The notes: generated by a model not told the origin, from the sequence alone. A DNA stretch of 64,000 nt from Hyalangium minutum (GCF_000737315.1 NZ_JMCB01000013.1:62001-126000), one strand, 5' to 3'. Shown: positions 1-64,000, counted from the stretch's first letter. Program-made: numbers and translations.

Positions 1-140
1 ACAAGGATCTCTCCTTCGGTGAGCGCAAGATGCTGGATACGGCGCGTTCGCTGCTGATCAAGGAGCTGTCGCTGGCCAAGGACTGCTCCGAGGAAGAGAT
101 CGAGTCGGACCTGAAGAAGATCTTCAACATCACCGCCTAG
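1..140 (+). CDS. cdnL: CarD/CdnL-family RNA polymerase-binding transcription factor, 3' end only (partial)
   Basis: Frame from nt 3 reads KDLSFGERKMLDTARSLLIKELSLAKDCSEEEIESDLKKIFNITA* (TAG 138-140), matching the CarD C-terminal LSxGERKMLxxAxxLLxxE pattern; cysS lies nearby, as is usual for carD loci. Confidence 0.85.
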   Translation, partial: KDLSFGERKMLDTARSLLIKELSLAKDCSEEEIESDLKKIFNITA

Positions 141-203
141 CAGAAGCAGCGCCGCTGGCGCATGCTCGGCCCCGGGCTCCTCAGAGGAACCCGGGGCTTT
201 TTC

Positions 204-887
204 ATGTCCGAAGAGCAGCTCATCCGAGAGGAGCGCGAGCGGCGCATCGCCGAGCTGGAGGCCCGCCAAGCGCGGAGGCCTCGCAGCCCGCTGAGGGTAC
301 CGGTGGCCTTGGTGGGGATCGGCGTGGCCACTGCGCTGCTGGTGATGCAGTGGCGCGAGGTGAGCTATTTCTTCTCGCCGCGCACGCCGCTGTCCCTGGG
401 CGCCGAGGGCGAGTACCGCTATCCAGAGCGGGTCTCCAACCGCTACGCGCAGCTTCACGGTGTGCCCACCACTCAGGGCGCCTATGAGCGGGAGGGGGAC
501 GCGGTGTTCGTCCTGGTGGGGCTCCGGGACTCACCGTTCCTGGTGCGCAGGCCCGCCTTGCCGGGAGAAGAGTGGTCCCAAGGGAGGAAGCCGCCTCAGC
601 CGGATCAGCGGCCCTTCGCGGTGCGAGGACGGCTGCTCGCGGAGGAGGACGCCTCTCGGTACAGCGAGGCATTCAAGCTGATGCGCGAGAAGGGCGAGGT
701 GCAGCCGCTGCAGGGGCGCCTGTGGATCATCATCGAGGGACAGCGGCCCGGAGAGGACTTGGGGCGCTTGGTGGTGACGCTGCTGCTGGTGCTCGTCATC
801 GCCGCGAACGGGCTGTTCCTGGTGCAGAACCTGCGCCGGCCCACGGCCTCGAAGAACGGGGACGAAGGCGGGGCTACTTCCCGTTGA
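204..887 (+). CDS. Hypothetical membrane protein (two predicted TM segments)
   Basis: ORF 162..887, likely start ATG 204 (MSEEQLIRE); hydrophobic stretches VPVALVGIGVATALLVM and LVVTLLLVLVIAANGLFLV flank a soluble domain. Confidence 0.7.
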   Translation: MSEEQLIREERERRIAELEARQARRPRSPLRVPVALVGIGVATALLVMQWREVSYFFSPRTPLSLGAEGEYRYPERVSNRYAQLHGVPTTQGAYEREGDAVFVLVGLRDSPFLVRRPALPGEEWSQGRKPPQPDQRPFAVRGRLLAEEDASRYSEAFKLMREKGEVQPLQGRLWIIIEGQRPGEDLGRLVVTLLLVLVIAANGLFLVQNLRRPTASKNGDEGGATSR

Positions 888-2355
888 GCTGCTGCAGCTC
901 TGTCTTGGCCCACGTGTTCGAGGGATCGTACTTGAGGGCCATCTCGAAGGACTCGCGCGCGGCGGCCTTGTCCTTGGCCTTCAGCTGATCCTGGCCCAGC
1001 TGGGTGTAGAGCTTGCCCACCTGCCTGCGGATCGCTTGCACATGCTTCGCCCAGCCCTGGGACAGCTCTTGATCCACGGCCAGCGCGGTGGCGAGGTTCT
1101 GAATGGCCCGGGCCGAGTCCTTCGCATCCAGGGCCTTCTGGGCGGCGTCACGGGCGTTCTGGAACTCAGAGAGCTTCTTGGTCAGCGGCTCGAGCTGTCC
1201 GCTGCGGGCCAGATTCAGCGCGCCGGCCACATCTCCGGACTCGTACAGCGAGAGGACCGCGTCACGGCTCACAGGAGCCGCAGCAGGGGCGGGGGCCTTC
1301 TCAGCGGCGCTCGAGGGCGCCGAGTCCTCCGAGCGAGCGGTGGCGGCCTTGGTGCTCGCCTTGGTGCCCTTCCGGGACGCCAGGGGCTTCGCGCTCACGG
1401 ACGAGGCTCGGGGTCCCTGGGAAGGCTTGAGGGGCTTGAGCGCTCGAGGAGATTCCTCGGCCACCACCTCCTCCTGGGGCGCAGCGGTCTGCTCCTCCTC
1501 GTTGGCGGAAGGCGGAGGGACGTACTCCGTGGCCTGCGGCGCTGGAGCGGTGGCCTCGGGAGGCGTAGCGCTCTCGGTGGACGGGGCTGGCGCGGGCGAG
1601 GGGCTGCGCTGAGCCGGGCCCGAGAACTTCAGGAATGCGAGAGTGAGCAGCGCCGCCACCCCCGAGCCCACGGCCGCCGCTATGAGCGCGACGCGCGAGA
1701 GGCTCATGCGGCGGCGGGTGTGTGACGCCGGTGCCGTGCGGGTCTCGGTGACCACCGAGGGCGCCGCTTCCTTCTCCGCAGGCGCGCCCGGGCCCCGCAG
1801 CTTCAGCACCGCGTTGCCCAGGGAGATCTCGTCCCCGACGACAATCTCCTGGTCCGCGGAGAGCTTGATGCGGTTGACGAAGGTGCCGTTCTGGCTGCCC
1901 AGGTCTCTCAGCGTGAAGCGCTCGCCCTGGCGCATGAGCTGGGCGTGGCGGCGGCTGATGGACGGATGCTGCAGCCGCAAGTCACACGCGGAGGCCCGGC
2001 CGATGATGAGTGGGCCCTGCTTCACGGGCATCAGCTGCCCGGCGCCCGGGCCCTTCTCCACGTACAGGAACGCCAGCACGTAGCCGGGATCCGAGTACTC
2101 CTGGGTATCGAACCGCGTGGCCAGCTCGCGGTCCTTGGTGCCCTCGCGAACGCCCGTGCGCCGGGCCCCCGTGCGGCGGCTGCCCGCGGGGAACTGAGGC
2201 ACGCGCTGCGGACGCGGATCGTCCTCCTGCAGCGGAGCGACCTCGTCGTCATCGAAGGGCAGCTCCACGTCCTCCTTCTTGGACGCCGCCGCGCCCGGCG
2301 GTCGGGGAGGGCGCGGAGGACGTTTAGGATTGGAGGGAGCCATACCTGTCCCCAT
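874..2355 (-). CDS. FHA domain - TM - Pro/Ala linker - TPR protein
   Basis: FHA motifs IIGRASACDLRL, SISRRHA, DLGSQNGTFVN; TM VALIAAAVGSGVAALLTLAF; C-terminal TPR-like LYTQLGQDQLKAKDKAAARESFEMALKYDPSN. Confidence 0.85.
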   Translation of the reverse strand: MGTGMAPSNPKRPPRPPRPPGAAASKKEDVELPFDDDEVAPLQEDDPRPQRVPQFPAGSRRTGARRTGVREGTKDRELATRFDTQEYSDPGYVLAFLYVEKGPGAGQLMPVKQGPLIIGRASACDLRLQHPSISRRHAQLMRQGERFTLRDLGSQNGTFVNRIKLSADQEIVVGDEISLGNAVLKLRGPGAPAEKEAAPSVVTETRTAPASHTRRRMSLSRVALIAAAVGSGVAALLTLAFLKFSGPAQRSPSPAPAPSTESATPPEATAPAPQATEYVPPPSANEEEQTAAPQEEVVAEESPRALKPLKPSQGPRASSVSAKPLASRKGTKASTKAATARSEDSAPSSAAEKAPAPAAAPVSRDAVLSLYESGDVAGALNLARSGQLEPLTKKLSEFQNARDAAQKALDAKDSARAIQNLATALAVDQELSQGWAKHVQAIRRQVGKLYTQLGQDQLKAKDKAAARESFEMALKYDPSNTWAKTELQQLNGK

Positions 2356-2441
2356 TCTCCCAGAAAGGTGGCTGACTGTGCCACATTCAGGAGCCTAGAG
2401 TGCGGCCGTCCGTTCACTGTTCGCCTGGAGGAACCCAGCCC

Positions 2442-3926
2442 GTGGCCCAGCCGTCGATCACGCTCTTCAACACGCTGACGATGCAGAAGGAACCCCTCGT
2501 TCCGCTCGAGCCGGGCGCTGTCCGGGTGTACGTGTGCGGTCCCACTGTATATAGCTACATTCATGTGGGGAACGCGCGTACCTTTACCTCCTTTGACGTG
2601 ATCGTCCGCTACCTGAGGTACCGGGGGTACCGGGTGACGTACGTGCGCAACTACACGGACGTGGACGACAAGATCATCAAGGCAGCGAAGGAGACGGGCG
2701 AGGAGCCGGTGGCCCTGGCGGCGCGCTTCGTGGAGATCTTCCGAGAGGACGCGAAGGCGCTGCACATGAAGGAGCCGGACGTCTCGCCGAAGGTGAGCGA
2801 GCACTTGCCGGAGATCCTCCGCATCATCCAGACGCTGGTGGACAAGGGCGTGGCGTACGAGTCCCAGGGGGACGTCTACTTCGCGGTGAGCCGCTACCCA
2901 GAGTACGCGAAGCTGTCCAAGCGCAACCTGGACGATCTTCGCGCGGGCGAGCGCGTGCAGCCGGGCGAGCAGAAGCGCGAGCCCTTGGACTTCGCGCTGT
3001 GGAAGGCGGCCAAGCCGGGCGAGCCGGCGTGGGACAGCCCATGGGGCAAGGGGCGGCCGGGCTGGCACATCGAGTGCTCGGCGATGAGCGCGCGCTACCT
3101 GGGCGAGTCGTTCGACATCCACGGCGGCGCGCTGGATCTGATCTTCCCGCACCACGAGAACGAGCTCGCCCAGAGCGAGGCGGCCAACAGCAAGCCATTC
3201 GCGAAGTACTGGATGCACTGCGGCTTCCTGGACATGGAAGGCGCGAAGATGTCCAAGTCGCTGGGCAACGTGGTGCGGCTGCGCGACGCGCTGGTGAAGG
3301 TGGACGCGGAGGCGCTGCGGTTCTTCTTCCTGTCCACGCACTACCGGCACCCGCTGAACTTCGCGGAGAAGGCGATCGCCGACGCCGAGCAGCGCATGGA
3401 GTACTTCTACGAGACGCTGCGCAAGGTGGACGAGCGCGTCGCGGGCAAGGACTTCGGGAAGGGCCCGCTGCACGGCGAGCCGGAGAAGTTCCTGCGCGAC
3501 TTCGAGACGGTGATGGATGACGACTTCAACTTCGCCGGAGCGCTGGGAGGGCTGTCGGGCCTCTTCACGCTGATGAACGAACTGGTGGATAAGCCGCCGG
3601 TGAAGGACAAGGCGCTGGTGGGGCGGACGCTCCAGGCGCTGCGGGAGATCGTCGGCAAGGTGTCGGGCGTGCTCGGGCTGTTCGAGGACGATCCGGCCCA
3701 GTGGCTGCTGCGCCACCGGGATCGGGCCGTGAAGGAGCGCGGCATCGACGTGGCCGAGGTGGAGCGGCTGATCGCGCAGCGCAACGATGCGCGCAAGGCG
3801 AAGAACTTCGCCGAGGCGGATCGGGTGCGCACCGAGCTGAAGTCGAAGGGCGTGGAGATCATGGACACGCCCACGGGCACCACGTGGAAGGTGGCGCCCC
3901 CAGCCACCGAGGCTGCCCCCGTCTGA
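2442..3926 (+). CDS. cysS: Cysteine--tRNA ligase
   Basis: YVCGPTVY, HVGNAR (HIGH-like), GRPGWHIECSAM, DIHGGALDLIFPHHENE, KMSKS; GTG 2442 preceded by GGAGG. Confidence 0.98.
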   Translation: MAQPSITLFNTLTMQKEPLVPLEPGAVRVYVCGPTVYSYIHVGNARTFTSFDVIVRYLRYRGYRVTYVRNYTDVDDKIIKAAKETGEEPVALAARFVEIFREDAKALHMKEPDVSPKVSEHLPEILRIIQTLVDKGVAYESQGDVYFAVSRYPEYAKLSKRNLDDLRAGERVQPGEQKREPLDFALWKAAKPGEPAWDSPWGKGRPGWHIECSAMSARYLGESFDIHGGALDLIFPHHENELAQSEAANSKPFAKYWMHCGFLDMEGAKMSKSLGNVVRLRDALVKVDAEALRFFFLSTHYRHPLNFAEKAIADAEQRMEYFYETLRKVDERVAGKDFGKGPLHGEPEKFLRDFETVMDDDFNFAGALGGLSGLFTLMNELVDKPPVKDKALVGRTLQALREIVGKVSGVLGLFEDDPAQWLLRHRDRAVKERGIDVAEVERLIAQRNDARKAKNFAEADRVRTELKSKGVEIMDTPTGTTWKVAPPATEAAPV

Positions 3927-3930
3927 TCTC

Positions 3931-6900
3931 TCAGGCGGCGGTAGCCTCGCCGAAGCGCTCGCGCGCCAGCTCGAGCGTCCGGGCGTTGTCGGGCACCTTG
4001 CGCAGGAATCGCTCTCGCGCGGCGGCGTCCGGGAAGCCCTCGGCGCAAGCACGGAGGTGCTCCAGGGCCTTGCGCAGGGCTGCGTCTCCGGCCGTGCTGT
4101 CTCCCTGCGCGAAGCAGGCCTCGGCCAGCGCCAGGTGCACGCCGATGAAGTCCACGCCCCGGGCTCCAGCGCGCTCCAGGTGCCGCACGGCGCGCTCGGC
4201 CTCCTGGCGGGCCTCGGCTGCGCGTCCCTGGAGCCGCAGGGCCTCGCTCAACACCGGCCGTACAAGGCTGGGCAGGGGCGGCAGCAGCTCACATGCCTGG
4301 CGCGCATGCTGCTCGGCCTCGGCGGGCTTGCCCTCGGCCAGGGCGATCCTCGCCAGGGCGACGTGCGCCATGCCGGGGTAGAGCGGGCTGTAGCTGGTGA
4401 CGGTGAGCGCGGCCTCGGCCATGGTCCGGGCCTGGGCACGGGCCTCCGGCTCGGGGAGCGCGGACATGACCACGGAGAAGTAGCCCTGGCTGTAGAGCAA
4501 CGTGAGGGGCTGCTCGAAGCGCTGCAAGCGGGCCACGGACTCCTGCACGCGGGTCCTTGCGCTGGCCGAGTCCCCCATCATGGCCGCGACGAGCCCGCTC
4601 ACGGTCTTCACCTTGGCGAGGCTGTGGACCCGGCCTTCCTGCTGCAGCGTCTTCTCCGCGCGCAGGAGCCCCTCCCAGGCCTGCCACGGCTTGGGCTCCA
4701 GGTGGAACGAGAAGAAGGCCTGGGTGTAGTCGCGGTAGGACTCCAGCAGCGCGTCGGAGCCCTCCAGGCCGAGGATGCGCTGGAGGTGGACCTCCGCCTC
4801 CTGGCGCATGCCGAGCCGGACGAAGGCCGTGGAGATGAAGCAGAGCGCCTGGGCATAGGCGTACACACCATCGGCCTCGGGTGAGGTGCGCAGCAGCAGC
4901 TCCACGAGCGGCATCACCTCGGCCGGCTGGCCCCGGTTGACGCTGTTGAGGATGAGGCTGCTGATCAGATCGCACCAGGGCCGGCTGCCCGCCTTCAGCT
5001 CGGGGAGGATCTCCCGGCCCGTTCCCGTCAGCAGCGAGGGATCGTTCAGCCAGAAGGTCGCGGTGGCCTGCAGGGCGCGCAGGCGCGAGCGCGTCTCGCT
5101 CGGCATCTCCAGCTTCAGCGCAGCCTCCACGCACTGCAGCGCGCTCCGGGCGTCTCCGCGCTCCAGGCGCTGATCGGCGGCCTGGATGTAGAAGCGGACG
5201 GCCCGCTCGGGCTGCTGGCCGAGGTAGGCGTGATCCGCGAGCACGCGCGGATCCGTCTCTCCGCCTTGCTCCAGCCACTCGCCCGCGAGCCGGTGGCCGG
5301 TGGCCTTGTGGGCCTCGGGGACCAGGGCATAGGCGGCGTCCCGCATCAGCGCGTGCCGGAAGCGGTAGGCCTTCTCTCCCGCGAACGTCCGATCCGGCTG
5401 GGACTCGATGATCTCCATCGCCACGAGGCGCTCCAGCCAGTGCTCCAGCGTGCCCGGTGTCTCCTGGGCGTTGCGGAGTGCCCGGACGGCCCCGGTCCAG
5501 AAGGTGCGGCCCAGGAAGCTGGCGGCCAGGAGCGCCTGCCGGGCCTCGGGCTCCAGCCGCAGGATGCGCGACTGGAGCATGGCCAGCACTGTGCCGGGAG
5601 GCGTGTCTCCGCGGCCCTCGGCGACCATGCGGATGAGCTCCTCCAGGAACAAGGCGTTGCCCGCCGACTGCTCCAGGAGCCGGTCCACCACGGCCTCCTC
5701 CACGCCGGACCCGAGCACGTCGCGGATCAACTGAGCGCCGGCCTTGCGGCTCAGGCTCCGCAGGGCGACCTCCTGCAGGCGCTGCGACCAGAGGCCGGGG
5801 AACAGCTCCTTGATCTCGGGACGGGCCAGCGCCAGCACCAGGAGGGGGCAGTCGGCCAGCTCGCGAAGCAACCGATCCACCCACTGCACGGTCAGGGCGT
5901 CACCCCAGTGCAGATCCTCGAGCACGAGGAGCACGGGGGAATGCTGACTCTCCGCGCGCAGCCAGGTGATGATCGCCCCGCCCACTGCGGCGTTCATCTG
6001 GGCCGGATCGCGGCGGAGTTCCCTCAGCTGCGAATAGGTCTCCTCCGGGAAGGGCGCGCTGCAGATCTCTCCCAGCAGGGCCGCCACTTCGGGCACCTCG
6101 CGCTCGGGCAGGTACTTCGCCACGCGCTCACGCAGCTTCTGGCGGCGGGTCTCGGCGGGCTCGCCCGGCTCCATGCCGCACAGCTGCTGCAGCAACTGCC
6201 CCACCATGCACATGCAGCCGCTGACGTTCATCGGATCGCCGCGGCCTTGGAGCAGCAGCACCGGCTGCTCGCGCCGGGAGACGCGGCGGAGGAACTCGTG
6301 GCGCAGCCGGGACTTGCCCGTGCCGGGAGGCGCCACCACCAGCAGGGCCTGCGCCGTGGAGTCCTCGATGCAGGTGGAGAGGGCCAGCTCCAGCAGGGCG
6401 AGCTCCTGCTCGCGGCCCACACACGGGGTGGGTTTGCCGAGCAGCGGGCGGGAGGCGTCCGCCGTCAGATGCTCGCTTTGCAGCAGGAAGGTGTCCGTGG
6501 AGGCCCGCTCCAACTGGAAGCCCGGGCCCAGAAGCCCGGCTGTTACCTCGTCCAGCACCACATGGGGCGACGCGGTGGGGTGACCGAACCGGTGCAGAAG
6601 CTGCCCCGCGCGGTCCATGGCCTCGCCCACGGGGAGGTGGGCACTGATGACACCCCGCCCCGTAACGAGCACGGCCGTCACCTCGGGCCAGCGCTCCTTG
6701 AGGGAGAGGGCGCACCGGGCGGCCAGCGAGGCCTGATCCGTCGCGCCGTGACGGCCTGCCAGCAGCGTCAGCACCAGAGAGCCATCCGCCATCAGCTCCA
6801 CCTGAGCCCGGTGCGGCGTGAGCACGGCACGCAGCGAGTCCCGCAGCGAGCGCCGCTGGACCATCGCCTCCGGCCCTGGCTCCGCCACCACTGGAGGAGC

Positions 6901-7878
6901 CGCCAGCAGGATGCTCACGAGCTGTTGCTCCGCCGCCATGGGGCTGTCGACGCGCGCCACCTGCGTGGGCGCCACCCCCTCCAGCTCCGGGAGCTCGTCC
7001 ACGGTCGGCAGGAGTGGCATCAGGGAGGGGGCGTCCGGGATCCGTTGGTGCGGGTCCTTGGCCAGCATGCGGTCCACCAGCGTCTGGAAGACCTCGGGCA
7101 GCTCGGTGCGCACCGAGCGCAGGGGCGTCGGCGGGGTGAAGAGGATCTTCGCCAGCACGGCGGCGAAGTGAGGCGCGGAGAAGGGAGGCTGGCCGGTGAG
7201 GCACTCGTACAGCACACACCCCAGCGAGAAGATGTCCGCGCTCGGAGTGGTCTCTCCTTGTCCCGAGGCCTGCTCGGGCGCCATGTACCCCGGAGTTCCG
7301 AGCACCACGTGGCTGCCCGTGAGGGCCTGGGACGGCACGGTGCGGCGTGCCAGCCCGAAGTCCAGCAGCACCACCTCCTCGGGCCGGCCATGCCGCAGGA
7401 AGAGGTTGGAGGGCTTCAGGTCTCGGTGGACGATGCCGTGCCGGTGCGCGGTAGCCAGCGCGTCGGCGGCGTGGCGCATCAGGGTCAGCGTCTCGGACAG
7501 GCTCAAGGGCTGGCGCCCGAGCCGGTTGGCCAGGTCCTCTCCCTCCAGCCACTCCATGGCGAGGAAGGGGTGTCCCTGCTCCAGGAAGCCATGGGCCACA
7601 TGGGAGACGATGGACGGGTGACGCAGCTCGGCAAGAAGCTCGGCCTCGCGGCTGAAGCGCTGAAGCCCATCGGCGCTCTGCATGGGATGCAGGAGCTTGA
7701 GGGCGACGGTCTGCCCGGTCTGCGTGTCCTTGGCGCGGTACACCGAGCCCATGCCCCCGCGGCCCGCCAGGGACTCGAGAAGGAACCGCCCGGCGAGGAG
7801 CCGGCCGGGAGCGAGCGTGTCCGCTCCAAGCCTTGGAGGGGAGGGGGAGGTAGGAGCTTGAATGAGATCGATGTTCAT
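3931..7878 (-). CDS. Ser/Thr protein kinase fused to AAA/STAND-type ATPase and TPR-like repeats
   Basis: GRGGMGSVY, VALK, HRDLKPSN, DFGLA, GTPGYMAPE; Walker A APPGTGKS, Walker B LLVLED; helical repeat C-terminus; probable start MNIDLIQ at 7878. Confidence 0.9.
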   Translation of the reverse strand: MNIDLIQAPTSPSPPRLGADTLAPGRLLAGRFLLESLAGRGGMGSVYRAKDTQTGQTVALKLLHPMQSADGLQRFSREAELLAELRHPSIVSHVAHGFLEQGHPFLAMEWLEGEDLANRLGRQPLSLSETLTLMRHAADALATAHRHGIVHRDLKPSNLFLRHGRPEEVVLLDFGLARRTVPSQALTGSHVVLGTPGYMAPEQASGQGETTPSADIFSLGCVLYECLTGQPPFSAPHFAAVLAKILFTPPTPLRSVRTELPEVFQTLVDRMLAKDPHQRIPDAPSLMPLLPTVDELPELEGVAPTQVARVDSPMAAEQQLVSILLAAPPVVAEPGPEAMVQRRSLRDSLRAVLTPHRAQVELMADGSLVLTLLAGRHGATDQASLAARCALSLKERWPEVTAVLVTGRGVISAHLPVGEAMDRAGQLLHRFGHPTASPHVVLDEVTAGLLGPGFQLERASTDTFLLQSEHLTADASRPLLGKPTPCVGREQELALLELALSTCIEDSTAQALLVVAPPGTGKSRLRHEFLRRVSRREQPVLLLQGRGDPMNVSGCMCMVGQLLQQLCGMEPGEPAETRRQKLRERVAKYLPEREVPEVAALLGEICSAPFPEETYSQLRELRRDPAQMNAAVGGAIITWLRAESQHSPVLLVLEDLHWGDALTVQWVDRLLRELADCPLLVLALARPEIKELFPGLWSQRLQEVALRSLSRKAGAQLIRDVLGSGVEEAVVDRLLEQSAGNALFLEELIRMVAEGRGDTPPGTVLAMLQSRILRLEPEARQALLAASFLGRTFWTGAVRALRNAQETPGTLEHWLERLVAMEIIESQPDRTFAGEKAYRFRHALMRDAAYALVPEAHKATGHRLAGEWLEQGGETDPRVLADHAYLGQQPERAVRFYIQAADQRLERGDARSALQCVEAALKLEMPSETRSRLRALQATATFWLNDPSLLTGTGREILPELKAGSRPWCDLISSLILNSVNRGQPAEVMPLVELLLRTSPEADGVYAYAQALCFISTAFVRLGMRQEAEVHLQRILGLEGSDALLESYRDYTQAFFSFHLEPKPWQAWEGLLRAEKTLQQEGRVHSLAKVKTVSGLVAAMMGDSASARTRVQESVARLQRFEQPLTLLYSQGYFSVVMSALPEPEARAQARTMAEAALTVTSYSPLYPGMAHVALARIALAEGKPAEAEQHARQACELLPPLPSLVRPVLSEALRLQGRAAEARQEAERAVRHLERAGARGVDFIGVHLALAEACFAQGDSTAGDAALRKALEHLRACAEGFPDAAARERFLRKVPDNARTLELARERFGEATAA

Positions 7879-8011
7879 GGGGCTCTTCGGGGTTCCCAGT
7901 ATAATCCGCTCGTTCGGTGCCCGCCCGGGCATGGGGCCAGGCGGGCCCCCGGTGCTTCGAGGGGTGTTTGTGCCTGCCCGGGCCTGAGTCTTCGTGCTAG
8001 GGCTTCGCCCC

Positions 8012-9697
8012 ATGAAGCGCCTGCTCGCACTGCTCTTCCTCCTGCCTGCGCTGCCCGTCCTGGCGCAGGGCGTGCCGCTCTCCACGCCTGCGGAGAAGGT
8101 GGTGGCGCAGACCATCGATGCGAACCCGCTGCGTGCCCATGTGCGCTTCCTCGCGCATGATCTCCTGGAGGGGCGCGGCCCGGGCACCCGGGGAGATGCG
8201 CTGGCCCAGGCCTACATCGCCTCCCAGTTCGAGCTGCTGGGCCTGAAGCCCGTGGGTGGGGGAGACGGCTACCTCCAGCCCTTCGAGCTCGTGGGCCTCT
8301 CTGGCCACCCGGACACGCTGAGCTTCGCGGCCGCGTCCGGGCGCACGGACCTGAAGTTCCACGAGGAGTTCATCGCCGTCTCTGGCGTGCAGGAGCCGGA
8401 GGCCCGGCTGGAGGGCTCCGAGCTGATCTTCGTGGGCTTCGGCATCGTCGCTCCCGAGTATGGTTGGGACGACTTCAAGGGGATGGACCTCCGGGGCAAG
8501 ACGCTGCTGATCCTCAACAGCGATCCGGCGGAGGACCCGGCGCTCTTCGCGGGCCGGACGCGGCTCTGGTACGGGCGCTGGGATTACAAGTACGAGCAGG
8601 CCGCCAAGGTGGGAGCGGCGGGCGCCATCATCCTCCACACCACGCCGAGCGCCGGCTACCCGTGGCAGGTGGTGCAGACCTCGTGGACGGGCGAGCAGTT
8701 CGAGCTGCCCGCCACCCAGGGCCCGCGCCTGCAGGTGAAGGCGTGGACGACCGAGGAGGCCACGCGGCGCATCGTCCGGATGGCGGGGAGGGACCTGGAC
8801 GCGCTGGTCGCCTCGGCGCAGAAGCGCGACTTCCAGCCCGTGCCGCTCGGGGTGAAGGTCTCCACCCAGTTCGCCAATCAGGTGAGGCGCCGGCCCACGG
8901 CGAACGTGCTGGGCCTGCTGCCCGGCAGCGACCCGAAGCTCTCGGGCGAGGTGGTGCTCTACACCGCGCACCACGATCATCTCGGCACCAAGGAGGGTGC
9001 GCGCCCGGGCGAGGACGCCATCTACAACGGCGCGGTGGACAACGCGGCGGGGGTGGCGGCCCTGCTCACAGTGGCGAGGACCTACCGCGCGCTGCCCACG
9101 CCTCCGAGGCGCTCCATCCTCTTCGCCGCCGTGGCGGGAGAAGAGCAGGGGCTGCTGGGCTCGCAGCACCTCGCTACGCACCTGCCGGTGCCCTCGGGCC
9201 GCATCGCCGCCAACATCAACATCGATGGCGCGAACATCCTCGGGCGCACGCGGGATGTGGCGATCATCGGTCTGGGCAAGTCGAACCTCGATGGCATCAT
9301 CACGGGCCTGGCAAATGCGCAGGGCCGCACGGTGAAGGCGGACCAGCTGTCGGATCGGGGCTTCTTCTACCGCTCGGACCAGTTCGCCTTCGCGAAGCTG
9401 GGCATCCCGGCCGCGTACTTCAGCAGCGGCATGGACTTCATCGGCAGGCCCGAGGGCTGGGGCAAGCAGCAGCGAGAGCTGTGGGAGGCGCGGCACTACC
9501 ACCAGCCCTCCGATGAGCTGCGTCCGGAGTGGGACCTGAGCGGGGCCGTGGAGGACGTGCGCCTCTACTTCCTGCTGGGCGCCCATGTGGCGCGGGCGCC
9601 CGAGATGCCCCGCTGGAACAAGGGGGACGAGTTCGAGGCCCCTCGGCTGGAGTCCCTGAAGGCGGTGGGAGCCCCGGAAGCAAAGGGAGCGAAGTAG
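8012..9697 (+). CDS. Secreted M28-family metallopeptidase with PA domain
   Basis: Signal peptide [18 protein letters not shown]; [41 protein letters not shown] motifs. Confidence 0.92.
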
Positions 9698-9774
9698 CCC
9701 GCGTTCGTCCACTGCCCTGCAGCCATGCAGGAAGTGCCAGCCTGCCTTGTCGCTGGATGTTAAATGACGGGGCT

Positions 9775-11871
9775 ATGCCGGACTTTCAGATCGTCAGTGA
9801 ACATCAGCCGCAGGGCGACCAGCCGAGGGCCATCGCCGAGCTGACCGAGGGCTTGCTGCGCGGGGACCAGTACCAGACGCTGCTGGGCGTCACGGGCTCG
9901 GGCAAGACATTCACCATGGCGAACGTGATCGCCAACGTGAAGCGGCCCACGCTCATCATCGCGCACAACAAGACCCTGGCCGCTCAGCTGTACGGCGAGT
10001 TCAAGGAAGTCTTCCCGAAGAACGCCGTCGAATACTTCGTCTCCTACTACGACTACTACCAGCCCGAGGCGTACGTCCCCTCGTCGGACACCTTCATCGA
10101 GAAGGACTCGTCCATCAACGACGAGATCGAGCGCATGCGGCACTCGGCCACGCACAGCCTGCGCATCCGCGATGACGTGATCATCGTGGCCAGCGTGTCC
10201 TGCATCTACGGCCTGGGCACGGCGCGCTCCTACGTGGACCTGGCCATCACCGTGAACCTGGGCGAGGACCTGGGCCGGGACGCGCTCATGCGCCGGCTGG
10301 TCGAGGCCCAGTACGAGCGCAACGACTTCGACTTCCATCGCGGTACCTTCCGCGCTCGCGGCGACACCGTGGAGATCTTCCCGGCCTACGAGGAGGAGCG
10401 CGCCGTCCGCGTGAGCTTCTTCGGCGACGAGGTGGAGAAGATCACCGAGTTCGATCCGCTGCGTGGCGTCACCCTGGGGGCACTGGAGAAGATTGTCGTC
10501 TTCCCCGCCAGCCACTACGTGACCGAGGCGGACACCCGCAAGCGAGCCTTGCAGACGATCCGTGACGAGCTGGCCGAGCGCCTCAGCCTCTTCCGCAAGG
10601 AGGGCAAGCTCCTGGAGGCACAGCGGCTCGAGCAGCGCACCATGTTCGATCTGGAGATGATCGAGCAGGTGGGGTTCTGCAATGGCATCGAGAACTACTC
10701 GCGCCACTTCTCGGGCCGGGCGCCCGGCGAGCCTCCTCCGTGCCTGATCGACTACTTCCCACGGAACATGCTCATCCTCATCGATGAGAGTCACCAGACC
10801 GTTCCTCAGATCGGCGCGATGTACCGCGGCGACCGCTCGCGCAAGGAGACGCTGGTGAATTTCGGCTTCCGGCTCCCCAGCGCCATGGACAACCGCCCGC
10901 TGAAGTTCGGCGAGTTCGAGGGCATGGTGCAGCAGGCCGTCTTCGTCTCGGCCACTCCCTCCGAGTACGAGCTGCAGAAGAGCCGAGGCGTGGTGGTGGA
11001 GCAGATCATCCGCCCCACGGGCCTGATGGATCCTCCCGTGGAGGTCCGCCCCGCATCCAACCAGGTGGACGATCTGCTGGAGCATGTCCGTGTGCGCGTG
11101 GCCCGTCAGGAGCGCGTGCTGGTGACGACGCTCACCAAGCGCATGGCGGAGGATCTCACCGAGTACTTCAGCGATGTGGGTGTGAAGGTGCGCTACCTGC
11201 ACTCGGACATCGACGCCATCGAGCGCACGGCCATTATCCGCGACCTGCGCAAGGGTGTCTTCGACGTGCTGGTGGGCATCAACCTGCTGCGCGAGGGCCT
11301 CGACATCCCCGAGGTCTCCCTGGTGGCCATTTTGGACGCGGACAAGGAGGGCTTCCTGCGCAGCCACGTCTCGCTCATCCAGACCATTGGCCGCGCGGCC
11401 CGTAACCTCAACGGCCAGGTCATCATGTACTCGGATCAGATGACCGACTCGATGAAGCTGGCCATCGAGGAGACCAACCGCCGCCGCGAGGTGCAGCGCA
11501 AGTACAACGAGGAGCACAACATCACCCCGCGCTCGGTCAAAAGCGCCATCCTCGATCTGTCCCAGCAGCTCTACGGCGCGGACCCCATGGCGCTGCCTCT
11601 GGCTGCCGACGGGGCGAACGATCTGCTCATCCCGAAGGAGATCAAGCGCCTCATCGAGGAGTACACCAAGGACATGCAGCGCGCGGCGGACGAGATGGAG
11701 TTCGAGAAGGCCGCCCAGTTCCGCGACCGCATCCTGCTGCTCAAGGACATGGACCTGGGCCTCAAGCCCCCCAGCCGCACGCTGCTCGCCGAGCCCCCCA
11801 AGCCCGCCGAGCCCCAGGGCCCTATGAAGGGCCGCCGAGGCGCCGCTGGCAAGAGGGGCAGGAGGCGCTAG
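9775..11871 (+). CDS. uvrB: Excinuclease ABC subunit B
   Basis: [60 protein letters not shown]; start MPDFQIV at 9775. Confidence 0.98.
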
Positions 11872-11877
11872 CTCATC

Positions 11878-13818
11878 ATGAATGCCCGGCTCCAGGAGAA
11901 GCTCGACGCGCTGCCCACCGAGCCCGGCGTGTACCTGATGAAGGACCGCCGCGGCACCGTCATCTACGTCGGCAAGGCCATCAATCTGCGCAACCGGGTG
12001 CGCTCGTACTTCACCCGTACGGGCGACACGCGCGTCTTCGTGTCGATGCTCGACTCGATCCTCGGGGACATCGAGACGGTGCTCGTCCACAACGAGAAGG
12101 AGGCCCTCCTCCTCGAGAACGAGCTCATCAAGAAGCACAAGCCGCGCTTCAACGTCCTGCTCAAGGACGACAAGCAGTTCATCTCGCTGCGGCTCGACAA
12201 GACCCAGGACTTCCCCCGCCTGGAGGTCGTCCGGAAATACGATAGAGACGGCGCGCGGTACTTTGGACCCTATTCCAGCGCGGGAGCCATCCGCGAGACG
12301 CTGCGCCTCATCAACCGCTACTTCCGGCTGCGCACGTGCACGGATCACGTGATGGCCAACCGGAAGCGGCCCTGCCTGCTGTACCAGATCGGCCGCTGCC
12401 CGGCGCCCTGTGTCTACCCGGTGTCTCCCGAGGACTACGGGCGCAGCGTGAACGAGGTGGTGCTCTTCCTGGAGGGCAAGGCCACCGAGCTGGTGGAGGG
12501 CATCAAGGGACGCATGAAGGGGGCCGCCTCGGAGCTGAAGTTCGAGGAGGCCGCGCGCCTGCGCGATCAGCTCCGGGCCATCGAGCGCAGCCTGGAGCGC
12601 CAGAAGGCTGTCACCACCGACTTCAAGGATCAGGACGTGTTCGCCTTCTTCCGCGAGGGCGATCGCATCCTCTTCTACGTCCTGTGGGTGCGGCAGGGCC
12701 GGCTCAACGGTGGCCAGGCCTTCCCATTCGGCAGCCAGGAGTTCCCGGACGAGGAGCTGCTGCCCTCGTTCGTGAACCTCTACTACGACCAAGGCAGCTT
12801 CGTGCCGGAGGAGGTGCTGCTGCCGCTGGATCCGGAGAGCCTCGAGGGCTTGGAGTCCCTCCTCACCGAGCGCCGGGGCGAGAGGGTCCGCGTCATGGTG
12901 CCCAAGCGCGGCGAGAAGCACGACCTGGTGCTCATGGCCGCCAAGAACGCCGAGCAGGCCTTCACCGAGCGCAAGCGCACCAAGGAGGAGACCGACGCCG
13001 TCCTGTCGCGGCTCCAGCAGAAGCTCAACCTGCGCAACTTCCCGCGCCGGATGGAGTGCTTCGACATCTCTCACTTCCAGGGCTCCAGCATCGTCGCCTC
13101 GCAGGTGGCCGTCACCGATGGCGAGACGGACAAGTCCCGCTACCGCAAGTACAAGATCAAGACCCTGGAGAAGCAGGACGACTTCGCCAGCATGTACGAG
13201 GTGCTCTCCCGCCGCCTCAAGCGCGGCCTGGAGGAGAACGATCTGCCGGACCTGCTCGTCATTGACGGTGGCAAGGGCCAGTTGGCCAGTGTCCACGCGG
13301 CCATGAAGGACCTGGGAGTCGAGAAGGTGGACGTGGTAGGTCTTGCCAAGAGTCGCGACCAAGAAGTCTTTGATCGCGACGCTGAAAGCGCTCGCAGCCC
13401 GGAGCGCGTGTTCGTGCTGGGGCGGAAAGATCCGGTCGTCCTGCCCCAGAACTCGGCGGAAATCTTCATGCTGACCCGGATGCGGGACGAGGCCCACCGC
13501 TTCGCCATCACCTACCAGCAGAAGGACCTGAGGAAGAGCCGCGTCCGCTCGGCGCTGGAGGACATTCCGGGGGTGGGCGAGGTGCGCCGGAAGACACTGC
13601 TGCGCCACTTCGGATCACTGAAGCGTGTTCAGGAGGCCACCATCGAGGATCTGGCCGAAGTGGTTGGCCCCTCAGTGGCCGAGCGGGTCCATGCGGCCCT
13701 CCACGGCCACCCGGAGGAGGAGGACGTAGACCCCATCCGTGAGGCGTCTCTGGCCGACGCCGGAGCCACGCAAGACGAAAAATCCTCCGAAGGAGGGTCG
13801 CCAGCCGGTGGGGCGTGA
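11878..13818 (+). CDS. uvrC: Excinuclease ABC subunit C
   Basis: [66 protein letters not shown], HhH IPGVG. Confidence 0.98.
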
Positions 13819-13823
13819 TTAAT

Positions 13824-13886
13824 TTTCTCCTCGGGAATTTCGAGGGAAAAAGTACTCCGGAACCGTGTGGTTCCAAGGGTTTTTCA
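13824..13886 (+). terminator. Possible terminator hairpins after uvrC
   Basis: Imperfect hairpin ttttctcctcg/[13 protein letters not shown] GGAACC-gtgt-GGTTCC followed by aagggtttttc. Confidence 0.3.
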
Positions 13887-13958
13887 TTGCGGCTGGGCGC
13901 GGCGCTGTTTTATAGCGATCGCGTTCTAGGCACGCAGAAGAGGGTGAGGGAGCGACAC

Positions 13959-14477
13959 ATGAGGCTCTATCCGAAGGTGATCCCGATCATCTCGCGCGAG
14001 TGCATCCAGTTGCTGATGCAGGACGGGGATGTCGAGGTGGAGCCGATGCGGGTGGCGGACGCGGAGATGGACCTGTCGGCCATCATGCGCGAGTACTTGG
14101 CCAACGAGGAGCGCGTGAACCAGGCCACCCGCGAGGCCCTGGAGCGGCGCGGCTACGACTACTCCAAGTTCAATCAGGTCAAGCGTGAGATGGCCGACGT
14201 TCGCGGCTTCAAGATGGGCGACGAAGGCATCGAGTACGTCATCAACCAGATGATCGAGTTCCTGCTGATCAGCCGGAACGTCGAGGAAGTGTTCGCCGCC
14301 GATAACAACCTGCGTCAGAAGATCTTCCAGGTGATGAAGAAGCACCTGGACGTGGACGACGAGATCGACAAGGAGGCGCGCTCCCGCCTGAAGCACCTGC
14401 AGGAGGGCACCAGCGCCTTCGACATCGAGTACAACAAGACGGTGGAGCAGATCCGCCGGGCGCGCGGGCTGATCTAG
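13959..14477 (+). CDS. DUF507-family protein
   Basis: MRLYPKVIPIISRECIQLL...VFAADNNLRQKI...EIDKEARSRLKHLQEGTSAFDIEYNK; recognised from family pattern, RBS gaggg upstream. Confidence 0.7.
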   Translation: MRLYPKVIPIISRECIQLLMQDGDVEVEPMRVADAEMDLSAIMREYLANEERVNQATREALERRGYDYSKFNQVKREMADVRGFKMGDEGIEYVINQMIEFLLISRNVEEVFAADNNLRQKIFQVMKKHLDVDDEIDKEARSRLKHLQEGTSAFDIEYNKTVEQIRRARGLI

Positions 14478-14531
14478 CGGGGCGTGCCAACCCCCGTACC
14501 GCTGCCTACCTTGTGTGGAAGGGAGGCAGCG

Positions 14532-16145
14532 ATGGTGGGAACTCTCTTTCAAGTGACGATGGTTGGACTCCTGGCGGCGGCGCCGTCAGGAGGCTTCACG
14601 TTCGAGGGCATCCAAGCGAGCGCTCGGACGACGTCCCCCGTAGGCTATTTCGCCCAGGGGACCACGCCTTACCCCAACATCTACGAGCGAGGCACCGGCT
14701 CGGCGACGCTGACGGCGGAGGACCGCGTCCCCGCCTGGGGCGCCACGTACGGCGACAAGGGCCGCGTGGAGGCCGAGTTCCGGCTCGGGCAGGCGCAGTA
14801 CCGTGTGGAGCTCACCCAGCCCGGCTTTCCGCCCCAGCAGGCTTCAGGCGGCTCGCCTGCTCCGCGGCCGAGCTTCCCGGTGGCGGGTGGGGTGCTCCTG
14901 GATCATGACCTGAATGGCGCGAGCGGGCTCGGGTGGATGGCCACGACGCAGGTGCACGCTGCCGTGGTGGTGTGGGGCGTGGGCAGCGTTTGGCGCAACG
15001 GGCAGCTGATCACGGACACCGCGCTGATTCAGGCCGCGGCGCTCTCGCATGGCTCGCACGCGGATGACGAGACGCACCGCATCCTCGCGGCGGCGCGGGC
15101 GGGGGACACCGAGCTGGATGTGCTCGTGTGGAACCTGCCGCAGAGCGCCGAGCCGCGCGGCTTCCTTCAGTTCTCCTTCGATGATGTGGAGATCGAGCTG
15201 AATGATCGGCCCGTGAACTCCGTGGCCGTGGTGCCGAACGTCCAGGGCGTAGAGTCGGGCGGGGTGGTGCCGGTGACTGGCGGGTTCGGAGGGAATGGGA
15301 TCTTCGTGGCTCCTACGCCGGCTCCGGCACCGGGGCAGGGCGTAGGTGGCTCGGGCTTTGACGTCACGGCACCGCCCCAGACGGGAACGCCGGGTGGCCC
15401 GGTGACGCCGGTGAGCCCTGGGACGCTGGGCGGGCCCGCTTCCGCGAACCTTGGCGCGACGCCAGGGGTGAGCGTGGGCACGGAGGCCACGCAGCAGGGC
15501 ACTGCGGCAACGGGCTCTCCGGGAGTCCCTTCTCAGCCCGTCACCGGTCCTGTGACGAGTGTGACCACCGTGGGACCCGGCGCCGTGACGCCGGACACCA
15601 TCAGCGGCACCTTCCCGACGCTGGGTGCGCCGACGCCCCCCGCGAACATCTCGGGCTCCATGCCGGGCACGCCCGCGCCGGGCTCGTTGCTCGCCACGGA
15701 GCAGACGGTGGTGCCAGGCACGCCCGCGCCGGGAGCTCCTGCGGAGGCGGGGGTGGCCATCAACTCGACGACGCCCACGCTGTCCAACTCGGGGAACTTC
15801 ACCGTGCCCATCTCTCCGCCGAACTTCAACAGCTTCGCGGGGACGGGGCAGGTGAGCCCGGGCATCATCGCCACGGCGCCGCCGATCGGGACGGATCCAA
15901 CGATCCCCACGCCGCCGTTGCTCGGCTCGCCCGCGCCACTCACCGCTGCGTCGGGGACGCCGCTGCTCGGTACGCCCGCGCCGCTGACGGCCGCGCCTCC
16001 GCCCGCGCTGATCACGACGCCCGCGCCCGTGAATGCGACGCCGGGGAGTACCACCGCGGCACCTGTTGCGCCGATTCCTGGGATTCCCGCGACGAGCGCT
16101 CCGGTCACGTCTCCGGGGAGCACGGGAGTTCCGCCCTCCATCTGA
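14532..16145 (+). CDS. Exported hypothetical protein with long Pro/Gly/Thr-rich low-complexity tail
   Basis: N-terminal hydrophobic segment, ~240 aa globular region, then ~290 aa of PGTPAPG/TPAPLTA-type repeats; RBS ggagg before ATG 14532. Confidence 0.7.
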   Translation: MVGTLFQVTMVGLLAAAPSGGFTFEGIQASARTTSPVGYFAQGTTPYPNIYERGTGSATLTAEDRVPAWGATYGDKGRVEAEFRLGQAQYRVELTQPGFPPQQASGGSPAPRPSFPVAGGVLLDHDLNGASGLGWMATTQVHAAVVVWGVGSVWRNGQLITDTALIQAAALSHGSHADDETHRILAAARAGDTELDVLVWNLPQSAEPRGFLQFSFDDVEIELNDRPVNSVAVVPNVQGVESGGVVPVTGGFGGNGIFVAPTPAPAPGQGVGGSGFDVTAPPQTGTPGGPVTPVSPGTLGGPASANLGATPGVSVGTEATQQGTAATGSPGVPSQPVTGPVTSVTTVGPGAVTPDTISGTFPTLGAPTPPANISGSMPGTPAPGSLLATEQTVVPGTPAPGAPAEAGVAINSTTPTLSNSGNFTVPISPPNFNSFAGTGQVSPGIIATAPPIGTDPTIPTPPLLGSPAPLTAASGTPLLGTPAPLTAAPPPALITTPAPVNATPGSTTAAPVAPIPGIPATSAPVTSPGSTGVPPSI

Positions 16146-16196
16146 GCAGGGCGGAGCGAGCGGAAAAGAGTGGTGGTACGCGCCTTTGCAGAGCGG

Positions 16197-16223
16197 GCCG
16201 CTCAGGTCTTCGTCCTGAGCGGC
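16197..16223 (+). terminator. Perfect 10-bp hairpin, likely terminator/processing stem
   Basis: GCCGCTCAGG-tcttcgt-CCTGAGCGGC downstream of the 14532..16145 gene; no classical U-tract. Confidence 0.4.
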
Positions 16224-16266
16224 TCGAAAAATTGACCGTTCGCTACGTGCCTGTAGCGTTCTGGCC

Positions 16267-16644
16267 ATGTCGACGTCCGTTGCCGCCTTTGCCGTCCCCG
16301 CGACTTCTCGCCACGCCAGCGACGATCCGCTGAGCGAGGCGATGGAGAACCTGGCTCGCGCACTGCCCGAGCGTACGGACGCGGCCGTGCTCGTGGACCT
16401 CCTCGGGGATGATCTCCGGGAGGGGCTCGATGCGCTCGGAGATGTGGAGTGCCACTTCGCCGACGTGCTCGATGCCATGCGCCTTCCGAGACCGGCTCCC
16501 ATGACGCTGGTGGACGTGAGCGATGATCAGCTCGTGCTCGAGCGGCTCGAGGTCATCGTGGGCGTGGTGTCGTCGGTGCGGCGGCGTCTCTCGCAGGCGG
16601 CGGGGATGATGCGCCAGCTGCCGCTCCCGCTGGGCGACAGCTAG
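16267..16644 (+). CDS. Hypothetical helical protein (125 aa)
   Basis: ORF with typical high-GC3 codon usage fills the gap between a hairpin and the convergent operon. Confidence 0.6.
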   Translation: MSTSVAAFAVPATSRHASDDPLSEAMENLARALPERTDAAVLVDLLGDDLREGLDALGDVECHFADVLDAMRLPRPAPMTLVDVSDDQLVLERLEVIVGVVSSVRRRLSQAAGMMRQLPLPLGDS

Positions 16645-16685
16645 CACGAGGGCCGCCGCGTTCGCGGCCCCCGTGGCTCCGTGGC

Positions 16686-18005
16686 TCAGAGCGAGCCCAG
16701 GAACTTCACCAGTGCCTCGCGATCCGGGGCCGACATCGCGCGGAAGCGCTCCCGCGAGCGCTCGGCCTCGCCTCCGTGCCAGAGGATGGCCTCCTCCAGC
16801 GTGCGTGCGCGGCCATCGTGCAGGTAGCCCGCGTAGGGCAGCACCGTCTGCGTCAGCCCAACCCCCCAGAGCGGCGCGGTCCGCCACTCGTTGCCGTCCG
16901 CCACGCCATCCGGCCGTCCATCCGCGAGCCCTGGCCCCATATCGTGCAGCAACAGGTCCGTGTACGGGTGGATGCGCTCGTGGGCCAGCTCCGGCAGCGG
17001 GTGGTCCCCCGTCTCGAGCGTCTCGCGGTGGCAGCTCTCGCACCCGGCGGAGCGGAAGAGCTTCTCGCCCTCCTGCACGTCCGCGTTGTCGAGGGCGGTG
17101 CGCGCCGGCACGCCGAGCGACTGCGCGTAGAAGGCCGCGGCCTCCAGCGTCGTCCTCGACAGGTCGTGGGTGCCGTCGGGCTCTGGGAAGAGCGGGTTGG
17201 TGACGCCCATGTCGTTGACATAGGCCTCGGCCGATTGCTGGAGCAGATTGGGGCTGTTCGCCTTCAGCCCGAAGCGTCCCGGGGCCAGCGCCTGCGCTTG
17301 GACATCCCAGACCTCGTTGAGGCGGCCGGAGATGCCGTCACCGTTCTTGTCGTTCGGATCCTCCATGGCGCGCAGGGTGGAGGTGGGCACGGCCTCGAGC
17401 AACCCCAGCCCAAAGACGGGAGGCGGCAGCCGCAGCGAGGTGAGCAGGTCCGGAGGCAGCGAGGAGCCGTCGCTCGGGGTGATCTGGATGCGCGGAGACC
17501 GCAGGCTGAAGGCCGCCCCATCTCCGTAGGTGCCAGAGCTCTCCTCCCAGGACAGCGCGACCGAGGCCTCGGGCGTGTAGCCGTAGACGGCCTGGTCGGC
17601 GATCTGGATGCCCAAGCCCGGCACGGGGACGGCGCCGTTCGGGTGGTTCAGCGTGCCGCTGGGGAGGCTGACGCGGACCAGGAGCTGGGTGCGCTGCGGC
17701 CCGGTGCCCATCACCGGCATGCCGCGCCCATTGCGCAGGTGGCAGCCGTTGCACGAGGTGTTGTTGTAGAGCGGCCCCAGCCCCGGGTTCACGGGCGCCA
17801 TACCCGGGACGAACACCGCCGCGAACGCACTGTCCCCCACCCGGTGCAGCGTGAGCTGCTCGGGCGTGAGGTTGGGGGCAGGCTGGGCAAATGCCAGCGA
17901 GGTCCGATCATCAATGGTGGTGGCGCCTCCCGCGCGAGGCGGCTCGGAGTCTCCGCAGCCCGAGAGCAGCGCCACCACGGCGCCCAGTGTCATGGCCTGT
18001 CGCAT
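16686..18005 (-). CDS. Di-heme oxidoreductase-family (DHOR) lipoprotein
   Basis: Lipobox LLSGC; two heme motifs CNGCH and CESCH; GLGPLYN, GRFGLKA, HPYTDLLLHDMG, EWRTAPLWGVG, YLHDGRARTLEEAILWHGGE. Confidence 0.9.
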   Translation of the reverse strand: MRQAMTLGAVVALLSGCGDSEPPRAGGATTIDDRTSLAFAQPAPNLTPEQLTLHRVGDSAFAAVFVPGMAPVNPGLGPLYNNTSCNGCHLRNGRGMPVMGTGPQRTQLLVRVSLPSGTLNHPNGAVPVPGLGIQIADQAVYGYTPEASVALSWEESSGTYGDGAAFSLRSPRIQITPSDGSSLPPDLLTSLRLPPPVFGLGLLEAVPTSTLRAMEDPNDKNGDGISGRLNEVWDVQAQALAPGRFGLKANSPNLLQQSAEAYVNDMGVTNPLFPEPDGTHDLSRTTLEAAAFYAQSLGVPARTALDNADVQEGEKLFRSAGCESCHRETLETGDHPLPELAHERIHPYTDLLLHDMGPGLADGRPDGVADGNEWRTAPLWGVGLTQTVLPYAGYLHDGRARTLEEAILWHGGEAERSRERFRAMSAPDREALVKFLGSL

Positions 18006-18024
18006 CGCAATCCCCCCAGAATGC

Positions 18025-19107
18025 TCAGCGCGACGTGAAGGGCTTCACGTCGGTCTCGATGGAGTTCTGGAGCTTGCGGATGGCGACCTGCGCGGCCTCG
18101 ATCTCGTCCGCCGCGTTCGGATTCTTGATGGACTCGCGGAACGGCTCGGGGATCTTCGCGAGCGCCTCAATGGCGGCGGTGATCTCCTGGCGGATGCGGG
18201 CGTCGACCTCGGGCTTCTCGGACTTCACCAGCGCCGACAGCGTGTGCTCGCTCGGGGTCGCGCCCGGCAGGCGGCCCAGGTAGACGTTCTCCACACTGCG
18301 GATGTTGTTGGAGAAGTCAGACAGCGAGTTGTAGGCGAACTGGCTCTCCACCAGCTCCGGATCCTTCGCGTCGTACGGGTCGGCGATCTTCCCGTTCGCC
18401 ACCTCGTCCAGGATGTTGATCATGCCGCCGACCATCTCCTGGGCCGCGGTCTCCACGGAGGGATAGGCGGTGTTGCCCGCCGTGCCCGCTCCGGCCAGCA
18501 CGTCCCGGTACGGCAGGCGGCCGTCCACGGACTGGGTCCACGCGTTCGACAGCGCGGCGCCGATGTTCTTCAGCTCGGCGGAGATGGCCTTCAGGTAGTC
18601 GAACTGGCGCTGGTTGAAGTCCGACACCTTCTTGGTGCGGCCCTCGTCGAAGAGGAGGTACTCCATCGTGTGGAAGCCCTTCTGCGTCTCCTGGAGGGTG
18701 CTCACGTAGCCCGGGGTGAAGTCGTCATTGCTGGCCAGGACCGCGTCCAGGTCCGAGCGGTTCACCGGCCAGCTGTCCAGCGCCGGGTCGTAGCCGTACG
18801 AGTCCACGGGTCCGAACAGGAAGCCCTCGCTCTGCTCCCAGGGCGTGCGCGCGGCGAACCAGGCCTCCTGGGCCGCGGTGAGCTTCGCCTGAGTGGGATC
18901 GGCGATGAGTGCATTCACCGCCACATCCAGCGCGTTCAGCCGCGTGGACAGCTGCTGGTAGGTGGGTACCACCACGTCATCCGCGAGGTGGTTGATGATC
19001 TGCGGATCGAACGCGTGCTGGGACTGCTCTCCGTCATCGGCGCAGGCGGACAGCGCCAGCGCGCCGGCGAGGGTGAGGACACGGAAGGGGAGACGGGTGA
19101 GCTTCAT
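18025..19107 (-). CDS. Imelysin-family (M75-like) iron-regulated lipoprotein
   Basis: Lipobox ALSAC; WEQSEGFLFGP, LDSWP, KGFHTMEYLLF (GxHxxE), ESQFAYNSLSDFSNNIRSVENVYLG. Confidence 0.9.
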   Translation of the reverse strand: MKLTRLPFRVLTLAGALALSACADDGEQSQHAFDPQIINHLADDVVVPTYQQLSTRLNALDVAVNALIADPTQAKLTAAQEAWFAARTPWEQSEGFLFGPVDSYGYDPALDSWPVNRSDLDAVLASNDDFTPGYVSTLQETQKGFHTMEYLLFDEGRTKKVSDFNQRQFDYLKAISAELKNIGAALSNAWTQSVDGRLPYRDVLAGAGTAGNTAYPSVETAAQEMVGGMINILDEVANGKIADPYDAKDPELVESQFAYNSLSDFSNNIRSVENVYLGRLPGATPSEHTLSALVKSEKPEVDARIRQEITAAIEALAKIPEPFRESIKNPNAADEIEAAQVAIRKLQNSIETDVKPFTSR

Positions 19108-19134
19108 GTGAGGAACCTCCTGGGAGCGGTGAAG

Positions 19135-20547
19135 TCAGTAAGAGAAGCCGGTGGAGACACGGACTGTGTTCTCCGGACGGAAGCGTGAGGAGTCGCCGAG
19201 GCGGCGGTGGCTGAAGTCGAGCTTCCCGAAGCCCATTCCCGCCAGGGTGTACGCCGCGCCGACCGTGTAGATGGAGCGTTCAAAGCGCGCGTTGTCGAAG
19301 AGCTCCGTGCGCGGTTTCACAATCGAGTCCGCGTAGTCGAAGCGGACGTAGGGCTCGAGCCGGTGGGCCTCGCTCAGTCCCAGGCGCGGGGCGATGTCGA
19401 AGCCCAGCTCGGCCCAGACGGCCAGTGCGTGGTCGGCCACGGGCGTGCGCGGCACGTTGAGAAAGTTGGACAGACGCGCGTTGCGCGCGGAGATGGCCCC
19501 CGCGTTCTGCAAGTAGCCCCACATCGCCAGCGCCTTGGCGCGCCACGGGCCCTGCTCCAGCGACAGGTGCGCGTCCAGCAGCAGCAGCGGCGCGGACACA
19601 TAGCCGCAGGGCGCCACGTCACGCGGGTTGCCGTCCTCGCACAGCTTCAGGAGGTCCGGCTTGGGACGGTTGCGCGTCGAGTCCCCGTAGTACCCCGAAG
19701 CCCCGAAGACGAGCCCGTCGAAGCGGGTGACGTCCGCACGCAGCACGGCGGCGAGGTCCGTCGCGCGGACCATCTCGAAGCGGCGCTGGTGCCCCTCGGC
19801 CACCCAGCGCTGCGAGCTGAAGGCGGTGGAGTCCAGCCCGTTCACCACCTGCGCCGTGAGCTGCATGCCGCCCACCTTCGCGACGGCCTGCAGCCCCATC
19901 TCGTCCCACGTGTTGGGGATGATCAGCGTCTCGGCCTCCGAGCGGATCGTCCCCAGGTACTGGGTCGGGCGGTAGAACGCGCTCAGCGTCCCCACCGCCA
20001 CGTAGAAGCGCCCGAGCGACACGGCGAAGTGCTCGCCGAACTCCTTCTTCAGGTAGAGCTCCTCGATGAGGACCTCGCCGCCCTTGTCCACCTCTTGCTC
20101 GAACTCGCCGAACTCCTCGTACTCGAGCTCCATCGCCGAGCCGGTGCCGCCGTGCTCGAACTCCACCTCCACCTCGGCCTCGATCCCGTACTCGGGCAGG
20201 CCGCCCTCCACTTCCAGCACCACCCGCGTCGTGTCGAACGTCAGCCGCGAGTCCTTCTGTGCGCCGCCCTCGCGGTTCTGGTTCAGCCCGTGGTTGTAGT
20301 AGGCGAACTGCAGATCCGCGTACCCGCCGACCGCCACCTTCAGCTTCGGGCGCTTCTTCTTGTGCTCGTCCTCCTCGTCCTCGTCCCGGTCCTCGTCCTT
20401 GTGGACCTTGGCCTGACGGTACTCCTGGGCCTCGCGGCGCTCCTGGGCTTCCTTCTCTTCCTCCTCGCGCTCCTCGGCGCGGGAGACGAAGGGCGAGAAC
20501 AGGGTGACGGCACACAGCAGGGCGGAGAAGAGGATGGAGGGGCGCAT
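19135..20547 (-). CDS. Outer-membrane beta-barrel/porin heading the iron-uptake operon
   Basis: Signal peptide; EVEVEFEHGG, EELYL, GRFYVAVG, IIPNTWDEMG patterns typical of porin-like proteins in imelysin operons; aromatic C-terminus STGFSY. Confidence 0.75.
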   Translation of the reverse strand: MRPSILFSALLCAVTLFSPFVSRAEEREEEEKEAQERREAQEYRQAKVHKDEDRDEDEEDEHKKKRPKLKVAVGGYADLQFAYYNHGLNQNREGGAQKDSRLTFDTTRVVLEVEGGLPEYGIEAEVEVEFEHGGTGSAMELEYEEFGEFEQEVDKGGEVLIEELYLKKEFGEHFAVSLGRFYVAVGTLSAFYRPTQYLGTIRSEAETLIIPNTWDEMGLQAVAKVGGMQLTAQVVNGLDSTAFSSQRWVAEGHQRRFEMVRATDLAAVLRADVTRFDGLVFGASGYYGDSTRNRPKPDLLKLCEDGNPRDVAPCGYVSAPLLLLDAHLSLEQGPWRAKALAMWGYLQNAGAISARNARLSNFLNVPRTPVADHALAVWAELGFDIAPRLGLSEAHRLEPYVRFDYADSIVKPRTELFDNARFERSIYTVGAAYTLAGMGFGKLDFSHRRLGDSSRFRPENTVRVSTGFSY

Positions 20548-20574
20548 CGATCGGCGCGCACCCTAGCCAGGAAG

Positions 20575-20603
20575 AATTTGATTTTGCAAATCGGAATCAA
20601 TTT
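20575..20603 (-). promoter_or_regulatory. Putative Fur-type operator overlapping promoter of the iron operon
   Basis: AT-rich near-palindrome in GC-rich DNA; minus strand AATTGATTCCGATTTGCAAAATCAAAT resembles TTGAAAATGATTTTCAA-type boxes; candidate TTGCAA-N18-TAGGGT promoter. Confidence 0.55.
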
Positions 20604-20609
20604 GAGCGC

Positions 20610-20636
20610 AAAAAGCTCCCCCTGTAGCGGGGGAGC
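20610..20636 (-). terminator. Rho-independent terminator of the DUF3108/DUF4091 operon
   Basis: Minus strand GCTCCCCC-gctaca-GGGGGAGC-TTTTT. Confidence 0.75.
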
Positions 20637-20675
20637 AGGGGAGCGAGGCCTACAGCAGGCAGCCGAGCGAGGCGG

Positions 20676-21569
20676 CTACCACTTGAGCTCTTCCTTGCCC
20701 TGGGCGCGCTTCTCCTTTTCACCAGGGCGCGAGTAGGCAGTGAGGGTGGCGCGCACGGCGCCCAGGTCGATGGTGCCCACGGCGACCAGGGGCAGGCGGC
20801 GCGCGTCGTCGGAGATCCACACGTGGATCTCGCGCTTCTGGCTGGGCCGATCCAGACGGACTGCGGTGCCGGTGAGGTACCAGGCGTCGAACTGGCCCAC
20901 GGGCAGCGAGACGCGCTCGCGCTTCACCACCGTGCCGTTCAGCCGCCACAGCCGGCGGATGCCATACACGTCGAAGCAGAGGGGCAGGCCCTCCTTCATG
21001 GGCAGCTGGCGCATGAGGTAGATGGCGCCCGCCACGTCCAAGCCGTCCTTGTCATAGGTGTAGTTGAAGTGGCCGGCTCGCTGGCCCATGACGAAGTCCA
21101 CCTTCACGGAGCGATCCTTGGCGCCGAAGGCCACGTCCACCTTGCGGCGGACCTCGTTCTCGGTGGCGTCCTCGGTGTAGCGCGAGGGCCGCAGCGTCTT
21201 CGGGTGGAGGTAGCTGGTCCCCACGCCCTGCACCCGGCGCACCTTGGAGAAGAAGGTGTTGGTCTGCGCCTCGATGGACACCGGCAGGGTGCCCTTCTCG
21301 GGGCGCTGGACGCGCATGGTCATCTTTCCGGCCTGGGCACCCAGCGCGTCCAGATCGAACTCGAGCTGCTCGCCAGGCATGAAGGCGATGGGCGTGTACA
21401 GCGCGGGCAGCGCGGCAGGGCACGCGGGCACGGGGGCGGCGGGCTCCGCCGGCGGAGCGGTGTCCTGGCCTACGGGCACCTCCTGGCCCTGAGGCTCGGG
21501 GCCGTCGGGCACCTGAGCGAAGGCGGCGGATGCGGCGAGGGCGAGGCAAGCCACGAGAACGTTGCGCAT
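20676..21569 (-). CDS. DUF3108-family exported protein
   Basis: Signal peptide MRNVLVACLALAASAAFA; F.PGEQLEFD, LDVAGAIYLMR, IHVWISDDARRLPL family pattern. Confidence 0.75.
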   Translation of the reverse strand: MRNVLVACLALAASAAFAQVPDGPEPQGQEVPVGQDTAPPAEPAAPVPACPAALPALYTPIAFMPGEQLEFDLDALGAQAGKMTMRVQRPEKGTLPVSIEAQTNTFFSKVRRVQGVGTSYLHPKTLRPSRYTEDATENEVRRKVDVAFGAKDRSVKVDFVMGQRAGHFNYTYDKDGLDVAGAIYLMRQLPMKEGLPLCFDVYGIRRLWRLNGTVVKRERVSLPVGQFDAWYLTGTAVRLDRPSQKREIHVWISDDARRLPLVAVGTIDLGAVRATLTAYSRPGEKEKRAQGKEELKW

Positions 21570-21613
21570 GGAGGTCATCCGTCTTTGGGAGATGGGCGGA
21601 GCAGCGGGTGGTT

Positions 21614-23281
21614 TCAACGTCGGACGCCAGGACGCTTCGCATATTCGGAGGCGTCCCAGCGCTTGCGCAGTTGGGCTGTCAGGTTGTGTCGGACCTGCTC
21701 CCATGTTGCGACATTCTGTTCAATTTCATAGCCCGAGCGGGCGAGCCGCCGAGCGAAGGCCCGAGCGGGCTCCGCGTCCCCAAGCCGGGCGAGCAGGTGC
21801 AGGTACTCATAGTCTTCGAGCCCATCGCGGATGTGCTTGAGGCGCAAGGACACCACGGGTTGTGGCTCCTTTGTCCCGAGGCGCTCCGGCGTGCCGGGAT
21901 AGAAGAGGGTGCCGTCGCCGTTGCCGCCGAACTCGAAGACGCCCTGCCATGGATCCTGCGTGTTGTAGGCGTAGACGGTGTCGAAATAGAGCTCGCCGTC
22001 CACACCGGTGAGGAAGGCCAGCGGCCCCATGCTGCGGTTGAGCGGGGCAGGGTGGTCCACCATATAGGAGGCCCAGCCGGTATAGGCGCGCTCCACCGCC
22101 GGATCCTCGGCGGGGCCGCCGGTGCAGCCATGGGAGTTGCAGCTCTGGTACCACCACACCCGCGTCCCGGAGCGCAGCTTCGAGCGCAGCTTGGAGAGGG
22201 GCACCACGTTCGGGCACGTCTCCAGCTCCCAGCGAGGGAAGAAGCAGTTGAGCGTGGGCGCGAGGATGTCCGCGCTGCTCTGAATGCCATCATGCAGCGC
22301 CGAAGTGACGAGCACCGGGATGTCCTTGCCTGCAGCCTTCACCCGAGAGGCCTGCGTGCGCACCAAGGCCATCTCCTCCGGCTTCGGCTCGTCTTTGGCG
22401 TAGAAGAAGAGCTGCGCGGACCAGCCCTTGCTGCGGAAATGCTCGGCGAAGGCGCGGTAGTACGCCACCTTCTCCTGCTCGGTCTTGCACTGCGAAGAGT
22501 CGCGCACGTCGGCGGTGGTGAAGCGGGCCCCCGAGGGCAGCGCGGTTCCTTCGAAGAACGGCGCCATCTCCTCGTCATACGCGCTGAAGTCCACCACCGC
22601 GCGGCCGTCCTCGAAGCGCACCGGCGGCGCGTTCATGCTCATGCCGTACGCGCTCAGGCGGTGCTGCAGCAGGGCCTTCCCGTAGGCGCGCAGCAGCGTC
22701 ATCGCCTCGGGAGACTCCGGAGCGAGCTTGTGCCCCCGGGCGATGCTGTAGAGCGAGATGCCAAAGCTCGTGGGCAGCGAGGACGTGGCGGGCAGCGCGA
22801 AGGGCTGGACCTCCACCGTGAAGGGCACTGGCGCCACCGCGCCATCGTCCGCCTTCACGCTCAGCTCACCCCGGTAGGTGCCCGGCTTCTGCTCCGTGGG
22901 CGCGCACACCTCCACGTAGAGCACAGCGGGCAGCTTGGGGTCTCCGGGCACGTTCACGGGCAGCAGTGGATCCGGCCAGAACCCCTTCGCTCCCATGCTG
23001 TTGGAGGGCGTCTTCACCTCGATGAAGCCCTCGCGCCACAGCGAGGCGGAGAGCGCGGAGCCCGGCCCCTTGAGCGTGAGCGGCTTCGCCGTCACCTGGC
23101 GGACGTTGCCGGGGAGGACCACCTGCGTGCCCTCGCACTCGCCTCGGGCCAGGCTCAGCTGGGCCTCGGTGGAGCCCTTGAGCGTGACGCCCGGCCGCAC
23201 CTTCACCAGCGGAGACACCACCTTCGGCCCCGGAGATGCCGCCAGGGCCGCCATCACCACCCACGCCCATCCCGCTCCCAT
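21614..23281 (-). CDS. DUF4091 / GH123-like exported glycoside hydrolase candidate
   Basis: LSLARGECEGTQV, FFYAKDEP (DE pair), WWYQSC, GNGDGTLFYPG, SLRLKHIRDGLEDYEYL (DUF4091 C-terminal motif). Confidence 0.75.
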   Translation of the reverse strand: MGAGWAWVVMAALAASPGPKVVSPLVKVRPGVTLKGSTEAQLSLARGECEGTQVVLPGNVRQVTAKPLTLKGPGSALSASLWREGFIEVKTPSNSMGAKGFWPDPLLPVNVPGDPKLPAVLYVEVCAPTEQKPGTYRGELSVKADDGAVAPVPFTVEVQPFALPATSSLPTSFGISLYSIARGHKLAPESPEAMTLLRAYGKALLQHRLSAYGMSMNAPPVRFEDGRAVVDFSAYDEEMAPFFEGTALPSGARFTTADVRDSSQCKTEQEKVAYYRAFAEHFRSKGWSAQLFFYAKDEPKPEEMALVRTQASRVKAAGKDIPVLVTSALHDGIQSSADILAPTLNCFFPRWELETCPNVVPLSKLRSKLRSGTRVWWYQSCNSHGCTGGPAEDPAVERAYTGWASYMVDHPAPLNRSMGPLAFLTGVDGELYFDTVYAYNTQDPWQGVFEFGGNGDGTLFYPGTPERLGTKEPQPVVSLRLKHIRDGLEDYEYLHLLARLGDAEPARAFARRLARSGYEIEQNVATWEQVRHNLTAQLRKRWDASEYAKRPGVRR

Positions 23282-23311
23282 ATCTCCACCTTCCGCGGCC
23301 AGGCCGCCCGT

Positions 23312-24094
23312 CTAGTCGTTCATCGCCATCATGCGGCCCTGCTTGTACTCGGCGAGGTCCGCCACAATGGTTCCCAGCACGAAGTCCGCCTCGATGCGCA
23401 CGGGCAGGTGGCTGCGGTCCGTCGTCAGGTAGGCCACGATGTCGCGTTTGGCCTGCAGTCCACCGGCGAACTCCGTCTGGAGCTTCAGGCGGAAGACCTC
23501 CCGCTCGCCCAGCGCCGTCTTCAGCATCTGCCGGCCTTCCACCTTGGCCTTCAGCATGAAGTGCTTCGAGCCCGTGAACACCGGATAGATGTACTCCTGG
23601 CCGTCCTGGATACCCCGGCTGCGCAGTGCGAACGTCGCGCCTGCGAGATCCATGGCACCCTCGGGCAGCTCGTGGGTGGCCTCCACGGGGGCGGCGCCCT
23701 CCTTCTGCCGGACGACGTGCGCGGTGCGCGTGTCCTTCATCTGGATGCGCTGGCGGCGGCGCTTGTTGTTCTCGTCCACGAAGAAGTCACTGCCCACCGA
23801 GCGCTGCCCCTCCTCGTGCCAGTACGAGACGAACTTATCCTTGATGGGCCACACGCCGACGACCGGGTCCGTCTTGGCCAGCGACACGATGGGCCACACC
23901 TGTTGGCCCCACTGCTTCATGGGCGCACCCACGGTGATCTGCGCCGTGCCCGCCGTCACCCCCAGGTACTGCACGCGATAGAGCGCCTGCTCTCCGGGCG
24001 CGAACGCCGGAGTCTCTGCCTGCGCCAGGGCGACACTGGAAAACATCATCCCGGACAGCAGGCCCATGAAGGCACCCTTGAACCGCGTCTGCAT
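23312..24094 (-). CDS. DUF3108-family exported protein
   Basis: Signal peptide; FAPGEQALYRVQYLGVTAGTA, MDLAGATFALR, YLTTDRSHLPVRIEADFVLG; start MQTRFKG at 24094. Confidence 0.75.
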   Translation of the reverse strand: MQTRFKGAFMGLLSGMMFSSVALAQAETPAFAPGEQALYRVQYLGVTAGTAQITVGAPMKQWGQQVWPIVSLAKTDPVVGVWPIKDKFVSYWHEEGQRSVGSDFFVDENNKRRRQRIQMKDTRTAHVVRQKEGAAPVEATHELPEGAMDLAGATFALRSRGIQDGQEYIYPVFTGSKHFMLKAKVEGRQMLKTALGEREVFRLKLQTEFAGGLQAKRDIVAYLTTDRSHLPVRIEADFVLGTIVADLAEYKQGRMMAMND

Positions 24095-24356
24095 ATTGGA
24101 CTCCCAAGGTAGGTAGCCGGACTTCCTGCCGCCAAGGTGCCCCATCCAATCCCTTCCCACTGGCGTGCAATTCCCTGGACGCGCGCACCCCCCCACCATT
24201 CAAAGGCGAGCACTCCCTGGGTAGGCAAGAGTCGCACAGACGCGCCAAGAGTGCCTACCCCCCCATCTACCGAGCGTGGAGCCAAGGGCGCGGCACTGCT
24301 AGCGTGGGCCTCACGGGATGCGGTGCGCCGCAACCCCGCAGAGGAGAGTGGACTCC

Positions 24357-24572
24357 ATGCAGGACTACGGCAGCTTCGACGACGACGACGACAAGAAGGG
24401 CAAGGGCAAGTCGGGCAAGGCCATCAAGGACTGGGACTGTCCCACGTGCGAGGCCAACAACCCGACGGATGAGCCCATCAGCAACAGCTCGGAACTGCGC
24501 TGCAACTACTGCGGCAACGAGTTCACGGTGTCTTTCAGCGACACCGGCAAGATGAAGTTCAAGGAAATATAG
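24357..24572 (+). CDS. Small zinc-ribbon protein (71 aa)
   Basis: Two CxxC pairs CPTC and CNYC; strong RBS gaggag before ATG 24357. Confidence 0.7.
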   Translation: MQDYGSFDDDDDKKGKGKSGKAIKDWDCPTCEANNPTDEPISNSSELRCNYCGNEFTVSFSDTGKMKFKEI

Positions 24573-24584
24573 AGCGCTCGGCGC

Positions 24585-25250
24585 TTACGACCGCTCGCCA
24601 AAGATGGCGGTGCCCACGCGCACCAGCGTGGCACCCTCTTCGATGGCGAGCTCGAAGTCGTGCGTCGTCCCCATGGACAGGCCCGCGAGCCCGTGCGCGC
24701 GGGCCAGCTCGCGCAGTTGCCGGAAGTAGCCGCGCGCCTGCTCCAGGTTCTCCGTGGGCGGAGGGAGCGCCATCAGCCCCTCCATTCGCAGGCCGGGCAG
24801 GGCACGCACCGCCTCCAGGAACGGCCCCAGCGCCTCGGGCTGCAGCCCGCTCTTGGTCTGCTCGCCGCCCACGTTCACCTCGGCATAGCAGGCCAAGGGA
24901 GCGTCGGCCCGGCGCTTGGAGAGCTCCTGCGCCACCTCCAGCCTGTCCAGCGCGTGGAAGGCGTGGGCCACCTTGGTCACGTACTTCACCTTGTTCGTCT
25001 GCAGCGGCCCGATGGAGTGCCAGCGCAGGCCCTCCAGGCCCGCCAGCTCTGCGGCCTTGTCCCGCAGCTCCTGCGCGTAGTTCTCCCCGAAGTCGCGCTG
25101 GCCCGCCTCGTACGCCTCGCGGATCAGCGCCGCGGGCTTGAGCTTGGACACCGCCACCAGCGTCACCGACTCCACCGGGCGCCCCGCGCGTGCGCACGCC
25201 GCGGCCACCCGGGTACGAATCTGAGACAGCCGCTCCGCCACTTCGCTCAT
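24585..25250 (-). CDS. yggS: PLP homeostasis protein YggS
   Basis: [63 protein letters not shown]. Confidence 0.95.
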
Positions 25251-25843
25251 GGACCCCTCCAGGGCGTGGGAACGCCCGCGCGCATCAGGAGCTCGAGAGT
25301 TTCCCCCAGCGGTAGGCCGATGACGTTGGTCGGGCTGCCCTCGATGCCGGAGACGAGGAAGCTGCCCTTTCCCTGCATTCCGTAGGCCCCTGCCTTGTCC
25401 AGGGGCTCGCCGGTGTTCGCGTACCAGTCGATCTCCCCGGCGGACAGTGTCCGGAACGTGACGCCGGTGCGCACCACCATCGACTCCTGGGCTCTGCCGG
25501 CCAGTGCTACACCCGTGTAGACGGCGTGGGTGCGGCCAGAGAGTTGGGTGAGCATCTCCCGGGCCTCGGTGGGGCTGGAGGGCTTTCCGAGCAGCTCGGT
25601 GCCCAGGGCCACGGTGGTGTCGGCCGCCAGCACCCAGGTACCTGGGAAGCGCTCGGCCACGGTTCGGGCCTTCTCCCGGGCCAGTCGGAGCACGTAGACG
25701 TCGGCGGCCTCTCCCGGAAGGGGGGTCTCGTCGATGTCCGCGGCTGCGATTGTGAAGCGCAGCCCCAACTGGGAGAGCAGATCCCGCCGCCGGGGCGAGG
25801 CGGAAGCAAGGACGAGGGACGTAGATTCCTCTAGAGTGGGCAT
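25247..25843 (-). CDS. maf: Maf nucleoside-triphosphate pyrophosphatase
   Basis: [41 protein letters not shown]; 4-nt overlap with yggS. Confidence 0.95.
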
Positions 25844-25894
25844 GGTGGAAGGCCTGAAGCCCTTAGCAGAACTGCGCCTCGGAGTGGACTCCCG

Positions 25895-26977
25895 ATGAAC
25901 CCCGCGGATCTCCTGTCAGCCATGAAGCGGACGGTGGAGCAGCTGGCCGCGTTCAACGAGATCGCCAAGGCGCTCACCTCCACGCTCGAGCTGAAGGAGG
26001 TGCTCAACCTCGTGATGCAGAAGGTGAGTGACCTGCTCCAGCCGCGCAACTGGTCGCTCATCCTCCTGGACGAGAACACCGGCAAGCTCTCCTTCGAGGT
26101 GGCCGTCGGCGAGGGAGCCGAGGCCCTCAAGAATCTCCAGATCCTCCCGGGCGAGGGCATCGCCGGCACGGTGTACTCCACGGGCCGGGCGCGCCTGGTG
26201 GATGACGTGGGCGGCGATCCCGCCTTTGCCCCGCGCTTCGATCAGGCCTCCGCCTTCCGCACGCGCTCCATCCTGGCCGTGCCCCTCATCGCCCGCGGGC
26301 GGGTGCTCGGCGTCATCGAGCTGGTGAACGGCCCGAGGGATCCGCCGTTCTCCCAGGACGACCTGACCACGCTCACGGCCATCGCGGACTACGCGGCCAT
26401 TGCCATCGAGAACGCGCGCAACTTCCGCCGGGTGCAGGAGCTGACGATCACCGACGAGCACACCGGCTGCTACAACGCGCGGCACCTGCGCGCGCAGCTG
26501 GATCACGAGGTGCGGCGCTCGCAGCGCTTCCACCACCCGCTGTCGTTGGTGTTCCTGGATCTGGATCACTTCAAGGCCGTCAACGACACCCACGGGCACC
26601 TGGTGGGCAGCGCGCTGCTGAAGGAGGTGGGGGAGTTGCTGATCGCCTCCACGCGCCAGCTGGATCTGGTGTTCCGCTACGGCGGCGACGAGTTCGCGCT
26701 TCTGTTGGTGGAGACGGCTCCCGAGGGCGCGATGACCATCGCCACGCGCATCCGCGATGCGTTCCGCGCCCGTCGCTTCATGCAGTCCCATGGACTGGAG
26801 ATCCGGCTGACGGCGAGCCTGGGGGTGGCCACGTTCCCGGACCATGCGCGCTCCGCCACGGATTTGGTCCGAGCGGCCGACTTCGCCATGTACGCCGCCA
26901 AGGCCCAGGGCCGGAACGAGGTGTGCCTCGCCGAGCGCCTGTCCTCGGATCCCAGCGTGACACCGCCCACACGCTGA
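25895..26977 (+). CDS. GAF-GGDEF diguanylate cyclase
   Basis: GAF ([23 protein letters not shown]), [18 protein letters not shown]-site RQLD, intact RYGGDEF. Confidence 0.92.
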
Positions 26978-27088
26978 GTGTGGAAATCCCTAAGGCTGTC
27001 CTCTGAAGAACAGAAGCGTCAGCGCGCACCGATACTCTTTCGGGCAGGCTGGGGATTCCCCCTTGTCCGGCACCGAATGCGCGCATCC

Positions 27089-28744
27089 ATGGAACTCAAC
27101 TACGACGTCAAGAAGATCGAGATCAAACGACGGATCGCCGAGTGGGCTCGGCGGCCAGACTCTGACTTCACGCGCTTTCAGATCACGCGTCAGCAGGCGA
27201 TTGATCTCACCTGGGAGACCAGTGGAAGGCTCGTGTTCCCGTGGGATCCGGAATACGACCCGCTGCGCGCGGTAGCATACGTGAACTTCGAGAACGTTCG
27301 CCCGGCGGCCATCGGCGTCTGCGAGACGATGCACGACGTGCGGGCCTTCATGCGCTTCATCCGCGCACAGCGTGAGGTGAATCCGTCCTTCCGCTGGGTG
27401 CCTCGCTCTGGCGGGCACAGCACGGCGGGCTACTGCACCGTCGAGGGCGGGCTCATGCTGGACGTGCGCGGCCTGAATGACGTCTTCGTCCAGCCGCAGC
27501 GCAAGCTCGTGCACGTCGGCCCGGGCGTGCAGATGCGGGACTTCTACCGCGCCACGTATCCGTATGGCCTGTTCGCTCCGGCCGCCATCTGCCCGGATGT
27601 CCGCGTCGGCGGCATGATGCAGGGCGGTGGGTTCGGCTTCGCCTCGCGCATGTTCGGGATGAACTGCGACGCGGTGAGCGAGGTAGAGCTGGTGCTGGCC
27701 GATGGCCGCCCGGTGATTGCCAACGAGCTGAACAACCGCGATCTCTTCTGGGCGGTGCGCGGCGGCACGGGCAACCAGTTCGGCATCCTGACGCGGGTGA
27801 GCTACCGGCTCTCGCAGCTCTCCGAGGTGGGCGCCGTCCTGCTGCAGTTCAACCTGGGCACGGACGCGGAGGCGGCCCAGGGCGCCGCGGCGCTGGATCT
27901 GCTGCAGCGCAAGTTCATGGGCTCCAACCACGACCGCCGCCTGGGCTACCTGTGCGTCATCCAGCACGGTCCCAACTGGGCGGGCCCTTACCTGCTCGTG
28001 CGCGTGATGTACCGCGGCGACACGAGCGTGTGGCGCCAGATGCTGGGCGAGCTCATCGCCATGCCCGGCTGCCAGATTCAATGGGAGGCCCGGGGCTCGT
28101 ACTACTCCATGAACAACAAGCTCATGGGCTACGCGCAGGAGCCGGACACGCTGGGCGATGAGCTCACCACGCTCGCGACGGTGCCTCCGCAGGAGAAGCA
28201 GACGCGCTACTACGAGCGGCCGCTGGGCGTAGCGGCGTGGCGCCAGATGGTGGACCACATCCGCAGCGCGGCGACGACGCTCGCGTTTGCTCCGCAGATG
28301 GTCATCGAGCCCGCGGGCGGCGCCATCAACGAGCGCAGCCGCGGCTTCAACGCGTACATCCACCGGCGCGCCGACTTCAACACGTACCTCAATACCTACT
28401 GGGACACGCCGGCGGAGAAGTCCAAGGCGTTTACCTTCATGGACCGGTGGCTGGAGATTGGCCGCCCGTTCAGCAACGGCGAGGCGTACCAGAACTACCC
28501 GAAGCCCTATTACACGAACTGGGCGCGGCGGTACTGGGCCGAGTACTACCCGGTGCTCTGCCTCATCAAGCGCAAGTACGACCCGACCAACGTCTTCAGC
28601 TTCGAGCAGAGCATCGGCGCGGATGGCCAGCTCGCCAGCAGCTCCATCGGCGATATCTCCGAGCTCGTCCCGGACATCGCCCGCGCCCTGCGCAAGCCCG
28701 TCGTCCTCCCGGAAGAGATGGAGGAGGAGGACAGCGTGGCCTGA
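27089..28744 (+). CDS. FAD-linked oxidase, berberine-bridge-enzyme/VAO family
   Basis: RSGGHS (covalent His), ICPDVRVGGMMQGGGFG (second covalent Cys site), DLFWAVRGG, AYQNYP, KRKYDPTNVF. Confidence 0.92.
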   Translation: MELNYDVKKIEIKRRIAEWARRPDSDFTRFQITRQQAIDLTWETSGRLVFPWDPEYDPLRAVAYVNFENVRPAAIGVCETMHDVRAFMRFIRAQREVNPSFRWVPRSGGHSTAGYCTVEGGLMLDVRGLNDVFVQPQRKLVHVGPGVQMRDFYRATYPYGLFAPAAICPDVRVGGMMQGGGFGFASRMFGMNCDAVSEVELVLADGRPVIANELNNRDLFWAVRGGTGNQFGILTRVSYRLSQLSEVGAVLLQFNLGTDAEAAQGAAALDLLQRKFMGSNHDRRLGYLCVIQHGPNWAGPYLLVRVMYRGDTSVWRQMLGELIAMPGCQIQWEARGSYYSMNNKLMGYAQEPDTLGDELTTLATVPPQEKQTRYYERPLGVAAWRQMVDHIRSAATTLAFAPQMVIEPAGGAINERSRGFNAYIHRRADFNTYLNTYWDTPAEKSKAFTFMDRWLEIGRPFSNGEAYQNYPKPYYTNWARRYWAEYYPVLCLIKRKYDPTNVFSFEQSIGADGQLASSSIGDISELVPDIARALRKPVVLPEEMEEEDSVA

Positions 28745-28771
28745 GGCCGCTCGAGGCCTGTTGCTTCGGAC

Positions 28772-28813
28772 AATAAAAAAGCCCGGTGGCGGCAGGGCCG
28801 CACCACCGGGCTT
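28772..28813 (-). terminator. Rho-independent terminator (ppiD-like gene; possibly bidirectional)
   Basis: AAGCCCGGTGG...CCACCGGGCTT stem with plus-strand AATAAAAAA giving a U-tract on the minus strand. Confidence 0.75.
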
Positions 28814-28833
28814 CCCGCGCGAGCGGGGAGGAA

Positions 28834-30405
28834 TCAGCTGGCGCCGATCGCGCTCTCGATGGCCTCGGTGTTGGTCACCACCGTGCCCTTCTTGCGCAGC
28901 GCCTTGATGAAGGAGTCCTCCACCTCGATCTGCTTGGCGCGGCGAGCCTGCTCCCGCAGCTCCTCCTTCTTGGCCTGGAAGTCCGCGTCATTGGCCTTCT
29001 TGCGCTCGGTGACCTGGGCGATCACGAAGCCCTCGCCGGCGGGGTAGGCCTGGTCCAGCACCTGCGGCCCCTGCGCGGTGAACGTCGCCGTCAGCAGCGC
29101 GGGCGCGGGCCCCAGGAAGGGAACCGACTCGGCGCCCGCGGTGATGGTGCCCGTCTCCACCGCCTCCGGGCGTGCCTCCGTCTCGAAGCGCTGGAGCGCC
29201 GGCTGGCCTTCCTTCTCCGGTGGGAACAGCGCCGGGATCGTCTTGCCGCCCTTCACCGCGGCCAGCGCCTTCTCGGCCTCGGCCTTGGCCAGGTCCTTGG
29301 CCGCCTGCTGCTTGTAGAGCGTGGTGGCGATCTCGTTCTCCATGTCCGGCAGCTTCTTGTCCGAGGCGGCCTGCTTCTCCTCTACCTTCACCACGTGGTA
29401 GCCCAGCGTCGTCTCAATGGGCTCGGACACGCTGCCCGGGGCCAGGGCGAACATGGCGTCCGCCAGCGCCGGCTCCAGGCTGCCGCGCTCCACCCAGCCG
29501 AGGTCTCCACCCGTCGCCTTGGTGCCCGGGTCCTCGCTGCGCTCCTTGGCCACCGCGACGAAGTCCTTCTCGCCCGTGGTGACGTCCTGGCGGAGCGCGT
29601 TCGCGCGATCCTTCGCAGCCGCCTTCTGCTCGGCGGTGGCGCCCGGGGGCAGCTTCACCAGGATCTGCCGCACCTTCACGCGCTCGGGCTGCTTGTACAT
29701 GAAGCTGTTGTTCTCGTAGTACTCGGAGATCTCCTTCTGGTGCGCCTTCTTGAACTCGTCCACCTGCGCGGGCGTGGGGGCGGGCACCTTGTCGGCGTAC
29801 ATGGTGGGCAGGAAGCGCGCGAACACGAGCTTGGCCTGGTTGGCCTCCTTGTCGTAGCGCACGCGCACCTCGTCATCCGAGACGACGGCGCCATTGCGCA
29901 CCACCTCGAGCATCTTCTGGGCAGCGAGCTGGCGGCGCAGGTCGTCCTCGTACTGCGTCTCCGTCAGCCGGTAGTAGTCGCGCAGCGCGCGGCGGTACTG
30001 GTCGAAGTCGAACACGCCGTCCTTCTGGAAGTCCGTGTTGCGGTGGATGAGCTCCACCAGCTCGGCGTCCGCGGGGACGATGCCGTAGCGCTCGGCCGCC
30101 TGCGCCACCAGCTCCACGTCCACCAGGTTCTGCACCACCTGGGGGGCCACGTACTGGCGCGCCACGGACTCGGGGATGGGGGTGCCGCGGTTGCGCAGGT
30201 TGTTGATCTGGACGTTGTAGGAGCGCAGGAAGTCCCGCAGTGGGATCTCCTTGCCGTTGACGTTCGCCACGGTGTTGACGCTCGTCACCTGCGGGCCGCT
30301 GGACTTGCTGAAGCTGCCCGGCCCGAAGTTCAGGGTGAACACCACGGCGATGCCGATGATGAACACCAGCGAGACGATCTTCCGGAGGTTCAGTCCTTCT
30401 TCCAT
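28834..30405 (-). CDS. ppiD: SurA N-terminal domain + parvulin peptidyl-prolyl isomerase (PpiD-like)
   Basis: N-terminal TM anchor, VANVNGKEI, FQKDGVFDFDQY, VKVRQILVK, SEDPGTKATGGDLGW, GYHVVKV; start MEEGLNL at 30405. Confidence 0.8.
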   Translation of the reverse strand: MEEGLNLRKIVSLVFIIGIAVVFTLNFGPGSFSKSSGPQVTSVNTVANVNGKEIPLRDFLRSYNVQINNLRNRGTPIPESVARQYVAPQVVQNLVDVELVAQAAERYGIVPADAELVELIHRNTDFQKDGVFDFDQYRRALRDYYRLTETQYEDDLRRQLAAQKMLEVVRNGAVVSDDEVRVRYDKEANQAKLVFARFLPTMYADKVPAPTPAQVDEFKKAHQKEISEYYENNSFMYKQPERVKVRQILVKLPPGATAEQKAAAKDRANALRQDVTTGEKDFVAVAKERSEDPGTKATGGDLGWVERGSLEPALADAMFALAPGSVSEPIETTLGYHVVKVEEKQAASDKKLPDMENEIATTLYKQQAAKDLAKAEAEKALAAVKGGKTIPALFPPEKEGQPALQRFETEARPEAVETGTITAGAESVPFLGPAPALLTATFTAQGPQVLDQAYPAGEGFVIAQVTERKKANDADFQAKKEELREQARRAKQIEVEDSFIKALRKKGTVVTNTEAIESAIGAS

Positions 30406-30628
30406 GATGCTGTCGTTTCTTCCCGCGCGGCGCCGCCAAATCCCTTGTGGAAGGACTCGCGACGCAGGTTTGTTGGATGCCCGGCCGGTGAGTGAACGGT
30501 TCGCCTTCACCCCCCATGACAGGCCTTGACTGCCTAGGATAAGCCCTCTGAAAATGCAAGCGATTTACAGTGTTTAGCCGCTCCTCTCCCTTCCGGCCTC
30601 TCTTTCCCTACACGGGTACTTTCCCCCA

Positions 30629-31480
30629 GTGCTGTCGCTCTTCCGGCGGTATCGCCGTTTCATCATTGTCAGCGTGCTGCTGCTCTACCCGCTGGTCGCC
30701 TTCCTGGTGTCTGGGCGGCGGGGCCGCGACGCCAACTTCGTCGATCGCGCCGTCATCGCGATGACGGCTCCGCTCCAGTCGGGGCTCAACTGGATCATCG
30801 ACGGGGTGGTGGGCGCGATGAGCCACTACGTGGACTTGCGCGACGTGCGGCAGGAGAATGACGCGCTGCGGCTGGAGAACATGCAGCTGCGAGCAGCCGT
30901 GCAGGCGTTGGGCGAGGCTCGGGCCGAGAATGAGCGGCTCAAGCAACTGTTGGGGTACGCCGAAAAGGAAGCGGGGCCGGAGATTCCGGCGCGGGTGGTG
31001 GGGGTGAACCCGGTGGCCAAGCTGTTGTCGGTGCGGATCAGCAGCGGCGAGCGGCAGGGCGTGTACCGGGGCATGTCGGTGGTGACGCCGGATGGAATCG
31101 TCGGCCAGGTGATCCGGACGACGGGAGGTTACGCGGACGTGGCGTTGGTGACGGATCCCCAGAGCCGGGTGGGCGTGCGAGTGCAGCGCTCGCGGGCGCG
31201 TGGCACGGCGGCGGGCTCGGGCAGCGGGCCGCTCAAGCTGGAGAACATGCTGCGCACCGAGGATGTCGAGGACGGGGATCTGATCATCACCTCCGGTACG
31301 GACGGGGTGTACCCGCCAGGGCTGGTGGTGGGACGGGTGGCGAACCTGGCGAAGAAGGAGCACGGCATGTTCCAGGCGGCCGACATCCTCCCCGCGGTGG
31401 ACACGACGAAGCTCGAGGAAGTCTTCGTGGTGGGCAGCCCATACCAGGACGCGGCGCCGCTGGTGGAGGGGACGCGATGA
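30629..31480 (+). CDS. mreC: Rod shape-determining protein MreC
   Basis: TM, coiled coil ENDALRLEN..ENERLKQLL, GMSVVTPDGIVGQV, GDLIITSGTDGVYPPGLVVG. Confidence 0.93.
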   Translation: MLSLFRRYRRFIIVSVLLLYPLVAFLVSGRRGRDANFVDRAVIAMTAPLQSGLNWIIDGVVGAMSHYVDLRDVRQENDALRLENMQLRAAVQALGEARAENERLKQLLGYAEKEAGPEIPARVVGVNPVAKLLSVRISSGERQGVYRGMSVVTPDGIVGQVIRTTGGYADVALVTDPQSRVGVRVQRSRARGTAAGSGSGPLKLENMLRTEDVEDGDLIITSGTDGVYPPGLVVGRVANLAKKEHGMFQAADILPAVDTTKLEEVFVVGSPYQDAAPLVEGTR

Positions 31481-31980
31481 AGTTCCTGGTGACGGTGGTG
31501 TTGGCCATGGTGCTGCTCACGCTCGAGTCCGTCATCGTGCAGCGGGCGGGGCTGGTGTTGTCGCGCATCGACGTGACGGTGGTGCTGCTGGCGTTCCTGG
31601 CGCTGCGGGCCTCGCTGCTGGAGGGCGCCTGCTCGGCCTTCGCGGTGGGCTACCTCTTGGACTTGATGAGCGGCCAGCCCACGGGGCTCTACACGTTCCT
31701 GGGCGTCTTCACCTTCCTGGTGTGCCGGTTGGTGTACTCGCTGGTGGACGTGCGCGGGCCGGTGGCCTTCGTGCTCTTCACCATGGGCGCGGACGTGGGC
31801 CATGGCTTGCTGGCGGCCTTCTTCGGGTGGCTGACGGTGAAGGATGGCTCGGCCACGGCGGTGCTGCCCGGCCTGCCGCTGCAGGTGGCGCTCACCGGCG
31901 CGGCGGCGCTGGCCCTCTATCCGCTGCTGCGCAAGCTCGAGGTGCGCCATGAGCGCACCCAGGCGGGAGGCTTGCTGTGA
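31477..31980 (+). CDS. mreD: Rod shape-determining protein MreD
   Basis: Multi-TM protein between mreC and pbp2, 4-nt overlaps on both sides, GYLLDLMSG motif. Confidence 0.8.
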   Translation: MKFLVTVVLAMVLLTLESVIVQRAGLVLSRIDVTVVLLAFLALRASLLEGACSAFAVGYLLDLMSGQPTGLYTFLGVFTFLVCRLVYSLVDVRGPVAFVLFTMGADVGHGLLAAFFGWLTVKDGSATAVLPGLPLQVALTGAAALALYPLLRKLEVRHERTQAGGLL

Positions 31981-34025
31981 CTCCTCCGGATCTTGGAAAG
32001 ACGACGCCTCCGGGGCGGGACCTCAAGAAGCGCTTTCTGTGGCTGGGCCTGGCCATGGTGGGCGGCATGGCAGTGCTGGCCCTCCAGCTCTACCGGCTGC
32101 AGATCATCCGGGGCGAGGAGTACGCCGCCAAGAGCGTGGCGAACTTCGTGAAGGAAGTTCGCCTGCGCGCGGACCGTGGCGTCATCAAGGATGCGCGCGG
32201 CACCATCCTGGTGGACAGCCGTCCGTCTTTCGACGCCTTCATCACCCCTGCGTTCTGCACCGACTGTTCCAAGGAAGTGCTTCCGAAGCTGGCCACGCTG
32301 CTGGGCTGGGACGAGGATCAGCGCAAGAAGGTGGACGACCAGGTGCGCATCTCCAAGCGCAACGCGCCGTTCCAGCCGCTGCCGGTGCGCATCGATCTCA
32401 CGCGCGACGAGCTGGACCGCATCAACGCGCGGCGCGACATCCTGGACGGTGTGGAAGTGGTGGCGGTGCCGCACCGCAACTACCGCACGGAGACGGTGCT
32501 GTCGCACGTGCTGGGCTACATGAACGAGATCAACCAGGACGAGCTGGAGCGGCTCAACGCCGACGGCGCGAAGTACGCCCTGGGGGACTACATCGGCCGG
32601 CGCGGCCTGGAGCGGTACTTCGAGCCGCAGCTGCGCGGCGTGGACGGCTTCCGCAAGGAAGTGGTGAATGCGCGCGGCCAGAAGATCGAGGAGCTGAACG
32701 ACAAGCTCGGCGAGAACTCGGTGACGCCGCCCCAGGCCGGCAGCAACCTGGTGCTGTCCATCGACATGCGGCTTCAGGAAGAAGCCGAGCGCATCTTCCC
32801 GGGCGTGGCGGGTGCGGTGGTCGCCATCGACGTGAACACCGGCTACATCAAGGCGCTGGTGTCCCGGCCGGGCTTCGATCCGAACCTGCTCACCGGCCGC
32901 GTCACTCCGGCTCAGATGGCGGAGATGGTGAGGGATCCGCTCCAGCCGATGATCAACCGCGTGGCCGCGGCACATTACAGCCCGGGGTCGACGTTCAAGG
33001 TCGTCACCCAGCTGGCGGCGTTCAAGTCGGGCAACTTCCGGCCAGACTCGGTGATCAATTGCCCGGGTGGCTACAAGCTGGGCGCGCGCACGTGGCGCTG
33101 CCACAAGGAGAGCGGCCACGGCCCGGTGAACGCCAAGCAGGCCATGGCGTACTCGTGCGACACCTGGTTCTTCAAGGTGGCGGACACCATCGGCCTGGAT
33201 CCGATCGCGGAGATGGGCCGGGCGCTCGGCCTGGGCAGCCCCACGGGCATCGGCGTGCTGGGCGAGGTCCCCGGAATCATGCCCACCACCGAGTACCATG
33301 ATCGGCTCTCGCCCGGCGGCTACACCAAGGGCATGGCGCTCAACAGCGCCATCGGCCAGGGCGACGACAACGTGACGCCGCTGCAGCTGGCCATGGTGTA
33401 CGCGGCCATTGCCAACGGCGGCACGCTGTACAAGCCGCAGCTCGTGCATCGCATCGAGGATCAGGACGGTCAGGTGGTCGATTCGTTCAATCCGCAGGTG
33501 GTGCGCACCGTGGACATCAACCCCGATCACCGCAAGGTCATCGTGGAAGGCCTGGTGGCCGTGGCCAACGAGGCGGGCGGTACCGCGTTCCGCGCGCGCC
33601 AGGCTTACAAGGAGCAGATGAAGAACATCGTCGTGGCCAGCAAGACGGGCACCGCCCAGGTGGTGGCCATTGGCGCGGTGCGCCTGAAGACGCACCAGAT
33701 GGAGTTCTTTACGCGCGATCATGCGTGGTTCGCCGGCTTCGCGCCCGCGGACAAGCCAGAGATCGCCGTGGTGGTGCTCAACGAGCACGGTGGCCACGGT
33801 GGCGTGGACGCGGCGCCCACCGGCATGGCCGTGTTCTCCAAGTACTTCGAGCTGAAGCAGCTGGATGCGAACTCGCCGCCTCAGCGCTCCAATCAGCCCT
33901 ACGTCCTGACGCTGCCTCCGACTCCGAAGCTGCAGGACGTTACTCTCACTCGCGGCACTCCAGCCGCGGGCACGCCCACGCGCGGCGCTCCGGCCGCAGG
34001 CCCTCCGAATGCAGCTCAGCATTGA
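31977..34025 (+). CDS. mrdA: Penicillin-binding protein 2
   Basis: ADRGVIKD, HVLGY, GRRGLERYFE, PGSTFK (SxxK), SCD (SxN variant), KTGTAQ, DHAWF. Confidence 0.95.
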   Translation: MTPPDLGKTTPPGRDLKKRFLWLGLAMVGGMAVLALQLYRLQIIRGEEYAAKSVANFVKEVRLRADRGVIKDARGTILVDSRPSFDAFITPAFCTDCSKEVLPKLATLLGWDEDQRKKVDDQVRISKRNAPFQPLPVRIDLTRDELDRINARRDILDGVEVVAVPHRNYRTETVLSHVLGYMNEINQDELERLNADGAKYALGDYIGRRGLERYFEPQLRGVDGFRKEVVNARGQKIEELNDKLGENSVTPPQAGSNLVLSIDMRLQEEAERIFPGVAGAVVAIDVNTGYIKALVSRPGFDPNLLTGRVTPAQMAEMVRDPLQPMINRVAAAHYSPGSTFKVVTQLAAFKSGNFRPDSVINCPGGYKLGARTWRCHKESGHGPVNAKQAMAYSCDTWFFKVADTIGLDPIAEMGRALGLGSPTGIGVLGEVPGIMPTTEYHDRLSPGGYTKGMALNSAIGQGDDNVTPLQLAMVYAAIANGGTLYKPQLVHRIEDQDGQVVDSFNPQVVRTVDINPDHRKVIVEGLVAVANEAGGTAFRARQAYKEQMKNIVVASKTGTAQVVAIGAVRLKTHQMEFFTRDHAWFAGFAPADKPEIAVVVLNEHGGHGGVDAAPTGMAVFSKYFELKQLDANSPPQRSNQPYVLTLPPTPKLQDVTLTRGTPAAGTPTRGAPAAGPPNAAQH

Positions 34026-35160
34026 ACGACGCATGGTGCCCCACGTCCCGTGGGCCCTCATCTTCTGCATCCTGGCCATCTGCGCCCTGGGTGTGTGGAA
34101 CCTGGCCTCGGCGGCTCGGCCTCCGCATGCCTCGGTGTGGACCAGCCAGGCCATCTACATGGCCGTGGGGTTGGGCGTCGCGTTGATGGTGTGCCTGGTG
34201 GACTACCGCTGGATCCAGCGGATGACTGTCCCCATCTACGTGCTCAACATCCTGGCGCTGATTGCCCTGCGCTTCCTGGGGCACAAGGCCAAGGGCGCCG
34301 AGAGCTGGTTCGTGCTGGGCCCGGTGCGCGTGCAGCCCGCCGAGTTCATGAAGATCGGCGTGATCCTCATGCTGGCCAAGGTCTACCACGACGACTTCAA
34401 GCCCAATCAAGAGGCCTATGGCCTGCTGCGGCTGTGGAAGCCGCTGGCGGTGGTGGCGGTACCCGCGGTGCTCGTGCTGGTGCAGCCGGACCTGGGCACG
34501 GCGATGATGATCTTGCTGTCCTCGGCCACGGTCATCCTCTTCGGCAAGGTGCGCTGGTACCTGGTGGCGGTGATTGTCGCGGGCATCCTGGCCGTGGGCG
34601 GCATCATCTGGAACGACTACGTGCGTGAGGCTCCCGAGCCGCGCTTCACCGTGCTCAAGCACCACCTCAAGAAGCACCAGAGCCAGCGCATCTCCGGGTG
34701 GCTGGATCCCGAGGCGGACCTGCGCGGCAGCGGCTACCACGCCGCCCAGTCGAAGATCGCCGTGGGCAGCGGCGGCATGTCCGGCAAGGGCTGGCGCGAG
34801 GGCACCCAGACGGGTCTGTCCTTCCTCCCCGAGCAGCACACGGACTTCATCTTCTCCGTGTGGGCCGAGGAGCACGGCTTCCTGTCGTGCCTGGTGCTCC
34901 TGGCCTTGTATGGAGGGCTCTTCTCTCTGTCATTGGCCGTGGGGTTCAACGCCCGAGACAGGTTCGGAGCCTTCGTGGCGGTAGGCATCACCGCGATGAT
35001 CTTCTGGCAGGTGTTCGAGAACATCGGCATGGTGATTGGACTGCTGCCGGTGACAGGCATCACCCTGCCGCTGATGAGCTACGGCGGCTCGTCGATCATG
35101 TCGATGATGCTCAGCATTGGCCTGCTGGTGAACATCAGCATGCGCCGCCACATGTTCTGA
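34009..35160 (+). CDS. rodA: SEDS glycosyltransferase RodA
   Basis: KGAESW, QPAEFMK, QPDLGTA, SGYHAAQSKIAVGSGG, PEQHTDFIFS, GITLPLMSYGGSS. Confidence 0.96.
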   Translation: MQLSIERRMVPHVPWALIFCILAICALGVWNLASAARPPHASVWTSQAIYMAVGLGVALMVCLVDYRWIQRMTVPIYVLNILALIALRFLGHKAKGAESWFVLGPVRVQPAEFMKIGVILMLAKVYHDDFKPNQEAYGLLRLWKPLAVVAVPAVLVLVQPDLGTAMMILLSSATVILFGKVRWYLVAVIVAGILAVGGIIWNDYVREAPEPRFTVLKHHLKKHQSQRISGWLDPEADLRGSGYHAAQSKIAVGSGGMSGKGWREGTQTGLSFLPEQHTDFIFSVWAEEHGFLSCLVLLALYGGLFSLSLAVGFNARDRFGAFVAVGITAMIFWQVFENIGMVIGLLPVTGITLPLMSYGGSSIMSMMLSIGLLVNISMRRHMF

Positions 35161-35173
35161 GCTGGGCTCGGGC

Positions 35174-36553
35174 TCAGAAGGCGCGGCCGGTGAGGATGGC
35201 GCTGGCCACGGTGAAGTAGATGATCACGCCGGTGACGTCCACCAGCGTGGCCACGAAGGGCGCCGAGGCCGCCGCAGGGTCCAGCCCCAGCCGCCGCAGC
35301 AGGAACGGCAGCATGGAGCCGCACAGCGTGCCGAACATCACCACGCCCACCACGCTGAAGCCCACCGCGATGCCCACCCACCCGAAGTGGGGGCCATAGA
35401 GCCCCTCGGCGCCGGGCCAGAGGATGATGCGCAGCGCCCCCAGCGCCCCGAGGAACAATCCGAGGGCAATGCCGCTGGTCACCTCGCGCAGGGCCACGCG
35501 CCACCAGTCGCTCAGCGCCACATCTCGCACCGCCAGCGCGCGGATGATGAGCGAGGTGGCTTGCGAGCCGGAGTTGCCGCCCGAGGAGATGATCAGCGGC
35601 ACGAAGCTGCTGAGGAAGACGGCCTGGGCGATGGCGTCCTGGTAGTGCGCCATGGCCGTGGCGGTGAACATCTGCCCGAAGAAGAGCACCGTCAGCCAGC
35701 CCACCCGCTTGCTCAACATCTCCGTGAAGCCGATGTCCAGGTAGGGCGCCTCGAGGGCCTCCATACCGCCCATGCGCTGGATGTCCTCGGTGGCCTCCTC
35801 CTCGGCCACGTCGAGCACGTCGTCGTGGGTGATGATGCCCAGCAGCACCCCCTGCGAGTCCGTCACCGGCAGCGCCACCCGGTCATACTTCTCGAAGAAG
35901 CCGATGATCTCCTCGCGGTCCGCCGTGGCGGGGATGCTCACCAGCTGCCGGTCATGAATGTCCGAGATGCGCGTGTCGGGCTTCGCCAGCACCAGCGCGG
36001 CCAGGCGCACGTCGTCCAGCAGTCGCCGCTTCTCGTCGACAATATAGAGGACGTTCAGCGTCTCGCGCCCCTGGCCGTGGGTGCGCACGAAGTCCAGCGC
36101 CTGGGCTGCGGTGAGGTTCTCCGGCAGCGTGAGGAACTCCGGCGTCATGTAGCGGCCGGCGCTGCGCTCCGGGTACCCCAGCAGCTCGCGGGCCACCTTC
36201 AGCTCCGCGGGCGACAGCGTCGTCAACGCCCGCCGCGTCACCTCCGCGGGCAGCTCCTCGAGCAGGCGCGTGCGGTCGTCCGGCGCCATCTCGTTGAGCA
36301 GGTTCTTCAGGTCCTCGTTGCCCAGCGTGCTCACCACCTCCGTCTGTTGGTGGGGAGGCAGGTACTCGAAGACCAGCGCGGCCGTGTCTCGCGGCAGCAG
36401 CCGGAAGAGGACGCCGCTGTCCTTGGCGGGCAGATCCTCGATGACCTCGGCCACATCCGCCGGGTCCATCTCCGTGAAGGCCTCGCGCAGCGAGTTCCAG
36501 TCACGAGCCAGGATCAGCTCGTCGAACTCCGGCTTGAGGAGGTTTCCCAGCAT
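35174..36553 (-). CDS. mgtE: Magnesium transporter MgtE
   Basis: MgtE_N, YPERSAGRYMTPEF, tandem CBS domains, SSGGNSGSQ, LDPAAASAPFVATLVDVTG. Confidence 0.96.
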   Translation of the reverse strand: MLGNLLKPEFDELILARDWNSLREAFTEMDPADVAEVIEDLPAKDSGVLFRLLPRDTAALVFEYLPPHQQTEVVSTLGNEDLKNLLNEMAPDDRTRLLEELPAEVTRRALTTLSPAELKVARELLGYPERSAGRYMTPEFLTLPENLTAAQALDFVRTHGQGRETLNVLYIVDEKRRLLDDVRLAALVLAKPDTRISDIHDRQLVSIPATADREEIIGFFEKYDRVALPVTDSQGVLLGIITHDDVLDVAEEEATEDIQRMGGMEALEAPYLDIGFTEMLSKRVGWLTVLFFGQMFTATAMAHYQDAIAQAVFLSSFVPLIISSGGNSGSQATSLIIRALAVRDVALSDWWRVALREVTSGIALGLFLGALGALRIILWPGAEGLYGPHFGWVGIAVGFSVVGVVMFGTLCGSMLPFLLRRLGLDPAAASAPFVATLVDVTGVIIYFTVASAILTGRAF

Positions 36554-36639
36554 TACAATCTCCGCGCGCGGCGGCGCGGGCGCATGGTGTATGAATCGCG
36601 CCTGTTCCGATACGGGATTCTTTCAGGGGCGCGGAGGCG

Positions 36640-37434
36640 ATGATGCAAAGAAAGGGTGCCAAGAAGGGCTCAGCCTCGGAGGTGTCCACCTCGACTGCGT
36701 CTCCCCGTGAAGGAGCGCCCCCAGCCACTGCCTCGGAGAGGAAGCCCTCGGACGTCTCCCCAGCAGGCGAGGGAACACCGCCTCCCGCTCCGGCCCAGGG
36801 CCGCGAGCCGCGCCGCCCGGGCGTCAACGTTCCGAAGATGTCTACGCTTCAGCCGGACGCGCGCCGCTCGGGCTCACGTCCCGAGGAGCCCCGGCGCCCG
36901 GCGGGACGCCCTGCAACACCTCGGGTGGCCCCCATCATTGAAATGCAGTCGGGCAACGAGCCGGAGCACCGGCACTTCCCGCGTGCCCGGCTGGCCACGC
37001 GCTTCGAGCTCTGGAGGGAGGAGGGGGGACAGAAGACCTTCTCTGCGACGCTCCTCTCGCAGAACGTCAGCGTGAGCGGCGCCTTTCTAGAGAGCACCTT
37101 CTTCCTGCCCATGGGCACGGAGGTCCAGGTGCGCTTCTCGCTCGAGGAGGGCGCCGAGCCTGTACAGACCCGCGCCGAGATCGTCCGCGAGGAGCGGGCG
37201 GGCCCGGGAGGGCGCTCGGGTTTCGGCATCCGCTTCGTGGAGTTCACCGGGCAGACGGAAGTCTCGCTGGCCCGGCTCTTCCTCGGCATGCGGCTGCGAA
37301 CCTTTGCCGAAGAATACCTTCAGTCCCGCCGGGCCCGCTCGCTGCCCAATGAGCTGGAGCGGGTGGTGGACGTGCTCGCCGCGTGGGAGCTGCTCAAGGC
37401 CACCTCCCCGGGCGATCCCTGGCAAGGCCAGTAA
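36640..37434 (+). CDS. PilZ-domain protein
   Basis: RHFPR (RxxxR) and NVSVSG (D/NxSxxG), GFGIRF; low-complexity N-terminus makes the start uncertain. Confidence 0.85.
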   Translation: MMQRKGAKKGSASEVSTSTASPREGAPPATASERKPSDVSPAGEGTPPPAPAQGREPRRPGVNVPKMSTLQPDARRSGSRPEEPRRPAGRPATPRVAPIIEMQSGNEPEHRHFPRARLATRFELWREEGGQKTFSATLLSQNVSVSGAFLESTFFLPMGTEVQVRFSLEEGAEPVQTRAEIVREERAGPGGRSGFGIRFVEFTGQTEVSLARLFLGMRLRTFAEEYLQSRRARSLPNELERVVDVLAAWELLKATSPGDPWQGQ

Positions 37435-37441
37435 CGCGCGC

Positions 37442-37774
37442 TCAGACCTTCTTGCCAGCGGCCAGCTGGCGGCGACGCTCGGCCTGGTAGTGCGCCGAGC
37501 ACAGGCCCTTGGAGCGGGACTCGCGCTCGCAGCCCGGCACGGTGCAGCGGCGCTCCGGCGCCACGGGCCCTGAGGCCAGCATCTTCGGCGGCCGGCCTCT
37601 TCTGCGCGTGGTCACCGCTGCCGGAGCCCCTGCGGTGCTGATGCCATTCTCATGAAGCGCGCGAATCACCCCGCGACCGATGGCGTCCCCGATCGCCTCG
37701 GCCCACGAAGCAAGTGCGGGAGGGAGGGCCGAGGGAGGCAGAGAGGGACCGGTAGGCTTCCGAGGACGTGGCAT
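37442..37774 (-). CDS. Small basic protein with AT-hook and CCCH-type zinc finger (putative nucleoid-associated protein)
   Basis: RRRGRPPK, then CTVPGC..GLCSAH; RBS AAAGGAG before ATG. Confidence 0.75.
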   Translation of the reverse strand: MPRPRKPTGPSLPPSALPPALASWAEAIGDAIGRGVIRALHENGISTAGAPAAVTTRRRGRPPKMLASGPVAPERRCTVPGCERESRSKGLCSAHYQAERRRQLAAGKKV

Positions 37775-37824
37775 GGATGCTCCTTTAATTTTGAATAGCC
37801 GGTTAAACGGGTTTAAATCAATGA

Positions 37825-37859
37825 ACCGCTTATTTGTACTTTGTTGCTAAATCTGTCAA
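37825..37859 (-). promoter_or_regulatory. Sigma70-type promoter of the AT-hook/Zn-finger gene
   Basis: Perfect TTGACA (plus tgtcaa 37854-37859) followed ~16-17 nt later by AT-rich TACAAATA in a strongly AT-rich tract. Confidence 0.5.
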
Positions 37860-38057
37860 CACAAGGATGAGGGGTTTTTCTAGACTCTGCTCGAAAGGAC
37901 AGACGGAGACCTGTCTGAGACAGAGAGGGAGCAGCGGAAGACACAGCAGGCGCAGCACACGAGACGCATCTAGGAGCGCGAGCCAGGATTGCTCGAGCAA
38001 CTCCGAACGTCGGGCCGGACGTTCCTGCTTGGAAGCGGGGTCCGCCCAGGCGAGGCG

Positions 38058-38079
38058 TGAGAGCCTCGCCCAGGCGTGG
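38058..38079 (-). terminator. Hairpin directly after trxA stop
   Basis: GGCGAGGC-gtgaga-GCCTCGCC inverted repeat; no U-tract. Confidence 0.4.
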
Positions 38080-38085
38080 GCACTC

Positions 38086-38418
38086 TCAGGAGAGCGCTTT
38101 GGTGATGGCTGCTTCGATCTTGTGCCTCGGCACCGCACCCACGATCTGATCCACCACCTTGCCGCCCTTGAAGACGAGCAGGGTGGGGATGGAGCGGATG
38201 CCGTAGTCCTGCGGCGTCTTCTGGTTGTCGTCGATGTTCATCTTGGTGAACTTCATCTTGCCCCTGTACTCGGTCGCGAGCGCCTCGACAGACGGGGCGA
38301 TGGCGCGGCACGGGGCACACCAGGTGGCCCAGAAGTCCACGAGCACCGGCTGCTCGGACTTCAGCACCTGCTGGTCGAAGTCCTGGTCCCCAACGTTCAC
38401 AACGTCAACACCGGCCAT
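38086..38418 (-). CDS. trxA: Thioredoxin
   Basis: VLVDFWATWCAPC, YGIRSIPTLLVFKGG; start MAGVDVV at 38418 with GAGGA RBS. Confidence 0.96.
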   Translation of the reverse strand: MAGVDVVNVGDQDFDQQVLKSEQPVLVDFWATWCAPCRAIAPSVEALATEYRGKMKFTKMNIDDNQKTPQDYGIRSIPTLLVFKGGKVVDQIVGAVPRHKIEAAITKALS

Positions 38419-38616
38419 GGATGTCTCCTCTAGAAAGGCCATTCGATTGACGGGCCTTGCGGGCGCGTCCTCTAGTACGCGTCCCCTATGCCCTGCAAGG
38501 AGCAGCGGGCGTCGCTGTTCTTGATCTTTGAGATGCTGACAAGCCCCGTGGGTTTCAAGCAGGCAGACCGCACGAGAGACGGGCTGTCCGGGCGGCGCTG
38601 ATGTAAGCTGGGCCAC

Positions 38617-38988
38617 GTGATGAAGCTCTTCCTGCCCCAGACCCAACTCGAGGAGTGGGCCCTGGGGGACAAAGCGGATCTGAAGGACGGCAAGCTGGTG
38701 GTGATGGCGGAGGGGGGCGCGAGCTTCCCGGCTGTCCCCGCCGTGCACTTCGTGCAGCTCGTCACGGGTGAGGACACCCACAAGCTGGTGGCCAAGGTGA
38801 AGACCGAGGCCCAGCTCCAAAGCTTGGGGGCCGAGCAGATGGCCGACTCTGTCATCCTGGGGGAGTCCGCCTACGAAGTGGTTCCAGGGTATCTTACCGA
38901 GGTCGCCGCCGCCCCCCGTCCGGCCGACAAGAAGCCAAGCAGCGAGACGGATCTGCTGGCTGCTTTCATCCTCAACAAGATGGGCTGA
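38617..38988 (+). CDS. Conserved-looking hypothetical protein upstream of ccsA-hemA
   Basis: 123-aa ORF with good codon usage, co-oriented with the heme operon. Confidence 0.7.
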   Translation: MMKLFLPQTQLEEWALGDKADLKDGKLVVMAEGGASFPAVPAVHFVQLVTGEDTHKLVAKVKTEAQLQSLGAEQMADSVILGESAYEVVPGYLTEVAAAPRPADKKPSSETDLLAAFILNKMG

Positions 38989-39022
38989 CCGCGGGGTCGC
39001 CCGGGGTTATGTCGCTGCCGCC

Positions 39023-39829
39023 ATGAACGAAACCCTGGTCTCGCTCGCCTGCCACGCGTACGGCTTTGCCGCGCTGGTGTACCTCACCTACCTGGCGCGC
39101 TCGTGGATGGCGCTGGCTGTCGTCGGGCGTGTGCTGGTGGGGGTGGGCCTCGTCCTCCATGGCGTGGCGCTGTTCTCGCTGCTGGGCGCACAAGGTGGGA
39201 TGCCCGTCGGCGCGGCGCAAGGATTCTCCACGCTGGCATTCCTGCTGCTGCTGTTCGGGCTGGTGTTGGACTTGCGCTACCGCAAGCCAGTCATTGGCGC
39301 CTTCATCACTCCGCTGGCGGTGACGGCGCTGGTGCCGGGGGTGCTGCTGCGGACGGGCCAGCCGCCGCTGACTCCCGCGCTGCGCCAGCCTTTGCTGCCG
39401 CTGCACATCACCCTTGCATTGGTGGGGATGGCGGCGTTCGCCGTGGCTGCAGGCGTGGGCGTCATGTACCTGCTCATGGAGCGAGAGGTGAGAGGCAAGC
39501 AGTTTGGCCTGTTGTTCTCCCGGCTGCCCTCGCTCGAGTTCCTGGACACGCTCAACAACCGGCTGGTGGTGGCGGGCTTCATCGCGCTGTCCATCACGCT
39601 GGCCACGGGGGCGTTCTTCGTCGCGGGCTCCAGCCAGGGGTTCACGTGGATGATGGATGCGAAGGTGCTGGCCACGCTGGTGGCGTGGGGGCTCTTCGCG
39701 GGGCTGGCGGGCGCGCGCGTGCTGGTGGGTTGGCGCGGGAGGCGCGTGGCGCTGCTGACGATGGCAGGCTTCGCGCTGGTGCTCGTGTCCTTCCTCTCCT
39801 CGTATGACTTCACCGGGGGGATGCGCTAG
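39023..39829 (+). CDS. ccsA: Cytochrome c assembly protein (CcsA/HemX-like)
   Basis: Multi-TM; LPLHITLAL, RLPSLEFLD, LATGAF, DAKVL, WRGRRVA; position before hemA typical of Deltaproteobacteria/Myxococcota. Confidence 0.85.
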   Translation: MNETLVSLACHAYGFAALVYLTYLARSWMALAVVGRVLVGVGLVLHGVALFSLLGAQGGMPVGAAQGFSTLAFLLLLFGLVLDLRYRKPVIGAFITPLAVTALVPGVLLRTGQPPLTPALRQPLLPLHITLALVGMAAFAVAAGVGVMYLLMEREVRGKQFGLLFSRLPSLEFLDTLNNRLVVAGFIALSITLATGAFFVAGSSQGFTWMMDAKVLATLVAWGLFAGLAGARVLVGWRGRRVALLTMAGFALVLVSFLSSYDFTGGMR

Positions 39830-39831
39830 CC

Positions 39832-41157
39832 ATGGAGCTCATCTGCATTGGGCTGTCGCACCAGACCGCTCCCCAGGATGTGCGCGGACGGCTCGCACTG
39901 GAGAAGCAGGGCCAGATGGAGCTGCTCCAGCGCCTGGCGCAGGCCCCCACCGAGGCCTTGCTCATCTCCACCTGCAACCGGGTGGAGCTCTATGTGATGT
40001 CTCCGGACACGGCCCAGTCGGCCCACCGCGCCCGGGAGGAGCTGAGCCGCGTGGGCGGGGCCGAGACGCTGTCCCACCTCTATGAGCACCATGGGGCCGG
40101 TGCGCTGGAGCACCTGTTCCGCGTGGCCTCCAGCCTGGAGTCCATGGTGCTGGGCGAGGCGCAGATCCTCGGTCAGGTGAAGGAGTCCTTCGAACTGGGG
40201 CAGAGCGTCGGCGCGGTGCGCGGCGGGCTCACGCGCGTGTGCGCGGCGGCGTTCACCTGCGCCAAGCGCGCGCGCAACGAGACGGCGATTGGCCGCGCGG
40301 CCACCTCCATGGCCTCGGCGGCGGTGGCGCTGGCCACCAAGGTGTTCGATCAGCTGTCGGACAAGACGGCGGTGGTGATCGGCGCGGGCGAGATGGGCGA
40401 GCTGGCGGCGAAGCACCTGAAGCAGGCGAAGATCGGTCGGCTCATCATCACCAACCGGACGCTGGCCCGCGCGCAGGCGCTGGCGGAGAAGCTGGAGGGT
40501 GCGACGGCCCGTCCCCTCGAGGACCTGAGCGCGCTTCTGAAAGAGGCGGATGTGGTGGTGTGCGTGACGGGCGCTCAGGAGCCGCTGCTGACGAAGGAGA
40601 ACGTGGGCGCGGTGGGCCGGGCGCGCCGGTTCCGGCCGCTGTTCCTGGTGGACCTGTCAGTGCCTCGGAACATCGCGCCCGAGGTCTCCGAGCTGGACTG
40701 GGTGACGTCCTTCAACGTGGATGACATCCAGAAGTTCGTCGAGAAGAACGCGGCCGCGCGAGCCGAGGGCGCGCAGCAGGCCGGCGTCATCGTCATCCAG
40801 GAGGTGTCGCGCTTCATCCAGGACCGGGCGGTGCGCGAGGGCGTGCCGGTGCTGGCGCGGCTGCGGCAGCGGGCCGAGCAGATCGCCAAGGCCGAGGTGG
40901 AGAAGACACTGGCGGCGATGGGCGATGGGCTCACCGAGAAGCAGCGCAAGAGCATCGAGGCCATGGGCCGCGCCATCGTCAACAAGCTGCTGCACGAGCC
41001 CACCGCGAAGCTGCGCGCCGTGGGGCCCGAGAAGGAAGACAGCCACCGGCTCGCGGGCGCCGCGGCCGAGCTGTTCGGGCTGATCGATGAGCCCGCTCCG
41101 AATCCCTCGGAGCCCGAGGGACCCACGGCCGCCGTGGCCCATGGAGGCAAGCGATGA
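39832..41157 (+). CDS. hemA: Glutamyl-tRNA reductase
   Basis: [62 protein letters not shown]. Confidence 0.97.
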
Positions 41158-42098
41158 CCCGCGCGGTGCGGATTGCTACCCGTCAGAGCCCGCTCGCACT
41201 GTGGCAGGCCCGCCACGTGGCGGCGCTGCTCAGGTCCCACCACACAGGGCTCGAGGTGTCCCTGGTGGAGATGACTACAGAGGGCGACCGGTTCCTCTCG
41301 GCGCCGCTGTCCGCCGTGGGCGGCAAGGGCCTGTTCGTGAAGGAGATCGAGCAGTGCTTGATCGATGGGCGCGCGGACATCGCCGTGCACAGCCTCAAGG
41401 ACATGACGTCCGTGCTGCCCGAGGGCCTGATGCTCGCGGCGGTGCCGGTGCGCGAGGACCCGCGCGACGCGTTCTGCAGCCCCACGGGGCTCACGCTGGA
41501 CACGCTGCCCCAGGGCGCGAAGGTGGGGACCTCCTCGCTGCGCCGCAGTTGCATCCTGCGCTCGCGGCGGCCGGATCTGGAGATCGTCAGCCTGCGCGGC
41601 AACGTGCAGACGCGGCTGCAGAAGACGAGAGAGATGGGGCTGGCGGGCGCGATGCTGGCCAGCGCGGGGCTCCGCCGTCTGGGCCTGGAGAAGGAGATCA
41701 CCGAGGTGGTGCCGACCGAGGTGAGTCTGCCGGCGGTGGGGCAGGGCGTGCTGGCGATCCAGTGCCGCACGAACGATGCAGAGGTCCGGGCGCTGCTCGC
41801 GCCGCTGGAGGATGCGGTGACGCGCATCGCCGTGACAGCCGAGCGGGCGCTCCTGGCGAAGCTGGAGGGTGGCTGCACGGTGCCGATGGCGGGCCACGCC
41901 ACGGTGAAGGCCGGCGAGGTGCACCTGCGCGGCTTCGTGGGGCGTCCGGACGGCTCGAGGGTGGTGGCCGGCGAGGTCCGCGGCCCGGTGAGCAACGCCC
42001 ACGCGCTGGGGGATGCGCTCGCGGATGAACTGCTCTCGCGCGGCGCCCAGGAGATCCTCCGCGACTTTGGGCGTACCGGGTTTGTTCCGAACTCCTGA
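41154..42098 (+). CDS. hemC: Porphobilinogen deaminase
   Basis: [52 protein letters not shown]. Confidence 0.97.
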
Positions 42099-42212
42099 GG
42101 AGGCAGAGCCTCAGAACCAGAGAGCGGCTGCCTCCACTTGAGTGGAACCGGTGAGCGGCTACTTGGGGCGCGGCTATCATGCCCGGCAGGATGGCGCCTG
42201 TGGGAGGGCCTC

Positions 42213-42454
42213 ATGAGATGGAAGCCGGTGGTCTGCGCGGTGTGGCTGGTGGGGTAACAGGGTGCCCTCATTCCTTCGGGCGTGGGGGAACCATTGAGCG
42301 CGCCGCAGCCAAAGACACCCGGGAAACCTACGGCCCGCAGTTCCCCCCGTGTACGGAGGAAGTGCGAAAACAACTCTGCCCTATGGGCCAAGACCCCAGC
42401 GCCAAATGCCTGCAGGTGTGTGGCGAAGAACTGGATGAGGGAGAGGACTGGTGA
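42213..42454 (+). pseudogene. Small Cys-containing lipoprotein interrupted by a 1-nt frameshift
   Basis: RBS GGGAGG, ATG 42213 reads MRWKPVVCAVWLVG* (TAA 42255); adding one G to the G4 run 42251-42254 gives ...VWLVGVTGC-PHSFGRGGTIERAAAKDTRE...CLQVCGEELDEGEDW* whose stop overlaps the next GTG start. Confidence 0.6.
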
Positions 42455-43350
42455 AGTGGCGTGGCGTGCTTGTAGCCGGGCTGGGAGGAGCCTTGGTGCT
42501 CCCCCTCGCTTGGCTCGTGTGGGTCGCGCTGTATGCGGCGCCCCAACTTCCAGGCCCTGCCATGGTGAAGCTCGGCCCGGTGCTCACCCACGAGCAGCGC
42601 AGGAGCTTGCGCACATACCACCGTGGCTGCCGCACCACGGCAGACTGCGATCCGCCGCTGGGGTGTCTCGACGACTTACGCTACTTGCGGCGCTTCTGCA
42701 CCGACAGCGAGTGCATGACGGATGGGCAGTGCCCTGAAGGTCATGTCTGCCGTGTCGTGCAGACAGCGAAGGGGCCCTGGCTCAAGCAATGTGTCTTGCT
42801 GGGCGTCCGAGGGGAAGGGGAGCGGTGCTACCAAACACCCCCGCGGACTGTGCAGGCGTGCCGTGACGGGTTGCTGTGCGCGGGAGATGGATGGTGCGGG
42901 CGGCCGTGCCGCCCAGAGCAGGCCGCCAGTTGCCCCGAGGGCTTCTTTTGCGCAGACATAGAGCCGGAGCCCGCATGCTTGCCCACATGCGAGGAGCGGG
43001 GATGTCCGGAGGGGCAGGAGTGCATGCGCGGCAGCCAGGAAGACATTGCCTCCACCTGCGCGGTGGTGCATGGCCACAACTGCCAGAAGAGTTCGTGTCC
43101 TGAGGGCTTCTGGTGCGAGGACTTCCTCATCCCTGCGCGTCCCGGAGAGGCTTGGGTGCGCTGTGCCCAGAGCTGCTTGGAGCCGGATTCGCCTCCGTGC
43201 CCGTCTGGCGAGGTGTGTTCCCTCATCTCCTGTGAGCGTCTTTGCTCCCCGGAGCAGACCGGCGCATGCGGCGAGGGCTTCCACTGCATCCAGGTGCAGG
43301 AGGACGGGCCCTGGCTCTGCAAGCCGGAGTGGTACCGCCCACGCGAGTAG
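42451..43350 (+). CDS. Membrane-anchored cysteine-rich repeat protein
   Basis: N-terminal TM, then many Cys-rich modules (CPEGHVC, CPEGFFC, CPEGQEC, CPEGFWC, CGEGFHC). Confidence 0.85.
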   Translation: MKWRGVLVAGLGGALVLPLAWLVWVALYAAPQLPGPAMVKLGPVLTHEQRRSLRTYHRGCRTTADCDPPLGCLDDLRYLRRFCTDSECMTDGQCPEGHVCRVVQTAKGPWLKQCVLLGVRGEGERCYQTPPRTVQACRDGLLCAGDGWCGRPCRPEQAASCPEGFFCADIEPEPACLPTCEERGCPEGQECMRGSQEDIASTCAVVHGHNCQKSSCPEGFWCEDFLIPARPGEAWVRCAQSCLEPDSPPCPSGEVCSLISCERLCSPEQTGACGEGFHCIQVQEDGPWLCKPEWYRPRE

Positions 43351-43460
43351 TTTCAGGTGAGCGGTGGAACAACCTAGGGGGTGAGGGGATGCACACCCGC
43401 CTCAGGAGGGAGGCGGACGTCTGACGTTCCGTGTAGAGTGAGAGACTCGGGAGGTTGTCC

Positions 43461-44435
43461 GTGTCTCTGTGGCCCGTCCGCGCCGTGCTGGTGCTCGTCC
43501 TGCTGTGGGGGTGGCCTTCACAGGCGCAACCCCGCTCCGAAGAACCTCCGCAGTCCCCGCGGCAGCTGGAGCTTCCGCCGCTTCGGGGCGTTGCCGCTGT
43601 GAATGTGGCACCGGGCATGCCCACGACGCTCCTGTTCAACGCGCCGCTGGACCGGAGCGCGGTGGAGCGCGCGGCCCATGAGCTGGGCCTGGCCCGGGTG
43701 GCCGTGGCGGAGGACACGCTGACGGTGGTGCCCGCTATGGGGGCGCAGGCAGGCACACGGCTGCGGCTGCCGGTGCGGTTCGCGGAAGGCTCCACGCAGG
43801 AGGGCGAGGTCGTGGTGTTCGTCGTGGATCCGCTGAACGCGGAGGCGCACGTGGAGGTGACGCGTCGCATGCGCACCGTCCCCGCCCTGGAAGAGGCGCT
43901 GGCCGCCGAGCGTGCGCGGTCCGCCTCGCAGGCGGCGGAGCTGGCCGCCAGGGACGTGCAGGTGGCGGAGTTGCACGCCGCCCAGGGAGATCTGGCGGGG
44001 CTGATCGAGGCTGGCACTCTGGGGCCGGAAGGCATCTCCGTCCAGCAAGTGCAGACTGACGGTTGGTACCTCGCTCCTGGCTTCCGTGCAGGGACCGCTC
44101 AGCTCTATGTGACCGCCGGGCGCAGGGCCCTGGTCGCGGAGCTCCACCTCCTTGCGGGTGAACGCCCGTGGGCGCCCGCAGGGGCCACGCTGCAACCTGT
44201 GTCGGCTGGAACGCTGGAACGCTGGAACGCACGAGTGGTGCGGCTATTGGGAACAGACGTGATCACGCCCGGTGGCCGAGCCCTCCTCGTGGTGGAGTTT
44301 GAGGTGCCCGTGGGTGGCTTGGCGCAGGAGTACCGGATGACGGTGCGGGAACAAGAGGGGCTGCGGGCGTTCGTGCTTCGGGTTCGCGAGAGCCCGCCTG
44401 GGCGCAGGGGGGAAGCCAGAGGAGGCAGGCCATGA
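43461..44435 (+). CDS. DUF2381-family (myxobacterial paralogous family) secreted protein
   Basis: Signal peptide, VAPGMPTTLLFNAPL, LPVRFAEG, central coiled coil, GLIEAGTL..GI, C-terminal beta domain; stop overlaps kinase start (ATGA). Confidence 0.75.
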   Translation: MSLWPVRAVLVLVLLWGWPSQAQPRSEEPPQSPRQLELPPLRGVAAVNVAPGMPTTLLFNAPLDRSAVERAAHELGLARVAVAEDTLTVVPAMGAQAGTRLRLPVRFAEGSTQEGEVVVFVVDPLNAEAHVEVTRRMRTVPALEEALAAERARSASQAAELAARDVQVAELHAAQGDLAGLIEAGTLGPEGISVQQVQTDGWYLAPGFRAGTAQLYVTAGRRALVAELHLLAGERPWAPAGATLQPVSAGTLERWNARVVRLLGTDVITPGGRALLVVEFEVPVGGLAQEYRMTVREQEGLRAFVLRVRESPPGRRGEARGGRP

Positions 44436-46405
44436 GTCAACACAGGCGGCTCCCTTCGGCGGACGCCGAAGAGGTCCCGGTCCCAGCCGAGCTGCTGCAG
44501 GGAACAGAGGTGAACGGCTTCCGGCTCGTGCGGTATCTGGACCAAGGGGGCTATGGGTGTGTGTGGGTGGCGGAAAACATTCACTGTCCTGGCCAGTACT
44601 GCGCGCTGAAGTTCTGCCTGCACTCACCCGAGGAGGACCCGACGGCGGACGCCCGGGCGCTGCGCGAGGTCCAGTTGCTGCTCCAGGCAGCGCACCCCAA
44701 CGTGCGCGGAGTTCTGGGCCATGGGCGGTGGCCCAACGCGAAGACGGGCATCGTCTACATCATCCTGGAGTGGGTGGAGGGGGCCACGTTGCTGGAGTGG
44801 GCACGCCAGGCCAATCCCTCCTTCCGTCAGGTGGTGCACCTGGCTCAGAAACTCGCGCGGGCGCTCCAAGAGGCCCATGAGCGGCAGGTCATGCACCGCG
44901 ACGTGAAGCCGGACAACGTGCTGGTGCGAGCGGTGGACGGGGAGCCCTTCCTGTCGGACTTCGGGATGGGGCAGACTGAGCGCAGCACCCCGCTCACCTG
45001 GGGCGGAGCCCCCCCTGGCACCCGGAGTTACCTCAGCCCCGAGGCGCTGGCGTTCTCGCCGCGTTGGGGGAAGCGCACCTACCGCTTCCGGCCCGCGGAT
45101 GACTGGTACGCGCTGGGGGTGACGCTCTATCAACTGCTCACGGAGGTGCTTCCGTTTCCGGACGAGGGCATGGGCAGGGAGTCGGTGCGGGGGATGGCGC
45201 TGCGGCAACCCGTTCCTCCGCACCTGCTCAATCCCCGGGTGCCCCTGCCGCTGAGCCGGGTGGTGATGCGGATGCTGAGCAGCCGCCTCCAAGGGCGCTA
45301 CCGCGATGGGAGGGCACTGTGTGAGGCCCTGGAGAGGGGACTTTCAGGGGCGGGTGTCTGGGATACGCCTGTGTATGAGCCCCACCCGCCCCAGCAACAG
45401 GGACAGACACCGACGCAGGAACCCACCCCAGGGGATGGCCCCCCTGCACAAGATGAAGAGGTGGCCTGGAATCACGCCGTCAAGCCGCAGCACGCACTGG
45501 AGGAGCAGCGGCGGGCCGTTGTGCTCAGCCGGCGCGACGCACTGCTGCCACGCCAGGCCAGAGCCTGGGGCCGGGTGGCACGATGGAGCCGGAGGACCCT
45601 GGCGCTGGTGGCGGTGGCCATGATGGCCTGGGTTGCATGGCGCTCGGCAGGGGCTCTGTTCCCTGGCGCCGGGAGCACCCCCGAGCAGGCCCCCCGCTCA
45701 GCTTTGGCTGCCCGGGAAGCGCCTTTTCTTTCACCTGCGGACGAACCGGCCCCAGAGTTTGTTGCGGTATTTCCCTCTCAACCCAGCCTGACGCCTGTCA
45801 CCGCCCGTGCTGAGAAAACTTTGAAGGACGACAGCCCCATGGAGACACCCAAGAGTTCATTGCCGAGCCCGCCTGCTGCCACTTCCCCACGTCCGCGCGG
45901 CGCTGGGGGCGCCCGGAAGGCGGCCTTGTGCGCTGCGGGTGTGATCGCCACGGGCTGCTCAGGCATCCCGTTGCGGCCGTCGGCTCAGGAGTGTCCGCCC
46001 GCAGCCATTCAGAACATGCGGGCGCGGCGCATCGGGGTGAAGCGAGGCATGCAGATCAAACTGGATGTGACCGGTCCTGAGGGAGAAGTCCAACTCAAGG
46101 CGGGACAGAAGGTGGTGAGCGAATCGCGAGACAACACAGGTTTCATAGGTCCCGGTGGGGTTCCCGAGGACGGCACCCTCCTGTACGGCAAGGTGGTCGC
46201 AGGGGGAGAGGGGCTTTTCTTCGTCCGCTATGAGGAGGCGCTCTTTCCGGGCGAATCAGAGAAGGTCCCTATCTGCGCTCACGCCGCTGATGCAGGCACT
46301 AACTGGTATGCGCTCACAGCGGAGCCCGGCTCGACGAACGAGATCTTCACCACCTTGAATAACAGCACCGCCATCTTCTTGCTCCAGTTTCCCGGCGAGC
46401 CGTGA
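44432..46405 (+). CDS. Membrane Ser/Thr protein kinase with Pro-rich linker, internal lipobox and C-terminal extracytoplasmic domain
   Basis: DQGGYGCV, ALK, HRDVKPDN, SDFG, GTRSYLSPE all intact; TM TLALVAVAMMAWVAW; AGVIATGC509; C-terminal GTLLYG..VRYEEALFPG..VPIC. Confidence 0.9.
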   Translation: MSQHRRLPSADAEEVPVPAELLQGTEVNGFRLVRYLDQGGYGCVWVAENIHCPGQYCALKFCLHSPEEDPTADARALREVQLLLQAAHPNVRGVLGHGRWPNAKTGIVYIILEWVEGATLLEWARQANPSFRQVVHLAQKLARALQEAHERQVMHRDVKPDNVLVRAVDGEPFLSDFGMGQTERSTPLTWGGAPPGTRSYLSPEALAFSPRWGKRTYRFRPADDWYALGVTLYQLLTEVLPFPDEGMGRESVRGMALRQPVPPHLLNPRVPLPLSRVVMRMLSSRLQGRYRDGRALCEALERGLSGAGVWDTPVYEPHPPQQQGQTPTQEPTPGDGPPAQDEEVAWNHAVKPQHALEEQRRAVVLSRRDALLPRQARAWGRVARWSRRTLALVAVAMMAWVAWRSAGALFPGAGSTPEQAPRSALAAREAPFLSPADEPAPEFVAVFPSQPSLTPVTARAEKTLKDDSPMETPKSSLPSPPAATSPRPRGAGGARKAALCAAGVIATGCSGIPLRPSAQECPPAAIQNMRARRIGVKRGMQIKLDVTGPEGEVQLKAGQKVVSESRDNTGFIGPGGVPEDGTLLYGKVVAGGEGLFFVRYEEALFPGESEKVPICAHAADAGTNWYALTAEPGSTNEIFTTLNNSTAIFLLQFPGEP

Positions 46406-46576
46406 AGCCCCCGCGCGTCGCCTGCAGCCCAATCTCCCCACTCACAGGGTATGGCGGCTGGCGGCTTTTTCATGTTACTCTCTGGGTATGAAGACGCGGC
46501 AGAACCCCTGAAGTCGTCTTCATGTTGGCCCTCACCCCATGGCCCAGCCGCCGTGGACCTTCCCAGGAGTGCATGC

Positions 46577-47704
46577 ATGCCCACTCGAGCTGCCACCTAT
46601 TCCCTGTCTCCGGAAGCCCCTCGCTTCACCGTGGGCTCGCGTACCTACGCCGCCGTTCGCAGCCTGGGGCCGTACGGCGTGGGGGAGCGCTTCCTCGCGC
46701 GCCCCGTGGACGCTGGGGAGCCGGGAGCGCTGGTGCTGATCCAACGGCTGCATGCCACACCCAGCGAGGGAGATCGCCGGCGGCTGCTGGAGGAAGCGCG
46801 GCTGCTGCGTCTGTTGAATCACCCCAGCATTCCGCGCGTGCTCGCGGTGGCGCCGGGCGCGCAGCGTCCGTGGGTGGCGCTGGAGTATGTGGAGGGCATG
46901 TCCCTGGAGCGGGTATTGAACCGGGCCGTCGTGAGGCGCCAGCCGATGTCGGCGCCGTTCGCGGCCTCTGTCGTCGCCCAGGTGGCGGATGCGCTCCACG
47001 CCGCGCATGGGCTGGAGGATGAGCGCGGGCAGTTGCTCCACCTCGTTCACCGGGACGTCTGTCCGCGCCATATCTTTCTGACCCGCGATGGAGAGGTTCA
47101 GCTCACCGCCTTTGGCGCGGCGTTCACCACGCGTCCAGGGCGTCCTGCCACGCCGGGCCTGCTCGTGAAGGGGACCGGGGAGTACTCGGCGCCCGAGGTC
47201 CTGGTGCACCGGGTGCCGGACGCCCGCGCGGACATCTTCTCCCTGGGGCTCATCTTGCTGGAGCTGCTCAGCAACCGCTATCTGCTGGATCCTTCGGATG
47301 AGGGCGTGCCGCGCGCCCTGCCCGGTCACCTGGCGAAGCTGGAGAACAGACTCCGGGCCGAGGATCCGGGCTGGGCGCCGCCCGCGCACCTGGCGGCCCG
47401 TGCCGAGCACTTGCGGCCAGAGGACGTGGAGCGTGTGACTGCCGGGGCGCCTGCCGCACTGCGCGCCGTGGTGCTCCGGGCCCTGCGGCTCCAGCCGGAG
47501 GAGCGGTACGCTTCCGCCTTGACCCTGCGGGATGAGCTGCACGGCTTCCTCGCGCAGCAGGCCCAGCCCTACGGCAAAGAGGAGCGGCTGGCGGAACTGC
47601 AGAGGCGGATCTCCACACGGGGGTATCGCCGGGAAGGCGTGGAGACGAGCCAGGAGCCGGTGCCTGCAGAGTTCCGGCGCCCCCGCGCTGGAATGGAGGG
47701 CTGA
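46577..47704 (+). CDS. Ser/Thr kinase-fold protein with degenerate catalytic motifs (pseudokinase)
   Basis: HRDVCPRH, GTGEYSAPE, DIFSLG retained, but VxxK Lys replaced by Gln (LVLIQRL) and DFG replaced by AFG (QLTAFGAA); AGGAG RBS before ATG 46577. Confidence 0.8.
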   Translation: MPTRAATYSLSPEAPRFTVGSRTYAAVRSLGPYGVGERFLARPVDAGEPGALVLIQRLHATPSEGDRRRLLEEARLLRLLNHPSIPRVLAVAPGAQRPWVALEYVEGMSLERVLNRAVVRRQPMSAPFAASVVAQVADALHAAHGLEDERGQLLHLVHRDVCPRHIFLTRDGEVQLTAFGAAFTTRPGRPATPGLLVKGTGEYSAPEVLVHRVPDARADIFSLGLILLELLSNRYLLDPSDEGVPRALPGHLAKLENRLRAEDPGWAPPAHLAARAEHLRPEDVERVTAGAPAALRAVVLRALRLQPEERYASALTLRDELHGFLAQQAQPYGKEERLAELQRRISTRGYRREGVETSQEPVPAEFRRPRAGMEG

Positions 47705-47788
47705 CAGCCCCCATCGCTTGTGGGTGGGCAACTCCCCACCCATGTCGATGCGCCGTTTGGCAGCGACACCTGCGGCGCGGCTGGGCGC

Positions 47789-48667
47789 TCAGTGCATCGG
47801 TCCGGTGGGAGGCATGGGTTCGAAGACGATCAGCTGCGGGCTGTAGAGGAACCCTTCATCCGCGCGTGGCTGACGGAACTTCCACTGCAACTCTTCGTCC
47901 ACCAGCATGTCCCCCGCTTTGAATCGCACCCCCGTGGAGTGCATCGTGTCGAAGGTGCTCCTGAAGAGCCGATAGATGTTCCGGACATCCTGGTCTCTGT
48001 CGATGTGCAGGGCCAGGTCTGGCATGTTGAGCCGTGGGGCGCCGCAGGTGCGAACCCAGAGCCCTTCGTGGCCCTCCACCTGCAGTGTCACGAAGCCAAT
48101 AAACAAGGTCATCCACGGCAAGGTGCTCAGCACCTGCTCCAGCTCTTCTCCAGGCTGGGGAGCGAGCCGCACCACCGGACAGGAGGTGCACGCGTTCGGG
48201 TTCAGCACGACGGAGGCCCCCAAGGGCAGCAGCCCCACCGCGATCTTCGCCAGGGCTCGGTATTGCTCCAAGGGCGACCGCTCCTGGCCCTTGTAGATGA
48301 GGATGGCATGCGCGGTGTGCGCATGGGCCTGCTCCTTCCACGCATCTTCGTAGAGCAGCGCGGTGTTGACCGTCTGCTCCAGCAGGTCCGCGGGCGCGGG
48401 CACGCTCAGGAACCCCACATACACGGTGTGCTGTGCCCACTGCACCAGGGCCAGTTGCTCCATCAATCCCACGCTGGGGCCTTCGATGGGGATCCTCATC
48501 TCCACGCGGACGTGCGCCAGAGACGGGTGCACCTTCTGGAGCATGCGCGTGAAGGTGTCCGCGAAGGGCCAGACGGCGCGCGGGAACAAGACTTGAAGGT
48601 TCAAAGGCGGCTCTTGCTGGGAGGCAAGCGCCCTGTTCCTGGCTCGGAGTAACTTTCGAAGTCCCAC
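47789..48667 (-). CDS. DUF4261-like protein
   Basis: HTAHAILIY, GLWVRTCGAPRLNMPDLA, FKAGDML resemble the DUF4261 pattern; GGAGG RBS before GTG 48667. Confidence 0.5.
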   Translation of the reverse strand: MGLRKLLRARNRALASQQEPPLNLQVLFPRAVWPFADTFTRMLQKVHPSLAHVRVEMRIPIEGPSVGLMEQLALVQWAQHTVYVGFLSVPAPADLLEQTVNTALLYEDAWKEQAHAHTAHAILIYKGQERSPLEQYRALAKIAVGLLPLGASVVLNPNACTSCPVVRLAPQPGEELEQVLSTLPWMTLFIGFVTLQVEGHEGLWVRTCGAPRLNMPDLALHIDRDQDVRNIYRLFRSTFDTMHSTGVRFKAGDMLVDEELQWKFRQPRADEGFLYSPQLIVFEPMPPTGPMH

Positions 48668-48799
48668 GGATCCTCCCCATGAAGGCGGGCCGCTCGTGCC
48701 CCACCTGTTGGGTGGGGAGGAACGCAGAAATCACGCGCGAAGTCCAGGGGCAGAATCCGCTTCAAGGCGCTCTGGTGACCTGGGCTAGAGTCCGCGCCC

Positions 48800-49561
48800 G
48801 TGGAACGGCGACTCGAAGGCAAGCGCGTCCTGGTCACGCGCCCGAAAGAGCGGGTGGAAGAGCTGTGCTTCCTCCTGGAGGACGAGGGTGCGGAGGTGCT
48901 CAGCCTCCCCTTGCTGGAGTTGCGTCCTCCCGAGGATCCCCGGCCGCTCATGGCCGCTGCGGAGTCCATTCAGCGCTACCGGTGGGTGGTGTTCGCCAGC
49001 CCCTCGGCTGTGGAGGCGTTGATGGAGGCCTTGCGCGAGGCGGGCACGGCGGACCTCATGGGCCGCGTGCGCGTGGCGGCGGTGGGGCCACGCACGGCCC
49101 GTGTGGCCGAGAGCTACGGCTTGAAGGTGGCCGCCGAGCCCACCGAGTCCACGGGCCTGGGGCTCTTCGAGGCGCTCCGGTCCGAGCTTCACCCGGACGA
49201 CGAGGTGCTCCTGCCCGCCGCCGAGGAGGGGCGCCGCGAGCTGGAGCTGGCGCTGCGTGAGCAAGGCGTGCGTGTCACCCGGGTGACGGCGTACCGGACC
49301 ACGCCCGCCGCGTTGCCTCCCGAGGCCCAGGAGCTGCTGCGCACCGCTCCGCCGGACGTGGTGCTCTTCGCCTCGCCGCGCACGGTGGAGGTGTTCCTGG
49401 AGGCCGCCGGCCGCGAGCGGCTGGAGCAGGCCCGGGTGGTGGCCATTGGCCCGACGACTGCGGGCGCGCTGGCCCGGCTGGGCATCGAGGTGGCTGCGGT
49501 GGCCGAGCAGCCCACCCCTGAAGGGCTCGTGGACGCCGCGAGCCGAGCCATTCACGGGTAA
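48800..49561 (+). CDS. hemD: Uroporphyrinogen-III synthase
   Basis: VLVTRP, WVVFASPSAV, AAVGPRTA, VTAYRT, FASPRTV, VAIGPTTA. Confidence 0.93.
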   Translation: MERRLEGKRVLVTRPKERVEELCFLLEDEGAEVLSLPLLELRPPEDPRPLMAAAESIQRYRWVVFASPSAVEALMEALREAGTADLMGRVRVAAVGPRTARVAESYGLKVAAEPTESTGLGLFEALRSELHPDDEVLLPAAEEGRRELELALREQGVRVTRVTAYRTTPAALPPEAQELLRTAPPDVVLFASPRTVEVFLEAAGRERLEQARVVAIGPTTAGALARLGIEVAAVAEQPTPEGLVDAASRAIHG

Positions 49562-49573
49562 GCTGGGGCCACC

Positions 49574-50119
49574 ATGGGTTCTCTCCGCCTCCTCGGGCTG
49601 ATGATCGTTCTCGGCCTGCCTGCGCTCGCCGGGGCCTCGGGTCTGCCCCCGCAGACGCTGGCCGAGCTGGCCGGGCCATCGGATCGGATCGTCCTCGCGC
49701 GCGTGGTGGACCAGCGCGTCAATGTGCCAAATGGCAACGTGAGACAGATGACCACCATCTCCCGGTTGGAGGTGCTGGAGGAGTACCGTGGGCAGGGACC
49801 GCGCGCGCTGGAGCTGGTGCAGCTGGGCGGACGCAGCGGCTTGTGGGAGTCGCACCTGGCGGGAGATGCGAAGATCGCCGCGGGAGAGACGGCGCTGATG
49901 TTCCTCCGCTGCCCGGATCCGAAGGCGGTGGAGCGGTGCGTGCTGGTAGGGCAGGGCGCCGGGAAGCACACGGTGACGGAGGGCGCCCAGGGGCGGCGGG
50001 AGGTGGAGCTCACCGCGCGGGTGAAGGGCGGCCCGGTCCGGCGGTCCTTGGATGAAGTCGTGGACGAGATCCGGCGGGCGACTCTGCCCCCGGCGCAGCA
50101 GGAGAGGGGCAAGCGATGA
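49574..50119 (+). CDS. Exported hypothetical protein of the type usually found N-terminal to or upstream of matrixin-like proteases
   Basis: Signal peptide; TLAELAGPSDRIVLARVVD..RLEVLEEYRG..LVQLGG..GETALMFL pattern; stop overlaps protease start. Confidence 0.7.
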   Translation: MGSLRLLGLMIVLGLPALAGASGLPPQTLAELAGPSDRIVLARVVDQRVNVPNGNVRQMTTISRLEVLEEYRGQGPRALELVQLGGRSGLWESHLAGDAKIAAGETALMFLRCPDPKAVERCVLVGQGAGKHTVTEGAQGRREVELTARVKGGPVRRSLDEVVDEIRRATLPPAQQERGKR

Positions 50120-51897
50120 ACCGCAAGCTGCAACGGATGGCAGTGCTCGCGATGATGGCCTGGAGTGCCACGGCCTCCGCGCAGCAGTACGAGTATCTCG
50201 GCTTCAAGATGCTCAACAACCGGGACTACCCGTTCGCCTATTACCTGGACTCGCGCGCCAGCAACCCGGCGGGCATTGCCCTCTCGCAGGTGGAGGCCGC
50301 CACCACCGCGGCCTTCCAGACCTGGGAGAACGTGGCCTGTGCGTACCCGGATTTCCAATACAAGGGCTACAGCAGCACGGCCGCGATCCCGGATGTGCGC
50401 AGCACCACGGACGCGTTCAACGTCAGCACCATCTGGATCACCAGCTCGGCCGACCCCTACTACAACACGGCGCTCGCGGGCGGGAACTCGCCTTCCGGCT
50501 CTGTCCCGCTCACCTACGCGGGCTACCTCTACCAGTGTGACATCTTCATCAACGCGGTGACCTTCCGGTGGACGACGCTGGCCGGCACGGATCCACGCGA
50601 CAACTTCCGCGATCTGCAGACGGCGCTGACACATGAGGTGGGCCACTGCATGGGGCTCGGGGATGCGTACGCGCCCAACTCGGCGGTGATGTACCCGGAG
50701 TTCCCGGCGGGCCAGACCAAGCGCGTGCTCGATGCCCAGGACGTGACGCAGGTCTGCAGCTACCTGCCGGAGGACGGAGCGGTGGGCTCGCCGTGCTCGG
50801 ACAGCGATCCGTGTACCAACGGCCTCGCCTGCATCCCCTACAACAGCGGCAACGTGTCCTATAAGTACTGCTCCAAGGGCTGCACCGGCAACGATCCAGC
50901 CGAGTGCCCCAGCCCGTTCGTGTGCCAGACGTCCTCGGCCGTCGCTGGCTCCACGAAGGCCTGCCTCGCCGTCCCCAACCAGGCGGTGACGCAGGTGGGC
51001 AAGGAGTGCGGCACCAACGCGCAGTGTGGCTCGGCCGTGGCCATCTGCAAGACGCCCGAGCAACTGCCCTCTGGGGGGACCGCCTGGGTGGATGGCTACT
51101 GCCAGCAGGGGTGCAACGCGGGCTCCTCGGCCAGCACCTGCCCGGCGGGCTCGGTGTGCGTCAACACGAGCGCGGGCACGGATGATAGCTGCCTCAAGCG
51201 GTGCCGGCCCGGCACGGGCGACTGCCGCGCGGGCTACACCTGCTCGCCACTGGCCGAGGGAGATGCCTGCGTCCCCAACTGCTACAACGACTTGGACTGC
51301 AATGGCGGCACGACGGCCACCAACTATATCTGCCGCACGTGCGATCACGTCTGCATCGAGAACAAGCAGACGGGGCGCTCCGTGGGAGACGGGTGCCAGC
51401 GCAGCGAGGAGTGCGGCCCGGGGCAGATCTGCCTCTTCATCAACAACCACCCGGAGGGCATCTGCTCGCAGCCGTGCTCCACCGCGGCGTGTGGCTGCCC
51501 CGGGGGCTCCACGTGCAAGCAGGTGGGACCGGACCTCATGTGCATGAGGGACTGCGCCGCGGGCACCTGCGCCAGCCCGGCGCAGTGCAACCCCGTGGGC
51601 TCCACGTACTCGTGCACGGCCCGGTGCCGCACGCGCAATGACTGCCCCACGGGCTTCGAGTGCTATCCGGAGGGCTGCATCGATCCCACGAAGGTCCCGG
51701 ATGCGGGCTGCACGCTCTGCGGCACCGATGCCGGAACGAACCCGCCTCCGCCTCCGCCTCCGGATGGTGGCACGGGAGGGGGAGATGGAGGCCCCGGCGG
51801 GTGTGGCTGCGGCCAGGCCCCCACGTCGGCGATGCTGCTGTCGGCGCTCGCGCTGCTGCTGGTCGCTGGAGGTCGCCGCTCTTGGCCTCGCCGGTAA
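50116..51897 (+). CDS. Metzincin (matrixin-like) metalloprotease with Cys-rich repeats and MYXO-CTERM sorting signal
   Basis: HEVGHCMGLGD, Met-turn SAVMYP, many Cys modules, tail PPPPPPDGG..GGCGCGQAPTSAMLLSALALLLVAGGRRSWPRR. Confidence 0.88.
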   Translation: MNRKLQRMAVLAMMAWSATASAQQYEYLGFKMLNNRDYPFAYYLDSRASNPAGIALSQVEAATTAAFQTWENVACAYPDFQYKGYSSTAAIPDVRSTTDAFNVSTIWITSSADPYYNTALAGGNSPSGSVPLTYAGYLYQCDIFINAVTFRWTTLAGTDPRDNFRDLQTALTHEVGHCMGLGDAYAPNSAVMYPEFPAGQTKRVLDAQDVTQVCSYLPEDGAVGSPCSDSDPCTNGLACIPYNSGNVSYKYCSKGCTGNDPAECPSPFVCQTSSAVAGSTKACLAVPNQAVTQVGKECGTNAQCGSAVAICKTPEQLPSGGTAWVDGYCQQGCNAGSSASTCPAGSVCVNTSAGTDDSCLKRCRPGTGDCRAGYTCSPLAEGDACVPNCYNDLDCNGGTTATNYICRTCDHVCIENKQTGRSVGDGCQRSEECGPGQICLFINNHPEGICSQPCSTAACGCPGGSTCKQVGPDLMCMRDCAAGTCASPAQCNPVGSTYSCTARCRTRNDCPTGFECYPEGCIDPTKVPDAGCTLCGTDAGTNPPPPPPPDGGTGGGDGGPGGCGCGQAPTSAMLLSALALLLVAGGRRSWPRR

Positions 51898-53705
51898 CCG
51901 CCACCAGCCGCTCCCAGGCGGACTTCAGCACGATGTTCGTGCTCGAGGCGCTCGTCCATCAGGGCCTGCTCACCGCGCAGCAGGCCCAGGAGATCCTCGC
52001 GCGCGAGTCCGCCGCCCGCGCCCGCGTCCTCAAGGCCAAGGCGCAGGGCGGCTCCAAGGAGGCGGCACGCTATGACGTGTCGCCGGTGGAGCTCATCGCG
52101 GCCTTCCAGGTGCCGCTGTCCGAGGGCCGCGGCGTGCTGGACGAGGATCGGGTGACGGAGGCGGCCGCTCGCGCCGCCGGCATGCCGTACCGGAAGATCG
52201 ACCCGCTCAAGCTGGACATGGCGCTGGCCACGCGTACGGTGTCCCGGCCCTTCGCGCAGAAGCACGCGCTGCTGCCGCTGGAGCGCACGCAGCAGGGGCG
52301 GCTCGTGGTGGCGGTGGCCAACCCGTTCGATCGCGAGCTGTTCGAGAACCTCTACCGGCTGGCGGGTCTGCCCATCGAGCCGGTGCTGTCGTCCAAGTCG
52401 GACATCCTCAAGTCCATCACGGAGATCTACGGTTTCAAGAAGACGCTGGCGCGCGCGGCGGATGACTTCGCCACCGGGCCGTCGGTCGCCAACTTCGAGC
52501 AGCTGGTGTCGCTCAGCGGCACGCAAGAGCTGGACGCGGGCGACAAGCCAGTGGTGCAGGCGGTGGACTACCTGCTGCGCTACGCCTTCGACAACCGCGG
52601 GTCGGATATCCACATCGAGCCCAAGCGCGCCCAGTCGCACGTGCGTCTGCGCATCGACGGCGTGCTGCACACCGTCTACACCCTGCCGGCGGGGGTCCAC
52701 GCGCCCATCGTCTCGCGCGTGAAGATGCTCTCGCGCATGGACATCTCCGAGAAGCGCAAGCCGCAGGACGGCCGCATCAAGACAGAGCGCGAGGGCCGCG
52801 AAGTGGAGCTCCGCGTCTCCACGCTGCCCACTGCGTTCGGCGAGAAGGTGGTCATCCGTATCTTCGATCCGGAGACGCTGGTGCAGGACATTGCCCAGCT
52901 GGGCTTCGAGCCGGATGAGAAGGATTCATTCGAGTCCTGGATCGACCAGCCGCACGGGCTCATCCTGGTGACGGGCCCCACGGGCAGCGGCAAGACGACG
53001 ACGCTGTACTCGGCGCTGAAGGCGGTGGCGGGCCCGGACGTGAACGTCACCACGATCGAGGATCCGATCGAAATGGTGTGGGAGGGCTTCAACCAGGTGC
53101 AGGTTCAGCCCAAGGTGGGCTTGGACTTCGCCGGGGCGCTGCGCCACATCCTCCGCCAGGACCCGGACGTCATCATGGTGGGCGAGATCCGTGACGCGGA
53201 GACGGCGGAGAACGCCATTCAGTCCGCGCTCACGGGCCACCTGGTGCTCTCCACGCTGCACACCAACGACGCGATCGGCGCCGTGGCGCGCATGAAGGAT
53301 CTCGAGGTGCCGGCGTTCCTGCTCTCGCAGAGCCTCGTGGGGCTGATGGCCCAGCGCCTGCTGCGGCGCAACTGTGTCCATTGCGTACAGGAGACCACGC
53401 TGACGCCGGACGAGCTGACGTCGCTGATGGTGCCCATTCCGCTGCTGCCTGGAGGCGTGAGGCTGCTCAAGGGCGCGGGATGTGTGCGTTGCCGGGGCAC
53501 AGGCTATTTCGGACGTACGGGAGTCTTTGAAATCGTCAGCATCAACGCGGAGCTGAAGGACCTCATCAACCGTGGTGCGACGCACTACGAGCTGGTGGAG
53601 GCGGCTCGGCGCGCAGGGATGCGCACCCTTCGGGAGGCGGGTGTGCGCAAACTCGCGCAAGGACTCACCACCTTTGAAGAGGTGATGCGAATGACGGCTG
53701 TCTGA
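51882..53705 (+). CDS. GspE/PulE/PilB-family secretion ATPase
   Basis: SDIHIEP, RKPQDGR, Walker A GPTGSGKT, TIEDPIE, LRQDPDVIMVGEIRD, STLHTN, CVHC/CVRC; start is TTG 51882 (GGAGG upstream) or ATG 51934. Confidence 0.92.
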   Translation: MASPVTATSRSQADFSTMFVLEALVHQGLLTAQQAQEILARESAARARVLKAKAQGGSKEAARYDVSPVELIAAFQVPLSEGRGVLDEDRVTEAAARAAGMPYRKIDPLKLDMALATRTVSRPFAQKHALLPLERTQQGRLVVAVANPFDRELFENLYRLAGLPIEPVLSSKSDILKSITEIYGFKKTLARAADDFATGPSVANFEQLVSLSGTQELDAGDKPVVQAVDYLLRYAFDNRGSDIHIEPKRAQSHVRLRIDGVLHTVYTLPAGVHAPIVSRVKMLSRMDISEKRKPQDGRIKTEREGREVELRVSTLPTAFGEKVVIRIFDPETLVQDIAQLGFEPDEKDSFESWIDQPHGLILVTGPTGSGKTTTLYSALKAVAGPDVNVTTIEDPIEMVWEGFNQVQVQPKVGLDFAGALRHILRQDPDVIMVGEIRDAETAENAIQSALTGHLVLSTLHTNDAIGAVARMKDLEVPAFLLSQSLVGLMAQRLLRRNCVHCVQETTLTPDELTSLMVPIPLLPGGVRLLKGAGCVRCRGTGYFGRTGVFEIVSINAELKDLINRGATHYELVEAARRAGMRTLREAGVRKLAQGLTTFEEVMRMTAV

Positions 53706-53753
53706 AGTCCCGGGGGTCGGAGCCCCGGATGGCTTGTAGTAAAATGCAAGCGT

Positions 53754-55709
53754 ATGAGCTCCGAATCCCTGGCAGCCAGCGGTCCTCAGGTTCCCGTGGT
53801 GCTGGTGAACATGCCATTCGGGCCTCTGCAGACGCCTTCGATGGGGCTGAGCCTGCTCAAGCCGGCCTTGAAGGCCGCGGGCATCGAGAGCCACGTCTTC
53901 TACTTCCACCTCCGCTTCGCCCAGCAGTTCGGCGTCAGTCTCTACACCGCCATCTCCGGGAACTACTCGGGGGTGACGGACCTCACGGGGGACTGGCTGT
54001 TCTCGCATGCGCTGTACGAGGCCAAGCCCGATGACACCCAGCGCTACCTCTCCACCGTCATGCGGCGGAGGCGCCCGGACCAGGAGCTGGGGTGGGCGGA
54101 GCTGGAGGGCTACATCGCGGAGTTGCTGATTGCTCGCGTGGGCATCTCCGCCTTCGTGGATGAGTGTGTAGAGGCCATTCTGCAGACTGGCGCGCGCGTG
54201 GTGGGCTTCACGAGCGTCTACCAGCAGAACGTGGCGGCGCTCGCGGTCGCGCAGAGGCTCAAGCGCCGGCGCCCGGAGCTCCTCACGGTGTTTGGCGGCG
54301 CGAACTTCGAGGGCATCACGGGCCGCGAGCAGTTCGAGCGCTTTCCCTTCATCGACGTCGTCTTCTCGGGCGAGTCGGAGCAGCGGTTCCCGTGGGTGGT
54401 GGAGCGCCTGCTGCGCGGCGAGCGGCTGGGCAAGCTCGTGGGCGTGCTGGCGCGAGAGCACCTCGCAGGAGGCCCCAGCTTCCCGGGGAGCGGGGACACG
54501 ATGCTCCGCGAGATGGACCGGCTGCCGGTGCCAGACTTCTCGGACTTCTTCACGCAGTGGGCGGAGGCCCGGCTGGAGGGCGCTCCAAAGCCGGTGGTGC
54601 CCTTCGAGACGTCGCGGGGCTGCTGGTGGGGGCAGAAGCAGCACTGCACCTTCTGTGGCTTGAACGGCGAGTCCATGGCGTACCGGAGCAAGTCACCGGA
54701 GCGCGCCCTCTCGGAGTTCATCCAGGTGACGGAGGCGCATCCCGGCTGCCAGGTGGTGGTGGTCGATAACATCCTGGACATGAAGTACTTCAAGTCCTTC
54801 ATCCCGGCGCTGGGCGCTCGCTCCAACCCGGTGGACATCTTCTACGAGGTGAAGGCCAACCTGACCCACGAGCAGGTCCGGCTGCTGCGCGCCGCGCGCG
54901 TTATGGAGCTGCAACCCGGCATCGAGAGCCTGAGCGATCAGGTGCTGCGACTCATGCGCAAGGGCGTGACGGGGATGCAGAACCTGCAGCTGATGAAGTG
55001 GTGCAAGGAGTACGGCATCAACGTGCTCTGGAGCGTGCTCTGGGGCTTCCCGGGCGAGGAGCCCGGGGAGTACGCGCGGATGACGGAGCTGGTCCCGCTG
55101 GTGACCCACCTGGCGCCACCCATCGCGGGGATCTCCATTCTCCTGGAGCGCTTCTCCCCGAACTTCAACGAGGCCCAGGCGCGAGGGTTCAAGAACGTCC
55201 GGCCCGCCCCCGCGTACTCCTTCATCTACGACTTGCCGGAGTCCGCGCTCCACAACATGGCGTACTTCTTCTCCTACGAGTACGAGGACGGCCGGAACGT
55301 CCCGTCCTACGTGCAGACGCTGAACAAGCGCATCTGGGAGTGGAAGGCCGAGTACAGCACCTCGGCCCTGTACTCGCTGGACAAGGGAGATCACCTGCGG
55401 ATCGTCGACCGGAGGAAGGTGGCTCCCAGCCCCTCCCTGATTCTGCAGGGCGCCGAGCGATGGGCCCTGCTGGCCTGCGACGCGGTGACGTCCGTGCAGG
55501 CGCTGAAGGAGCGCTACCAGGAGCAGGACCCCCTGGCGCAGGGCTGGGACCCGCTGGAGACCGTGCTGGCGAGCCTCGTGGAGGCCAAGCTGGTGCTCAC
55601 CGATGGCAAGCACTACCTCGGCCTGCCTGTCGCCGTGACTCAGGATCCGCTGGCCGCGCCTGTGCCATTCATGGACGCGCTGGGGGAGCCCGTTCCGTCG
55701 GCGGCGTGA
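53754..55709 (+). CDS. RiPP-maturation type cobalamin-dependent radical SAM (C-methyltransferase-like) enzyme
   Basis: LVNMPF..PSMGLSLLK, VVGFTSVYQQN, GGANFEG, ETSRGCWWGQKQHCTFCGLNG (CX7CX2C), VDNILD, FYEVKAN, QPGIESL, LWGFPGE, RFSPNF. Confidence 0.85.
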   Translation: MSSESLAASGPQVPVVLVNMPFGPLQTPSMGLSLLKPALKAAGIESHVFYFHLRFAQQFGVSLYTAISGNYSGVTDLTGDWLFSHALYEAKPDDTQRYLSTVMRRRRPDQELGWAELEGYIAELLIARVGISAFVDECVEAILQTGARVVGFTSVYQQNVAALAVAQRLKRRRPELLTVFGGANFEGITGREQFERFPFIDVVFSGESEQRFPWVVERLLRGERLGKLVGVLAREHLAGGPSFPGSGDTMLREMDRLPVPDFSDFFTQWAEARLEGAPKPVVPFETSRGCWWGQKQHCTFCGLNGESMAYRSKSPERALSEFIQVTEAHPGCQVVVVDNILDMKYFKSFIPALGARSNPVDIFYEVKANLTHEQVRLLRAARVMELQPGIESLSDQVLRLMRKGVTGMQNLQLMKWCKEYGINVLWSVLWGFPGEEPGEYARMTELVPLVTHLAPPIAGISILLERFSPNFNEAQARGFKNVRPAPAYSFIYDLPESALHNMAYFFSYEYEDGRNVPSYVQTLNKRIWEWKAEYSTSALYSLDKGDHLRIVDRRKVAPSPSLILQGAERWALLACDAVTSVQALKERYQEQDPLAQGWDPLETVLASLVEAKLVLTDGKHYLGLPVAVTQDPLAAPVPFMDALGEPVPSAA

Positions 55710-55751
55710 CCCCGGCGGCATGCGCTCGCCGAGGCCCCACCGAGCCGCGCC

Positions 55752-57287
55752 TTAGAAGCGCGCCTGGAGCAGCGTGTTGAAGCCGAGCGCGTGCGGCTCC
55801 TCGAAGCGCGGCTGCGCCACGCCCGTCACGTCATCCCGGAACGTCGTCCGGTTGTTGTCGTAGGTGTAATAGACCTCGCCCACCGCGGCGACCGTCTCCG
55901 ACAAGTCCCACCGGAAGGTGGCCTTCGCCGACAGGATCGGCTCCGCCTTGCACGCCGCGTTGGACGCGCCGCACGTCTCCGGGAGGATGCTGAGCTGGTT
56001 CACGTCGCGCACCACCACCGTGCGCGTGCCCGTCAGGCCCGGGGGAGGGTTGTTGCCGCCGCCCAGGAACTCGGGGCTGCGGTAGGAGGCGGGCTGCTGC
56101 ACGCCGACGATGAAGCCCGGCGTGAAGTGCCAGTTCGGCAGGTAGTAGTCCGCGCCGGCCGCGATGAACATCTCCGGCTTGAGCTGTGTGCCCTCGGGGA
56201 AGTCACGGAACGGCGGCAGGCCCGGCACCTCGAACTGGATGAAGGACAGGCTGCGGTACAGCCCCAGCAGGTGCATGCGCCAGTTGTTCCACTTGGCCCG
56301 CGCCTGCAGCGCCACCGCCGTGGCCCCCTGCGGCACCGTGCGCGCGAACACGTCCGGATCCTCCAGCGTCTGCGTCAGGTAGCTGCCCTCGAGCGACACG
56401 GAGTAGGAGAGCCCGCCCGGGTACGTCTCTGGCGCGAAGAAGCGCTGGTAGACGTCGGGATCGTTCCGGTACAGCCGGAAGTCCACGCTCGTGCCCACCG
56501 GCACGCCCACGTGGTACACGGCCTGCGCGGACAGGCCCGCCGAGTTCACCGGCGCCCGGATGCCCTGGTTGGCCAGGCCCGGGATGATGCCCTTCTGGAA
56601 GTAGCCGCCACCGGCCTCCAGCCGCAGCGTCTCCAGAATGTCCACGCCCGCGCCGCCCATCAGGCCGTAGAGCGTCTCCTTCTCCAAAATCAAGTCGTTG
56701 AGCACCAGCGACGTCTTGCCGCCCAGGTACGCGTACCAACGGTCCCGGGTAACCTGCAGCTTCACGCCCGGCACGCCCTCGGCCGCGGCGCGGTTGGTGA
56801 AGACGCCGCTGCCGCCCCACGAGATGCGGTACGCATACCCGAGCCGGAAGCGATCCGCGGAAACCGGGAAGCCGGTGAGCGAGATGCCCTCCTTCTCGCC
56901 CCAGCCCGGCGGGGTGTAGTTGAGCCGGATGTAGCTGGAGTTGTCACGCAAGGTGACGCCGCCCGAGGGCTGCTCCAGCACGAGGATCGTCAGCGCGGCC
57001 TCGGTGGTGAGCCCCTCGAAGAACGCGGGCATGCGCTTGTAGAGCACCAGGTTCGACAGCGTCTCGAAGCCCGAGAAGCGCGTGTTGAAGTTGTCGTAGA
57101 ACTGGGTGTTCTGGTTGCCCGCGCCGAAGCGCGCGTTGGGGCTGTTGGGCGTCGTCTCGCCAGCGCCCGCCAGGACGTTGTCGTCCGCGAACACGAAGGA
57201 CAGGCGGGTATCGACGAAGTCACCGGCCCAGGCGGGCACACCAAGGAGCAACAGCCCAGTCAGGGCCAGGGTAGGCAGCGTTTTCAA
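55752..57287 (-). CDS. Outer-membrane beta-barrel protein, unknown function
   Basis: TTG start with GGAGG RBS, signal peptide ending PAWA, alternating aromatic/Gly strands, terminal beta-signal LLQARF. Confidence 0.7.
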   Translation of the reverse strand: MKTLPTLALTGLLLLGVPAWAGDFVDTRLSFVFADDNVLAGAGETTPNSPNARFGAGNQNTQFYDNFNTRFSGFETLSNLVLYKRMPAFFEGLTTEAALTILVLEQPSGGVTLRDNSSYIRLNYTPPGWGEKEGISLTGFPVSADRFRLGYAYRISWGGSGVFTNRAAAEGVPGVKLQVTRDRWYAYLGGKTSLVLNDLILEKETLYGLMGGAGVDILETLRLEAGGGYFQKGIIPGLANQGIRAPVNSAGLSAQAVYHVGVPVGTSVDFRLYRNDPDVYQRFFAPETYPGGLSYSVSLEGSYLTQTLEDPDVFARTVPQGATAVALQARAKWNNWRMHLLGLYRSLSFIQFEVPGLPPFRDFPEGTQLKPEMFIAAGADYYLPNWHFTPGFIVGVQQPASYRSPEFLGGGNNPPPGLTGTRTVVVRDVNQLSILPETCGASNAACKAEPILSAKATFRWDLSETVAAVGEVYYTYDNNRTTFRDDVTGVAQPRFEEPHALGFNTLLQARF

Positions 57288-57366
57288 ACTTCCCTCCAAG
57301 GACGCGGCCGGATGGCCGCGCCTCCCAAAGCCCCGTTGCCAGGGCATGCTTCAAATCAAGAGATGA

Positions 57367-59430
57367 CTACTCAGCCGCGCACTGCTCGATGGGACGAGGG
57401 CACGCACCCTCGGGCCCCGGGAAGCAGCACACGTCGTCCACATCGCGCGGGATGACAATCCACCGCGGCCGGGCGGCGCTCACCTGGCGCAGGTGGCCGG
57501 TGACGTTGAAGGTGGCCTCGCGCAGCAGGCGGCACTGCTTGGCCTTGTCCGTGTCCGCGTCCGCCGGGTTGCAGTCCACCTGCAGATCCGGGATCGCGTC
57601 CCGGGTGACGACGTTGATGCGGGTGCGGCTGTTGAGCGCCACGTGGCACTCGCCCCGGCCCTGGAGGTCGCCATCCGCGATGAAGGCCACGTACTGCTCG
57701 GAGCCCGTCATCGTGCGCTCGGTGCGGGCGTTGGGGGCCAGCGGGAAGTCGTCGATGGTGGCCGTCACGCTCGCGTTGCCGAACTTCATGCGCACCGGCG
57801 TGTCGCACCACACGCGCACCTGAGAGGGGCCGTTGATGCCCGCGCTGATGGCCGTCGTCGTCCGCACGGAGGCGGTGGTGCTCACCTTGATGACCTGCGT
57901 CCGCTTGTCGAGCGTGCTGTCCAGCCCGGCCACGCGCGGGCCGGGGCCCGACAGCTCCACCACGAACTGGTTGAAGGCGTTGTACGTGGAGCGCTCGGAG
58001 CACACCTTGCCGGCGAACTCGCCCAGGCCCACCGTGCAGTCGATGTTGCACTGGCGCTCGGGGACGTCCGGGTCGCCCGGAGTATCCTCGGCGCAGGCGC
58101 GGTACGACGTGCCGCCCGAGCCCGGGCAGAAGAAGGGCACCGTGCCGTTGCCGTTAGCGTCGCAGTTCTTGAAGACCTCGGGGAACTTCACCCGGCGCAG
58201 CTTCACCAGCGCGGACTCCAGGCTCTCCATCTTCATGTTGCCGTAGGCGTAGCCGCACAGCGAGTCGGTGATGTACGGGTTGACCGCGTTGTCCAGGCCG
58301 CAGAAGCGCAGGTTGATCTCCGGCACCGGCACCTGCTTCAGGTACTTCTCCCACTCGGTGGGCGGCAGCTCGCGCACCCTCTCGCGGATCACCCACGCGG
58401 GGAAGGTGAGCTGCGTGGTGGCCGCGAAGTCCTGCACCGAGCCGGAGATCGTCCACAGCAGATCGCCCGGGTACAGGCCCTCGGGGAACGAGTAGTTGTA
58501 GATGTAGATGGAGCCGTAGGTCCCCGGCAGGAAGCCGTCCGGCTCGGGGGTGCGGACGTTGGAGCCCGCGCCGGTGAACTCGCGCACGCGGCATGCCGTC
58601 ATGTCCGTGACGAAGAAGCCGCCGGGATCCAGGCCCGTCACCACCATGGTCATCAGCTTGCCGTCATTGGGATCCTTCTTCGACGGATCCCGCGCGTCGT
58701 AGCCGGGAGGGCAGCTCTGGACGAGCGGCGAGCCGGACTCCGGCTTACGGCCCACCGTGAGGAACTGGCCGGCGAACGGCGAGTTCCGGTTGTTGCCCGG
58801 ATCCTCCGGCTCCTGGATCTTCCCGAGCGTGGGCTCCTCGAAGGCGATGGGCGCCGTCAGGCCGGTGGCGTAGCTGTACGGACCGCTGTTGGGCGGCGGC
58901 AGCAGGCTGGGATCTCCGGCCACGCCACCGTCGAAGAAGTCCACCTGGGGCGGCTCGTGCTGCACCCACGCGCGGACGTCTCCATAGAGGTGCGACACGC
59001 GGACGGTGCCGGTGCCCACGCCGTCGGTGAGCATCGTCCACCGGCGATCATAGGTACCGGTGAGATCGCCCGGGGTGACGCGGAAGGAGACAGGGCCCGT
59101 GAAGGTGTTGAGCGGCTCGCCCTTGCTGTTGAGCGCGGTGATGGCCAGCTCGAGGTCCACCGGGCCCTTGGGGATGGAGTAGGGGCAGCTGGCCGTGCCC
59201 TTCTCCGCCGCGGGGACGGCGTTTGGGTTGTTGTCGTAGCGCGCCAGGCAGGAGCCCACCAGCGTCAGCGCCGACGAGGCCCCCGTGGTCTTGTCGATGG
59301 CCTTCAGGCTCTTCACGTCCACCTTGAAGGAGCTGAGGCCCGACGGGTTGGTGTTCTCCGCGGAGATGTTGCCGTCCGCGGAGTAGCAGCCTGCGGCCCC
59401 CAGGGCCGCTACAAGGAGCCAGCGTTTCAT
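57367..59430 (-). CDS. Lipoprotein with nuclease-associated OB-fold-like domain
   Basis: MKRWLLVAALGAAGC lipobox; VVTGLDPGGFFVTD..SIYIYNY..PGDLLWTISGSVQDF..TQL resembles YhcR-type OB folds; several paired Cys. Confidence 0.65.
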   Translation of the reverse strand: MKRWLLVAALGAAGCYSADGNISAENTNPSGLSSFKVDVKSLKAIDKTTGASSALTLVGSCLARYDNNPNAVPAAEKGTASCPYSIPKGPVDLELAITALNSKGEPLNTFTGPVSFRVTPGDLTGTYDRRWTMLTDGVGTGTVRVSHLYGDVRAWVQHEPPQVDFFDGGVAGDPSLLPPPNSGPYSYATGLTAPIAFEEPTLGKIQEPEDPGNNRNSPFAGQFLTVGRKPESGSPLVQSCPPGYDARDPSKKDPNDGKLMTMVVTGLDPGGFFVTDMTACRVREFTGAGSNVRTPEPDGFLPGTYGSIYIYNYSFPEGLYPGDLLWTISGSVQDFAATTQLTFPAWVIRERVRELPPTEWEKYLKQVPVPEINLRFCGLDNAVNPYITDSLCGYAYGNMKMESLESALVKLRRVKFPEVFKNCDANGNGTVPFFCPGSGGTSYRACAEDTPGDPDVPERQCNIDCTVGLGEFAGKVCSERSTYNAFNQFVVELSGPGPRVAGLDSTLDKRTQVIKVSTTASVRTTTAISAGINGPSQVRVWCDTPVRMKFGNASVTATIDDFPLAPNARTERTMTGSEQYVAFIADGDLQGRGECHVALNSRTRINVVTRDAIPDLQVDCNPADADTDKAKQCRLLREATFNVTGHLRQVSAARPRWIVIPRDVDDVCCFPGPEGACPRPIEQCAAE

Positions 59431-61790
59431 CACTTGACCCTCCGCCCGATGCGCGCATCCTCGACCGCGTTCGCGATCGGCATGGCCGCTGGGTTCTGAC
59501 AGTAGCTGCGAAGCTGCGGCGTGATCGTGCCGCAGGTGGGGTTGGTGCCCGCCAGCGCATCCCGGCAGCTGCAGCGGCCGGTGTACGGGCCCGTCGGGAC
59601 GTTGCAGGTGCTCGCCAGCTGTTCGGCGGTGACACCACAGGAGTCCGCGGCGTCCGCTTTGCCCAGCGTCTGCAGGCAGGTGCAGCTGCCCACCTGCGTG
59701 TTCAGCGCGTTCTTGAACTCCTGGGCCGTCTTGCAGAAGCCCTTCGTCTGCTCGTCCACCACCCACTGGCCGTTGATCAGCGTGCCGCAGCGCTCACCCG
59801 TCTTGGACGTCTCTCGGCCCTCGTTGATGTCCTCGCAGGTGCAGAAGCCCTGCATGTAGCCGATGAGCGAGTCGCGCAGGGAGATGCCCGTCTCGATGCG
59901 GGTGGTGTTGCGCTTGAGCACCCGGAAGCCCGAGCCACCCTTGGCGATGTAGTCGTTGGTGGCGATGCGGTAGGTGCCGTTGGGATCCAGCGGCTTGCCG
60001 TTGATCTGGACGCCGGTGGCGGGGTGCGCCCAGCAGCGCGAGCCGTCCAGGTCCTCCAGGCACTGCCACGGGGCGTGGCCCTCTCGGCCATCCTTGGGGC
60101 AGTACTTCTCCACGCCGCCGTCGTTGGGATCGCAGGCGATGCGCAGATCATTGAGCTGCACCTGGGCGCAGTCCATGGTGAAGCGCGCGCCGGAGATCTG
60201 CGCCTGGCTGACGCAGCCGCGCTCGGCGGAGCGCTCGGCCACGAAGTCGAACATCTCCTGCATCTCCACGCCGGACAGGTACATGATGTTGATCGTGTTC
60301 TCGAAGGGGAACACGTTGAACATGGCCTCCTGCGTCACCACGCCCGCGTAGAGGTTGTCGCGGATGCCCAGCGAGTTGGTGATGGCCATCTCCGCCTCCA
60401 CGCGGCGGCGCTTGCGCATGGAGTCCGCCGCGATGTTGCCCAGCGGCGAGTCTCCACCGGTGGAGTTGTTGCGGCGGGCCACGTCCCGGGGCGCGTAGGA
60501 GAAGATGGACGTCAGCTGCAGGCTGGAGTCCATGGCGAGGATGTACTTCTGCAGCAGATCCGTGGTGCGCCGATCCTCCTGCTCACGGCACGCCTCGATG
60601 GCCGCGCGCACGTTGGGCTGGATGGCGAACTGACCCGGATCCCAGAAGTTCTGCGCGTAGTAGGCGCGCATGGCGTCGTCACACCAGAGCGAGTCCAGCG
60701 GGAAGGCGCGGTAGTCGTGGCTGACGAGCTCGGCGCCGTCCACGCTGTCCTCCGAGGGCACCTTCACCACCATGTCCAGGCGGCCCACGTACTTGGCGAA
60801 CGCGCCGGAGTGCACCAGGAGCACCTTGCGGCCGCTCGGGTCCGTGATGTTCTGCGGCGGGTTGAGCACCACGTGCAGGTGGCCGCCGAGGATCACGTCG
60901 ATGCCGGACACGCCGGGGATCTGCACGCGCACCACGGACTTGGGGTTGCCCTCCTCGCCGGACCACTCGAGGATCTTCCACGGGTTGTTCTCACGGTCGA
61001 TGAAGGGCTTGGCGCGCTCATACTCGTAGTAGGCCTCGTAGCCGAGCACCACCTGCTGGTCCTCGGTGAGGCCCAGGTGGCTGACGATGACGATGAGATC
61101 CGTCACCGGGCGCAGCAGGTCCACGTAGGCGCGCGCCGCCTCGTTCTGCTCCAGCGGGGTGGTCTGCAGGGAGTTGCCGCCCTCCACGATCGAGTTGAGC
61201 GAGGAGAGGTTGGCCATGCCGATGATGCCCACCCGCAGGCCCTTCACCATGCGGATGGTGTACGGAGCGGACACCTGGGCGGCACCGTTGTTACTCTCGG
61301 TGTCAGTGGGCACGTCCCAGTAGTAGTTGGCCGCCAGCAGCGGGAAGGTGGCGAAGTCCCGAGCCTTCTGCACGAAGTTTTGCGCGCCCGCGTCGAACTC
61401 GTGGTTGCCGATCACCGCGGCGTCCAGCCGCAGGTTCGACAGGAAGCGGAACTCCACCTCCCCCAGGTTCTGGTTGAAGATGGGAGCGCCCTGAAAGCAG
61501 TCGCCCGAGTCCAGGTGCAGCACGCGATCGCCCCGGTTGCGCTCGCGCTTGACGACCGCGGCAATGCGCGTGGCGCCTCCGAACGGGCCGGCCTCGGGGA
61601 TCAGCCCCAGGTCCGTGTCCGTCTTGAGCGGCGCGAAGTCATACGGGATGAGCCGCGAGTGGATGTCCGCAGTATGAAGGAGGGTGAGGCGGACTTCCTG
61701 TCCGGCGAGGTTGTACTCCTCGCCATCCAGAACTGGCATGCACGAGGCGAAGACCAGAGCGCAGAGGGGGCCGATCAGGGCACGACTCAT
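59430..61790 (-). CDS. Bifunctional metallophosphatase/5'-nucleotidase lipoprotein with Cys-rich C-terminus
   Basis: Lipobox FASC; HTADIHS, DSGDCFQG, GNHEFD, GGHLH, NSLGIR, FPFEN, YRIATNDYIAKGGSGF; TGATG overlap with next gene. Confidence 0.9.
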   Translation of the reverse strand: MSRALIGPLCALVFASCMPVLDGEEYNLAGQEVRLTLLHTADIHSRLIPYDFAPLKTDTDLGLIPEAGPFGGATRIAAVVKRERNRGDRVLHLDSGDCFQGAPIFNQNLGEVEFRFLSNLRLDAAVIGNHEFDAGAQNFVQKARDFATFPLLAANYYWDVPTDTESNNGAAQVSAPYTIRMVKGLRVGIIGMANLSSLNSIVEGGNSLQTTPLEQNEAARAYVDLLRPVTDLIVIVSHLGLTEDQQVVLGYEAYYEYERAKPFIDRENNPWKILEWSGEEGNPKSVVRVQIPGVSGIDVILGGHLHVVLNPPQNITDPSGRKVLLVHSGAFAKYVGRLDMVVKVPSEDSVDGAELVSHDYRAFPLDSLWCDDAMRAYYAQNFWDPGQFAIQPNVRAAIEACREQEDRRTTDLLQKYILAMDSSLQLTSIFSYAPRDVARRNNSTGGDSPLGNIAADSMRKRRRVEAEMAITNSLGIRDNLYAGVVTQEAMFNVFPFENTINIMYLSGVEMQEMFDFVAERSAERGCVSQAQISGARFTMDCAQVQLNDLRIACDPNDGGVEKYCPKDGREGHAPWQCLEDLDGSRCWAHPATGVQINGKPLDPNGTYRIATNDYIAKGGSGFRVLKRNTTRIETGISLRDSLIGYMQGFCTCEDINEGRETSKTGERCGTLINGQWVVDEQTKGFCKTAQEFKNALNTQVGSCTCLQTLGKADAADSCGVTAEQLASTCNVPTGPYTGRCSCRDALAGTNPTCGTITPQLRSYCQNPAAMPIANAVEDARIGRRVK

Positions 61791-61910
61791 CAGGTGGTTC
61801 CGGGGGGCTTGCGTGAAGGGGACTCAGCGGGAGACGCCGCAAGGTACGAGATCAGGGAATCACGGGCAAGCGACCCGGGAGCCCCGAAATAATCCACCAG
61901 GGAGGCAGGC

Positions 61911-62582
61911 ATGTCGGGCAAGCAGACAACCGTGACGGATATCGAGATCATCGAGGATTTCTCGGCTACCGCCCGCTGTGACGAGGGGTTCTTGAGGCTC
62001 CGGAGGCTCCGGTGCCAGAACCGGCGGGAGGATGGATCCGTCTCGCCGGTGTATCGGGTGGACGTGGTGGATAGGCCCCGGCTGGACGCCGTGGCGGTGC
62101 TCGTCTACCGCCGCAGTGCGTCGGGCCTCGAGGTGCTCACCCGGAAGAACCTCCGGCCCGCCGCGTACTTCCGCAAGGGCAAGGAGATGGTGGTGCCGGA
62201 TCCGGTGAGCTACCTGCTCGTGGAGGAGCTCGTCGCCGGCGTCATGGAACTGGAGGACAAGGGCGAGGAGGGGGTGCGGCGCCGGGCGGTGGAGGAGGTG
62301 CGCGAGGAGGCCGGCTATGAGGTGAAGCCCGAGGAGATCCGCTTGCTCGGTGGGGGCTTCTTCGTGGCGCCGGGCATCCTGTCGGAGAAGGTGTTCCCCA
62401 CGGCGGTGGACGTGACGGGCAAGGAGGCCCATGAGCCGGAAGGGGATGGCTCTCCTTTAGAGGAGGGGACGCGGCTGCAGTGGCGCCCGCTGCCCGAGGT
62501 GCTCGCCGCTTGCCGCCGGGGGGAGGTGCCGGATGCGAAGCTGGAGATCTCCATCACCCGCCTGCTGGCCGAGCAGCCATAG
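61911..62582 (+). CDS. NUDIX hydrolase (ADP-ribose pyrophosphatase-like)
   Basis: ELVAGVME..AVEEVREEAGY Nudix box, FVAPGILSE, DAKLEI. Confidence 0.85.
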   Translation: MSGKQTTVTDIEIIEDFSATARCDEGFLRLRRLRCQNRREDGSVSPVYRVDVVDRPRLDAVAVLVYRRSASGLEVLTRKNLRPAAYFRKGKEMVVPDPVSYLLVEELVAGVMELEDKGEEGVRRRAVEEVREEAGYEVKPEEIRLLGGGFFVAPGILSEKVFPTAVDVTGKEAHEPEGDGSPLEEGTRLQWRPLPEVLAACRRGEVPDAKLEISITRLLAEQP

Positions 62583-62665
62583 CTCACCGCCCGGGTTGGC
62601 CGCCAGGATGGGACCGGATAGGGTGCGCGAGCCGTTTCCGTTCCGCTCCGCCGAGGTCCTTCCGC

Positions 62666-64000
62666 ATGTCGTCGATGCCCGCGTGGCTGCAACAGTTGTT
62701 GCCGATCTTGATCCTGCTGGCAGCGATCTCCCTGGTGATCGCGCGCCTGCCCAAGGTCGAGCTCGGGCACACGGAGGCCTTCAAGCGCCGCCGCTTCCTC
62801 AACTGGTTCCCGCTGGGCATGACGTACGCGTTCCTCTACATGGGGCGCTACAACCTCAACGAGGCCACCAGCGCGCTGGGCAGCCGCACCTCGAACGCGG
62901 ACTTCGGCACCATCTTCGCCTGGGGCACGATCGTCTACGGCGTGGCGTTCTTGCTCAACGGCCCGCTGACGGACAGGTGGGGCGGGCGCCGGACGATCTT
63001 GATCTCGGCGGCGGGCTCCTCGGTGTGCAACGTGCTGATGGGCCTCGTGGTGCACGCCGTGCTGACGCAGGACTGGCAGCCTCCCGGCGGGCTGGTGGGG
63101 ACGCTGTCCGTGCTCTACGCGGTGAACATGTACTTCCAGAGCTTTGGCGCGGTCTCCATCGTCAAGGTGAACGCGGCGTGGTTCCACCTGCGCGAGCGCG
63201 GGACGCTGGGAGGCGTGTTCGGCATCCTCATCTCGCTGGGCGTCTACTTCGCCTATGACTGGAGCCGGATGATCACCCGTGCGGCTCCGACGTACTGGGT
63301 GTTCTTCATCCCCGCGGCCATCCTCGCCGCCTTCGTGGTGCTGGACTTCTTCATCATCCGCGACACGCCGAGCGATACGGGCCACCCGGACTTCGACACC
63401 GCGGATGCGTCCTCGGGAGAGACGGGCCCCCGGCTCGGGGCATTCGAGGTGCTGGGCAAGATGCTCCGCAACCCCGTCATCATCGTCATCCTGCTGATCG
63501 AGTTCTGCAGCGGCTACATGCGCAACGCCATCATGCAGTGGTACCCCAAGCTGGCGAAGGGCATCGGCATGGGCGACAGCTTCGTCGCGTCCAACTGGGG
63601 CATGCTGCTGTGCGTGGCCGGCATCACCGGAGGCATGTTCGCCGGCATCATCTCCGACAAGATCTTCGACTCTCGGCGCGGGCCCGTATCGGCGGTGCTC
63701 TATGGTGGGATGACGCTGGGCGCCGTGGCCACGCTCTTCCTGCTGAACACCCCGCTGCTGGGGTGGACGGTCATCTTCATGTCGCTGTGCGTCATCGGCG
63801 TGCACGGCATGCTGTCGGGTACCGCCAGCATGGACTTCGGCGGCAAGAAGAACGCGGGAGTGGCGGTGGGCATCATCGACGGCGCCGTCTACGCGGGCAC
63901 CGCCTTCCAGTCCGTGCTGCTCGGCAGGCTGTTGCCCTCGGGCGCGGCCGCCAAGGACATCAACAACTGGAGCAACTGGCCCATCGCCCTGGTGCCGCTG
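62666..64000 (+). CDS. MFS transporter, GlpT/UhpT (organophosphate:Pi antiporter)-like, 3' end outside window
   Basis: Read by hand from ATG 62666: FLYMGRYN, NGPLTDRWGGRR, YFQSFG, WFHLRERG, ISDKIFDSRRGP, DFGGKKNAGVAVGIIDG; no stop before the window end. Confidence 0.85.
   Translation, partial: MSSMPAWLQQLLPILILLAAISLVIARLPKVELGHTEAFKRRRFLNWFPLGMTYAFLYMGRYNLNEATSALGSRTSNADFGTIFAWGTIVYGVAFLLNGPLTDRWGGRRTILISAAGSSVCNVLMGLVVHAVLTQDWQPPGGLVGTLSVLYAVNMYFQSFGAVSIVKVNAAWFHLRERGTLGGVFGILISLGVYFAYDWSRMITRAAPTYWVFFIPAAILAAFVVLDFFIIRDTPSDTGHPDFDTADASSGETGPRLGAFEVLGKMLRNPVIIVILLIEFCSGYMRNAIMQWYPKLAKGIGMGDSFVASNWGMLLCVAGITGGMFAGIISDKIFDSRRGPVSAVLYGGMTLGAVATLFLLNTPLLGWTVIFMSLCVIGVHGMLSGTASMDFGGKKNAGVAVGIIDGAVYAGTAFQSVLLGRLLPSGAAAKDINNWSNWPIALVPL

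What the first reader, a model, noticed from the sequence alone, without database searches (positions are those of the whole stretch)
43461..46405. Candidate minimal T4SS-core-like system: VirB9-like DUF2381 protein coupled to a kinase-VirB10-like fusion
Seen: a secreted two-domain beta protein with a coiled-coil linker (VAPGMPTTLLF..DTLTVVP..LPVRF) whose stop overlaps the start of a protein built as active kinase - Arg-rich - TM - Pro-rich linker - C-terminal domain containing VPEDGTLLYGKV..FFVRYEEALFPG. Established: VirB10/TrbI proteins have the layout cytoplasmic N-terminus - TM - Pro-rich linker - beta domain with an IPxGSxLxG..RxxVxWxxxxxPDG signature, and they assemble with VirB9/TraK and lipoprotein VirB7 into the outer-membrane core ring. 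Inference: a repurposed core complex with no VirB4/VirB11/VirD4/relaxase nearby, which either exports or packages the kinase as an effector, or transduces an outer-membrane signal to it. I cannot check whether this has already been published.
Basis: partly seen in the sequence, partly recalled or inferred. Interest (0 to 1): 0.9.

Follow-up and report, generated by a model that had tools for sequence, protein, structure and literature searches.

The report
Kinase fused to T4SS-core-like domain
A myxobacterial two-gene module pairs a secreted protein predicted to fold like the type IV secretion part VirB9 with a membrane Ser/Thr kinase whose outer end is predicted to fold like VirB10, so parts of a secretion machine appear to have been reused as an envelope sensor.

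Summary
A DUF2381/TIGR02268 gene (43461-44435) overlaps by ATGA the start of a 657-aa Hanks kinase (44432-46405). The kinase is built as kinase, Arg-rich segment, TM helix, Pro-rich linker and a conserved C-terminal domain.

- The AlphaFold model of the kinase C-terminal domain retrieves only VirB10-type chains from the PDB (DotG, CagY, Xanthomonas VirB10, TraF, TraB, ComB10).
- A profile-profile comparison aligns its motif with the VirB10 signature (P 3e-5).
- The three best PDB matches of the DUF2381 model are VirB9-type chains (TraK, apparently DotH, TrwF), but no sequence-level signal supports this.

The pair is adjacent in all 12 loci examined. Neighbourhoods differ among them, and none carries T4SS ATPase, VirB8 or relaxase genes. 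The VirB10-like domain lacks the outer-membrane antenna helices, so secretion is unlikely.

Best reading: a trans-envelope receptor kinase built on a domesticated VirB9/VirB10 scaffold.

Also found: a complete lipoprotein precursor embedded in the kinase ORF (possible internal start, lipobox, invariant Cys), and a downstream pseudokinase.

STPK-DUF2381 clustering in Myxococcus is already published. I found no paper making the T4SS connection.

The parts
43461..44435 (+). DUF2381/TIGR02268 gene, a VirB9-like secreted protein. An alternative TTG start lies at 43455.
   Evidence: Pfam and NCBIfam hits above cut-off. GGGAGG lies 6 nt before GTG 43461. The start agrees with 24 homologues.
43461..43526 (+). 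Sec signal peptide; cleavage predicted after SQA, no lipobox
   Evidence: Hydropathy peak at residues 1-20. A24 and Q25 are invariant.
43560..43865 (+). N-terminal beta-sandwich domain of DUF2381 (residues about 36-137)
   Evidence: AF2 strands E36-137, block pLDDT 69-91. Foldseek single-domain match to 7mue_AH.
43881..44009 (+). Helical A/E/R/Q-rich linker (residues 143-185)
   Evidence: AF2 helices H143-177 and H180-185. Plasmid VirB9s have a linker of similar composition between their two domains.
44037..44384 (+). C-terminal beta-sandwich domain of DUF2381 (residues about 195-310)
   Evidence: AF2 strands E195-310, block pLDDT 69-93.
44432..46405 (+). Receptor-type Hanks Ser/Thr kinase with a VirB10-like C-terminal domain (657 aa). 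The ATGA overlap joins it to the DUF2381 stop.
44519..45361 (+). Cytoplasmic kinase domain with intact catalytic motifs (K60, HRD155, DFG176, SPE202)
   Evidence: Pfam Pkinase E 1.7e-28; motif scan.
45596..45664 (+). Transmembrane helix (residues about 389-411), preceded by an Arg-rich segment
   Evidence: Kyte-Doolittle 19-residue mean 1.4-1.58. The flank RQARAWGRVARWSRR carries the positive charges expected on the cytoplasmic side.
45683..45913 (+). Pro/Ala/Ser-rich periplasmic linker (residues 418-494), the counterpart of the VirB10 Pro-rich region
   Evidence: 15 Pro, 14 Ala and 9 Ser in 77 residues.
45824..45841 (+). Candidate internal translation start: AAGGA followed 10 nt later by ATG 45839-45841 (M470)
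   Evidence: The column is 100% V/M/L in 50 sequences. GTG, TTG or ATG is found in every locus with DNA, and a rare GAA is conserved in the upstream AAGGAAG. ORFs in L024 and L026 start here.
45914..45958 (+). Embedded lipoprotein-signal-like segment RKAALCAAGVIATGC with invariant Cys509
   Evidence: Second hydropathy peak at about residue 496. The lipobox Cys is invariant in 50 of 50 sequences.
45983..46402 (+). VirB10/TrbI-like beta-barrel domain (residues about 518-657) without antenna helices; C521 and C615 invariant
   Evidence: AF2 pLDDT above 90 over most of the core. Foldseek matches are VirB10-type chains only. hhalign P 3.4e-5 against VirB10.
46451..47704 (+). Downstream kinase-like gene, a probable pseudokinase. 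The likely start is ATG 46577, judged from the L004 orthologue.
   Evidence: Pkinase E 7.4e-23. It has no VAIK lysine; HRDVCPRH replaces HRDxKxxN, and AFG replaces DFG. Present in L004, L006, L008, L009 and L027.

Best explanation
This is a trans-envelope receptor Ser/Thr kinase module built from a domesticated type IV secretion outer-membrane-core pair.

Shown:
- The first gene encodes a Sec-exported protein with two beta-sandwich domains, predicted to fold like VirB9.
- The second, tightly coupled gene encodes a membrane protein. Its N-terminal Hanks kinase (all catalytic motifs intact) faces the cytoplasm.
- Its TM helix, Pro-rich linker and C-terminal beta-barrel reproduce the layout of VirB10, and the barrel is predicted to have the VirB10 fold.

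Inferred:
- In the periplasm the VirB10-like barrel binds the VirB9-like protein, as VirB10 binds VirB9. The complex is probably oligomeric and lies under or at the outer membrane.
- It may be lipid-anchored through the conserved lipobox cysteine, which would take the place of a VirB7 lipoprotein.
- A change in the envelope or at the outer membrane is passed down the Pro-rich linker, or changes clustering. This switches kinase autophosphorylation.
- The signal then goes to cytoplasmic partners. Candidates are the adjacent pseudokinase here, and the HTH-Xre regulators in the sister architecture.

The module has no ATPase and no antenna pore, so it signals and does not secrete.
For: Fold of the kinase C-terminal domain:
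- AF2 model pLDDT 84.6, core above 90.
- Foldseek against the PDB: ranks 1-14 are T4SS outer-membrane-complex entries (9ngw_A, 6x6s_AY, 6gyb_C, 3jqo, 7spc, 7okn) at probability 0.99-1.0 and TM about 0.46-0.48. ComB10 is rank 16. Other folds fall below probability 0.2.
- TraF, CagY, Xanthomonas VirB10 and ComB10 are confirmed as VirB10 relatives present in those entries. DotG and TraB are assigned from knowledge of the complexes.

Sequence of that domain:
- hhalign of the 50-sequence profile against 13 plasmid VirB10s gives probability 72% and P 3.4e-5, over PxGTLLFGxV...RFFIRYTEAQLPxGERVPIC against the VirB10 GTxLxGEY...GQxRVFVxWxRLxTPxG block.
- Cross controls give P 0.08-0.6.

DUF2381:
- AF2 pLDDT 76, most of the domain cores 84-93.
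- The three best PDB matches are 7spb_C1 (TraK, E 2e-8), 7muc_AH (E 6e-7) and 8rt6_B (E 6e-6). One search names 7spb_C1 as TraK. One search shows entry 8rt6 holds TrwF. The DotH assignment of 7muc_AH rests on chain naming and knowledge of that complex.

Layout: Arg-rich segment, TM helix, 77-residue Pro-rich linker.

Gene order:
- VirB9-like then VirB10-like with overlapping stop and start, as in pTi virB9/virB10.
- virB9 lies directly upstream of virB10 in 11 of 12 other plasmids; one has a small ORF between them.

Linkage:
- DUF2381 lies next to a gene with this C-terminal domain in the window and in L001-L009, L024 and L026. Examined neighbourhoods differ, apart from the syntenic L004.
- 14 of 28 DUF2381 homologues share a contig length with a kinase homologue.

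Other points:
- The C-terminal-domain family has 630 representatives at E <= 1e-3. Named members are Myxococcota: Hyalangium, Stigmatella, Archangium, Corallococcus, Pyxidicoccus and Vitiosangium.
- C521 and C615 are invariant, which fits a periplasmic disulfide (inference).
- M. xanthus clusters of this kind change expression in phase variation, and insertions in them alter spore representation (PMC3986340; bioRxiv 10.64898/2026.08.28.747804).
Against: - No direct evidence that the two proteins bind, form rings or reach the outer membrane.
- The DUF2381-VirB9 link rests only on Foldseek matches of a predicted model. TM-scores are low (0.21-0.26) because the two domains are oriented differently. 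Profile comparisons are not significant (P 0.02-0.2). Beta-sandwiches are common folds.
- Foldseek E-values for the VirB10-like domain are moderate (8.6e-4 to 5e-2).
- Pfam TrbI and CagX models do not match, even at E 10.
- The hydrophobic lipobox segment sits awkwardly in a full-length protein whose first TM helix already puts the linker in the periplasm.
- The input signal and the substrates are unknown.
Confidence: 0.5

Rival explanations
1. The two forms act together. The kinase gene also yields, from a conserved internal start (M470 here), a free lipoprotein of about 19 kDa that carries the VirB10-like barrel. This lipoprotein is sorted to the outer membrane and assembles with DUF2381. 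The full-length kinase joins or senses that assembly through its own copy of the barrel. This refines the best explanation and does not exclude it.
For: - One linker column is V, M or L in 50 of 50 sequences, while its neighbours are 20-60% conserved.
- The codon is GTG in 7 of 7 loci where the residue is Val (GTG is 68% of Val codons), TTG in L007 (14% of Leu codons), and ATG in the window and L025.
- AAGGA(A/C)G lies 8-10 nt upstream. Its Glu is the rare GAA in 5 of 5 loci (GAA is 18% of Glu codons).
- A K/R-rich n-region, a 10-12-residue h-region and an xxGC lipobox with invariant Cys follow.
- In L024 and L026 the ORF begins at this GTG, with in-frame stops upstream and no kinase in any frame, and DUF2381 follows.
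Against: - The motif KE[DG]SPVKTPQ could be conserved for a protein-level reason.
- The n-region (about 30 residues) is long for a signal peptide.
- Most short database members are fragments from contigs of about 1 kb.
- L024 and L026 are short metagenome contigs.
- The sequences are related, so the codon counts are not independent.
Confidence: 0.3
2. The T4SS resemblance is only a relic or a generic fold. The kinase senses through its C-terminal beta-barrel on its own. DUF2381 is an independent periplasmic protein, for example a ligand-binding or regulatory partner with no VirB9-like role. No core-complex-like assembly forms.
For: - There is no sequence-level DUF2381-VirB9 signal.
- Other beta-sandwich proteins (FlaG/FlaF, adaptin appendage domains) follow closely in the Foldseek list.
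- The antenna and all other T4SS parts are missing.
- The Stigmatella copy of DUF2381 lacks the N-terminal domain.
Against: - Two adjacent genes independently retrieve the two partner subunits of one complex as their best structural matches.
- They do so in the canonical gene order with translational coupling.
- The pairing survives in many different neighbourhoods and in both gene orders.
Confidence: 0.2
3. It is a minimal secretion or packaging device that exports the kinase as an effector.
For: Only the fold resemblance to T4SS core parts.
Against: - No VirB4, VirD4, VirB6 or VirB8 homologue appears in the window or in the other loci searched. The one VirB11-superfamily hit is a gene with an MshEN domain (type II secretion or pilus type), found only in the window and its syntenic L004.
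- The barrel lacks the antenna helices that form the outer-membrane pore.
- The kinase domain lies on the cytoplasmic side of a TM anchor in the same polypeptide.
Confidence: 0.04
4. It is an envelope-surveillance or defence sensor, for example one that detects phage, conjugation or attack by a neighbour and answers through kinase signalling.
For: - The sister architecture in Archangium violaceum lies between SNF2/PglZ genes and an AHH nuclease-Imm11 pair, and carries two HTH-Xre genes.
- The kinase domains match PADLOC PD-T4-6 and Mad6 kinase models.
Against: - The PADLOC matches are generic kinase-domain matches.
- DUF2381 has no PADLOC hit.
- The window copy sits in a conserved housekeeping heme-biosynthesis neighbourhood with flat base composition.
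Confidence: 0.08

Closest known systems
T4SS outer-membrane core complex VirB7/VirB9/VirB10 (pKM101 TraN/TraO/TraF, R388 TrwH/TrwF/TrwE, F TraV/TraK/TraB, Dot/Icm DotH/DotG)
   Same: - Predicted folds of both proteins.
- The cytoplasmic N-terminus, TM helix, Pro-rich linker and beta-barrel layout of the VirB10-like protein.
- A signal peptide plus two sandwich domains with a charged helical linker in the VirB9-like protein.
- Gene order and coupling.
- The VirB10 signature block.
   Different: - The short cytoplasmic N-terminus of VirB10 is replaced by a complete Hanks kinase.
- No antenna helices.
- No separate VirB7 gene; instead a lipobox sits inside the VirB10-like protein.
- No ATPases, VirB6/8, pilins or relaxase.
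- Sequence similarity lies below Pfam detection.
- The family is expanded as chromosomal paralogues in Myxococcota.
Receptor-type Hanks Ser/Thr kinases with extracytoplasmic sensor domains (PknB/StkP with PASTA repeats, PknD with a beta-propeller)
   Same: An N-terminal cytoplasmic kinase, a juxtamembrane segment, a single TM helix and an extracytoplasmic C-terminal domain. Activation by clustering or dimerisation is the established model for that class (my knowledge).
   Different: - The sensor domain here is a VirB10-like barrel on a long Pro-rich stalk.
- It comes with a dedicated, co-translated, secreted VirB9-like partner.
- The organism has two membranes, so the module could bridge to the outer membrane.
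Myxococcus xanthus STPK / PKc-like / DUF2381 / HTH-Xre gene clusters linked to yellow-tan phase variation (PMC3986340; bioRxiv 10.64898/2026.08.28.747804)
   Same: The same gene families and arrangement: an STPK followed by a kinase-like gene, with a DUF2381 neighbour. L008 and L009 reproduce the HTH-Xre version.
   Different: Those papers report expression and transposon-fitness data. They treat the proteins as kinases and hypothetical proteins. They give no structural or T4SS interpretation of DUF2381 or of the kinase C-terminus.
VirB10 and TonB as trans-envelope energy or signal transducers
   Same: An inner-membrane anchor, a Pro-rich periplasm-spanning segment and a C-terminal domain that contacts outer-membrane components. 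VirB10 is known to change conformation in response to cytoplasmic ATP use (my knowledge).
   Different: Here the proposed direction of information flow is inward, to a kinase. No energising ATPase or ExbBD-like partner is linked.

Membership tests
VirB10/TrbI family | Bitopic layout: cytoplasmic N-terminus, one TM helix, Pro-rich region, C-terminal domain | tested here: met
   Hydropathy peak at residues 389-411 with an Arg-rich flank on its N-terminal side. The linker has 15 Pro in 77 residues. The folded C-terminal domain spans residues 518-657.
VirB10/TrbI family | C-terminal beta-barrel fold of VirB10 | tested here: met
   On a predicted model, Foldseek ranks 1-14 and 16 are VirB10-type chains at probability 0.85-1.0 and TM 0.39-0.48.
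VirB10/TrbI family | Sequence match to the family profile (Pfam TrbI) | tested here: not met
   No TrbI hit for the window protein or for 23 family members, even at E 10. hhalign against 13 VirB10s gives only a local 45-column match, at probability 72% and P 3.4e-5.
VirB10/TrbI family | Two-helix antenna projection that forms the outer-membrane pore | tested here: not met
   The AF2 model has a single short helix (residues 523-531). Only about 37 residues, all strand or coil, follow the signature block.
VirB10/TrbI family | Encoded with the T4SS ATPases and inner-membrane parts (VirB4, VirB11, VirD4, VirB6, VirB8) | tested here: not met
   tblastn of pTi VirB1-B11 and a coupling-protein fragment finds only a T2SSE-type ATPase at 52962-53303, about 6.5 kb downstream of the kinase stop. 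None appears in the gene tables of eight related loci.
VirB9/TrbG/CagX/TraK family | A secreted protein with N- and C-terminal beta-sandwich domains joined by a linker | tested here: met
   Signal peptide and AF2 domain structure.
VirB9/TrbG/CagX/TraK family | Fold similarity to solved VirB9-type subunits | tested here: met
   On a predicted model, the top three of 1911 matches are 7spb_C1 (TraK) at E 2e-8, 7muc_AH (apparently DotH) at 6e-7 and 8rt6_B (apparently TrwF) at 6e-6. TM-scores are low, 0.21-0.26.
VirB9/TrbG/CagX/TraK family | Sequence or profile similarity to VirB9 | tested here: not met
   Searches of PDB sequences with the protein and with its profile find nothing. hhalign against 13 VirB9s gives P 0.02-0.6. 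There are no CagX or TraK Pfam hits at E 10.
VirB9/TrbG/CagX/TraK family | Gene directly upstream of, and coupled to, the virB10 homologue | tested here: met
   ATGA overlap at 44432-44435. The same order is seen in pTi (a 4-nt overlap), in F (traK-traB) and in 11 of 12 other plasmids. L008, L009, L024 and L026 have the reverse order.
VirB9/TrbG/CagX/TraK family | Forms a ring with VirB10 and a VirB7 lipoprotein | not testable with these tools
No multimer modelling or biochemistry was possible.
DUF2381 / TIGR02268 | Score above the curated cut-off of the family models | tested here: met
   Pfam 114.5 bits against 29.2. NCBIfam 99.3 bits against 76.15.
Hanks-type (eukaryotic-like) Ser/Thr protein kinase, catalytically competent | Pkinase domain with the VAIK lysine, HRDxKxxN, DFG and APE-type motifs | tested here: met
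   Pkinase E 1.7e-28. ALK60, HRDVKPDN155-162, DFG176 and SPE202 are present. The downstream 417-aa ORF fails this test (no VAIK lysine, HRDVCPRH, AFG).
Bacterial lipoprotein precursor (embedded module) | Start codon, a positively charged n-region, an h-region and a lipobox with Cys | tested here: inconclusive
   All the sequence elements are present and conserved. Whether this start is used, and whether the Cys is lipidated, cannot be shown from sequence.

The most novel reading that the evidence does not exclude
A T4SS outer-membrane core complex was domesticated in myxobacteria into a ring- or cluster-forming trans-envelope receptor. VirB9-like DUF2381 and VirB10-like barrels would assemble beneath the outer membrane. 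Some barrels would be free lipoproteins made from an internal start in the kinase gene; others would be tethered to Hanks kinases. The assembly would gather kinase domains at the inner membrane, so that events at the outer membrane or at cell contacts are read out as phosphorylation. The paralogous modules would feed decisions such as phase variation and sporulation.
Probability: 0.3. Interest if true: 0.85.

Novelty: new variant of a known kind. Interest (0 to 1): 0.72.

Why it matters
- It gives a structural and mechanistic hypothesis for a paralogous myxobacterial family (DUF2381/TIGR02268) of unknown function, and for the uncharacterised C-terminal domain found in a family of more than 600 representative sequences, most of them kinase-length.
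- To my knowledge it would be the first case of T4SS core-complex parts reused for signalling instead of transport, and of a Hanks kinase wired to a structure that could span the envelope of a bacterium with two membranes.
- It makes the M. xanthus STPK/DUF2381 clusters, already tied to phase variation and developmental fate, directly testable. The tests are binding, localisation, kinase activity, and one or two products from one gene.
- The possible nested lipoprotein gene would be an interesting case of dual coding by internal initiation.

Tried and rejected
- **Word-indexed homologue search** with the C-terminal 174 residues alone found nothing. The full-length search and an exhaustive HMM search succeeded.
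- **Sequence searches of PDB chains** with DUF2381, its profile and the kinase C-terminus returned only chance hits.
- **Genome scan.** The genome-contig scan with the DUF2381 profile returned only 3 loci. I used exact-protein look-ups instead.
- **Profile comparison of DUF2381 with VirB9.** hhalign was run whole and per domain, with extra divergent members added. It was not significant. The best alignment is in register over the first strands but only at P 0.08.
- **Pfam at E 10** found no TrbI, CagX or TraK hit. One isolated VirB7 hit (E 0.014) is probably only signal-peptide similarity.
- **PADLOC** gave only generic kinase matches.
- **Promoter and terminator scan** of 43200-48900 found nothing.
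- **Short family members** first looked like standalone lipoproteins. Most turned out to be fragments from contigs of about 1 kb. Only L024 and L026 stand.
- **P0247** looked like a DUF2381-barrel fusion but is a deletion chimera that still carries the end of the kinase domain.
- **The myxobacterial kinome paper** (PMC2572974) is not held.
- **Three plasmid accessions** (BR000038, AE007871, AP001918) are not in the collection.

Full report
**Observation.** The window is myxobacterial-type DNA of 65-72% G+C. The closest relatives of its proteins are from Hyalangium.

- The DUF2381 ORF runs from 43455/43461 to 44435. It passes the Pfam DUF2381 and NCBIfam TIGR02268 cut-offs.
- Homologues and a GGGAGG box favour the GTG at 43461 as its start.
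- Its TGA overlaps the ATG at 44432 of a 657-aa ORF, which GGAGG precedes by 6 nt.
- The database's own call for that protein is 631 aa, which would correspond to a start at GTG 44510. The residues upstream of that GTG are conserved in homologues.
- The kinase has intact catalytic motifs, an Arg-rich segment, a TM helix at about residues 389-411, a 77-residue linker with 15 prolines, and a C-terminal domain conserved in 49 homologues with three invariant cysteines.

**Structure of the kinase C-terminus.**

- An AlphaFold2 model of residues 484-657, built on a 50-sequence alignment, is confident (pLDDT 84.6, core above 90). It shows a beta-barrel with one short helix.
- Foldseek against the PDB gives T4SS outer-membrane-complex entries at ranks 1-14: the Dot/Icm dome and 3DVA map, the H. 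pylori complex, the Xanthomonas core complex, pKM101 3jqo, and the F-plasmid inner ring. Probability is 0.99-1.0 and TM about 0.46.
- ComB10 is rank 16. Every other fold falls below probability 0.2.
- A sequence search with an IncN VirB10 confirms that TraF, CagY, Xanthomonas VirB10 and ComB10 are the VirB10 relatives in those entries. DotG and TraB are assigned from knowledge of the complexes.
- For an independent test I collected 13 plasmid VirB9/VirB10 pairs and ran hhalign. The C-terminal-domain profile matches the VirB10 profile at probability 72% and P 3.4e-5.
- The cross controls give P 0.08-0.6.
- Pfam's TrbI model does not see the domain.
- After the signature block only about 37 residues of strand and coil remain, so the two-helix antenna that forms the T4SS outer-membrane pore is absent.

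**Structure of DUF2381.**

- The model (pLDDT 76, most of the domain cores 84-93) has a signal peptide, a beta-sandwich, a 35-residue helix plus a short one, and a second beta-sandwich.
- The three best of 1911 PDB matches are 7spb_C1 (E 2e-8), 7muc_AH (6e-7) and 8rt6_B (6e-6).
- Sequence searches name 7spb_C1 as TraK and show that entry 8rt6 holds TrwF/VirB9. 7muc_AH, and the periplasmic-ring match 7mue_AH, appear to be DotH, judged from chain naming and knowledge of that complex.
- TM-scores are low because the two domains sit differently.
- Generic sandwiches (FlaG, adaptin appendages) follow from E 3e-4.
- No sequence-level method links DUF2381 to VirB9.
- Plasmid VirB9s carry a charged linker rich in A, E, R, Q and K between their two domains, like the DUF2381 helix.
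- I therefore rate the VirB10-like assignment at about 0.85 and the VirB9-like assignment at about 0.7.
- What lifts both is that two adjacent genes independently retrieve the two partner subunits of one complex. They do so in the canonical order and with the stop-start overlap seen for virB9-virB10 in pTi.

**Linkage and distribution.**

- DUF2381 lies directly next to a gene carrying this C-terminal domain in the window and in L001-L009, L024 and L026.
- L004 is the syntenic orthologue, between hemC and hemD.
- L005 (next to trypsin-like genes), L006 (Stigmatella) and L007 (Archangium) are paralogous or orthologous pairs in unrelated neighbourhoods.
- L008 (Archangium violaceum) and L009 (Vitiosangium) show a second order: STPK, DUF2381, kinase-like gene, then two HTH-Xre genes.
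- Fourteen of 28 DUF2381 homologues sit on contigs of the same length as a kinase homologue.
- An exhaustive profile search finds 630 representatives of the C-terminal domain at E <= 1e-3.
- Every one of the longer members I scanned carries an N-terminal kinase domain. Named members are all Myxococcota.
- None of the loci, nor the window, encodes VirB4, VirD4, VirB6 or VirB8.
- The only VirB11-superfamily hit, at 52962-53303, lies in a gene whose L004 orthologue carries an MshEN domain. It is absent from the paralogous loci.

**An embedded lipoprotein precursor.**

- Just before the barrel every homologue has a K/R-rich stretch, a hydrophobic run of 10-12 residues and xxGC with an invariant Cys (C509). 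This is the anatomy of a lipoprotein signal peptide.
- About 35-40 residues upstream, in the otherwise variable linker, the block KE[DG]SP[V/M/L]KTPQ is conserved. The V/M/L column is 50 of 50.
- In the DNA the codon is GTG in 7 of 7 loci where the residue is Val, TTG in L007, and ATG in the window (45839) and L025.
- AAGGA(A/C)G lies 8-10 nt upstream. Its Glu is the rare GAA in 5 of 5 loci, against 18% usage in these genes.
- In two short metagenome contigs (L024, L026) the ORF starts at this GTG, with in-frame stops upstream and no kinase in any frame. DUF2381 follows.
- Most other short family members are contig-end fragments.
- So an internal start that yields a free VirB10-like lipoprotein is plausible (about 0.3) but unproven. 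At the least, the segment records a fusion between a kinase and a lipoprotein gene.
- It would also supply the lipid anchor that VirB7 provides in a T4SS.

**Mechanism.**

- Shown: an exported VirB9-like protein; a bitopic, catalytically competent kinase with VirB10 topology and fold; obligate genetic pairing; and the absence of energising and pore-forming parts.
- Inferred: the barrel binds DUF2381 in the periplasm as VirB10 binds VirB9, probably as an oligomer under the outer membrane.
- Also inferred: the state of the envelope controls clustering or conformation of the kinase through the Pro-rich stalk. Output goes to the adjacent pseudokinase, which has no VAIK lysine, HRDVCPRH and AFG, or to Xre regulators in the sister modules.
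- Secretion of the kinase is very unlikely.

**Literature.**

- In M. xanthus, clusters of an STPK followed by a kinase-like gene are strongly regulated in yellow-tan phase variation (PMC3986340).
[quoted passage not shown] It reports that insertions in MXAN_3182 and MXAN_4374 are enriched in spores.
- Searches for DUF2381, TIGR02268, VirB10 with Myxococcus and kinase, VirB10-like with protein kinase domain, and VirB9 with myxobacteria found no paper making the T4SS connection.
- So the clustering is known, and the structural reading appears new within the library searched.

**Verdict.** This is a real, conserved module. It is best filed as a new variant: a receptor Hanks kinase whose sensor is a domesticated VirB9/VirB10 pair. 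It is not a member of the T4SS, because several defining features were tested and not met.

Noticed in passing
window 46451-47704 (+), likely start 46577: The gene after the kinase is a kinase-like protein that lacks the VAIK lysine, has HRDVCPRH in place of HRDxKxxN and AFG in place of DFG. It is probably a pseudokinase. It recurs after the kinase in L004, L006, L008, L009 and L027, and it matches the 'PKc-like' genes of M. xanthus phase-variation clusters.
   Followed up: partly
window 45824-45958 (+): A complete lipoprotein-precursor-like module is embedded in the kinase ORF. It consists of an SD-like AAGGA, ATG 45839, a K/R-rich n-region, an h-region, and a lipobox with invariant Cys509. 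It shows nucleotide-level conservation in relatives, including start-capable codons and a rare GAA.
   Followed up: yes
window 39832-49561: The module, together with an upstream Cys-rich secreted protein (42451-43350), is inserted between hemA-hemC (39832-42098) and hemD (48800-49561). The same insertion is present in the 65%-identical orthologous locus L004.
   Followed up: partly
window 47705-48799, minus-strand ORF 47789-48667: The window has about 1.1 kb between the pseudokinase and hemD that L004 lacks (120 nt there). It holds a 292-aa minus-strand ORF with a weak DUF4261 match (E 9e-4, below the cut-off).
   Followed up: no
L008 6001-11146; L009 6001-11073: A second conserved architecture: STPK (655-672 aa, same C-terminal domain), DUF2381, kinase-like gene, then two HTH-Xre genes. 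In Archangium violaceum it lies between SNF2/PglZ genes and an AHH nuclease-Imm11 pair, which looks like a defence or mobile island.
   Followed up: partly
L006 5339-5998: The Stigmatella DUF2381 next to the orthologous kinase lacks the N-terminal sandwich. It keeps only the signal peptide, a spacer and the C-terminal domain.
   Followed up: no
P0247 (503 aa, metagenome): A chimera made of the DUF2381 N-terminal domain joined to the end of the kinase domain, the TM helix, the linker and the barrel. It is probably a deletion across the gene junction.
   Followed up: partly
window 50116-51897 and 51660-53705 (+): A Cys-rich protein resembling the myxosortase-dependent metalloproteases (M10 matrixin motif) is followed by a T2SSE/MshEN-type secretion ATPase. 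These are part of the syntenic neighbourhood and are not linked to the module in paralogous loci.
   Followed up: no
window 44432 vs 44510: The public gene call for the kinase is 631 aa, which would correspond to a start at GTG 44510. That call would hide the ATGA overlap with DUF2381. The SD box and the conservation of the N-terminal 26 residues favour ATG 44432.
   Followed up: yes
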